Assembly: GCA_037447605.1 (NCBI GenBank)
Contig: CM074812.1
Coordinates: 1,612,001-1,676,000, forward strand
Direction of reading: 5' to 3'
DNA length: 64,000 nt
DNA from: Zygnema circumcarinatum SAG 698-1b
Lineage: Eukaryota > Plantae > Zygnematophyceae
A program made the position numbers and the translations under genes. Positions 1-64,000 of the stretch are shown piece after piece; the first letter of the stretch is position 1, and the number at the start of each line of letters is the position of its first letter. The notes under the pieces are model-generated. The model was not told where the DNA came from. It saw only the letters and a list, made by a program, of their open reading frames with translations, and did no database searches.

Positions 1-204
1 CTGCCCGGAGAAAACGTACACTACATTCAGAAAACGTACACTGTAAATAGTCGCCCCCCTAGCCCTAACCCTAATCTTAGCCCTAACCCTAACCCTACTA
101 CTACAGGGTGGAAATTCATTGAAGGTAACATGTAACGCGTGACCCTATCAGAGCTTCCCTCGTGGACGAAATGCTTACTTGGCAAAACTCAAGTTTGTTG
201 AACC

Positions 205-560
205 GTGGGATCGGCAACCATTGGACAACGATTGGATGGCTAAAAACCGAATCAGTCGAATGGTTGCCAACCATTGGACCCAATTGTTTTGAACCATTCG
301 AATGGTTGGCTCGCATTGGATCGGTACCATCGGACCCAATGGTTCCCAACCATTGAATTCAAGGTTATCAACGGTTGGAAATCCACCAAAATACACATAC
401 GACCCAATCTTGAACCCGCCAATGGTTCCGGACCAATTTGAATGGTTGGCAACCATTCGATCCAATGTTGCCAATCATTGGATTCAACGGTTCCGAAGCA
501 TTCGAATGGTTGGTTTCGGTCCTGCGCCAATGGTTGGCAACCATTCAAACAGTTGATCCG
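205..560. repeat. Degenerate array of the AATGGTTG(G/C)CAACCATT palindrome family
   Basis: Repeated GAATGGTTGCCAACCATTGG / AATGGTTGGCAACCATT variants, same family as 42022-43030. Confidence 0.8.
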
Positions 561-2091
561 ATGGTCTGACGACCTGTGCAATCTTGCATTCGCCGACGCC
601 GTGGCCCAATGTTGGCCAAATTGGCAAACATGTATGAAAAAGGTGTAAAAACCCTAAAACCCCACAACCTTTAAAACCCTAAAACCCTAAAAAAGTCATT
701 TTTCAGTGGTAGTCAATGGCTATGACTTTCCCTTCCGCGTTAGTCGACTAATGGCTACAACTTCCCTTCGAGATTCCTATTAGTCACAGTTAGCCAACTT
801 CCGCAAGTACATTTGGGAGTCCCTTTCCATGTGAAAAAATGAGTGACAGTTCCATGGCCTGCGAGCATTTCGTAAACGGGCATCACATGGAAACCCAAAC
901 CCAGAGTCCAATTTGCGGATCCACCAGAAAAGTAGATCCAACAGAACAATGGTTCCCGCGGACCAAGAACTGTTTACGGACCACCGACGTGATCGGACGG
1001 TACAGAATTGCTCAAATTATCTTAAACCTTAACAAAACGACAAAGACCATGGATTCCATTGACCGTACGGTAGATCTTAGAAAAAGTTGATCCATTTCTG
1101 TTCGGCTGCCACATGGCGAGCATACAGAGAGTGAACAAGTCGTGACAAAATCAGAAGGCGACAATTGTCCAATGCAGTGGCACTCTGCGATTGCGCCACG
1201 TGGCAATTTGTTGGCAAAAAATATCTAGGTCAAAAATTTTACAGCCGACAAAATGTTTTTTTGAGGGTCGTCCTCCAATTCTTCAACGAATGATGGGCCA
1301 TTTGTGAACTGAAACGTGTCCAATATGTCACGTGGCATAACACCATTTGAAGAAGAATGAAATTATTTTTTTAATAAGGGAGAAATGTCGCGAAAGTTTA
1401 TGGCTACAAAAACAAGAGCACAAAATGGAGAGATATATTTGGAAATTTTAAGGTCAGCTGGTTCGGGAAATTTTCCAAAAAAAGAGATCTCGCACGTGCG
1501 ACAGTCCGAGTACATTGGAGACACAAATCTGAAAAAAATATGATGAGCCTGGAATCCGTACAGAAACCATACAACCACTCGTAGACTAATAAGAGGGAAA
1601 AGAAGCAAGGGGGCTTGCTCAAATGTACGGCTTATGTACAAAAAGCGTACAATTCCTGTTAGCTGACAAGTCGACGGAGACCCAAAAGCTGGTGAGCTCC
1701 ACGCTCTTCGCAGTGTAGGGGCTGATTTCTTGAGAGGCTCTCTTCCACTGCCCCTCCCTCCCCCTTCCACTCCCACTCCCGGTCTTCCTCACTTTCTCCC
1801 TCCCTCTCCCTCCCTCTCTCCCTCTCTCCCTCTCCCATTCCTTCTCCCTCTCCCTCTCTCTCTCTTCCCTCCCTCTCTTCCTCCTTTCCTCTCTCTACCC
1901 ACTTTCCCTGCTCTTTTTTTCTCCCTTCAACTTCTTCTACACCCCTCTCTCCCACTCTCTCTCTTTCCCTGCCTCTCTCTGTCCCAACCTCTCTCCTCGT
2001 CTCTCTCTCGCTTTATATCTCTCTCTTTTTCTTCCTCTCTCTCTCTCCCTCTCTCCCTCTCTCTCCCCATTCCTCTCTCTCTCTCACGGCA

Positions 2092-4293
2092 ATGTTGCCG
2101 CGAGCAGCGAACTCCTCTCCGCCAACCATGGGGACGTCCGATGACGTCAGCGGTCACCCGCCGCCCTCAACACCCATCACAATCGCGCCAGCTGTCGGCG
2201 CGAGGCGCTCCCCCACGGAGGTGATGCCGTCAGCTGAGGAGGGCCCTAAATCGCCCCTCTCCAACGGCCTCGAGAAGATGAAGAAAGTCAAAGTGAAGCA
2301 GCTGCAGGTGAGAGGGAGGGAGGGAGGGAGGGAGGGAGGGAGGGAGGGAGAGAGGGGAGGGAGGGAGGGAGGAAGGGAGAGGAGAGAGGGAGAGCGGGGG
2401 CAAGGAGGGAGAGAGGAGGGAGGGAAGGAGGGAGGGAGAGGAGAGAGGGAGAGCGGGGGCAAGGAGGGAGAGNNNNNNNNNNTGGGGGGGGGGGGGTGTT
2501 GAATATGATATACAGAGATATATGTATATATTTATTGATGTTTTTTTTTCCTATTTTTTGTTTCACCTGCATTTTTAGCATTTAGTACAGTGGAGAAACG
2601 CATGAGCGTATTTTTTATAATTTTTATGGTTTCCGGGTCTGTATAGATGCCTGCTTCCTTGAGAAGTCTCGACGAAAGGGGGAGAGGAAGAATGAAGACA
2701 GACAGATAGGAGGGGATAGGGGAGGAGTGACAGTGACGTAGAAGGAGAGGGAAAGTAGAAAGGGAGGGAGAGACTGTGAGAGAGACGCGTGTGAGGGTGG
2801 GCGATAGGTAAACGGACAAAGAGAGGCAGAGGCAGAGGATGGAAGTGAGGTAGAGGTAGGAGGGAAAGAGAGAGCATGGGAAGGAGATGAGAGGAGAGCT
2901 GGGTGGGAGTGAGAGAGCGATCGAGAGGGGGCAAGTCGAAGGTTGGAAAAGGAACATCGGAGGGAGGAAGAGGAGATAAAACGAGCGAGAGAGAGAGAGA
3001 GAGAGATAGAGAGAGAGGGGGAGACGAAGAGTGAACGCCTCCCTCTGGCAATTATAACAGCTCAACGGGTTTTCGCATGGAACAGGCGAGTCAGTTACCG
3101 GAGCGCGAAGCTGATGAAGCACGCGAAAAGGCGAAGGCAAAGGCAGAGGTGCGCTCTCTTTAAAGGATCGAAAACCAATTCCAAGTTTTTGTGTTATGGG
3201 AAATCTGAGGTTTACGGCTTCGCAGTATTGAAGGGTCCTAGAGCTGGCTGGGTTTCTGGATTTTTCAGTTGCTAAAAAATTGGCTTGTGAAACACACAAA
3301 CTCTTTCTCTCACTCTCCCCTCTCTCCCCTCCATCCCCTTCTCACCCACTCCTCCCGTCTCCTCACTCCCCTCTTTCCTCTCCCCTCTCCCCTCTCCCTT
3401 CTCGCTTCTCCCCCCTCTCCCCTCTCCCCTCTCCCCTCTCCCCTCTCCCCTCCCTCTCCCANNNNNNNNNNCCTCTCTCCCCCTCTCTCCCCCTCTCTCC
3501 CCTGTCCCATCTCTCCTCATCTCCCTTCTCCCTCTCCCCTCCCTCTGCAGATTGTGGACTTCCAAAAGTATTGGGACAGTCTCGACCGCTCCATTGGGAC
3601 CACTCCCTCCCCGCGGCCGAGACATTTGGAGTCTGTCAAAAGTTCTGAACTTTTGGACACTCTCATGTCGCCCAGAGTGGATTCCGCAAGGTCTGCCCGG
3701 AAAAAATAAGACATTAAAATATGAAAAAAGTAAAATAGTAAAGCATGGAACTTAATAAACGTGAAGCTTGAAAGCAGCTAAAAATTGTGAAAAAAATTCC
3801 ACAGTAAGAGGTTCTAAGTTGGAAAAACCCGGGCTTGGATGAATGGTTGGAATGTTGGGTTTTCTTTTTCTTTGATTATAGGGAAGAATTGGATTAATTG
3901 GTAACCAGAAATTTGACGGTTTTAGGGGGGGGATATGTTTGTTATTATTTTTTTTGGGTCCGTATCAGATCGAGCATGCCGTCACCGAGGCACCCAACAC
4001 CAAGGTGGGCTTGATAGTGGTTGCGAGGTGGGAGGGGGAGGGAGGGAGGGACGGTGGGGAGGGAGGGAGCGGGAGGAGGGGAGGAGAGAGGGAAGAAGGG
4101 GAGGAAGGGAAGAGTGAGAGAGAGAGAGGGCCGGGAGGGACAAGTGGGATGGTCGTGGCTACCGTTGATTACTTCTGTGCGCTTTTTACATCTCCCTCTC
4201 CCTCCCCTCTTTCTCTCACTCCCCCCTCTCTCTCCCTTTCCCCTTGCCCTCTATCTCACACTTCCTCCCTCTTTATCCCTCCCTCTCTCTTTC

Positions 4294-4335
<42 letters not shown>

Positions 4336-5226
4336 TCTCCCTCTCTCCCTCTCTTCCTCTCTTCCTCTCTCCCTCTCTCCCTCTCTCCCTCTCTNNNNNN
4401 NNNNCCTCTCTCCCCCTCTCTCCCCCTCTCTCCCCTGTCCCATCTCTCCTCATCTCCCTTCTCCCTCTCCCCTCCCTCTGCAGATTGTGGACTTCCAAAA
4501 GTATTGGGACAGTCTCGACCGCTCCATTGGGACCACTCCCTCCCCGCGGCCGAGACATTTGGAGTCTGTCAAAAGTTCTGAACTTTTGGACACTCTCATG
4601 TCGCCCAGAGTGGATTCCGCAAGGTCTGCCCGGAAAAAATAAGACATTAAAATATGAAAAAAGTAAAATAGTAAAGCATGGAACTTAATAAACGTGAAGC
4701 TTGAAAGCAGCTAAAAATTGTGAAAAAAATTCCACAGTAAGAGGTTCTAAGTTGGAAAAACCCGGGCTTGGATGAATGGTTGGAATGTTGGGTTTTCTTT
4801 TTCTTTGATTATAGGGAAGAATTGGATTAATTGGTAACCAGAAATTTGACGGTTTTAGGGGGGGGATATGTTTGTTATTATTTTTTTTGGGTCCGTATCA
4901 GATCGAGCATGCCGTCACCGAGGCACCCAACACCAAGGTGGGCTTGATAGTGGTTGCGAGGTGGGAGGGGGAGGGAGGGAGGGACGGTGGGGAGGGAGGG
5001 AGCGGGAGGAGGGGAGGAGAGAGGGAAGAAGGGGAGGAAGGGAAGAGTGAGAGAGAGAGAGGGCCGGGAGGGACAAGTGGGATGGTCGTGGCTACCGTTG
5101 ATTACTTCTGTGCGCTTTTTACATCTCCCTCTCCCTCCCCTCTTTCTCTCACTCCCCCCTCTCTCTCCCTTTCCCCTTGCCCTCTATCTCACACTTCCTC
5201 CCTCTTTATCCCTCCCTCTCTCTTTC

Positions 5227-5268
<42 letters not shown>

Positions 5269-5396
5269 TCTCCCTCTCTCCCTCTCTTCCTCTCTTCCTC
5301 TCTCCCTCTCTCCCTCTCTCCCTCNNNNNNNNNNCTCCCTCCCTCCGTCCCTCCCTCCCTCCCTCCCTCTCCCTCCCTCCCTCCCTCTCTCTCTCC

Positions 5397-5429
<33 letters not shown>

Positions 5430-5815
5430 CCTCCCTCGCAGTGTGAGGTCTACAGCTACCACTCCCCGCAGCGGGGCGGGGCGGGACCTTTCCGTGAATC
5501 CGATGTTTTTGGAGGCGTGGGAGAACCTGCGGAAGGCGCTCGTCTACTTCCGCGGGGACGCAGTGGGGACCATCGCAGCGCTCGATTCCGGGGACGAAAA
5601 TGTTCTAAATTATAATCAGGCGAGTTTAATTTGCATATAGATGTGGAGTGTGGAATTGAGAGTTTACTTTTAGCTTTAGAACTAGCCTCATTTTGTTAAA
5701 ATCCGTTTAGTTTAGCTGAAGAGAGGGGAGGAGGGAGTGGGAGTGGGGTTGGGGGTGGGAGAGAGAGGGAACAGAGAGATAGAGAGGGAACAGAGAGAAA
5801 GAGAGAGAAAGACAA

Positions 5816-5852
<37 letters not shown>

Positions 5853-8800
5853 GAGAGAGAGAGAAAAAGAGAGAGAAAGAGAGAGGGGGGGAGGAGGAGG
5901 GAAGGAAGGGTTTAGGGAACCTGCAGAAAACATGGTCACAATATTTTGGTTTTCGGGCTGTTGCAGGTTTTTATCCGAGATTTTGTTCCGAGTGGATTAT
6001 GTTTTCTTATGAATGGCGAACCGCAAATTGTTAAGAACTTTTTGCTCAAAACTTTAAGGCTGCAGGTGAGCAGTTTTTTCCTTGACTTTAACAAAAGTTT
6101 GAAAGTTTTTTGTACTGTCAATGGAGGAAAATAAATCAGTGTTTAGGGTTGAGGGTTGAGGGTTGAGGGTTCAGCGTTCAGAGTTCAGGGTTCAGGGTTC
6201 AGGGTTTAAGGTTGAGAGTTCAAGGTTGAGGGTTCTGGGTTAAGGGTTTAAGGTTGAGGGTTCAAGGTTGATGGTTCTGGGTTAAGGGTTTAAGGTTGAG
6301 GGTTCGAGGTTTGAGGGTTGAGGGTTTCTGGGTTCAGGGTTGCTCAGGGTTCAGGGTTGCTCAGAGTTCAGGGTTCAGGGTTCAAGCTTGAGGGTTGAGG
6401 GTTCAGGGTTCAGGGTTCAGGGGTCAGGGTTGATGTTTCAGGGTTCCGGGTTCAGGGTTCAAGGTTCAGGGTTGCTCAGGGTTGTTCAGGGTTCAGCGTT
6501 GTTCAGGGTTGCTCAGGGTTCAGGGGTCAGGGTTCAGGGTTTAGGGGTCAGGGTTGACGGTTGAGGGTTCCGGGTTCAGGGTTCAAGGTTCAGGGTTGCT
6601 CAGGGTTGTTCAGGGTTCAGGGTTGCTCAGGGCTCAGGGTTCAAGGTTGAGGGTTCAGGGTTGAGGGTTTAAGGTTCAGAGTTCGAGGTTGAGGGTGCAG
6701 GGTTGATCAGGGTTCAGAGTTGTTGAGGGTAATTGAGGGTTGAGGGTTGTCGCGGGGGGTTGGTGGGCGGGTTGGTGCGTGCAGGCGTGGGAGAAGCGCG
6801 TGGACGTGTTCACACTGGGCGAGGGCGTGATGCCCGCGAGCTTCAAGGTCCTGCGCGACGACCTGCGCGGGACCGACACCATGATCGCGGACTTCGGGGA
6901 GAGCGCCATCGGCCGGGTCGCGCCGGTGGACTCGGGCTTCTGGTGGATCATCCTGCTGCGCGCCTACGTCAAGTCCACAGGTGCGGGATTCGCGGGGGAT
7001 CAAGATCAACCGAGGGGGGTCAGGATCGCTCGGATTCCTGCAAGCCTGTAGCCAGAGTCTGTGATTAGGGTTGGTCAATGGTCAACGGTCAATGGCCGGG
7101 TGGGTGGGTGCAGGCGACCAGGCGTTGGCGGAGTCCCCGGACGTGCAGCGCGGCATCCGGCTGATCCTGCAGCTCTGCCTCGCGGACGGCTTCGACACCT
7201 TCCCGACGCTGCTCTGCGCGGACGGGTGCTGCATGATCGACCGCCGCATGGTGCGCCAGCGCCTCCATGCCGCGCAGTTCCGTTGCAGTTCCGTTGCATG
7301 CCACGCCGCGCCGTTGCGTCCCGTCCCGAGCCGTTGTTTCTTTCCTTGGCGCTGTCAAGGTCAGCGTCGTACGGTACGATAGAGTCCCGTTGGCAGTTTG
7401 GGCGTGAAACTGAGGGGTGCATGGAACGGGCGCAGGGCATCTACGGGTACCCCATAGAGATCCAGTCGCTGTTCTACATGGCCCTCCGCATCGCGCGGCT
7501 CCTGTTGAAGCCGGAGCACGGCGGGAAGGAGCTGCTGGAACGCATAGATAAGCGCCTGCTCGCGCTCACTTTTCACATGCGCGAATACTTCTGGTCAGTT
7601 CCGTTCTCCGTTCAGTTCTCCATTCAGTTCTCCGTTCAGTTCTCCGTTCAGTTCTCCGCTCCGTCCCTTCATTTCGTGCAGCCCAATGTGAACTTTTACA
7701 GCTGAAGGGCTTTAGAAATTGAAAGTTGACCTTACCTGGAAGTTGATTTGAAGTGGAATGGAGGATTTTTGAGCAGGCTAGATCACGATCAGCTGAACAA
7801 CATTTACCGGTATCGGACGGAGGAGTATTCGCACACGGCTGTGAACAAGTTCAATGTGATTCCCGAGTCGATTCCCGATTGGGTGTTTGACTTCCTGCCG
7901 CTCAAAGGAGGCTACTTCATAGGGAACGTCAGCCCTGCGCGGCTAGACTTCAGGTGATGATGCAGCGCGAGCTTTACATCATTTGGAATGATGATGTTGC
8001 GGATGCGCGTCCCTTTTCAATGTGGATAGGTGCAGCGGGGAGAGGAAGGAAAGAGAGAGAGATAGAGGGGAACTATGGAAGGGGTAGCAGAAGAAGGCAA
8101 GGGAGGAGAGGGAGGGAGGAAGGCTGAGAGAGGGAGGGAAGTGGAGGGGAGGGGAGGGGAAGAGGAATGCTTAGAGGAGTTGAGACGGAGGGGGCGAAAA
8201 GTCGACCAAGTGAGAGGCAGAAAAGCGATGTTTCTCCCTCTCGTCTATTCTCTTATCTGCTCTTCCCTCCCCTCCTTCCCCTCTCCCCCTCCCCCTCCCC
8301 CTCCCNNNNNNNNNNGAGAGAGAGAGAGAGAGGGAAAGGGGGGGGAGGGGGGAGGCGGGGAAGGGAAAGGGGAAAGAGGGAGGGAGGGAAAGTGGGAGGG
8401 GGAGGAGGAGGGGGGTGTGTGGAGAGGGGAGGGGAAGAGAAAGAGAAGGAGGAGGAAGGGGAGGGGGGAACGAGGAAGGGGAGGAGGCGGGGAAGGAAGA
8501 GAGGAAAGAGGGAGGTGGGGAAAGTGAGAGGGGGAGGAGGAGGGGGGAGGAGGAGGGGGGAGGAGGAAAGAGTGGGGGATGACGAAAGGGGAAGGGGCAG
8601 GAAGCGGGGTGTGGAGGGGGAAGGGACGCAGGAAAGAGAGGTAAGAGGGAAGGGGAAGGCGACAGAGAGGGGAAGAGGTGGAGAAGGAAGGAGGGTGGAG
8701 AGTGGAGCCGAGAGGAGGGGAAAAGCGAGAGGGAGGGGGGGGGGGGTTGGGAGGAGATAGAAAGAAGAGGATACATAGAGGAGAGATAGGATACAAGGGA

Positions 8801-9607
8801 GGAAGAGAGGAAGAAGGAGAGGGAAATGAGATAAAGGAAAAAGGTGGGTTGTGGGAGGGGTGAAGAGATGGTGCAGAGGGGGCAAGGAAGATTGGGAAAG
8901 CGAGAGGAAGGAGAGTTTGCACGTGGGAGGGAGCAGAGAGAGAGAGACAGGTCGGAAGGAAATGGGCAATGTTCGAAAACGACAATGCAGATTCATGGCA
9001 CCAACTTCTTAACATCGTCGAAACATTTGAAAACCGAAGCTTTCCCAAATTTTCAAATCCTCAAATATCACAAACCCCAAATCCTAAAACCTCATTGCTG
9101 AATCCTAACATTCTCCCTCTTCTCTTCTCTTCTCTTTCTCTCCCCCTCCCCTTTCTCTTTCTCTCTCTCTCCCTCGTTTCAAACTCTTTCCTCTCGCCCT
9201 CACTCTCACCTCCTCCCTCTCCATCTCTCCCCCTCCCTCCCTCCCCTCTCTACCTCCCCTCCCTCCCTCCCTCCCCTCTCTCCCTCCCCCCCTCTCTCTC
9301 TCCCGCAGTCCTCCTTTGGCTTTTCACTGCCGCCTGCTGCAAAGTGGGCCGCCCCCACACTGCCCGCAGAGCGATCGAGGTCGCCGAGCGGCGGCTCGCT
9401 AAGGACGGATGGCCCGAATACTACGACGGGAAGCAGGGCCGCCTAATTGGAAAGCAGGCGAGAAAATTACAAACCTGGTCCTTTGCGGGCTACTTGGTGG
9501 CGAAAATGATGCTGGAGGACCCCTCCCACCTCACTATGATAGCACTGGAGGAGGAGAAGAAGCTGCAAAAGCCGGCGATTACTCGCTCCTCTTCCTGGAA
9601 GTACTGA
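2092..9607 (+). CDS. CINV: Alkaline/neutral invertase (GH100, cytosolic type), multi-exon; internal coding sequence missing at a gap
   Basis: Exons 2092-2307, 3551-3690, 3969-4004, 5442-5619, 5967-6065, 6785-6980, 7114-7250, 7436-7593, 7777-7953, [missing], 9309-9607 join in frame with GT(GC)-AG borders. They encode GH100 motifs [45 protein letters not shown]-like [25 protein letters not shown] and [17 protein letters not shown]. The WFALGN...HNGGSWP segment is absent (gap 8306-8315). Exons 2-3 are repeated at 4484-4937. Confidence 0.95.
6145..6745 (+). repeat. Telomere-like heptamer array (TTGAGGG/TTCAGGG/TTTAAGG) in an invertase intron
   Basis: About 600 bp of 7-bp periodicity, read directly. 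Confidence 0.9.
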
Positions 9608-10449
9608 TGGAATTAGACGGAATGTGGGGGGAAATTGTACTGAATTCGGGTGTCGGAGTGTGGAGTTTGGGGTTTGGAGAGGCGGAGGTGGGGAAAAGTG
9701 GAAGGGGTTCGGAGTTGGGGATTCGGGATTCGGAAGAACGCGGAAATGGGATGTGGGGATTCGGAATTCGGAGTCCGGGAGGTGGAAGAATTCGGAATTG
9801 GGGGATTCAGAGTGTAAGGTAGGTCTTTAAGTTTATTACGGCGAAATAGGCTTTTTTAAAAGGGTGAGAGAAAGTGAGAGTTTGGGAGACCGAGCGAGGG
9901 GAGGGAGAGAAAAAGAGAGAGAAAGAGAGCAGAGGGAGGGAGAAAAGAGAGAGAGAGAGGAGAGGGAGGAATGATCCAATTTGTTCTGTTCCATGTGGGA
10001 GATTTGTAAATCAGTATGCTTAGCAGATGGGAGGATATGTTCATATTTTCTGGGCAATTTACTCCCCTTTTTTTTTGCTTTTATGACTAGGCTAATTGTG
10101 AAATTGACTTAGGTTTTTGGTGACAAGGACCATATTTCTATTTTGGCTTTAATGTATCGATAGTTTCTTGCAACGAAGCGAAACACAATCACATCGATGA
10201 ACGCATATTCAAATTTACAAATTTGGAACACAGCATTCAACCATCAGACACAGAATGAGGCCACTTCCAATCCAAAATTCGTTCCTTAAATATATCCATA
10301 TTTTTTTTGAGGAAATAAAGAACAAAATGTCCAGAATTCTGAGAGTTTCACATCCTGGAATAAACCCAACTTTTACTTCTTAGCCCCAAAAATCGACACC
10401 CCTCCCCCCCCTTTGGCTTTAGAGCGAGGGCTCTGAAGGGGGGGCTGCC

Positions 10450-12227
10450 TCAGAGCTCACTTTCGGGAAGAGGAGGGGTCGGTGGGACGGGCGGCTCGTC
10501 GTCACTGGGACACCCGAGAGAGAGGGAGAGGGAGAGCAAGAGGGAGGGGGGGAGGGAGAATAAGAGAAAAAGAGAATAAGGGGAGTGTGGTGGGGTGAGT
10601 TAAAAATGTTGAGCAATTCAATACTCATCTTCAACAAACCATTCATTCAAACAATTCATTCTAAAAAAAATTTAGGCCAAAGGTCTGCCGAGGAAGGCAG
10701 ACAAAGAGGGGGTGTCGATGCTCCTCCAGAGAAACTGAACTGGAAGAAAGTTGACGGATTCTCTAACAAGTGCGACATGGAAAGGGGTCGGAGGGCGAGT
10801 GCGTACTTTGGGCACGCTTTGGTGATGACGAAGCAAAACTCCTCCTCCACATCCCTGTTTAGGGCCAGCTGGCCGGTTCTCAGGGCGCGCGTTAACTGCA
10901 AGGGAGGGAGAGGGAGAGGGAGTGGAAGTGGGAGAGAGCACAATGTAAAATATAGGGCTTTTCTGTTTTTCTGTACTCACAAAGTGAAGCAAGGAACGAG
11001 GACTGATTAAACGCTTCAGTACTGGAGGGATAAGGAAAAGAATTAATCGCTCACCTCCTCCTCATAATCTTCTACTAACCTGCAATGAAAAAATACCGGA
11101 AAAATAAAAGAAGCAGTGTCCGATTTAATACTCGTAGTGCAAAGCATACATGTTAGATCCCAAAACTGCTATTGTCAGAGAGATGTTTAAGTATGAAGAA
11201 AGGCAAATGGAAAAGTTGGGGGAATGTGCATGCATCTGCAAGAGAGAGAGGGAGGGGGGCGAGGGGAGGGGGAGGGGGAGGGAAAGGGAGCGAGGAGGGA
11301 AGGAGAAATTGAGTGGTCAATGGAAAGAGGGAGAGAAAGAGAGAGAGAGAGAATGTCTACCTGTCGCACCATCTCATGAGTTCCTTTCCTTGAGTCTCTG
11401 CCACCATCTTTACTGCAGGGAGAAGTTCCCCACATAAAAAAAATTAGAAATGAACAAATCTGCAATAAGGACAACAGATAGAAAGGAGGCATGGGAGGGA
11501 CGAGAGCGAGAGAGAGGGAGGGAAAAAGAGAGAGCGAGAAAGGGAGAAAGAGAAGAACCAAACAAATAACGAGGAAGTACGAGAGCATAAAAGCAAAAAG
11601 AAAAAACTACTTCGTACTTCTCTCTGAAGTTTTGATCTTTGGGTTGTCTTTTGACCAACTCCTTTTTCCTTCGCCCTGCTCCTCAAGCATCCCAGCGCGA
11701 AGCACGAGTTACTCAGAGGGAGAGTGAGAGAGGGAGTGTGAGAAAGAGAGAGAAAGAGAGAGAGAGAGAGAGTAGGCAGCGAGAAAAACGAGTGGAAAAG
11801 GGGGGGAGAGAGTAAAACGAGTGGGCGAGAGTCAAAAAGAGTGGAAGGGGGAAGATAGAGGGAGAGAGAGAGAAAGAGAAGCAAGATGGAAAGGGGGAAG
11901 AGAGAGGTAGGGAAAGAGAAACGAGAGGGAAGGGGGGCAGGGAGAGAGAGAGAAGGAGAAACGAGAGGGACGAGGGGGAGCAATGAGAAACAAGATTCAG
12001 GAAAGGAGGGGGTGGAGGCGGGGGAGAGGTAGAGGGAGAGAGGGTGAAAGAGGAGGAGAAGATAAAAGGGAGGTGGGGAGGGAAGAGGGAAATGGAAGCT
12101 GACCACCAGGCTGTAGCCCTTCATGTTAACGCAGAGGCTGTCCAAAATCTCAAATGACCTCAGCTCACTCACTCTGTTCCGTTCAGCCCCCTCCACCGAG
12201 AAAGAGAGATTGAGAGAGAGAGGGAGA

Positions 12228-12308
<81 letters not shown>

Positions 12309-13447
12309 CTCCCCTTCTTTCTTCTGCAGCATTCCCCTAATGCACTCATCCACATCGGAACAATAGTGGAGCAGGCACATCAGAGGAATGCATCTCTTTA
12401 ATTTCTGAATGATTGACGTGAAAAATTAGTACCTGTAATTTGATTGTTTAAGTGCATGAAGTAAATACTTTTGTGCTCACCGGTAGTCGATGACTCGGCC
12501 TTCTCGCTGGCCTTTGGAGTCGAGACGGTGACGCATATCAAGGTGGTTCCGAGGTCGCTCCTGCACTCGCCAGACTCTTTGAGTGTGAGAGAGAGAGAGA
12601 AAGAGAGAGAGGGGAGGGGGAGGATAGAAGAGAGAGGGAGGGACGAGAGTGAGGACATGGGGGACGAGAGGGATCGAAGGGGAAGGAGAGAGCGGGAGGA
12701 TGAACGAGAGAGGGAGGGAGAAGGGTGGGGGGGGAGAAGAGAGGAGAGAAGGAGGAGAAGAAAAAGGAGAGCACGAGAGAGGGGGAGAGGGACAGAGAGG
12801 GAGTGGCGAAGGAGAGGGAGTAAGAAGAAAGACCGCGAGAGAGGGAGAGAGAGCTAGAGGGAGAGGGGTGGGGTAAAGGGTTGGACGGCAGACGAAAGAG
12901 AGGCAGAGAGTGAAAGTGGGGATGATGGATTATGAAGGGAGAGGGAGGGAGTGGGAAACAAGAACAAGATGGGGAAACTTCACGAAAGCGGTCGGAGATG
13001 ATGGGGGAGAGAGGGGGGAGAGAAGGAGAGAGAGGTCGGGAGGGGAGCAGAGGGAGGGAGTGAGGGAGGGAGGGGGTTGATGATCTCAGAGTGCTGACCG
13101 TAGACATGATCTTAAGCAGCTCCACCTGTTAAGTCCAACCCATTCACCAACATCAATGAAGTGCCAGATCGAAGGTCATTTTAAAAAAAAAATGCAGCAT
13201 TCAATGAAAATGTAAAGCAACCTCAATGCGTCTAAAACAGGTTATCAACACAGCATTACAGAACTGAAAAAAATAAAAATAAAAAGAGAAGGAGAACGGT
13301 AAGACTTACCGACACCATCATGCAGGCGTGGCATCTATTCTCTATGGCCTTCACATGCGCGAACTGAACGGCGAACAGAACAGCATGTAGCGCCCATATG
13401 AACAGGAAAGCCGGACTAGAAAGGAAGAGGTCTCTCTTAAAGGCCAT
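10450..13447 (-). CDS. CNPY: Canopy homolog (saposin-like DUF3456 / MSAP family), ER-lumenal protein with signal peptide
   Basis: Exons 13447-13310, 13125-13099, 12560-12481, 12173-~12104, ~11681-11618, 11412-11361, 11079-11055, 10895-10807, 10504-10450 splice in frame. Product: hydrophobic N-terminus, [81 protein letters not shown]. This matches the plant Canopy pattern recalled as [35 protein letters not shown]. Confidence 0.9.
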
Positions 13448-14347
13448 TTTTGCACTTTCTCTGCTTGAGAAAGGAGAGAGAAATTAAACGAATAAGCACA
13501 TAAGTAAACAAGGACCTCACAAGAGTTATAATATGGAGAATCAGCAGCTAGGAGAAACAAAAAAATCATATCTTTTTGAAAAAGATAGAAAAAAATAGAC
13601 AAAAACATTGGAAGTGAGGCAGTAGGACTGACAGAGTGCAGGAGCGAGGAGGAGATAGAGGGGCTGCGGGCGGATTGTGCGGAACAGAGAGAGAGCGAGA
13701 GGGAGCGAGAGAGAGAGGGGGGGTTATCAGAGAGGGACAGTGAGAGAGAGAGGGAGACGGGTGGGGGTGAGTGAGTTCGAGAGAAGGGGGGAATAAAGGT
13801 GAGAAGGACATGGGGGGAGGAGAGGAATGAGGGCGGAGAGAGGGGAGAGGGACAGAGTTAGGAGAGGGAAAAAGAGAGAATAGGGCAGACTGAGTGGAGA
13901 GAGACAAAGAGAGGAGTGGGCGGGGGGGGAGAGACAGAGAGAGAGAGGGAGAGAGAGAGAGATGCATGATGAAGGAGGAAGCTAGCCCTTATACCAGCAA
14001 TCCAAATGCAGGCCAAAAGAGGGAGTTACCAAAACAGTTGTCGGAGAAGATGAGTTCAGTGTATCCCGATATAAAGGTGTGCAGAGGGCTTTCGGCCTCT
14101 ACTCCGACTGGACTGTTCCCCGCATTCCTCCCACAATGCTTCAACGCACAGCTGGAGAGGGAGAGAGGGAGAGAAAGACAGAGAGAGAGGGAGATAAGAG
14201 AAGAGAGCGAGAGGGAGAGAGAGAGTGGGGGGGGAGGGAGAGAGTAATGAGAGAGAGTGGAAGGGAGAGAGCGGAGAGACGAGAGGGCAAGAGAGAGTCG
14301 GAGAGGCGGAGACTTCTGGAAGGCCAAATGGACGTTGCGTGTAGCGA

Positions 14348-14400
14348 CCAATGAAAACGTGCCACGTGTCCTTTGTGTACACGTGGTAAGCAGCGATTGG
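14348..14400. promoter_or_regulatory. Inverted pair of perfect ERSE motifs (CCAAT-N9-CCACG) upstream of Canopy
   Basis: CCAAT GAAAACGTG CCACG at 14348-14366 (+) and CGTGG TAAGCAGCG ATTGG at 14382-14400 (-). The motif match is exact; function is inferred. Confidence 0.65.
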
Positions 14401-14778
14401 ACAATTCCTGGAATGTAGGCTCCCTTGGTCGGTTGGCGCAACGATATATCGAGATATGTGGCGATTTGATTGTGGAATATGCTTAGGATATCGCGATATA
14501 TCGTAAGCCCCTACTGAATGTAACTCTGAATCTCTCTCTCTCACTATGAATTTGTCAATGGCCTCAAGACAAAAAAGTGGGGAAAAAAAGTCGTTGGGAA
14601 GTGCATGGAGAGGCGTTTTAGTTGCAACATTTGTGAAGTAAAAAAAGGAAAGTCAATGAAAGTCAATGAAAGCAGATGTAATGAGTCATCATGTTCCAAA
14701 GGTCAAGACGGGAAACACGGGTGAACCTTCGTTTGAAGATTTCGCACAACGAGGTTTTCCGAAAAGTAGACAACTTGC

Positions 14779-15300
14779 GGGAGAGGGAGAGGGAGAGGGA
14801 GAGGAGAGTGGAGAGGGAGAGGGAGAGGGAGAGGAGAGGGAGAGGGAGAGGAGAGGGAGAGGGAGAGGAGGAGAGGAGAGGGAGGAGGGAGAGGGAGGGA
14901 GAGGGAGAGGAGAGGGAGAGGAGAGGAGAGGGAGAGGGAGAGGAGAGGGAGAGGGAGAGGGAGAGGGAGAAAGGGAGAGGGAGAGGGAGAGGAGGAGAGG
15001 AGAGGGAGAGGGAGAGGGAGAGGAGGAGGGAGAGGGAGAGGAGGAGAGGGAGAGGGGAGAGGCAGAGGCAGAGGCAGAGGCAGAGGGAGAGGGAGAGGGA
15101 GAGAGAGGGAGAGGGAGAGGAGAGGGAGGAGGGAGAGGGAGAGGAGGGAGAGGGAGAGGGAGAGGAGAGGGAGTGGGAGAGGGAGAGGGAGAGGGAGAGG
15201 GAGAGGGAGAGGGAGAGAGAGAGGGAGAGGGAGAGGGAGAGGAGAGGGAGAGGGAGAGGGAGAGGGAGAGGGAGAGGGAGAGGGAGAGGGAGCGGAAGAG
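14779..15300 (+). repeat. (GAGGGA)n hexamer microsatellite
   Basis: Read directly. Confidence 0.9.
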
Positions 15301-15744
15301 AGGGGAAAGTGGGGAGAGGAGGAAGGTTTGAAATAAGGGAAGCACAGAGGCAGAAAATGGGAGAGATCGTGATCTTAAAGGAAATAGTAATTTATTCACT
15401 GGTCCCTAAAAGTTGGTACAGCCATTATGCCTTTTAACAAATTCCTCATAAAATTCTGTCGCAGTCGATTTTCATTGGCCAACGGAAAGTCGAACTGACT
15501 GATCACATGAGTCGACTAAGAACACCTTTTTCTTCAATTTCTTTCAAGGGGAGACCAAAATTTTCCAAAAGCTATGGCTCAAGAACTGTAATGAGGACAC
15601 CGCTTAGATTCTTTTTAACGTTGTAAGAAATTCATCCGTTGAACGGAATTCAACGAGATTTCTTTAACAGTTACACGTACACTCCAGTCCACAAAAACAA
15701 AAAGAGCGTCCCGAATCCCTGCAATTAAAAACGCAGATAATTGT

Positions 15745-16714
<970 letters not shown>

Positions 16715-18769
16715 GAGAGGGGGGGGGGAGGGGGCATTTGTAGGGAAGGGGAAAGGAGAGGGAGGGGGAGAGGCAGAGGGACAGGGAGAGGAAGAGGGAA
16801 AGGAGAAGAGCGAGGGAGAGGGAGAGGGAGGTGAGGAAACGGGAGAGGGAGAGAGATGGGAGGGAGGAGTGGAAGAAGGCGAGGGAGAGGGAAAGGGAGA
16901 GAGGGGAGCGGGAAGAAGAGGGAGGGGGGAGGAGGGAGGGGGCATTTGTAGGGAAAGGGAAAGGAGAGGGAGGGGGGAGAGGATGAGGGAAAGGAGAAGA
17001 GCGAGGGAGAGGGAGAAGGAGGAGGAGATGAAACGGAGAGGGAGAGGGATGGGAGGGAGGAATGGGAGAAGGCGAGGGAGAGGGAGAGGGAGAGAGAGAG
17101 CGGGAGAGGGAGAAGGAGGGAGGGAATAACAGAACATGTTTGTGAAAGTTTTCTAACTGAAGTGTTTTGTGTCCATAATCTTTTGGAGGTGTTTTGAGGG
17201 TTCGAATAAGGCTAAAACCTTACCAGACAGACTGATGCCATTCCACCAATAGAAATTTCCTTCACCAAACTTCGGTTGAATTTTGAGGACGTCACTTCGT
17301 ACCTGCAGGCGGTTTGAGAAAAAGTTCAAGCCTCAATCAAGAAATCAATAACAGCTCAAAATTCTCACGTTCGTATGTTTGACGTCTAAGAATAAGCGAA
17401 ATCCAAAAAAAAATAGAATTCATTATTGAAAAAATGAACTCCTTAAACTATAGTTTAGAGAAATACGCACACAAAGAAAGCGGCCGTCGCGATGAGTCCG
17501 GATGCCAAGAGAACGACCGCCAGAAGGGGATAAAGGTGAAGGGGAACAGGACTGGTTATGGGAGAAAATGTCAATATTTCCTGACACAAAGAGTACAAAA
17601 AAAAAAGAAAAAAATGACCGAAAGATCAGGCATTTTCTAGATCAGAGGCTTTCGTGATATTTCAAAACCGCATTGAATAGGAACCGCACTGTGATGCTTA
17701 GTGGAGTGCAGGAATGCTTTGAAACGTGTGAATCAATATCAGTACATAGAATTAGGGTTCGGACGGAGAGCAGCACTGGAATAGGTCCACATATGCAAAT
17801 ACTCCTCTTACAAGCAGGAGAGAAGCCTGAAAGTGAGACCCACCTCATCACCATCTCTCTCTCACTCTCTCTCTCTCTCTCTCTCTCACTCTCTTGTAAT
17901 AGAAAAACTAGAAGAAAATGAAAAATCTCTTTATCTACACATGAGGTGAACGATAGGAGGGAGGGGAAATGAAAAGGGAGGGTGGAGCAGGTAGAAGACC
18001 AAATCAACAAGGTGGATCCAAGCAAGCACAGGTGGATCCATGCATGGCCTGAACCCTTGACAAGCCTCACACCTCCTCAACCCTCGACCCTGCTCCCTCT
18101 CTACCATCCTGCTTCTCCCTCCGTACAGACGATAGATATGCATACCATGCAGGACCTACATTTTGCATGCATGCATGCATACATGCATCGAGGCATTCTG
18201 TTCAAGGAGGAGGAGGAAGTCACAGATATCGATAAAAGACAGCAACTGGTTGCAGAGGTCCATACATCTCGCCCTCCCTCCCCTCCCACACTCTCCCTAC
18301 TCACTCTCCCTCTCTCTCTCTCCCTCCCTCTCTCTCTCTCCCTCCCTCCCTCCCTCCCTCCCTCCCACCCTCCCTCCCTTCCTCCTCCCCTGCATCCAAC
18401 AGATCCACAGCGCAAGCACAGCAACCGCTGACGCAGGAAAGGAGCCAGCAAAAGCTTACCACACCCGCCATGGCGGACCCCTTCAACCCTAAATCCGCGA
18501 ACCCTAGAAACCCTAAATACGCTGAAACCACAAGGTCCGCATTGAAGCTCTCTCTGCCTTCCGAAGTGCCAAAACAAATGTTTGCGATGACATGGACCAA
18601 TCCGGACCTGCCATGTCATCAATGTGACACGTGGCTACGTTTCATTCGTTTCCAACCTTCCATGTAAGCACAATGTGATACGTGGCTAATTTTGATTCGT
18701 TCACGCGATGCAAAAAGAGTGGACGCACAGCCCAAACTGTGCCGCTGGAGGAATTTGATGATGTCATAC

Positions 18770-19025
18770 TATAATCAACCATTGGATGAACCATTGAAAT
18801 GGTTGTGAGCCAGTGACTCGCGACCAAGCCAACCATTGGATTCATCATTGGGGGCGTCCTATGGTTGTGAACCATTGACTCGCGACCGAACCAAACAATT
18901 GCCAATGGTCGCAACGGTTGGATGCGAATGGTTGCCAACCATTCCAATAGTTGATAACCACTGCGCGTCCAACCATTGGCCCACTCTTCCAATGGCTGGT
19001 CGCCCAACGGTTGCCAACCCAATGG
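18770..19025. repeat. Degenerate array of the same palindrome family
   Basis: GAATGGTTGCCAACCATTCC, CCAACCATTGG and related variants. Confidence 0.75.
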
Positions 19026-19273
19026 TAAACCTCCCTTAAATGCGCCTACCGTCGCGTCGCGCAAAAATCGGGAAAGCGTCAAATCATATTGCGCCGTTAC
19101 ATGTGCAAGAACATCTCCACAGCGGCAGACACGTGGAAGTTACTCACCGACGTTCCAATCAAAACAAACTGCAAACCCCAAACCACAAACCGACTTCCCA
19201 GAGCATTCGGTTTACAACCCACAGTTTGGCCCTTTCCGGATTCAGCGACGGAAATTCTCTTTAAGCGCTTCAC

Positions 19274-19292
19274 CCAATCGCGAGCTGCCACG
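19274..19292 (+). promoter_or_regulatory. Perfect ERSE motif ~410 bp upstream of the FAO start
   Basis: CCAAT CGCGAGCTG CCACG. Confidence 0.5.
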
Positions 19293-19700
19293 TACAAAAT
19301 AACGCTTTCCTTTTCCAGGCGGCGAATTTTCGAGTCTTGATCGGCCGTCACGTCCCGCCACGTCCCGTCACGTCCTGTGGACATTCACCACCGTTTCCAT
19401 CGATTCGTACGCTCGCTTTCGGTCGTCTCCGTCTGTTGTATCGTATCGGTATCTTACTCTGACGATACGATGCTGAGTCATCAGGTACATTCGTACGGTA
19501 CGGTCTTCAATCCGTACGGCACCAACCGTACAACTACGCCTCCCGCGGTCCCCGTCTCTCGCGCCCCCTCCCTTTTCCCCTCTCACTGCCTCCCTCTCTC
19601 TCTCCTTGCCTCCCTCCCTCTCTCTCTCTCCCCCTGCCTCCCCCCTCTCTCTCTCTTTCTCTCTCCCTCCCCGCCTCCCTCCCTCCCCAACCCTAATACC

Positions 19701-21744
19701 ATGCCGCACCCCGACCTGCAGCGGACGCCTGATGGCCCTCCACACCTCCTCTCCGCACAGCAAATGGCGGTGCTGAAGTCACTATGCGGCACGCTGTTAC
19801 CGGCAGTGTCTCCCACGGGGGAGCTCCTCTCCCCCTCCTCTCCCTCTCCCTCTCCCTCTCCCTCTTCCTCTCCCTCTCCCTCTTCGTCTCCCAGTGACGT
19901 GGAGGAGGAGGGCAGGCAACGCTTTTTGCGCTTCTCGGGGGCGCAGGGAGACGTGCCGGAGAAGGTGTGTAGGACGACAGCACCAGGATGAATGGCTGTT
20001 TTAAACTAATAATCACCATGAGATGATTGCATTCTTAGACTGAAATTCAAAAGTATAATTTAAAAATTAAAAAGCGAATCCCTAGTATCGAATGGTTTGA
20101 AGTCCAGCTGGCATTGGAACTCCCTCTAAAATTTTTCAATTGGTATTTTAAAGTTGAGATAGAGAGAGGGTCTTCTGTACCATTGCTTTCTACTTGATCA
20201 CATTTTTTTGGCTTTTTCTCCAAACCGAATGTTAAACCGGAGAACGCTCACGCGCAACGCCTCCAGGACTTGAAAAATTTGTATTTGAAAATCAAAAAAT
20301 AAAATGTTAAGAGCCAACTGTCAGTGTCAGATGTCTCTGAATAAACTGGCTAAAGTATTTTTAACCGTTTTAATCATCCCTAGAGCTATTTCCCATTGTT
20401 TGGGAGTTTCCAACTGAACGTTGAATGAAAAAAGAAAGTTTGTGCATGTGATTGAACAAACTCCTCCGTCTCCCCCTCTCTCGTGTCTCTCTCTGCTCCT
20501 CCTTCCTCTGTCTCCTATATTTCTCTCCTCTTCCTCTCCTTCCTCTACCTCTCCTTCCTCTACCTCTCTCCTCCCCTATCATCCCGTTCTCTTCTCCCTC
20601 CCTCTCCTCCCTCTCTCCTCCCTCCCTCTCCTCCGTCTCTCCTCCCTCCCTCTCCTCCACTCCTCCCTCCCTCTCCTCCCTCCCTCTCCTCCCTCTCTCC
20701 TCCCTCCCTCTCCTCCTCTCCTCCCTCTTTCTCCTCCCTCTCTTCTCCCTCCCTCTCCTCCTCTGCTCCCTCCCTCTCCTCCCTCCCTTTCCTCCCTCTC
20801 TCCTCCTTCCCTCTCCTCCCTCTCTCCTCCCTCCCTCTCCTCCTTCTCTGCTCCCTCCCTCTCCTCCCTCTCTCCTCCCTCCCTTTCCTCCCTCTCTCCT
20901 CCCTCCCTCTCCTCCCTCTGACTCCTCAGGTGGCTCATTTGATGCGGCACCGACTGAAACCGAAAGCGATGTTTTTAATGTCGGCGGTTCTATGGATGCT
21001 TTCCACAAACATTGGAACTCTACTTCTTGTGGGCAGCAATGCAATAACTTTTAGATTTCCGTTTCTTCGATCCTTCCCGGAATTGCTGCCCGAAACTCGT
21101 GAAAAGATTCTCCGCAGGTGGTCCCTTAGCAGCTCTCTTCTCTTCCGTACAATATTCAAGGTGAAGCTTTTGACCCTTCGTTTTTCGGATTCTTCTTTTT
21201 TTTTCGAACTTTTGTTTTCCGTTGATTAAGGACCCTCAATAAAATCCAAAAATAGCTTCAAAAATGAACCGAAAACTCGGTTTTTAACCTCAAACTAGTT
21301 TTTTAGACATTCTTGGATTGGGTAAACATGTATGTTTTAGTATTCATCTTTTTATGGTTTGATGCAAATTCGATGTCAAATGATAAAAGATTTCGAAGGG
21401 ACATTTTTGGAGCATTTGAATGGAGCCATTGTTGAAGCAGTTTTTGTCTTCTTTCATCGCCTGCTCTTTATTGATGAGGGGTTCTATGCCTGCTTGGTTC
21501 TGTGACGTGGAGCAGATTTTGAAGTCTTATATTATGGCCCTTTGCTTTACGCAGGTTTGTGCACATCTCTCTCTCTCCTTTTCTCTCCCCCTCTCTCTCT
21601 CTCACTCTCTCCCTGTCACCCTTCCCCCCTTTCCGCGCATCTCTCTCCCTTTGCTGCTCACAATCTACCTCCCTCCACATCACTGCCCTCCTCTGCAGGC
21701 CTGTTCGTAGTTGCATCATTCATTTCCCCTTCTCTCTCTCTCTG

Positions 21745-21786
<42 letters not shown>

Positions 21787-24700
21787 GCCCCCCCCCACCT
21801 TCCTCATCTCTCCCAGTTCGCTTCCCCTCTCCTCACTCCCTCTCTCTGCCTCTTCTTAGTTCTGTGCCTCTCGTGTTTTCCCTTGTTCCTTCCCCTCCTC
21901 ACCTCTCTCTCTCTCTCTCCCTCACTCTCCCTCGTCCTCCTTCTCTCTCCTTCCTCTTCTTTCTTCTGACTCCCTCTGCAGCCTACTTACACAAAGGTAT
22001 GCTTTTGCAGCTCGATGAGAACGGACGAAATCCTTTTTGGGATGCTTTGGGCTATCCAGGCCCGGACCCGGCCATGGTGAGGGGAGAGAGAGAGAGGGAG
22101 GAGAGAGGAGAGGGGATGGGGAAGGGAGAGGGAGAGGGAGAGAGGCCACTGGATGGAAGCCTAGTGAGGCTCTCTCCCTCTCCTAAGGAAAGTGTCGGAG
22201 TCGCTTTGGCGGCTGCTAAATTTCAAGTTTTGGGAGAGCTCATCACTTGTAAGGGATTGTTGAAAGCCTCTGAGCTCAAGGGGACCACTGTAAGTTGACT
22301 CTTTCTCTCTCTCTCTCTCACTCTCTCCAACTCTCTCTCTCACTCTCCCTCTTTTCCTTTCCCTCTATTTTTCTGTCGCCCCTCGTCTTTGTCAGTCTCT
22401 CCCATCCTCTCTCTCCCTGCCTTTCTTTCCCTACCTCCCTTCTCTCTCCCTCCCATGTCACCTCAAACCAACCAACCACCCAACCCTTTCTCCCATCCCA
22501 ACCCAATCCCAACACTCTGCGCTTATTATTTATTGCCACTCGCCTTGAACAGCCATTCTAATCACAACGCTGCCCTCTAACCCGCCCCCTCCTTTCTCTC
22601 TCGCCCTCTCTCCTTCCCCCTCCCTCTCCCTCTTTCACTCCCTCCCCCTCTCCCTCTCCCGTTCCCTCTCCCTCTCCCTCTTCCTCTTCCTCTCCCTCTC
22701 CCTCTCNNNNNNNNNNCCTCTCCCTCTCCCTCTCCCTCTCTCTCTCTCACTCTCTCTCCCTCTCCCTGCCCCTCCCTCTCTCTCCCTCTCTCTCTCCTCT
22801 GCTCCCCCTCTCTCTCCCCTTTTCTCTTTCCCTCTCCCTCTCCCTCTCCCTCTCCCCCTCTCTCTCCCTCTCTCTCTCTCCTCTCCCCCCACTCTCTCTC
22901 TCTCCCTTTCTCTCTCCCTCTCCCTCTTTCTCCTTCCCCCTTCCCCCCCCTCCCTCTCTCTCTCGTTCCATCTCCCTCCCTCTCTCTCTCTCTCTTCTCC
23001 TTCTCCCTCTCTCTCTCCCCCTCTCTCTCCCTCTCGCTCTGCAGGTGACCGTAATGAAGTGCGATGCAGTGGTAGTGGGGAGTGGGAGTGGCGGCTCAGT
23101 GGTAGCGGCACAGCTGGCAGAGGAGGGAGTGGGAGTGGTAGTGGTAGAGAAGGGAGAGTACTACTGCGGGAGAGATCTCAGCCTGCTCGAAGGGCCCTCT
23201 ATGGCGGCTATGTGAGTTGGGGAGACTATGAAGAAGCTATGGAATGATCATTCAATCAATAAGTAATATGAAAATAATCAAAAAGAAAAGAAGAAAACGA
23301 GAAAAGAGTAATTTTGGACCTTACAAGCCTTAAAGAAACGAAGGGGGGGGGGGGGAATAAATAATCAAATAATTTCGAAGTTAACCCTCAGTTAACCCAA
23401 ATTTTGAAAACCCTAATCTTGTGAAGGTCGACTTTTTTTCGACCAAAAAAACTCAGTTTGCTGAACCTGTTAGTTTTCCACCTACACCCTCTTTCTTTCT
23501 TTCTTTTTTTATTTATTTATTAATATTTTCTTAAATGGAAAAAAATTCAGGTACGAGTCCGGGAGTCTCCTTGCCTCCGACGACGGGTCGATTTCCCTCC
23601 TCGCCGGATCCACTGTGGGAGGTGGATCCGCGATCAACTGGTCTGCCTCTTTCCGTACTCCTCCGCACGTGCGAAAGGAGTGGACTCAAAAGTACAAACT
23701 CGAGGTAAAGGCATTCAGGGTTGAGATCTGTATCTAAGTTTTTGGATTTTTGGGTTAAAGATTTTTAAAGATTTTTTTAGATTTTTTTGCAGGTTTTGTT
23801 TCAGAACCCTTTAGGTTCTTTTGAAGGATTTTTCAGCAGGGGCAGATTTTGAGGATATTTTTTAATGCTCTTTTAGGGCTCGTTTTTAACATTTTTCTTA
23901 CGGATTATTAAGGTGTCTGTTTTGGATTTTTAGTTTATTTAGGGCTAAGGTTCTCTTGTAACCTTTTTCTTTTTTAATATTCAGAGGATTTCAGGCCTTC
24001 AGTGGGGTTTCGAAAGTTTGCAAGTATAGATATAAATTTAATGGTTAGGTGGAGAGGGGATTATGGTTCGTTGGTGTAGTTGGTTATCACGTCAGTCTAA
24101 CACACTGAAGGTCGCCGGATCGAGCCCGGCACGAATCACTTTATTTTCTACTTTTCCCGGTCTTCCTTTTTTTTTCTATGATATTTTAGGATTGCCTTTT
24201 AAGCGTCTACTCGGTGGAGTTTTTTTTTTTTTTTTTNNNNNNNNNNCCTCTCCCTCTCCCTCTCCCTCTCTCTCTCTCACTCTCTCTCCCTCTCCCTGCC
24301 CCTCCCTCTCTCTCCCTCTCTCTCTCCTCTGCTCCCCCTCTCTCTCCCCTTTTCTCTTTCCCTCTCCCTCTCCCTCTCCCTCTCCCCCTCTCTCTCCCTC
24401 TCTCTCTCTCCTCTCCCCCCACTCTCTCTCTCTCCCTTTCTCTCTCCCTCTCCCTCTTTCTCCTTCCCCCTTCCCCCCCCTCCCTCTCTCTCTCGTTCCA
24501 TCTCCCTCCCTCTCTCTCTCTCTCTTCTCCTTCTCCCTCTCTCTCTCCCCCTCTCTCTCCCTCTCGCTCTGCAGGTGACCGTAATGAAGTGCGATGCAGT
24601 GGTAGTGGGGAGTGGGAGTGGCGGCTCAGTGGTAGCGGCACAGCTGGCAGAGGAGGGAGTGGGAGTGGTAGTGGTAGAGAAGGGAGAGTACTACTGCGGG

Positions 24701-27700
24701 AGAGATCTCAGCCTGCTCGAAGGGCCCTCTATGGCGGCTATGTGAGTTGGGGAGACTATGAAGAAGCTATGGAATGATCATTCAATCAATAAGTAATATG
24801 AAAATAATCAAAAAGAAAAGAAGAAAACGAGAAAAGAGTAATTTTGGACCTTACAAGCCTTAAAGAAACGAAGGGGGGGGGGGGGAATAAATAATCAAAT
24901 AATTTCGAAGTTAACCCTCAGTTAACCCAAATTTTGAAAACCCTAATCTTGTGAAGGTCGACTTTTTTTCGACCAAAAAAACTCAGTTTGCTGAACCTGT
25001 TAGTTTTCCACCTACACCCTCTTTCTTTCTTTCTTTTTTTATTTATTTATTAATATTTTCTTAAATGGAAAAAAATTCAGGTACGAGTCCGGGAGTCTCC
25101 TTGCCTCCGACGACGGGTCGATTTCCCTCCTCGCCGGATCCACTGTGGGAGGTGGATCCGCGATCAACTGGTCTGCCTCTTTCCGTACTCCTCCGCACGT
25201 GCGAAAGGAGTGGACTCAAAAGTACAAACTCGAGGTAAAGGCATTCAGGGTTGAGATCTGTATCTAAGTTTTTGGATTTTTGGGTTAAAGATTTTTAAAG
25301 ATTTTTTTAGATTTTTTTGCAGGTTTTGTTTCAGAACCCTTTAGGTTCTTTTGAAGGATTTTTCAGCAGGGGCAGATTTTGAGGATATTTTTTAATGCTC
25401 TTTTAGGGCTCGTTTTTAACATTTTTCTTACGGATTATTAAGGTGTCTGTTTTGGATTTTTAGTTTATTTAGGGCTAAGGTTCTCTTGTAACCTTTTTCT
25501 TTTTTAATATTCAGAGGATTTCAGGCCTTCAGTGGGGTTTCGAAAGTTTGCAAGTATAGATATAAATTTAATGGTTAGGTGGAGAGGGGATTATGGTTCG
25601 TTGGTGTAGTTGGTTATCACGTCAGTCTAACACACTGAAGGTCGCCGGATCGAGCCCGGCACGAATCACTTTATTTTCTACTTTTCCCGGTCTTCCTTTT
25701 TTTTTCTATGATATTTTAGGATTGCCTTTTAAGCGTCTACTCGGTGGAGTTTTTTTTTTTTTTTTTCTCCTCTCATGCAAGTGTAGTGCAATCTCCTGAA
25801 CGGAGCGGTACATGGAAGGGGCTGTTCTATGCAGAAATTTAGTTCTACGGAATTTGACGAAGCCCTGGATGCTGTTTGTGCCCGACTGGGGGTACATGTC
25901 AACGGAACGGAGCACAGTTTTACAAATTCCGTTCTACTGAAGGGCTGCAAAGAACTGAACTATCCTGTTATTGATATCCCTCGAAATGCCCCCGGAGCAC
26001 ATTACTGTGAGATTTATACGTTTTTTCTCTAAACTTAATCCAATTAATTTAATTTAGTTTCTTACTAGTTGATTCCTTGACGTAGTTTCGCTTTCGGCTC
26101 GAATGCAGGATTCTTTGTTTTTTTTTTTTTTTCATTTAAAGAAAAAAGTTGATTTTTTCTTTTGCAGGCCATTGGTGTGGTTTTGGGTGCTGGAAAAGAG
26201 AAAAAAAATCGACTCCCGAAACGTGGTTGGCAGATGCGGCAAAAGCCGGAGCCAAAATTTTGAGTGGGGGCAGAGTTGAAAGGATTCTGTATAAGCCGAA
26301 GGAAAGGAACGGGCAGCAGGAAAAAGAATTAAAAAAAAGAAATTTAAAGGCCTGCGGAGTTGTCGTAAAAATCGGAGAGGGAGAGAGACTTGTGATAGAG
26401 GCAGCCATTGTGGTAGTGGCGGGAGGAAGGTAAGGGCACAAAGTAGTGATATCTAATATATTATAGGGAAGTGAAGTTATGCATTGAGAGAGGGGGGGGG
26501 TTGGGAGAGGGGGATGGGTAGGGAGAGGTGGAGGGGGAGGGAGAGGGGGAGGGGTAGGGAGAGGGGGAGGGGTAGGGAGAGGGGGAGAGGAGAGAGGAGG
26601 GGGAGGGCGGAGAGACGGAGTGGGGAAGAGGGGAGACGAGGAAGTGGGGAAGGACGAGAGAGAGGGGGGAATGAGAAGGGGGAAGGGGAAAGGCAGAGAG
26701 GGGGAGGGGGGAAAGGAAGGGAGAGGGAAAGTGGCCGAAGGAGAGGGAGAGTGGGGGGTGGCGGGGAGGGGAGGGGGGAGGAAGCGGCGGAGAGGGGGAG
26801 AGGCGGAGGGTAAGGGGGAAAGGAAGGAGGAGTTGGAGGAGGAGGAGGGGGGAGGAGGGAGGGAGGGGAGAGTTGGAGGGAGGATGAGGAGGGAGAGCAG
26901 GATAACTTAGAAGGTGAAGACGGAGAGTGGAGAGGAGTGACCGAGAGAGAGAGGCGGAAAGCAGCAGAGGGAGAGGGAGAGAAAGGCCGCGAAGGCGGAG
27001 GTAGGACAGATAGGGAGGGAAAAGTTCAACATGCTCAACTGATAAAAACATCCTTCTTTTTGTTTATTCTTCTCCCCCTCTCCCTCTTGTACCCACCCCC
27101 CTCTCCCTCTCTCTCTCTCTCTCGCACTCTCTCTCTCTCTCTCCCTCCCTATTGTTGTGCAGTCTGCAGACTCCAGCCCTCCTCTTGAGAAGTTCCGTTC
27201 CGAACCGTAACATTGGGCGATCACTCAGGTCTCAATTTTTCTCCTTTTTCCCATTTTTTTTTTCACCATCAAGCATACGATTTGAACTCTAAGATCTGAA
27301 ACCCTAATCCTCCAAAAACTGTGAAACCCAACATGGAAAGCCTGAAGCTTCACCACCTAAAACCCAACATTTTCACCCTCCAACTCTAACTTTAATACCC
27401 TAAAACCTTACGTCCCAACATCCTTATTACCCCTAATTTGTAAATTTCTTTGAATGGGAGTCTGCATGCAGAGTCCATCCAGTGACGGCGGTTGCCGGAG
27501 TTTTTCCAAAGGGAGAAAATTTTAAGGGGCAGTCCTTTGAGGGAGGGATAATGACGGCATGCTGCACTGTGGCGGCGAATTGGGAGAGCAGCGGATATGG
27601 GACGCTCCTGCAGGTGGGAGAGGGAGAGGGGGAGGGGGAGGAGGGGAGGGGGGGGAGGGGAGGGGGAGGGGGGGGGGAGGGGGGGAGGGGGAGGGGGAGG

Positions 27701-29281
27701 GGGAGGGGGAGGGGGAGGGGGAGGGGGGGAGGGGGAGGGGGAGGGGGAGGGGGAGGGGGAGGGGGAGGGGGAGGGGGGGAGGGGGAGGGGGAGGGGGAGG
27801 GGGGAGGGAGGGGGAGGGGGAGGGGGAGGAGGGAGGGAGGGAGGGGAGGGGGAGGGAGGGGGAGGGGGAGGGGGAGGGGGAGGGGGAGGGGGAGGGGGAG
27901 GGGAGGGTGGGGGAGGGTGGGAGGGGGAGGGGGGATGGGGGGAGAGAGGGGGAGGTAGGGAGGTTGAGGTGAAGGGTGTGGGAGGAGGGGGAAGGGGAGG
28001 AGGCAGGTGGCAGTGGGAAAGGAGGAGATGGGGAGAGAGTGGAGAGGGGAAGAGGCTGAGTGAGTGCGAAGGGATGGAGGCAGGTTTCAGGCCGGAAGGA
28101 GAGTGGAAATGGCGGTAGAGAGGGGAAAAGGCAGAGAGAGAGAGAGAGAGGTGTGTGTGTGTGCTGGCTCAAACAAACCCAAAATCCTCGATCCTTATTG
28201 GTTTTCCTATCTCCATTTGCTGAAGAGTTTGGGTCGTATCTGGGGGAGGTGTATGCAGACTCCCACAATGTACCCGGGTCTGATGGCTGCCGCAAATGTA
28301 TGGAGAGGGGGTGCGGATTTCAAAAATTTTATGCAAAATCTTTCTCGGGTAGGTGTGATTATTTGCATTGCTCGCGATTCGGGCAGCGGTCACGTCACGA
28401 TCGATTCTCAGGGCGAGCCGGAGGTGCACTACCGATTGGGCAAATCCGACAGCGAAAATCTGCAGGTGAAATTTTTTAGGGATTATATGCCCAACTTTAA
28501 CTTTAGTACTCTTACTTTAACCCTAACCCTAACCCTAATCTTAACCCTAATCCTAACCTTATCCCTTAACTCTACCGCAGACAATTAGCTCTACCTTCTA
28601 CCCAGTCCTTATCTGAACCTTAACAACCTGAACTCTCAGCCTTATCCTAGCCCTTCACCCTAACCCTTACGCCAACCCTATCTCTAGCCTTGACCATTTT
28701 CCTATCCCTAACTCTTAACCCTAATCCTAATCCTACACCTCACCCCAACTGTAACCCTAACCCTAACCCTAACCCTAACCCTTACCCTAACCCTAACCCT
28801 AACCCTTACCCTAACCCTAACCCTTACCCTAACCCTAATCCCAACCCCCAACCTAACAATCTGTTGCCTGCCACTGTAACAGGTGGGCATGGAACACGGC
28901 CTCCGCCTCCTTCGAGCCGCCGGAGCAGAACAAGTCCAGACTTGCGACCCTCTTTTGGAGCCCTTCATGTGCCACACAACGACCGAAAAAGCCTTTGAAA
29001 ACTACTTGGGAAGTGTTCGCACTATGGGAATAGTCCCCAATAGGATGCCCATCTTTTCGGCCCATCAGACGGCGAGCTGCCCCATGGGGTTGGACCCCCA
29101 TACATCGGTCGTGGACATGCATGGAGAGAGCTGGGAGGTAGAGGGCCTCTTTTTGGGGGATGGGAGCGTGCTTCCCTCTCCCCCCGGAGTCAACCCAATG
29201 ATTACAATTCAAGCTGTGGCGTACTGTACAGGGAAGGGGCTGGCGAGAAGGTTCCGGGATGGGGGGGGGCGCGGGAGATAG
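19701..29281 (+). CDS. FAO: Long-chain fatty alcohol oxidase (FAO, GMC oxidoreductase family), multi-exon
   Basis: Exons 19701-19964, 20930-21160, 21516-21554, 22011-22289, 23045-23211, 23551-23704 (the last two repeated at 24575-24741 and 25081-25234), ~25834-26007, 26168-26429, ~27162-27228, ~27472-27614, 28259-28465, 28883-29281. Motifs: FAD-binding [67 protein letters not shown] and VNPMITIQA. Confidence 0.92.
24065..24138 (+). tRNA. trnV-AAC: tRNA-Val (anticodon AAC), inside an FAO intron
   Basis: Folds as a cloverleaf: acceptor GGTTCGT/ACGAATC, anticodon stem TCAGT-CTAACAC-ACTGA, T-arm GCCGG-ATCGAGC-CCGGC, discriminator A, downstream T-runs. Confidence 0.93.
25595..25668 (+). tRNA. trnV-AAC: tRNA-Val (AAC), identical copy within the 1.52-kb duplicated block (probable assembly duplicate)
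   Basis: Identical to 24065-24138, with identical flanks. Confidence 0.7.
28515..28855 (+). repeat. (CCCTAA)n telomere-like interstitial array in the last FAO intron
   Basis: AACCCT/ACCCTT repeats, most regular at ~28750-28840. Confidence 0.85.
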
Positions 29282-30561
29282 GTTTAAAGAGAGTTTTAAG
29301 AGTGTAATTTTGAGTAAACTTTGAGTAAATTTTAGTGAATTTTGTAAGAAGAAATGATGTGCAAACTTTGGGTTTAGTTTTGGGGGTGGAGGTGGAGCGG
29401 GTTAAAGGTTTGGTTAACTTTTGACCAAGTCAGTTTGGTTTGTTTCCTTGATAGGGAACATGCGAGTACAAGACGTGGAACGAATTTTTGGATAGTATGA
29501 AATGTCGTTGTTTTGTAAAATTTCGACTTCTTTTGTAACTTTACTGCGCAGTTTCGCTTTTTTGAAATGTAGGCTGCAAAAGTCAGTCTGCGAATTTATT
29601 TGTGGACATCACAGATAAGTTCTGTTCCGTTCTATGATACAAAAGAGGGTTGGGATTTATTAACTGAGATAAATCATGATATGAGGATAAGTTTAGTCCT
29701 CTTTTCTGGAATTGAAAGCATCACACAATCATTCCACCTCGAATCTTTGCTAGTTGAAATTTTCTGCTCCCCCCATCTAGCTATTGGGATGCCGTCAATC
29801 CATCGAACTCTCGCGGCTTACAGTAAAAAACCGAGTGGGAATTTGCTACAAAAAAACTGAGTACCTTTGATTCTCTGAGCCCCCAGACCCTCTGAACCCC
29901 AAAATCCGCAAGACCAAAAAAAAGTGCATTCAGACAACTCTAAACGATAGATGCAAATTTTGAATTTCCACCTTACAGCTACAGTTACAAATGACATAGG
30001 AACAAAAAGGAAAAGCTATGAGCGGAACTTATGCATCAGTTACAGTTCCCGTTTGTTCATCATTTTCATTGGAAATGACCAGTCACACTGATCAATGTAC
30101 AATTTCCATATTTTCCAAATACTTTTCAGTAAACAGAATTCAGAAAAATCATTCTTTCAAAACACTACTCTTTACTTAGTTCGCTGCAATGGTCAGCCCT
30201 ACGACTAAACTGAAACATGGAAGCCCTTAAACATCATAGGGCTCCCAAACTTCACTCAAACCTTCTCCCCATCTCACCCCTCCCTCTCTCCCCCGCTCCC
30301 TCTCTCCTCTCTCCCTCTCTCCGCTCTCCCTCTCCCTCCCCCACTCTCCCTCTCTCAACGAACTGTTTCAATACCGTGAACCCTAACTGCACCGAACCCC
30401 AAATTTCCCCGATTTCAGAGCTCCCTACAACCCTAAATCCGTCAAATTCGGCCGATTTCAGCAACCGCTACCGATATCCCGCACATCCCACATAATAAAA
30501 TCCTCTCAACTTTCCAAATTCCGAATTTTCGAAACTCCCCATTTCTCTTTTCCCACACAAT

Positions 30562-31518
30562 TTACTTCTCCTGCACCTTCTTTCCGCGCAGCACATCGAT
30601 GGGGATGTTCCTCGCCTTCGAAACATCCTCCCACGTCTTCATGTTACTGACTGCGTCCAGCACAGCTCGCGCATTGTTCAATGGATTTCCGCTGCCCAGT
30701 TCCTTCCCCAGAGCGTTCTCCACTCCTGCAAGCTCCAAGACTGTCCGTACAGTCCCTCCTGCAATGACACCTGTCCCCACCGCTGCAGGTCGCAGCATCA
30801 CCTTCGCTGCGCCGAACCTTCCGTCGAATCTATGTGGAAATGTGAGGTATTTGGTTAACGGAACCTTGACCATGTGACGCCTTGCATCCACCCCAGCCTT
30901 CCGCACAGCCATGACCACCTCCTTGGCGGAGCCCACTCCCACTCCCACCTTCCCCTTCTTGTCTCCCACTATCACTACGCCTCGGAAGGAGAGCTGCTTC
31001 CCTCCCTTCACCACTTTCGTCACCCTCCTCACCTGAATCAGCCTCTCTTCCAAGTTATCCTTAGACATACGCCCGCCTCCCTCTCTGGGGCCTCTCCCTC
31101 CCTCTCCCTCTCCCTCTCCCTCTCCCTCTCCTCCCGCGCCTCTCCTGCTCCCTCTCCTCCTCCTCTTGGGCTTGTCGTCGTCTTCCTCTCCCCCATCCTC
31201 TCCCACAGATGCGCCCTTCTCCTCCTCCTCATCGAGCCCAGCAAAGGGCTTCCCATAGAGGCCTTCGTAGGCGGCGGCGATGTCGTCATCATCCTCCTCA
31301 TCATCATCGATGAGGGGAGAGAGAGCGGCGGAGGGGAAGGCGGAGAGAGAAGAGGGTTTAGGGTTCAGGAGGCGGCGGGAGGGAAGGAGGAGAGAGGAGC
31401 CATGGCTGAGGAAGGGCGAGGAGGAGGAGGAGGAGAGGCGGAGAGAGAGGGAGGGAGAGGAGAGGCGGAGGGTGGGAGGGAGAAGGGCGGAGGGAGAGGG
31501 GAGAGAGAGGGCAGCCAT
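30562..31518 (-). CDS. PRPS5: Plastid 30S ribosomal protein S5 (nuclear-encoded, intronless, with transit peptide)
   Basis: ATG at 31518 in context GCCGCCATGG. Ser/Pro-rich transit peptide followed by [75 protein letters not shown], the uS5 N- and C-terminal domain motifs. Confidence 0.96.
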
Positions 31519-33851
31519 GGCGGCCGTGGGAGAGAGAGAGTGGGAGAGGGAGGGAGGGAAGAGGGAACATCTGTCAAAGGATGGGTAAAATTTAGGGTTT
31601 GAGAAAAACCGGGCAGAAAAAAACAATTGTTCTGCCCGAAGGTAAATGTTGAGAAAGGGCAGGGGAAAGGTTTCTGATTGGTAGGGTTTTTGGAAAAATT
31701 CGAAGCGGGCAGGAGCTGACCGGAGAATTTTGGGCAGATGAAAAAATGTGTAGAGGGGTGCAGATTGGTGGATGAGGCCGAGTCTCGCTGGAAATATTTT
31801 TTTCGGTCAGTCTTAAAGGCAACATAAAAACTACACATTTAGTTCGTGTCCAGAACTCGGTTTCTTCTAGCAGGAAAAAATTAGGGCAGGAAAAAAATAT
31901 TCACGAACAAGGGCAGCCCTAAAATTTTAAAATGCGCCAATCACAAGCGAGGGATGGGCCAAAATCTGGGCAAATAAACTCGGTTAGAAAAAAAAGTACA
32001 ACTCGAAAACTTTTCTCCTGTGTGACGTGGACCGTCATCGGACGCCCGTTTTTGGCTGAGAGCACTGTAAGGACGAATCCTTGGATTCGTACAATACTCC
32101 GTACGGTTCATGCAACAAGTGTGGCCGTACTCTTGTACTTTTCAAACGGTCATTTCAAATTTTGACCAGAACAGATTTTTTTTTCCCGGAAAATTCCAAG
32201 CTTTTTTATCGCGCACAGTTTCAGCCACGGGACGTTTCGGGACGTTTGAATGAAGCCTTACCATTCCAAAAAAACTCATGGTTTCTCGAATTTCAGGGGT
32301 CAATTATTTTTTTCCTGACCGTAATCCGCTTTCCAGTGAGCCACTTTTTTCCTTATCCTCATCTTATCTCAAATATTATGCCTGGCTTTTATGCCATCCG
32401 AAAACCCAGTTTTTGGTTTGCAGAGGCAGTTTTCCGCAGAAAACCATACAGCTCATTCGTAGAGAGCGTTGCTCTCCCGTTCAAACAAGCCCAACATGGG
32501 AGCGAAGTTGAAAGAGAGATACAGGGGGAGAGGGAGAGGGGACAGAGACAGAGGGAGGGGGAGGGAGAGAGAGAGGGGGGGAGAGGGAGAATAGAGGGAG
32601 AAAGAGGGGCAAAAGATGAAGGGAGAGGGAGAAGGGGGGAAGAGAGAGAGGAGAGGGCGAGAGGGAGAAAGACAGGTGCCGAGAGGGAGAGAAGGAGAGA
32701 GTGGAAAGGAGAGAGGCAGAATGAAGAGTGGGCGAGAGAGAGGGGCGGGGATCGAAAGAAGAGAGGCAGAGAGAGGAAGGGAAGGTGAAGCGAGAGAGGG
32801 GCGGGAAGAGAACGAAGAGAGCGGCGGAGAGAGGGAGAGAAGGGAGAAGAAAGAGCGAGACGGAAGCGGAGAGCGAGAGAGAGCTTCAACATTCACCCAC
32901 ATTCCCACCATCCTCTGCATACATAATAAAGCTTCTCCAATAAATACTCAAAAGATACTCAAACCTTGCTAGGATTACAAAACTATTTCAGACCTGCGCG
33001 ATGCCCTCACTCCCTTGCTCGCTCACTCTCACACTCTCTCTATTCACATCGCAAGCCTCCTCCACCGGCACATCAAGTTTCCCTTTTTTTTGGAACCCGC
33101 ACATGCCAGCGCTCTCCGCCTGCAAACTTCAACCCTAATCTCTGCCTCTCTGCTCTGAACATCTTCAGATTCGGGCTCATTGTAGGAATGTAAATGCAGG
33201 GGAGCTTTGATTTAAGATATCATCATCGAACAGCAAAAGGCTCTTTCTGGCGAGCTTGGATCTTGCCAGTTCGTTTGGATAAGCAAATATCTGCGAGAAA
33301 ACAAGCGATGATGTTAAAGTTGGAATAAGGATTGAAGTTAATTAGGCTGCTTCTATTATTATTACTAGTACAGACTGTTGGAGTCTAACTTTGTGTATAC
33401 TTTCACAGCAATGTTTAAAAAGACCAGCATTCCACCCTACATGATGATTCCAAGAATGTAAACAAAAAAACGATTAAGCGACTCTTTATGCACTTCAACA
33501 ACTGCAGGCAACTTTCAGCACAAACCAATAAAAGCCAAAAACAGATGTGATACTGCTAACCTTAAAAGCGAGCAAATAAATAGTTGTCACTTCCATTCAG
33601 ACTTCCATTCAAACTCTTGCAGCAGGCTATTTATAATCATATAAGCTATCAAACAGACCGACCCTAAAATGGACAAAAAATGGGACACTTCCACATTAAA
33701 CCGCACCAAAACATACCCTTAAAATCAATCTACTCACCCAACCATCCAGCAAGCCCTAAATCAACGTCAATACACCATTTTCCAACCCCAAAAAACCAGC
33801 ATTTTCCATTTCCCAACCATCTTTCTCACACCCTTCCATCTCTCCACATAC

Positions 33852-34298
33852 CTAAAAGTCGGGGAAGTATCCGTTGCTTCCGGCTGCAAGCACAAAGAAG
33901 CCAAGGGCGTGGCCGAGCGCTCCCCACGCCAGCACATCGACAATGGTGAACCCTGCAGGGTCGTTGGTCTTCAGCATCGAGCTGACCTCCACCGCCCTGC
34001 TGTCTCCCGCCTCAGCGTGGGTGACCCCGTTCTGGACGGGCAGGCCCTGCTTGGCGAGCTGCGCCCTCTGGAAGGGCAGGAAGGCGACGCGGCCGAGGAA
34101 GAGGAGGGCACCAGTGCTGACGCTGATCACCACAGAGGTAGGGAGGGCCTCGCAGACGGTGCGGGACTTAGACACGGCGAAGCGAGTCTTGGCATGGAAG
34201 GAGACGGAGGAGGAGGAGCAAGCCTTCCTGCTGAGAGGCTTGAGGCCGGCGAACTGGGCGGGGGCGGCGATGGCGGAGGAGGCGGCGACGGAGGCCAT
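33852..34298 (-). CDS. PSAG: Photosystem I subunit G (PSI-G), intronless
   Basis: Transit peptide, then [22 protein letters not shown]....QGLP.QNG.TH.EAGD.RA...[21 protein letters not shown], the characteristic PsaG sequence. Confidence 0.96.
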
Positions 34299-34420
34299 GG
34301 CTGCTTGTGCTTCTGGTGATGGTGGTGGTAGAGTGTGTAAGAGTGAGAGAGGGAGACAGAGGGAGGGCGGTGGGAGACGAAGGGGGAGGGAGGGGAAGAG
34401 GGAGTGCGGGGCGGGACGGG

Positions 34421-34448
34421 CCTTATCGCAGAGCTGTCGGCGGCCAAT
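34421..34448. promoter_or_regulatory. I-box (GATAAGG, minus strand) and CCAAT upstream of PsaG
   Basis: CCTTATC at 34421-34427 and CCAAT at 34444-34448, 120-150 bp upstream of a photosynthesis gene. Short motifs, so support is weak. Confidence 0.3.
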
Positions 34449-34557
34449 GGCGAGCGCTCGGGTCCGGAAGGGAATCCGCCGGGATGGGCCTGGTTAAAGG
34501 GAGGTACATAATACTAGATGTTAACAAATATAAAACCGAAACTTTCTAGGCACGCAA

Positions 34558-34631
34558 GGTTCGTTGGTGTAGTTGGTTATCACGTCAGTCTAACACACTG
34601 AAGGTCGCCGGATCGAGCCCGGCACGAATCA
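34558..34631 (+). tRNA. trnV-AAC: tRNA-Val (AAC) in the PsaG/nicotinamidase intergenic region
   Basis: The 74-nt sequence is identical to 24065-24138 but has unrelated flanks; a T-run terminator follows. Confidence 0.93.
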
Positions 34632-35136
34632 CTCATAATTTTACCTTTTTCTGTCCGTATGGTACCACCATACCGTACGTGGTTGTACTTTTCCGTACGT
34701 CAATACATGCTATCCGTACATAGGCCATGTGCATGGTATGGGATGGGATGGTCATGCATGGCCTCTCCTTTGGCACACTCCCCCTTTGAAGCAGGAGGGA
34801 GGCGCTTGGAAGGGATTGGAGGGGAGTGGGAATTAGGGTTAGAGTTTTGAGGGGAGCAGGTGGGAGGAGGAGAGAAGAGCTGACAGGATAGGGTAGGGGA
34901 GGGAGGGCAATAGAGGGAGGGTTACTTGCAGCGCGTGGGTGGATATGATATGCATTCCGAGTGGTGTCTGCAAAGCGCGTCTGCAGTAAAACGGAACTCC
35001 AACCCTAAGCTTTTGCGGTTACCGTCCCTTTTTAAGTAGTGCCTTGAAGGGGGGAGGGGAGAGGGAGGAGGAGGAGAGAAGGGGAGAGGGAGGAGGCGGA
35101 GGGGCAGGGAGAGGGAGAGGGAGAGATAGCGGCCCC

Positions 35137-37072
35137 ATGGCCACGTGTGGTGAGGGAGAGTTGCAGCGTCTGCTGGAGGAGCACATGCCGCTGAAAAAAG
35201 AGGTTCTGCGTTTGACACGTGGCAGCAAAGCAGGGCTCGTCATCATCGACGAAGTCAACGGTTTTTGCACAGTGGGAATGGGAAACCTGGTACAGCATTG
35301 TTGACTTTATTGCATTTTTCTTTTGTTTATTAATTTGCAACGTTTGTTCTGTTGTTTTTCCGTACTTCACTTTGATTTTCCATTGTTTCAGGGTGCCAAG
35401 CATGCATATTCTATAGACCGACAGATTGAAGAAGAGAGGGAGTGAGTGGCGAAAGGGGGTTCTCCTCCCTCTCCCACTCCTTCCAGTCCCTTCGCTCACC
35501 CTTCACCCTCTTCCTCTCTCCCTCTCGCTCTCTCTCCCATTCCCTCTTTTTCGCACTCTCTCCGCTCTCCCCTCTCTCCTCTCCCTCTCCCGCGTCCTCT
35601 CTCCCGCATCCCTCTTTCTCTCCCTCTGCCGCTCGTGTTTTGCTCATGTCCACCTCCTACAATACCGTCCAGACTCCCTAATCTTACACCATTTGTTTCA
35701 AACCTCTCCCTTTTTTTTCCCTCTGCAGGCTCCTCCGGTGCCCAACAGCCAAATATCAACAATGGTAGCAGAGACATTGGATCTTGCACAAAAGTTTAGC
35801 GCTAAAAAATGGCCAATTCTTGCAACTCTGGATACGCATGAAGCTGATAAACCAGAGCCCCCATATCCTCCACATTGCATTCGAGGCACCGGAGAGGAGC
35901 TTTTAGTCGATGGTGAGACTGAACCCTAACGGACCTCGTCTTTTGAAATTGCTTGTTGCTTATTTGTCTTACGGATGGTTAACTGGTGCTTTCTTCTTTT
36001 GTGAACGCTTTTTCTTTTGTTTTTTTAATCAGAACTGAAGTGGCTTGAGAGGGATGAAAGCGCCACATTGATGGAGAAGGATTGCATCAATGCATTTGTG
36101 GGCGGAATGACGAACGATGGTTCAAATGTCATTATCGATTGGGTACAGAAAAATGACCTCGAGTTGGTAAGACTCTTCAATGCCAACCCCTACATGTCCC
36201 TTTCTGCCTTCCTCTACCTCTCCTTTCGCGACTCTCTGCCTCTCCCTCTCCCTCCCTCTCTGCCTTTCTTTCTCCCTCTCCTCCTCTGGCCTCTGCTATC
36301 CCTGCCCTTTCCCACTCTCTCTTCTCTCCACCCCCTCCCTCCCCTTCTCTCCGTCACTTCACATCCCTCACTCTCCCTCTCTATCCCTCTCCCTTCCCTA
36401 TGGCCCATCTTTCTACTTAGGCCTATGTACATTTCTGGCGATTCATCTCCCTCTCTCTCTCTCACACTCTCTCTCCCTCCCTCCGTTCCCCTCCCCTGCC
36501 TTCCCTCCATCTCCTTCTTCCTTCTACCCATCCTGCTGGCTTCTTTTGTTACTGCTATTGTCATTCTTATCGGTGGTTTTTTTTTTCCTTTCCCTCCCCA
36601 GATCTTGACTGTTGGAATCTGCACCGACATCTGTGTGATGGATTTTGTTTTGACCGCTCTGTCTGCCCGAAACCACGGGCTGCTGGGCAGCACCTTAAAA
36701 ACAATTGCGGTCTATACAGCGGGATGTTCGACATACTCTCTCCCTCGGAGGGTGGCGGAGTCCCTTGGATTTGGGCCACAGTCCGCGCATCCTCAGGTAG
36801 ATATTTCTACCCTCTTATTTTGTAATATAAACCTAAAACATTTCCTTTTTCTTAACTATTTTTTTTTTTTTTTTTGACTTTGTCTGTACTAGAGTACTAT
36901 CTTTGGTATCCAGTTTTTCTTCCTCCCTGCTTCCCTCCCTCCTTCCCTTCCCCTTCCTTTTTTTTTTTTTTGTCTTCCCGTCCAGACTCCGACCCACCAT
37001 ATGGGTCTCTATTTCATGCATTCGCGAGGCGCGCTTTTGGTCGACTCCGTGACGATCGATGAAGAAGACTAA
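35137..37072 (+). CDS. NIC1: Nicotinamidase (isochorismatase-like hydrolase, plant NIC1 type)
   Basis: Exons 35137-35289, 35729-35912, 36033-36166, 36602-36796, 36986-37072 join in frame. Motifs GLVIIDEVNGFCTVG.GNL, LDTH....PEPPYPPHCI.GT.E, KDCINAF and VGICTDICV.DFV supply the Asp-Lys-Cys triad. Confidence 0.93.
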
Positions 37073-37155
37073 GTTCGGGCAACTTTGTAAAAGTTTAGGG
37101 CTAGCCCTTGACTAACTAACTAACTAAGTTCATAGCTGGACTGAACCTCTGCCAT

Positions 37156-37360
37156 TAGGGGGGGTCAGACTTAACACATGGCCAAATCAAAACTAGTAAG
37201 CCTGTCGGGCGAATTAAGCATTGGCTAGGTACGCATTTCGGTACGGCTGGGTCCAACGGAGCCGCGGATCTCAACTCGGAATACGTACACAAGACTTTGA
37301 CTTTTAGTATACTAAATTCGAGAATTTAGTACGCTCCGGGCTAAGTCTGACTCCGCCCTA
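37156..37360. mobile_element. Possible small MITE
   Basis: Imperfect ~20-bp terminal inverted repeats TAGGGGGGGTCAGACTTAAC and (reverse complement) TAGGGCGGAGTCAGACTTAG. Only a TA dinucleotide could serve as a TSD. Confidence 0.35.
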
Positions 37361-37578
37361 TTATGTGTCAACGTTTGCAGTTCATTTAGGTGTAGAGAGG
37401 GTTTAGGGTTCAAATGTACGGATTTGAGGTTTGTGGTTTTCGAGGAAGTTCGGGTTAGACAGTTTTAGGGTTTGTGGTTGTTTCTGCATGTACAGTTGCA
37501 GCCTGTATTGTACAATTGTGAATCTCAATTTGGTAGAACTGGAAAACTTTGGTTTCCAAAGTTTTGACAGTTTGGAAA

Positions 37579-38100
37579 GGAGAATGATACTGCATCCCCT
37601 ATTTTAGATATCCCACCCCCCCCCCCCCGTTTTTGAAAAAAATGCTCTCCCATTTTGGTTATCCCACCCCCCCTGTTTTGGATATTTCACCCCCTATTTT
37701 GGATATCCTACCCCTTGTTTTGGATAAGCAAACCAAGCAACCAAGCAACCAAGCCACAACTTAAGAACTTGCCTTAATTAGGGGGTCTACAATTTAACCT
37801 CAAAAAAAAAAGGAAAGCAAACAAAACAAAACAAATAAAGCAAATGATTGCCACTCATAAGTGACCTTCAAGGTTGCTTTTAGGGTTGCGTTTTCGCTCT
37901 TAGGCCTAGTTTAGTGTAGGGTTTTTTTAAGTTTTCTGCTCTTAGTTTTATTTTTTGTGCTTAGGATCCAAAACAGGGGGTAGGATAACCAACATGAAAG
38001 GGCAAAGTTTTCAAAAAGGGGTGGGATAACCAAAATGAGAGGGCAACGTTTTCAAAAAGGGGGTGGGATATCCAAAATAGGGGGTGCGGTATCATTCTCC
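37579..38100. mobile_element. Non-autonomous Mutator-like (MULE) element
   Basis: Imperfect ~90-bp TIRs starting GGAGAATGATAC(T/C)GCA.CCCCTATTTT.GATATCCCACCCC. Flanked by a 9-bp target duplication with one mismatch: GTTTGGAAA (37570-37578) and GTCTGGAAA (38101-38109). Confidence 0.8.
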
Positions 38101-38160
38101 GTCTGGAAACTGGTAAACTATCTCCCAGGATATTTTAACTGTTCAATACAACTGGGAAAT

Positions 38161-38289
<129 letters not shown>

Positions 38290-38766
38290 CTCACTCTCTC
38301 TCAAACACACACACACACTTTAACCATTGGGAGATATCTTTCATACCGTAAAACCAACCAACCAACCACACTGCCAACCAACCACGCGACTGACCAACCG
38401 CCTGAAAGGCCAACCGCTGCATTTGGCGACTTATTCCGAATGGCACCCCCTGCTTCAATCATCGAGTTCTGAAACCCCTTCCTAAAACAAATTTGAGATC
38501 TCTAAGTCGGACAAAGATGTCAAGAGCAAATGCCCTTATCTGTTACGTTTTACATCACACCAATGGCCTGGGGAGGCCCCTACGATCACATCACGTGGCA
38601 ACTCTACATCACCTGACATATGTACATCACTTCACATCGTCTTGCTCGACATCACCTGACTGGATCCCTTAAACATGAACACAAAATACTTCATCTCAGA
38701 AAATTGCAGTTTAGTGAAATTCCGGGGGTTGATGGTTACGGCTCATTTGGGGTTGATTTACACTTT

Positions 38767-40490
38767 TTAGGGTCTGGAAAAATAAGGAGAAGGGGGGTGG
38801 AAGAAGGGAGGGATCGGGGGAAAAGGAGAACTCCCTGACGGAGGTCCTCCCTGCTCCATGCTCTGAGTGAATTGAAACTGAAACTGAGGGTACGCCGTAA
38901 ACGGTGTGCATGGATCACCCATAGAGGCGCCGTGGTAGTCAGAAGGAGGAGGGGGTAAGAATGGGGAAGGAGGGAGAGGCGGTGGGGCATACCAATACGG
39001 GAGAGGGTGAAGAGAGGGAGGCGGGAGAGAGGTAGGAGATAGTGCAGGATGTATGACAGGAGGATCAGGGGGTGGTGGGGGAGGGAGAGGAGGTGGGAAA
39101 GGAGGAGGCATAGGAGTTATAGGAGGAGATAGGGAGGGAGGGGGAGAGTGAGGCAGGGGCGGAGGAAAGGAGAGAGGGGGAGAGTGAGGCAGGGGGGGGG
39201 GAAGGGAGGGAGATCGTGAGGAATGTGTGGGGGAAGGTAGGGAGCGAGGAAGGGTGGGAACGAGGGAGGGAGTGAAGGATGGAGGTAGAGAGGGCGGTAG
39301 GGAGGGAAGGAGGGACGGAGAGGGAGAGGGAGCTGAATGCTGGACGGTACTACTTGAAGTACCGAAGGCTTCGCCCACGTCTACTTCCTCCTCCTCCTCG
39401 CCTCCCTCTCTCTCTTTCTCCCTCCCTCCATTCCCCCTTCTCCCTCCTCTTTGCTTCGGCACCATACATCTCTCCTCCAATTGAGTCCCGTTTTCCAACA
39501 TATCTAAAAACGCCTTCACTTTCTCAGATAACGTATTCCATTTCTCCGGATTCATCATGACAGCTTCCTCGAAGCTTCCTCCATCTGACCCACCTGCGAA
39601 AGTTCGACTCCCCATCTTCGCCGTACCACCTGTCCCACTCCCACTACTTTCAGACTTCCCTTTGAAGCTCCGTTTCCCCCCCTCCTCCTCCTCCTTCTCC
39701 TCCTCTTGCCTCCTTCCCTCTCTTTCCGATGAAATTTCCGATGAAAGAGATACATGATCTGCTGTCAGCCTGCCACCTGGCGGCGTCCCATTGGCACTCT
39801 CAGTCGTCCCAGCGATTCTCCCTCGCACACTCGCTTCCACAGCGAGAGAGAATCTCATATTCAACTTTGAAACATGGGAGAGGTAAAGGCCCGGAATTGT
39901 GCCCTTATCCCCCCTTGAAGCATGTACCTGTCTCCGACTGTTGCCAAAGGGAGGGTCAGAGTGGGAGAGAGCGGTAGTGGGTCCGAGAGTGAGGGAGAGG
40001 GAGGGGTCGGGAGAGGGCCTTAGAGGGGGAAGGATTGCGGCTTTTCGCTTTGCAGAATTTCGGAGAAGCTTCCAGTTGCGTTCTTTGTCATTAGCATGGC
40101 AGTGAACCTCCCATTGAGAGCAGGGGGCCAGGCAGTCGCAGACGTAGCAATAACACTGCAGAAAAGATGAAGGGAAGAGAGGGTGAGAGGGAGAGAGCGA
40201 GAGAGAGAGAAAAATAAAAACAGATGCGGATATGGAAAAAAGAAACAAGAAGCAAACTAAAAAGAGTTGTTTTGCCTTTTAATTTGGGCATTCACGCGTG
40301 TTTGGCATCTGGAATATCTGGAAATTTCTAGGAATATTGAACTTTCAAGATACCCGGCAAATTAGGGTTTGCAGCCCCCACCCGCTTGCAGTGCAGCGAG
40401 TGATCGGAGGAGGCGAAGGAGAACTTGGCGCAGTCGTGACGCGCATGCGGGTAATCGCGGCAAGCCACCTGCCACCGCCTCCGCCCCATG

Positions 40491-40552
<62 letters not shown>

Positions 40553-41629
40553 CCCCTCTCTCTCTCGTTCGTCCTCTCTACCCCTTCTCTCAGTCTTTCA
40601 CCCTCTCTCTCTCTTTTTTTTTCTGTCTCTCGTTCTCTCTCTCTTCCGTTTCCTCTCACTCCCTCCGCAAGCCATCACTTTCCGCCTCTCACTCCTCCAG
40701 TACTGAGCATGTGGCAGGCCCCGAATGACCGTACAGGCACAGCTGATATCTCTCAATCTCTCTTTCTCACTCTCTCTCACTCCCCCCTCCTCACACCCCT
40801 ACATGCCTCAGTTACCTCTCTCTTCTTCCCCCACCTTTCTCTATATCCCCTATTCTCCCTCCCACTCTCATCTAAAAAGACGAACAGTTTCAAGATGTGA
40901 GAGTAGGGAGAGAGGAGACGAGAGAGAGAGAGCGAGGGGAAGCAGACGAGATGGCAACAGCATCGTCTCTGTATAAAATATTGAAACCACAAAACTTCTC
41001 TGACTTCTTTAAACCCTAAATTATCCAGATTTCCCTCAAAATTTGGGCTCAAAAAAGAAAGTAAAGTAGAGTGCGAGTAAAAGTAGAACTAAGCGAGGGG
41101 GAGCTCCACTTACCACTCCCTTCTCTCCCACAACGACGATCTCCTCATCCTTTTCGCCCTCCATCGCGCCACTCTCTCCCTCTCCCTCTCGCCCTCCCTC
41201 TCCCACCATCCCCTTCTCTATCTTAGCCGTAGGATCGCCGTCCAGCATCACACATTCTTCGTCACTATCTTCAGCCTCCCCTCTCCTTCTCGTTCGTCCT
41301 ATCCATCCTCCCCTTTCCCTCACCCTCTTCATCTCTCTCTCCCCCTCCCTCTCCATCCCTCCCTCCCTCTCCTTCTCCCTCCCCTTCTCGCTCTCCCTCT
41401 CACTCCCCCGCTCTCTCCCTCCCTCGTTCTCCCTCTTTATCCCTCCCTCCCTCTCCCTCTCCCTCCCTCCCTCTTTCTCCCTCTTGATTCCTCCCTCCCT
41501 CTCCCTCTCCCTCCCTCCCTCCCTCCCCCACCCGCTCTCTCTAGCACGTGTGGCAGCCATAGCCACGTCCGTGTCGCTGTCAGAGTCAGAGGAGAGCTCG
41601 ATCACGACAGCTCCTGTGCTGCCCCTCAT
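38767..41629 (-). CDS. RIN13: RPM1-interacting protein 13 (RIN13)-like Cys/His-rich protein
   Basis: Exons 41629-41114, 40468-40382, 40155-38767. They encode DSDEECVMLDGDP..EIVVVGEKG|VACRDYPHARHDCAKFSF....HSLHCKR|CYCYVCDCLAPCSQW..HCHA, followed by a long low-complexity Pro/Ser tail whose exon structure is less certain. Confidence 0.82.
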
Positions 41630-42021
41630 GGCTGCCACGTCGGCCGTACACCCTGAACCCTAAGCCTCCATTGACGCAAAACCCTACAAACCCTAAAACC
41701 TGCAACCTGAACCCTTCGCCGGGAGAAGAGTCAGAGCGCGCAGTGCTGCAAAGCGCAAACCCTAATCATACGAGCCCTCCAAAACCCTGAACCCTGCACC
41801 CGAGGCGCGCAGAGGGAGGGCACCAAGCCTCCTCCCTCTCCTTCTCTCTCCCTCTCTCTCTCTCCCGCTCCCTCTCCCGAGGCGCAAACCCAGTTGTTTG
41901 CAGGTTTCCTCTCAAAAACCAGTTTGAGAGCCGACGTATGATGACGCTCATATCGTTGAACCGTACCGTAGGATATACGGACTGCCTAGGCTATTGTTCT
42001 AGTCTATATGCCAACTATTGT

Positions 42022-42760
42022 AATGGTTGCCAATTATTGGATTATTGGTTGCGTTGAATGGTTGCCAACCATTGGATTCATCATTGGTTGCGTTGAATGG
42101 TTGCCAACCTTTGGATTCATCATTGGTTGCGTTGGATGGTTGCCAACCATTGGATTGCCAACCATTGGATTCATCATTGGTTGCGTTGAATGGTTGCCAA
42201 CCATTGGATTCATCATTGGTTGCGTTGAATGGTTGCCAACCTTTGGATTCATCATTGGTTGCGTTGGATGGTTGCCAACCATTGGATTCATCATTGGCTG
42301 CGTTGAATGGATGCCAACCATTGGATTCATGCTTGGTCGCGTTGAATGGTTGCCAACCATTGGATTCATCATTGGTTGCGTTGAATGGTTGCCAACCATT
42401 GGATTCATCATTGGTTGCGTTGAATGGTTGCCAACCATTGGATTCATCATTGGTTGGGTTGAATGGTTGCCAACCATTGGATTCATCATTGGTTGCGTTG
42501 AATGGTTTCCAACCATTGGATTCATCATTGGTTGCGTTGAATGGTTGCCAACCTTTGGATTCATCATTGGTTGCGTTGGATGGTTGCCAACCATTGGATT
42601 CATCATTGGTTGCGTTGAATGGTTGCCAACCTTTGGATTCATCATTGGTTGCGTTGGATGGTTGCCAACCATTGGATTCATCATTGGCTGCGTTGAATGG
42701 ATGCCAACCATTGGATTCATGCTTGGTCGCGTTGAATGGTTGCCAACCATTCCAATGGTT
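42022..42760. repeat. 39-bp minisatellite, ~18 units, with an internal palindrome
   Basis: Unit AATGGTTGCCAACCATTGGATTCATCATTGGTTGCGTTG. Degenerate extension runs to ~43030. Confidence 0.95.
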
Positions 42761-43484
42761 GCGAACCCATTGATTCGTGACCCAGGCAACCAATGAATCC
42801 GACGGCTGAAAACCAGTGCCAATGCCAATGATTGTTATCATTCCAATGGTTGCCAACCATCGCCAATGGTTGCGGATCATTGCCGTTGGACTGAATCGAC
42901 CATTGCCAATGGTTGTAAGCATTTTATCCCAATGGTTGCGCACCATTCGAATGGTTGCAAACCCTTGGACGTCCATTCAAGGGTTGGCCATGTAATGGTC
43001 GGCGATTCAATGGTTGGCGATCCAATGGTTGGCTATCCCATGGTCCGCCCTTGGCAAGGGATGCCGTCAAATGGACATGAACAAAGGCAACATGGGGAAC
43101 CACGAGGAACCAAATGGCCAAAAGGGGCCTAAGGACGAATGAAGGACATTTGATGTCTCCATGAGGTACATGCATGCAAGTGCCATCGCAGTTTGATCAA
43201 TATCTCGGTTGTGAATTTTGAGTTTCTAAGGCCAAGTTTTTGTTAGGTTCTAGAGGCAGATTGAACAAGCCCAGACAACAGACGATCAAGATGAAGATCG
43301 AAATCCAGATCGTGATCGAGGCCGGCGGAGTCCACCCGGATCCATGAGTTCAACAGATCAATCAGCCTCCTCCTCCGTCCGAAACCCTAAAAATCTCGGG
43401 TTCAACTGCTGAGCCGTCCGCACGAGCGAGCCGTTCAATTCCGCCACGTGGCGTGCATTTGGGCAATCGTCGAATATATAAAAA

Positions 43485-44439
43485 GGGTAACTCTACTGCA
43501 CCCCCGCGTTTTGTCTTTCGCACCCCCGTTTTGAAAATTTTGCCTGCCCGTTTTGGGTACCCCCCAGTTTTGAATATTTCGGGAAAAAATCTTTTTCCCG
43601 CCCCTTTCGTCCCCTCCGCTGTCCCCTGTTGCAAAACGCGATAAAACTAAACGTATGATCGTTCGTTTATTTCCGCGGTTGCCTTTTAACGGTAAAGTTT
43701 ATGGGTGGGTACCGGGAGGTGTCGAGTTCGGTTGTTTTCATTCCCCCTCCCTTCATTATTTTTGGGACATTCCATCCCCTCGTTTTCTCCTTTTCACTAT
43801 TGACTTCCAACAATGTGCGACAAAAGAAAAGGGGATTTGCATTGGTCTCAAGATGGTGAGGCCATCAAATAAACATGGACAATGCCAACATGGGAACCAC
43901 AAGAAATTAGTCGCAAATGAAACAAGCACAAAATAAAAAAACTAGGAACAAAAAACTAAACTAAACTAAGCTTAAGTACCAAAACGCAACCTTAAACGCA
44001 ACTGCAAAGGTCACCAATGTTGGGCAACTGTTACTCTTTGTTTTCAGGTTACCGCTAATTAAGGCAAGATCTTAAGTTGTGGCCTACTTGCTTGCAATTG
44101 GAACATTTTTTCCCTTCAACGTACTCGAAATAGCTCTTGTCCCGGCTGATTGCCAAACTGCGCGCGCCAGAAGGTCGACCTCGTTTCTTCATAACCGGGT
44201 GTGGGTTTTGCAACTGCAATGGTTCGAGGGGGGGCAGCGGAGGGGACGAAAGGGGCGGGAAAAAGATTTTTTCCCGAAATATTCAAAACTGGGGGGTAAC
44301 CAAAACGGGCAGGAAAAATTTTCAAAACGGGGGTGCGAAAGACAAAACGCGGGGGTGCAGTAGAGTTACCCTNNNNNNNNNNAAAATTTTCAAAACGGGG
44401 GTGCGAAAGACAAAACGCGGGGGTGCAGTAGAGTTACCC
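43485..44439. mobile_element. Non-autonomous Mutator-like element, related to 37579-38100 and in opposite orientation
   Basis: Near-perfect ~135-bp TIRs (GGGTAACTCTACTGCACCCCCGCG...). Perfect 8-bp target duplication TATAAAAA (43477-43484 and 44440-44447). The right end is repeated across the gap at 44373-44382. Internal segment 44055-44083 is the reverse complement of 37753-37781 (28/29). Confidence 0.82.
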
Positions 44440-44533
44440 TATAAAAATTGAACCTTATTCAAAATTATTTTGGTACAAAGATGTAATCATTTTAAATGCT
44501 CGTACTGTCTCAAAAACCATGACAAAGTGGCAG

Positions 44534-44552
44534 CGTGGCAGCCCCCTATTGG
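44534..44552 (-). promoter_or_regulatory. Perfect ERSE motif in the RIN13-kinase intergenic region
   Basis: Plus strand CGTGG CAGCCCCCT ATTGG, which is CCAAT-N9-CCACG on the minus strand. Confidence 0.4.
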
Positions 44553-45886
44553 CGAATTCGGAAGGACTTTTTTGTCTTGTTAACGGCACCTGTTCGTACA
44601 TATTCCTTCTCCCGTTCACCATCAGTTTGTCGTTAGGCCATTAAGTTTGTCTTCTTGATACGTGCAGTCTATTATTTCGAGATCTTGGATTTTTCAGCCG
44701 GGCCGAATCCCCTGCCCTTTGGGCCCACGTGACGACGCCGAACTTATGGACGAATGGGAGCCCCTCGCACGCGCGGCAATTTTTTGGACGCATCTGCCGA
44801 GTTAATGGCTGGGCGCTGGGGCGATCCGGTACTGAAATTCGCATGTACGACAAGTCTGTATTTACATTGTACGAATATGTACGATCTGTGTACCATTATG
44901 TACGGTTTTCTACGAAAACTGTACGAAGGTACCAGAAAGTCCGCCATGTGTACGGACAAACTGGACCGGAAGGGCCCAGGGCGGTCGATTTGTTGCCTCT
45001 TTTTGGACGTTGGAATTTCGACGGACCAAGATCGTTAATAATGTTTTTTTTCGAAAACGGGAAAAGTTGCTTGAGGTGGTTTGGAGGGATTTTAGGGTTT
45101 GAGAGACCGTATGCCACGTGGCAGGTGGAGAGTGGTGGTCGTTCCGGAAATTCCGCGGGGAGGGCAGAATGACGGTCAGAGGAAATTTGAATCGGCAAAT
45201 CCGTTGGGAAGTTGGGGGGGACCAGGATTGCGATTAGTTTTGGGATCCTAAAATGTTTTTGGAAAGTTTTTGGACGTGACCGGATTTGGGAAGTTGGGGA
45301 TCCTCCAATGTTCTGCGCAAGTTGTTGGACATGAATTGTTCTAGGATTGCCCATAGAAAGCAAGCCAACAACAAGTCAACAGTAGTCAACTAGGCTCTTT
45401 GAAGAGACAACGTTGATGCATGATTGCATGAAACTCAAGTTAGTGTTGAAGTTGTTGTGTACCATACGAAGGCACCGACTTTCGCTAGTCCATCTCTATA
45501 CTAGGATGAGTGAGTACTCTCAAGCCTTAAGAGCACGTCAAATGTAGCAATCGAGTTCCTACTGATGAATCTCAACAAAGTTTCTCTCCATGCAACCCTA
45601 CATGGTTTGTTGTACATAGTATAAAGAGAGATGGAGATGGAAACCAATGCCACATCCTTTGCTGTGTAGTATAAAGAGAACATATAGATACGACGAAGAA
45701 AGAAAGGAAGTGGAAGTGGCATTAATCTGACATCAAGTTCACATGGACAAAATCAGCATGGGAACCACGAGGGAAAGAAAGTATTCAAATAAGGAGATCA
45801 ATGCCACTTCCTTCCTACACGAGGCGTGCTATTCCAAAGGGCAGCCCGAAAAATCCTCAATCTGACAAAATGTAAAAGGTATTCCA

Positions 45887-45959
45887 CGATCACGGTGGGG
45901 GTCGAACCCACAATCTTTGGTTTCGAAGACCAACGCCTTATCCATTAGGCCACACGACC
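45887..45959 (-). tRNA. trnR-TCG: tRNA-Arg (anticodon TCG)
   Basis: Reverse strand reads GGTCGTG-TG-GCCT AATGGATA AGGC-G-TTGGT CTTCGAA ACCAA-AGATT-GTGGG TTCGACC CCCAC-CGTGATC-G. The acceptor stem has three G:U pairs. Confidence 0.9.
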
Positions 45960-47056
45960 TTGATGTAATGATCATGAGTTATAAAAATTTAGTTTATTTT
46001 GAGACACATTTCCATTCCCACCCGCACTCTTTCCTCCCCTTCCCCCGCCGCGTGGCGCCCTCCCCTTCCTTCTCGTTCGTACAGCCAGTCTGGCGCCGCT
46101 CGTTTCTTCCCACTCGCATCCTTCGTACATGCATTCGTACAGTCATTCCCGTACGGTTCGTACGCCCCGCGGACCCGCTCATAAAGCGCCCGACCGGCGA
46201 CGCTCCCCCCAGCGACCGCGGCCCGCACCGACCAGGTTCCATGTGCCCGCTGCCGCAACGCTGTTCCGTTGGGTTCCGGGATCCGCGCAGGAATTTCCGT
46301 GCCGCCTTGGTCGCCACGTGGCTTTGTCGCCATTCGCTTGCCAGCTTCGGGAACGGTTCTATGCGCAGGTCCGTTCCGCTGTTTGCGGTGGAAACAGCGC
46401 GGCGCGAGGTTTCACTGCGCGTCGCGCGGTTTGGGAGGGAGGCGGAACGACGACCGCGCGGTTTGTGTAGGTTACGTGCGGACTGACGCGTACGGATGAA
46501 CGTTTGGGTACGGAAGTGATACTAAGGACAAAAGAGTACGAAAATGTACAGTCTTGCGGTTGGGTCTGCCGCGGGGCGGCGATAGGGAGGGAGAGGGAGA
46601 GAGGGAGACGAAAGGGGAGGGGGAGCGAGGGAGAGAGAGGGAGGTGGGGGAGGAGCGGGACAGGTTCCATGGGGGGGGGCGGCAGTTAGGGTTTTTAAAC
46701 TCGCAGGGAGGGAGGGAGGGAGGGAGGGAGGGAGGGAGGGCGGGCGGAGGAGAGGAAGAGGATCGGAAACAGAGAGTAGGAGGGTGGAGGGGGAAAGCGG
46801 GGAGAGGTTGGGAAGGGGAAGGGAGAGGGAGGGAGAGTGTGAAATTAGGTGGAGAGGGAGAGGTAGGAGGGGGAAAGGAGAGGGAGGAGGGAGGGGAGGG
46901 AGTGGGAGTGAGGTAGAGCGAGAGAGGGAGAGGAGGGGAGCTGTACCCCTAACATCACTATCCGCAGCGTGAACACCGTTGTTGACAGCGCCAACATCAC
47001 TTTTGGCTGCTGCTTTATCACCTGAAGCGCTTCCTGCAACATCATTCTTGGAAGCC

Positions 47057-50000
47057 ATGGGATTCCTGAAGAACTTAGGACTTAAAAAAAAAACTTCAGC
47101 CTCTTCAAGAACCTCCTCCCCGCCCTCGCAGGGCCCTCCAAGCTTCATCCGAAGCAGGGAAGATGTTTCAGGGGAACTTGCAAAGATGGGGAAGGGGAGG
47201 GGATACGTGGCAGCATCAGGGCCGTTGACGCCTTCCTATCTGACGGTCGATTTTGATAAGAGCAAGGATGCAAAGTCGGAGGGGGAGGAGGACCATCGCG
47301 TGGAGGAGGAGGAGGATGACAGCAGGAGCAGCAGCAGCAGCCGGATGGGGGAGAGAGAGAGAGAGGGAGAGGGGAAGGAGGGAGAGGACACAGTGGGAGA
47401 GCTTCAGAGAGCGATAGCTGGCAGGGGGGGAAGGAAGGCGGGAGAGGAGTGGGAGAGGAAGAATGTGGGAGAACCTCTTGAGGAGAGGTCGCTCAGGCGA
47501 GTGGAGCCTCTCCTCGGAAACAGGAGCAGAGCGGTAGAGAGAGGAGAGAGGGTGGTGAGAGGAGGAAGTATGAGAGGGAGTCCTGTGGAGGAGACTATCG
47601 CTGCAGAGAGCGTTGTCGTTTCTTTACCAAAGGCTGCTTCAGTGGGAGAGCGTCCGGCGAGGCACCGGCGAAATCCCTCTATTGAAACTATTCTGCGGAA
47701 TATGTATGGGGGAGAACTTCCCTATACTTCCTCAACTGCTACATCGAAACCGCTATCTCCAAAGGAAAAACCGCAGCAACACAGCTCAGGATCGAAGTCA
47801 GGAGTTTTGACTCCGAGAGACTTAGTGGGAGGGGAGAGAGAGAGTCTCAGAGTGACAAAAGCACGGTCGGGAGTGCTGACTCCCCGCGAATTTAGGGTTG
47901 GTGGGGAGGAGGAGGAGGGGGGGAGTTTGAAGGGGAGGGAGGGGGGAGGGAGGAGGGAGGGTAGAGGACCTCGCTCGGGGACGCTGACGTCACGGGAGCT
48001 GCTAGTAAAGGAAGAAACCTCGACGATGATGTCAGCGCGGTCAACGAGGATTGGACAAGTGGCTCCCCGTGATTTGCTGCAGCCGGATGACCCTAATTCT
48101 GCAGCAGCTAAACCTACAGGAGGGGGTTCAGGGACCCTTCAGCCGAGAGTGAGAGAGGGAGAGCTGGAGGGAGTGATACAGGCAGGGAGGTCGAGGTCCG
48201 GACAGCTTTTACCTCGAGATTTCGGACAATCTCTCTCTTTAGGGTTGGATAAGTTTAAGCCGGGACCGAGGTCTCTCGCAAGCTATAGATCAGTGAAAGA
48301 TATTTTTCAAGGAGAGAGACAACAGAAGGGAGCAGCACAGAGAAGACTAAGTCGCAACAAAAATGCAGTTCATATTCCCGATACGGAAACCGTTAAAGGA
48401 GAGGGAGGAGCTGCCCCTGCAGCAGCAGCTATAAGCTCATCCACAGGAAGGAGATCGATGAGCAGAAACAGAGGAGGGAATGACACGTGGCAAGAGCCTA
48501 TTGCTGAAGAGAATGAAGGAGGATCAGGGCAGTTACAGTCAAAGAAAGCACCCACTCCTGTAGCTGTGAGAGAGGGCCCCTCTCCTGCTCGTATGCGACT
48601 CCATGGCTCATCTGACATTCTCTACTCTCCCTCCCGCAGTAGTGGGAGTGGGGGGGGAGCCGTACAGAGACTCCCAGGGGCTCCTCAGACTGCGAGTGAG
48701 AGGCTGGCAGCTTCTCTCGCTCTCTCCTTAGCTTCTGTGCAGGCTCAGAAAAGTGCTAGAGGGGGTTCAGGGGTTTCGAATTCTACGCAGGGTTCAGGGC
48801 ATCCAATGAGCAGAGTGAGGCAGGACGGGCCTGGAGACAATGTTCTGCAGAGACCCTTTGCGAATGTGAGGGAGAAGTATCAGCTGCAGATGGAGGAGCT
48901 CGGGAGAGGGAGGTTCGGAGTGATTAGGGTTTGTTTGGACAGAAAGACGGGAGAGAAGCTCGCGTGCAAAAGCATCAGCAAGGCTAGGCTGAAGGTGGGG
49001 CATTGGAAAATAATGTCTTGAGTATCTTAGGTTTTGGTTTAAGTATCCTCTGCTTCGTTATGTGTATTGTTCCATTGTTGCTCCTTTTCGTTCTTTCGGA
49101 GCAGTTGGTAGGGGAGAGGGAGTGGGACGGGTGGACTGCGATTTGGAGATTCCAAATTCTCCAATTTGTCCAATTGTTTGTTGTGATTTCACTCGTTGGT
49201 TAATTTACTCCTATTTCTGTTTGGTATCGTATTGCAGACGTGGCATGATGCGGATGACGTAAGAAGGGAGGTGACAGTGATGGAGCTCCTGCAGGGCCAT
49301 CCCCATGTAGTCAGTCTCAAGGGAGCTTTTGAGGACGCTTTGGTAAACAATCCCACATGCAAACACTTCCTCCTTCTGTTATCTTTTTCTTTCACGGCTG
49401 CTAAAGAGCGTTACAAGAGCACATATAAAGAATTCCTCCCCCTCCCCTTCCTCCCTTCCCCCCACCTTCCCTCCACCCCNNNNNNNNNNGAAGGGTTTGA
49501 GGGAGAGGGAGAGGAAGAGGGATTGAGGGGGAGGGAGAGGGAGAGGAAGAGGGATTGAGGGAGAGGGAGAGGGATTGAGGGAGAGGGAGAGGGATTTGAG
49601 GGAGGGGGAGGTCGAGGGAGAGGGGGGGTGGAGAGGGGGGAGAGAGGAGGTGGGGAGGACGGGGCGGGAAGGGGAGGAGAGTGATGGAGGAGGGAGGAGT
49701 GAGGAGGGGAGGGCAAGCGAAGGAGGAGTGAGAGAGGGAGCGGAGGGGAAGGGGTGGGAGGGGGCGGGAAGGGAAGGAAAAGTAGGAGTGGGAGAGGAGG
49801 GGAGAGAGCGAGGAGTGAGGAATGGGGGAAGGGGAAGTTTGAGGGAGGGAGAGGTGGTGAGGGTGGAAATGGAGAGTGAGGAGAGCCTGTTTGAAAGGTC
49901 TCTGGGTTTCTTCAGTAAGAAACAGAGAAAGGAACTTGGGCTTAACTGAATGAACTGACATGTGAATGTGATGTGCTGACTTTGCAGGGGTTCCATGCTC

Positions 50001-51655
50001 TGAGGAAGTTGGTACGCCGTTTTATTTGGTAAGAACTCGTGTGCTTGAAATTCTATATTTCTCCCTCTCCCTTTTTTAATATTTCACCGTATAGGTTCAA
50101 TTTTTTCAATGAGGAATGAAGCAAAGGAAGGGATGCGAGAAAAAATGATTGATTTTGGCGGAAGGGTCGAAACGGACAGAAAGGGTGAGGGGGGAAAAGA
50201 TGAGAGATGGGAGATGAGGGAAGGAGTGGGAGAGAAGGAATTAGGGAGTCCTTGAGAATTTGTAGGAGATGAGGGAACAGAGAAAGGCTGGGATTTTTGG
50301 GAGAGGAAGCGAGAGAGAAACTAGAAGTTGGGAAAAGTAGCGGAGTTGGAAAAGCAGGAGCGGAAATAGTGAGTGGGGGTGGTGGAAAATAGAAGTTAGA
50401 GATTCTCAAGTTGGCAAGAGAAACAGCCGGAGTGGGAGTGGGGATAAGAGGGAAACAGAGAGTGGACGGGTGAGAGAAGTTAGAGCTTGGTCAAATTCGT
50501 CAAAAACATCTCCATACTTCACTTTTAAAAGAACCGTTCCTACTTTTCTGTTTCAGATTTGAAACCCTATTCTCGTTTGTTTCCTCCCCTCTCCTCCTTC
50601 CTCCTCTTCTCGTCTGTCTTCATCGCTCCTCCTCTCTCCTCTTCTTCCTCGTCAATCTCCTCCCTCTCCTCACTCCTCTCCTCCTCTCTCCTCTTCCTCG
50701 CTGCACTCTCTCCCTCTCCTTTCTCCTCCTTTCTCCTCTCTCCTTCCCTCTCTCTCGTCCTCTCTCGTTCCTCTCTTCCTCTCCTCTTTCGTCCTCTTTC
50801 CCTCTCCACTCTGTTCATCTCCTTCTCACTCCTGTCTGCACTCCTCATTCCTCTCATCCCCTCCTTTTTCCTCTCCTCTCTCCTCTTCCCTCCACGTTCT
50901 CCCTCTCCTCCTCTCTCCTCCTCCCTCCTCGTCCCCCTCATTCTCGCTTCCATCCCTTCCTTTTGTTTGCTTTTTTTCCTTTCTCTTTCTTTTTCCACCT
51001 TTTTCACCCCTTCTTTTGTTGCTTTTCTTTGCTGTTTTTCCAGGCTCCGGAAGTTCTTCAGAATAGCTACGGTCCTGAAGCAGATATATGGAGTGCAGGA
51101 GTTGTGCTTTACATTCTCCTTTGTGGGGTGCCCCCCTTCTGGGCAAAAGACACGGAAGGAATTCGAGCTGCTATAAGAGAAGGAAAACTTGATCTAACAA
51201 GTGGACCCTGGAAAAATGTTTCTGAACCTGCCAAAGATTTGGTTCGACAAATGCTCAACATGGATCCGGCTGCAAGGATCAAGGGGGATCAGATATTGGG
51301 TGAGAAACGTGAAACTTTAAACCCTGAATTAGGGTTTATGTTAGGGCTAGGCTAGGGCTAGGGCTAGGGGTAGGTTTAGGGACTTTTACTCACAGATAGG
51401 GGGGTTAGGGATTATCTGGAATTGGGTCTCCTCTCTTTAACTTCTATTGGTTTATAAGTGGCTCTTTAGGATTTGAAGGCGGGTTGTAGGGTTTAAGGTA
51501 TTGCTCGGCCTTTTGTCGATCGTCAGTTACAGTGAGTTTTATAAGGATGCTTTAGATGATTTGGGCAGTTTTGGGTACATTTGAACTGACCCACATTTCG
51601 GTTTGAATGCATATGTTCAGCACATCCATGGATCGCGAATCTCGGACGAGTATGA
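47057..51655 (+). CDS. Ser/Thr kinase of the CDPK/PEPRK group lacking EF-hands, with a ~600-aa N-terminal extension; internal exons missing at a gap
   Basis: Exons 47057-48994, 49238-49342, [missing, gap 49480-49489], 49988-50028, 51044-51299, 51621-51655. Motifs [12 protein letters not shown]......[65 protein letters not shown] and AHPWI; the stop follows directly after the kinase domain. Confidence 0.88.
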
Positions 51656-53084
51656 AGGCGTGAAGCTCAAGTCGGCAGCATGTAAAGGATTGACAGGAGA
51701 AGGGAAAAACCCCAACAGGTTATTTAAGTGGGAAAAACTTCCACTTTCGCATCCATTTCCAACCTTTGGGTTGCGTAGAATAATGGGAAAAACCGCAGCA
51801 GGGGGAGCAGAAGATGGGGGTTTGGCCGGCGCTGAGACTTGCATTTACTTTCGTTGACTTCGTCGACTTCCGTTGACCTCGTTGACTCCATTGACCTTGT
51901 TGACTTCTTGCAGTAGTTTTAGACGTAGTCGTGACATGACGAGTGTGAGGGTTTACCGACTTAAGAGGGCTGAAAAGATACCGATATGGGGCAAAGCAGA
52001 GTAGGGAAAAAAGGGGAAATGGAGCTCTGCTTGTAACTTAAAAACAAAATTACGAATTTGTTTGTCTCCCTTTATTTTAGGTCGTCATTTATTTTTGATA
52101 TAAAATTGTTCGTTGGTAGCGCGATACAAGTGGCAGTTGATCATTGGAGCAGGTGGCAGTTGTGCATTGATAGGGGCAGGACAGGTGGCAGAGCATGTCA
52201 GAAGTACTCTTGTTAAGAAACGTCCACCTTGAGAAGAGGCCGCTATTGGTGCTTTCTTTTATTTTTTCTTTCTATTGGTGCTTTATGGCTGCGTCATGGG
52301 CTGGGTGGTAGTGTCTCCCTCTACTCTCCCTCTCACTCCTCCCTCCCTCCTCCCTCTTCCCTCCCTCCCTCCCTCTTCGCTCCCTCCTCCCTCTTCCCTC
52401 CCTCCTCCCTCCTCCCTCCTCCCTCCTCCCTCTTCCCTCCCTCCTCCCTCCTCCCTCTTCCCTCCNNNNNNNNNNTCCTCCCTCCTCCCTCCTCCCTCCT
52501 CCCGCTCCCCCTTCCCCCTCTCTCTTCCCCCTCTCTTCCCCTCTGCCTCTCGCTTTGTCTCACTCGCCCTTACACTTTGGCAAAGTCCCCAACAAGGCGA
52601 AACTCCCCATTTTGCTGCCGACTATTAGCTTCATTTCAGCAATTGTGATATCCCTTTGCACATCTCACGGCGTTACTTTGAGCCGTCGTTAACTATACAC
52701 GATATTCAGCACCGCATATGCTTCTTACGTGCCTCGCAATTAAGAGGTAATTACATGCTGTATGGTGCTGCATTTTCGGCTCCATGTAACTTTTAGAAAG
52801 AATATCTTTTAAGAAACCACGGGTAATACAGAAAGGCGCAAACGTGGTAACTCCGACCCCACTTCCGCTTCAAAGTAAATGATGTTCCATGTCACAGTTC
52901 GTCCAAACTGGAAGCTTCAAACTAGATATGCAAACCTTCGACCCTCCCTCCCTCCCGCTCTCCCTCTGCTCTCGCTGGGNNNNNNNNNNNNNNNNNNNNN
53001 NNNNNNNNNNNNNNNNNNNNNNNNNNNNNNNNNNNNNNNNNNNNNNNNNNNNNNNNNNNNNNNNNNNNNNNNNNNNNNNACGCT

Positions 53085-56000
53085 TCAGTCGTCGTCATGC
53101 TGCTCCCGGAGGCGAGTTTCGTACTCGTTTGTCGTTTTCTGCAGCTCCTTTTCCAAGTGAGCCACCTTCTCTCCTTGGCGAATGGCCTCCGCCTGTGCCT
53201 CCTTCACTTCCTGCCGCAGCTCCGTCTGGGGGGGGGGGAAGAGGGAGGAGGGAGGGAGGGAGGGAGGGAGGGAGAGAGAGGGAGAGGAGGAGAGAGGGAG
53301 GGAGAAAAGCGAGGAAAAGGACGGACAGAGCAGGAGGAGGGAAGGAGAGGGAGGAGGAGTGAGAGGGAGGGAGAAAGAGGAAAAGAAAGTGACGGACAAA
53401 AAGAAGGAAAGGAGGGAGGAGGAGAGGAGGAGAGGGAGGATGGGAGAGAGAGGAGGAGAGGGAGGGAGCGAGAGAGAGGGGAGGGAGAAAGAGAGGACAA
53501 GGGACGGACAGAGAGGCAAGGGAGGGAGGGAGAGGGAGGAAAGAAAGTGGGGGGAGGGAAGGCGAGAAAGGGGAGAGGGAGAGAGGGGAGGAAGGAAGAC
53601 AGAGGGAGAGGGAAGAGAGAAAGAGTGAGAGAGTGGGGTGGAAGGAGGGAAGGGAGGAAAGGGATGGAAGGTTAACTGAAGTTGGTAGGTCAGCCTGAAT
53701 TCCACAGTCATTCCCCTTCTTCATAGTTTATTGCCTTTTAGCGCTTTTCGTCTATCGGCTTTCCTAATTCAAGATATAAAGCCAGCAAAAAAAGTGCCAC
53801 ACTCCCTCTTCTCTTCTCCTCCCTCCTTCTCCCTCCTCCTCCCTCCCCTCCCTCCCTCCCTCCCGTTCTACATATGCACTCGCCTGCTCCCTTTACACTT
53901 CGTGTTGCTCGTCCCTTCCCCTCTCGATTCTCTCCCCCCTCGTCCTCTCTTCCTCTCCTGCTTTCTCTACCACTAATTGCTGCTACTCCCTCCCTCCCTC
54001 CCTCTCCCTCTCCCTCCCCCTCCCTCTCACCTGCAGCGCCTGGATGATGTTGTTGTACGCCTCAGCGTCCACCTCCGCTTGCCTCTCCTCAGCAACATGG
54101 ACGGCCGCATATATCAGAGCTGCTACCGCTCTCTCCTCCTCCTCCTTCTCCCTTTCTTTCTTCTCCCTCTTCTCCTTTTCTTTCTTCTCCTTCTTCTCCT
54201 TCTTCTCCGTCTCTTTCTTCCCCTTCTTCTCATTCTTCTCCTTCTCCTCCTTCCCTCCCTCCTCCTTATCATCATCCCTATCCTCATCACCGCTATCTCC
54301 CTTCACTCCCTCTTCAAAAAGTGACTCCTCTCTCTCCTCTCCCTCGTTTCCCTCTCCCACACCACTTTCACCAATTTCACCACTTTTCAACACATTCACT
54401 CCCTCCCCCTTTTCCACCACCTCTCCCTCCTCCTCCTCGTCTACTTCTTTCTTTCCATTGTTAAAGAAATCAATTATTTCCAGCCGAGATTCTCCCTGTT
54501 GAACTGCCTTCTTATGTGCTGCCTCAAGAAGGACTGAAGGTACTAATTCCGTCGCTTTCTTTTCATCTTTTTCCGATTCAAAACTTTCAGTTTCAGCAGC
54601 AGCACTGTCTGCCGCTGCTTCTTCTTCCCGGACGGTCTGCAAAACAGACTCTCATAATTAACGTTGACCCTAAAAGTAATAAATCCATTTAATCATCATC
54701 ACATTAGTTGTCATGCGTCAAGTCTACAGCCGCAGAAAGCATAAAGGAGGTATTTCAAAGAAAATGCCGTTCTCTCACTCTCTCTCCCCCTCTCTCTCTT
54801 TCGTCCTCTCTCCCTTCCTTCCCTTCCCCCTTCCCCCTCCCCCCCTGCCCCCTCCCCCCATCCCGCCCCCTCTCTCTCTCTCTATCACTCTCTCTCGCCC
54901 TCTCCCTCTCGTAAATACCTCAAGAGCTCGATCTTGTTGCTTAGTGTTCTCAGCCTCCGTTCCTTTGAGAGCTCTCTCCACTTCATGAGTGAGCTCTGCC
55001 GCCAAAGCGGCAATCACTGCATCTCCGATCAGATCCTTACCACCTCCCTCTCCTTCTCCCTCCCCCTCGCCCTCCACCTCTTCCACTTTCTCCCTTTCTC
55101 CTTCGTTCTCCAGTGAACCTGATGCTTCGACTTTGATCTCTTCCCCACTAATTGCTTTGATCTTGTTCTCCTCCTCCCCCCCTTCCTTCTCCTTCACATC
55201 TTTCTCCACTCCCACCTCCTCCTCACCATTCTCTCCTCCCTCCCTCTTTTCTTCCTCGCCCTCATCCCGCGCCGGCATCAGAAACTCATCATCCGGTTGA
55301 CCCCAACTCTTCTCTTTGTGCCCACTTCCTTCCTCCTCAGTTTTCTCTTCAATAACCGATTCAGCTAAAGTCCCTCCCACTGAGGCTTCCGCCCCTCCTA
55401 TCTTCTCCTTCTCGTCACTCCCCACATCTTCTTCCTTCCCTCCTCGTCCTCCGCCTACTTCTGAACTACTGTCCGTGTCCCCCGCCTTCTCCTCTCCCTC
55501 CCCCTGCTTCCCCTCTACTGTATCGGGAATAACCGGTCCAGGTCCCCACCTTGCCTTTTCCATATTCCACCATACATAAGCTGCTATTCCTCCAGCAACA
55601 GCAGTTATGGTAGCAGCAGCGCCGATCTGTTTTCCGGTAAAGGAGGGAGAGGGAGAGGGAGGGGGGAGGGGAGGGGGAGGAGGAGGGGGAGGGGGAGGGG
55701 GAGAGGAAGTGGGAGAGGGAGAGCCTTTTCTAGAGGAGAAAGCGGGGTTTTTATAAAAGCGTACATTAATAGGGGGAGAGAGAGGGAGTGGGAGAGGAGT
55801 AGGAGAGAGATTGGGGTTCGGGATTTTGAAGTTATGAACGGATGTTGAAGTTTTGTGGGGCCCAGGGATTGGATCAGACTGCACACCCCAACACACAGAG
55901 AGAGAGAGAGAGCGAGAGAGAGAGAGAGAGAGAGAGAAAGTGAGGGAGGGAGGGAAAGAGAGAGAGAGGGGGAGAGTGGGGTAGACGTAAGGATTGAACA

Positions 56001-56436
56001 AGGTGAATGGTGAATATCGGATATGAAAGAGAGTGGGAGGGGGAGAGGGAGATAGAGAGAGAGAGAGAGAGAAAGAAAGAGGTGGAGGTAGGGATCAAAG
56101 AAGTTGAATGCAAGATTCACTAACGAGCGCCACTCAAACGGGCAGAAAAAAAGCTCAACAAAATAAAAAAATAAAAGCTCCAAACTGCTTTCAATCAAAT
56201 GCATAAGAAGGAAAAAAAAAAAAAAAAAAAACGGCACATCTCGTCCCCCCCCCTCAAGAAAAAAGATGATGCCATTCGCTCACAGTGGGAGGGCGGATCG
56301 CTCTCCTAGCCAGCCTCGCCACGGACCGCCTGCAGCCTCCCGCATGGATCCCGCTGTCCAGGACGGAAACGGCTCGCAGAACTGCGGCCATGGAGCAGCG
56401 TTGCCGCCTTCGCAGGAGCCCCATTGCAGCACTCAT
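53085..56436 (-). CDS. MIC60: MICOS subunit MIC60 (mitofilin)-like, N-terminal part only
   Basis: Exons 56436-56284, 55878-54919, 54636-54031, 53225-53085 join in frame. Architecture: Arg-rich presequence-like start, single TM (IGAAATITAVAGGIAAYVWW), long acidic region, then LIYAAVHVAEERQAEVDAE..LEKELQK, resembling the recalled plant MIC60 segment FLAAIHAAEKQQAHLDAQ..LDKELKR. The C-terminal mitofilin domain is not seen and the start codon is uncertain. Confidence 0.68.
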
Positions 56437-56486
56437 CGCTGCTCCACTCACATTCAGCAGCCACTCATCTCCTGGATAGGCAGAAG

Positions 56487-56545
<59 letters not shown>

Positions 56546-56863
56546 GGGTTCAGGGTATTATTAGGGTTTACAAATTAGGGTTAAAATTAGGGTTAGGACT
56601 TAGAGATGGCTGCGACTGACGAGCGACCCCGCAGCTTCCTCGAGCCCTCCACTCAACAGCTGTATCGGCCTATACATATTCAGATACGATACGATATGAA
56701 CAAAAGCTAGATTTCATAGGCTTACTTTGAGACATCCCGATACGATATTACCGAATACCGCCTGAAAAGAAATTGTCCATTCGATTGGATATTCAATTCC
56801 CCCGTTTCCGCTCGGGCTTTGGCTTGGGGCCATTTCTCCGTTGCAGCCAAAGTTGAGCAGCGG

Positions 56864-56916
56864 CCAATGGCCGCATGCCACGTGGATATTTTGCATACGT
56901 GACGAGTTCTAATTGG
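56864..56916. promoter_or_regulatory. Inverted ERSE pair in the MIC60/SF3B2 divergent promoter
   Basis: CCAAT GGCCGCATG CCACG at 56864-56882 (+) and CGTG ACGAGTTCTA ATTGG at 56898-56916 (-; the plant-type CCAAT-N10-CACG form). Confidence 0.55.
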
Positions 56917-57075
56917 GTGATCCGGACCCTTTTGGTTTGCAAGGGAGACTCTCGTTTCTCCCTCTCCGTCTCTCACAATTCTCTCTCTCACACTCTCTCT
57001 CTCTCTCTCTGTGCAAGCAAGGAGGAGGAGGAGGAGGACGCTGAGATAGAGGGACAAGCGCAGCTTGCAGAGGCT

Positions 57076-63880
<6,805 letters not shown>

Positions 63881-64000
63881 GTGAATTACAATAGCAATAG
63901 CTTTTGTTTGTGCTTTTTTGATGTTTTTGCTCTCTCTCCCTCTCTCTCCCCTCACACTCTTCCTTCTGTCCTCTCGCTTTTCATCCTCCCCCCTCTTCTT

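Follow-up and report, generated by a model that had tools for sequence, protein, structure and literature searches.

A mirror-image CCAAT-N9-CCACG dyad in the proximal promoter of a Canopy-like gene of Zygnema circumcarinatum is probably one instance of a general promoter module

Among plants, the ABRE core and NF-Y/bZIP partnerships are known outside the unfolded protein response (UPR), and we know of no land plant in which a fixed N9 spacing or a palindromic dyad has been described as a general promoter unit. Within the UPR, the ER-stress element ERSE-I has the sequence CCAAT-N9-CCACG in mammals and CCAAT-N10-CACG in plants, and it is bound by NF-Y together with ATF6/XBP1 or bZIP28 (PMC3645738). 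Mammalian promoters also combine a CCAAT box and an E-box at a distance of 10 to 12 bp, which are read by NF-Y with USF or MAX, and they contain double-CCAAT modules with E-boxes lying between a pair of CCAAT boxes, which are 19, 24 to 28, 35 to 37, or 43 bp apart (PMC4889920). A limited search of the literature returned no paper in which CCAAT-N9-CCACG is described for algae, streptophyte algae included, as an element in general use, and this negative result lends weak support to its novelty in algae.

We analyzed a stretch of 64,000 nucleotides from the genome of Z. circumcarinatum SAG 698-1b (contig CM074812.1, positions 1,612,001 to 1,676,000; here called the window), in which an initial annotation had pointed out two inverted copies of CCAAT-N9-CCACG upstream of a gene for the ER protein Canopy. 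Both copies proved to be exact, in the orientations described and with 15 bp (14367-14381) between their CCACG ends, so that they form a mirror-image dyad of 53 bp (Table 1). The ERSE consensus and the NF-Y/ATF6/bZIP28 background on which that annotation had built agree with the literature, and both halves match the consensus exactly (PMC3645738). Each half-site widens to CCACGTG, and a G-box (CACGTG) is therefore present at 14363-14368 and again at 14380-14385.

Table 1. Coordinates of the motif loci and of the Canopy-like transcript in the window
Feature	Position	Strand	Description
Half-site A1, CCAAT-N9-CCACG	14348-14366	+	Exact match; its CCAAT is the nearest to the Canopy transcript start
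Half-site A2, CCAAT-N9-CCACG	14382-14400	-	Exact match
Mirror-image dyad, 53 bp	14348-14400		CCAAT-N9-CCACG, 15 bp, CGTGG-N9-ATTGG
Second dyad, same 53-bp geometry	56864-56916		Second half CCAAT-N9-TCACG; between SF3B2 (+) and a minus-strand gene
Single exact copy	19274-19292	+	Upstream of a GMC oxidoreductase (fatty-alcohol-oxidase-like) gene
Single exact copy	44534-44552	-	Gene-poor DNA beside transposon-like fragments
Canopy exon 1 (5'UTR)	14030-14288	-	CT-rich in sense; X1 record 2, X4 record 26; end at least 14261, ~14288 by length
Canopy 5'UTR intron, 569 nt, GT-AG	13461-14029	-	Joint 13460/14030 in all four runs; splice sites read
Canopy exon 2	13310-13460	-	Start codon ATG 13447-13445, signal peptide, CxxC motif
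Canopy remaining coding exons, first four	13099-13125, 12481-12560, 12104-12173, 11618-11675	-	RNA contigs
Canopy remaining coding exons, next three	11361-11412, 11055-11079, 10807-10895	-	RNA contigs
Canopy last exon	10450-10504	-	Sequence from loose contig letters, then located; stop 10450-10452

Expected motif counts were taken from 100 dinucleotide-preserving shuffles of the window. The window holds five exact copies of CCAAT-N9-CCACG against 0.10 expected, a 50-fold excess that none of the 100 shuffles reached, and when one mismatch was allowed, 19 matches were found against 2.25 expected. A scan of all spacings from 0 to 30 across the window revealed enrichment at N9 alone, with its five matches, while every other spacing gave 0 to 2, and the reversed order CCACG-Nk-CCAAT was not enriched in the same scan. 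The 53-bp dyad pattern is present at two loci in the window and was absent from all 100 shuffles, even with two mismatches allowed. Because of the shuffle counts, the enrichment of N9 only, and the absence of the dyad from the shuffles, a chance match is excluded, and the Canopy dyad is a real feature far above chance. The sample of the motif in the window comprises four loci with six half-sites, whose extended consensus is CCAAT-N7-TG-CCACGT, with an ACGT-core box of G-box/ABRE type.

The transcript next to the dyad was reconstructed from assembled RNA-type contigs of four public runs, a kind of contig that cannot fix a true 5' end. These contigs give a spliced, minus-strand Canopy-like mRNA with 10 exons and nine GT-AG introns, eight of whose joints were seen and the last of which was placed; ambiguous exon joints were set to GT-AG. 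Most of the mRNA is given by one contig of 757 nt (X1 record 2). Read on the minus strand, GT-AG joints are covered at high depth in all four runs, and contigs from introns are 10 to 50 times shallower. Canopy contigs extend past 14147 by 87 nt (X1) and 141 nt (X4), and in X4 a 22-mer out of the 32 listed contig letters maps uniquely to 14240-14261. The GA-rich stretch 14148-14288 was placed by the extent of the RNA contig and this one unique 22-mer, on the strength of which the Canopy mRNA reaches at least 14261 and, by length, about 14288.

The proximal CCAAT box (14348-14352) thus precedes the mapped 5' end of the Canopy mRNA by about 60 to 90 bp, and a CCAAT box classically stands at such a distance from a transcription start. 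The gene is expressed, and the Canopy dyad falls within its proximal promoter. The dyad is promoter-proximal despite its distance from the start codon because an untranslated first exon and the 569-nt 5'UTR intron lie in between. The distance of about 900 bp upstream of the Canopy ATG that had been given earlier is correct as a measurement (901 bp, from 14348 to 13447) but misleading, with the mapped 5' end only about 60 to 90 bp away. For annotation, this means that long CT-rich 5'UTRs with introns occur in this genome, so elements that seem to lie about 1 kb from an ATG are proximal. GA/CT tracts also fill the Canopy 5'UTR and most of the introns.

The reading frame of the mRNA is open across all exons from the ATG at 13447 and ends in ...PESEL. 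Translation of the RNA-defined exons gives a protein of about 197 residues with a hydrophobic N terminus/signal peptide and a CxxC motif followed by four further cysteines, and these six cysteines fit the saposin-like Canopy pattern; members of the family have about 180 residues, a signal peptide, and six conserved cysteines. The family search was run exon by exon, and each score therefore stands for a single exon and not for the joined protein: against Pfam PF11938 (DUF3456/Canopy; cutoff, 21.1 bits), exon 12483-12560 scored 12.9 bits over profile positions 20 to 45, and exon 12104-12172 scored 15.6 bits over positions 48 to 68, also below the cutoff. The two matches are consecutive and collinear on the profile. 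From the predicted sequence, we take the gene product to be a Canopy-like protein. Its earlier identification as the ER protein Canopy thus gains from the signal peptide, the six cysteines, and the PF11938 exon matches, although each match is under the cutoff. The C-terminal ESEL is not a canonical H/KDEL ER-retrieval signal; a signal of this type is found in some Canopy members and is not universal in the family.

The second dyad precedes, by about 160 bp, the ATG (~57077, plus strand) of a gene that Pfam identified as the splicing factor SF3B2 (DUF382, 1.8e-14; PSP, 9e-8). To its left, a minus-strand gene starts at an ATG near 56436 with an arginine-rich presequence of mitochondrial type, and a 5'UTR intron is probable. 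The predicted first exon of this gene (56728-56860) would have its start no more than about 50 bp from the dyad, in which case the second dyad would be a head-to-head promoter. The 439-aa and 222-aa exon ORFs of the gene had no Pfam match, the Atlas gave no usable hit, and the label MIC60 was not confirmed; the gene could be ER related. Pfam also identified the GMC oxidoreductase gene (1.9e-17 and 2.2e-14) downstream of the first single copy. Between that copy and the GMC gene, 55 bp past the motif, three tandem 9-bp NYCACGTCC units form an ACGT-core cluster (19347-19373). A tRNA-Arg(TCG) gene (45887-45959) is located 1.3 kb to the right of the second single copy, and there is a further tRNA-Val(AAC) gene at 34558-34632.

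When the flanks of the four motif loci were compared with the window by blastn, they had only microsatellite in common, and the inner spacers were likewise dissimilar. On this sequence comparison, the four loci are independent sites and not copies of a repeat, and since flanks and spacers share only microsatellite, each site arose or is kept independently. The genes beside the motif, which encode a Canopy-like protein, SF3B2, and a GMC oxidoreductase, are functionally unrelated. No exact copy was found near the RPS5, neutral invertase, and kinase genes of the window, and with several window genes thus lacking a nearby copy, the module is common but not universal. A repeat or transposon origin of 14348-14400 was considered and rejected, the blastn comparison having yielded microsatellite matches only. 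In addition, the window contains a decayed dyad-like copy (18597-18699) with the layout CCAAT-N9-CCATG, 14 bp, CGTGG-N9-ATTCG beside repeat DNA, and 51 bp past it a half-site is duplicated, with CGAAT in place of CCAAT. The decayed copy may be a relic of the module or a copy carried by a repeat.

We consider it probable, from the recurrence and placement of the sites, that the 53-bp dyad serves as the proximal promoter of the Canopy-like gene and at the same time exemplifies a promoter module with fixed geometry that is in general use in this genome and is read by NF-Y and an ACGT-binding factor (bZIP or bHLH). The same 53-bp dyad in front of SF3B2 argues for such a general module rather than a stress-only switch. 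Each half would then be a composite site, with the NF-Y histone-fold trimer on CCAAT and a dimeric ACGT/G-box reader on the (TG)CCACGT box exactly 9 bp from CCAAT, and this reader would most likely be a bZIP protein, either GBF-like or of the bZIP28/60 type. The factors themselves are encoded outside the window. A pair of these complexes would stand opposite one another, at a distance of 17 bp between the ACGT cores and 48 bp between the CCAAT boxes, and transcription would then begin a few tens of base pairs outside a CCAAT box, within a tract rich in pyrimidines. A CT-rich tract on the sense strand is found beyond the CCAAT box both at Canopy (14148-14330) and at SF3B2 (56950-57010). At Canopy, an ER-stress bZIP may use the same site. 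The identity of the bound factors, their cooperativity, and any bidirectional action are what we infer in this scheme.

With ERSE-I, the Canopy dyad shares the consensus and the spacing in both halves, the position in a proximal promoter, and the neighborhood of a gene for an ER-targeted protein (PMC3645738). Unlike ERSE-I, the algal motif also occurs beside genes for a splicing factor and a GMC oxidase and is arranged in a fixed 53-bp mirror-image dyad, and its extended consensus, TGCCACGT, is closer to a G-box/ABRE than to the GC-rich mammalian spacer. ERSE-I would be expected to mark UPR targets and not unrelated genes, whereas the motif in the window is found at SF3B2, at the GMC oxidase gene, and in gene-poor DNA, and a recognizable gene for an ER-lumen protein adjoins just one of the four loci. 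A gene with ERSE-I in its proximal promoter is further expected to encode an ER chaperone or ER-resident protein, and this is the situation at Canopy, whose PF11938 exon matches are each below the cutoff. Because a dyad stands at SF3B2 and single copies stand at the GMC gene and in gene-poor DNA, the motif marks no ER-stress regulon here, and by itself it defines no UPR regulon in the window.

The initial annotation had instead proposed a true ER-stress response element, an explanation that we now regard as rather unlikely, although it is the strongest of the alternatives. By this account, NF-Y would sit constitutively on CCAAT, and on ER stress a released bZIP28-like or spliced bZIP60-like factor would bind both CCACG boxes and induce the ER-lumenal Canopy protein, while the copies at other genes would use the same grammar for other bZIPs. 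The exact ERSE-I in both halves (PMC3645738) and the proximal-promoter position fit this account, as does a product that resembles an ER-targeted Canopy protein in its signal peptide, six cysteines, and PF11938 exon matches, with animal CNPY2 being a UPR-linked protein of the ER lumen (PMC13093825); against it, the identical dyad at SF3B2 and the single copies at the GMC oxidase gene and in gene-poor DNA mean that the motif does not predict a UPR function, and the protein ends in ESEL rather than in a canonical H/KDEL. Among other UPR elements in the window, ERSE-II was found once (~600, in repeat DNA) and the UPRE-type sequence TGACGTGR was found eight times, none of them near Canopy, and as these elements are not enriched there, they add no support for a UPR-specific promoter. 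Thus, of the NF-Y/bZIP UPR circuit with a dimeric site that had been suggested for this algal lineage, the motif stands, as do its place in the promoter, the ER-type gene beside it, and the recurring dimeric layout, but the restriction to the UPR does not, the same dyad being present at SF3B2. ER-stress control of Canopy itself is possible.

A partner of NF-Y from the bHLH(-ZIP) family, which would read the E-box/G-box in place of a bZIP and would make the module the algal equivalent of the housekeeping module that NF-Y and USF form in mammals, is improbable. Three of the six half-sites have the full CACGTG exactly 10 bp after CCAAT, within the 10- to 12-bp spacing of NF-Y with USF1/2 or MAX (PMC4889920), but the other three read CACGTA (twice) and CACGCT, which are no E-boxes, and the conserved CCACGT is an ACGT-core half-site typical of bZIPs. 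The algal sites resemble the mammalian NF-Y/USF and double-CCAAT promoters in a probable general, non-stress use, in the fixed distance of 10 to 12 bp between CCAAT and CACGTG for those half-sites that have CACGTG, and in E-boxes between paired CCAAT boxes (PMC4889920). They differ from the double-CCAAT modules in that the CCAAT boxes are inverted, stand 48 bp apart, and enclose two ACGT boxes, and in that half of the sites have no E-box. Plant NF-Y/bZIP combinations on CCAAT and G-box/ABRE sequences are similar in that CCAAT adjoins a box with an ACGT core (GCCACGT type) in a genome of the green lineage (PMC3602376).

Least probable is a chance match or an inert transposon relic that carries the motif without a role in transcription, because, although a decayed dyad-like copy does lie beside repeat DNA at 18597-18699, chance is ruled out by the shuffle, spacing, and dyad-pattern tests, the flanks of 14348-14400 match only microsatellite elsewhere in the window, and the site occupies the expected place of a CCAAT box, with an abundant mRNA whose mapped 5' end is 60 to 90 bp away.

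Returning to the general promoter module, we also propose, tentatively and with clearly less confidence than the module itself, that the dyad could be a self-contained, lineage-specific bidirectional promoter unit. The two facing NF-Y/ACGT-factor complexes would set transcription starts a few tens of base pairs outside each CCAAT, CCAAT-N9-CCACGT would be the ordinary promoter code of this streptophyte alga, and in land plants and animals ERSE-I would represent a specialized use of the same pairing. If the module does serve promoters in general, UPR targets cannot be called from an ERSE match in this lineage, and the NF-Y/bZIP pairing known from stress genes would, in this algal relative of land plants, have a constitutive role that is much wider. 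The exactly recurring 53-bp geometry also provides a defined object for studying how two NF-Y/bZIP complexes cooperate and whether or not they act bidirectionally on transcription.

To the right of the Canopy dyad, we considered and rejected a divergent transcript, the candidate being a single contig (14341-14597) whose depth of 6 did not exceed that of the intron background. Immediately beyond the dyad on this side, the palindrome CGATATATCG occurs twice (14442-14451 and 14494-14503) inside a 17-bp inverted repeat and is followed by a short CT tract (14531-14546). The CGATATATCG palindromes could provide such a transcript with a TATA-like core, the area being covered by the one depth-6 contig. 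Farther to the right of the promoter, we found a (GGGAGA)n-like array of about 530 bp (14770-15300) and a pure (GA)n microsatellite of about 1.3 kb (15740-17100), and these arrays occupy most of the space on this side.

Elsewhere in the window, the GMC oxidase gene contains an exact tandem duplication of 1,530 bp (23474-23734 = 25004-25264), in which one exon and a tRNA-Val(AAC) gene are repeated, with the tRNA copies at 24065 and 25595. A similar duplication of 933 bp is found at 3520-3777 = 4453-4710, and both duplications may be assembly artifacts or recent events. A dispersed repeat family is present at 119-650, 18645-19139, and 42002-43130, with NGWQPF/WLATIR-like peptides in several frames and without obvious coding, and it includes a long tandem array at 42002-42976.
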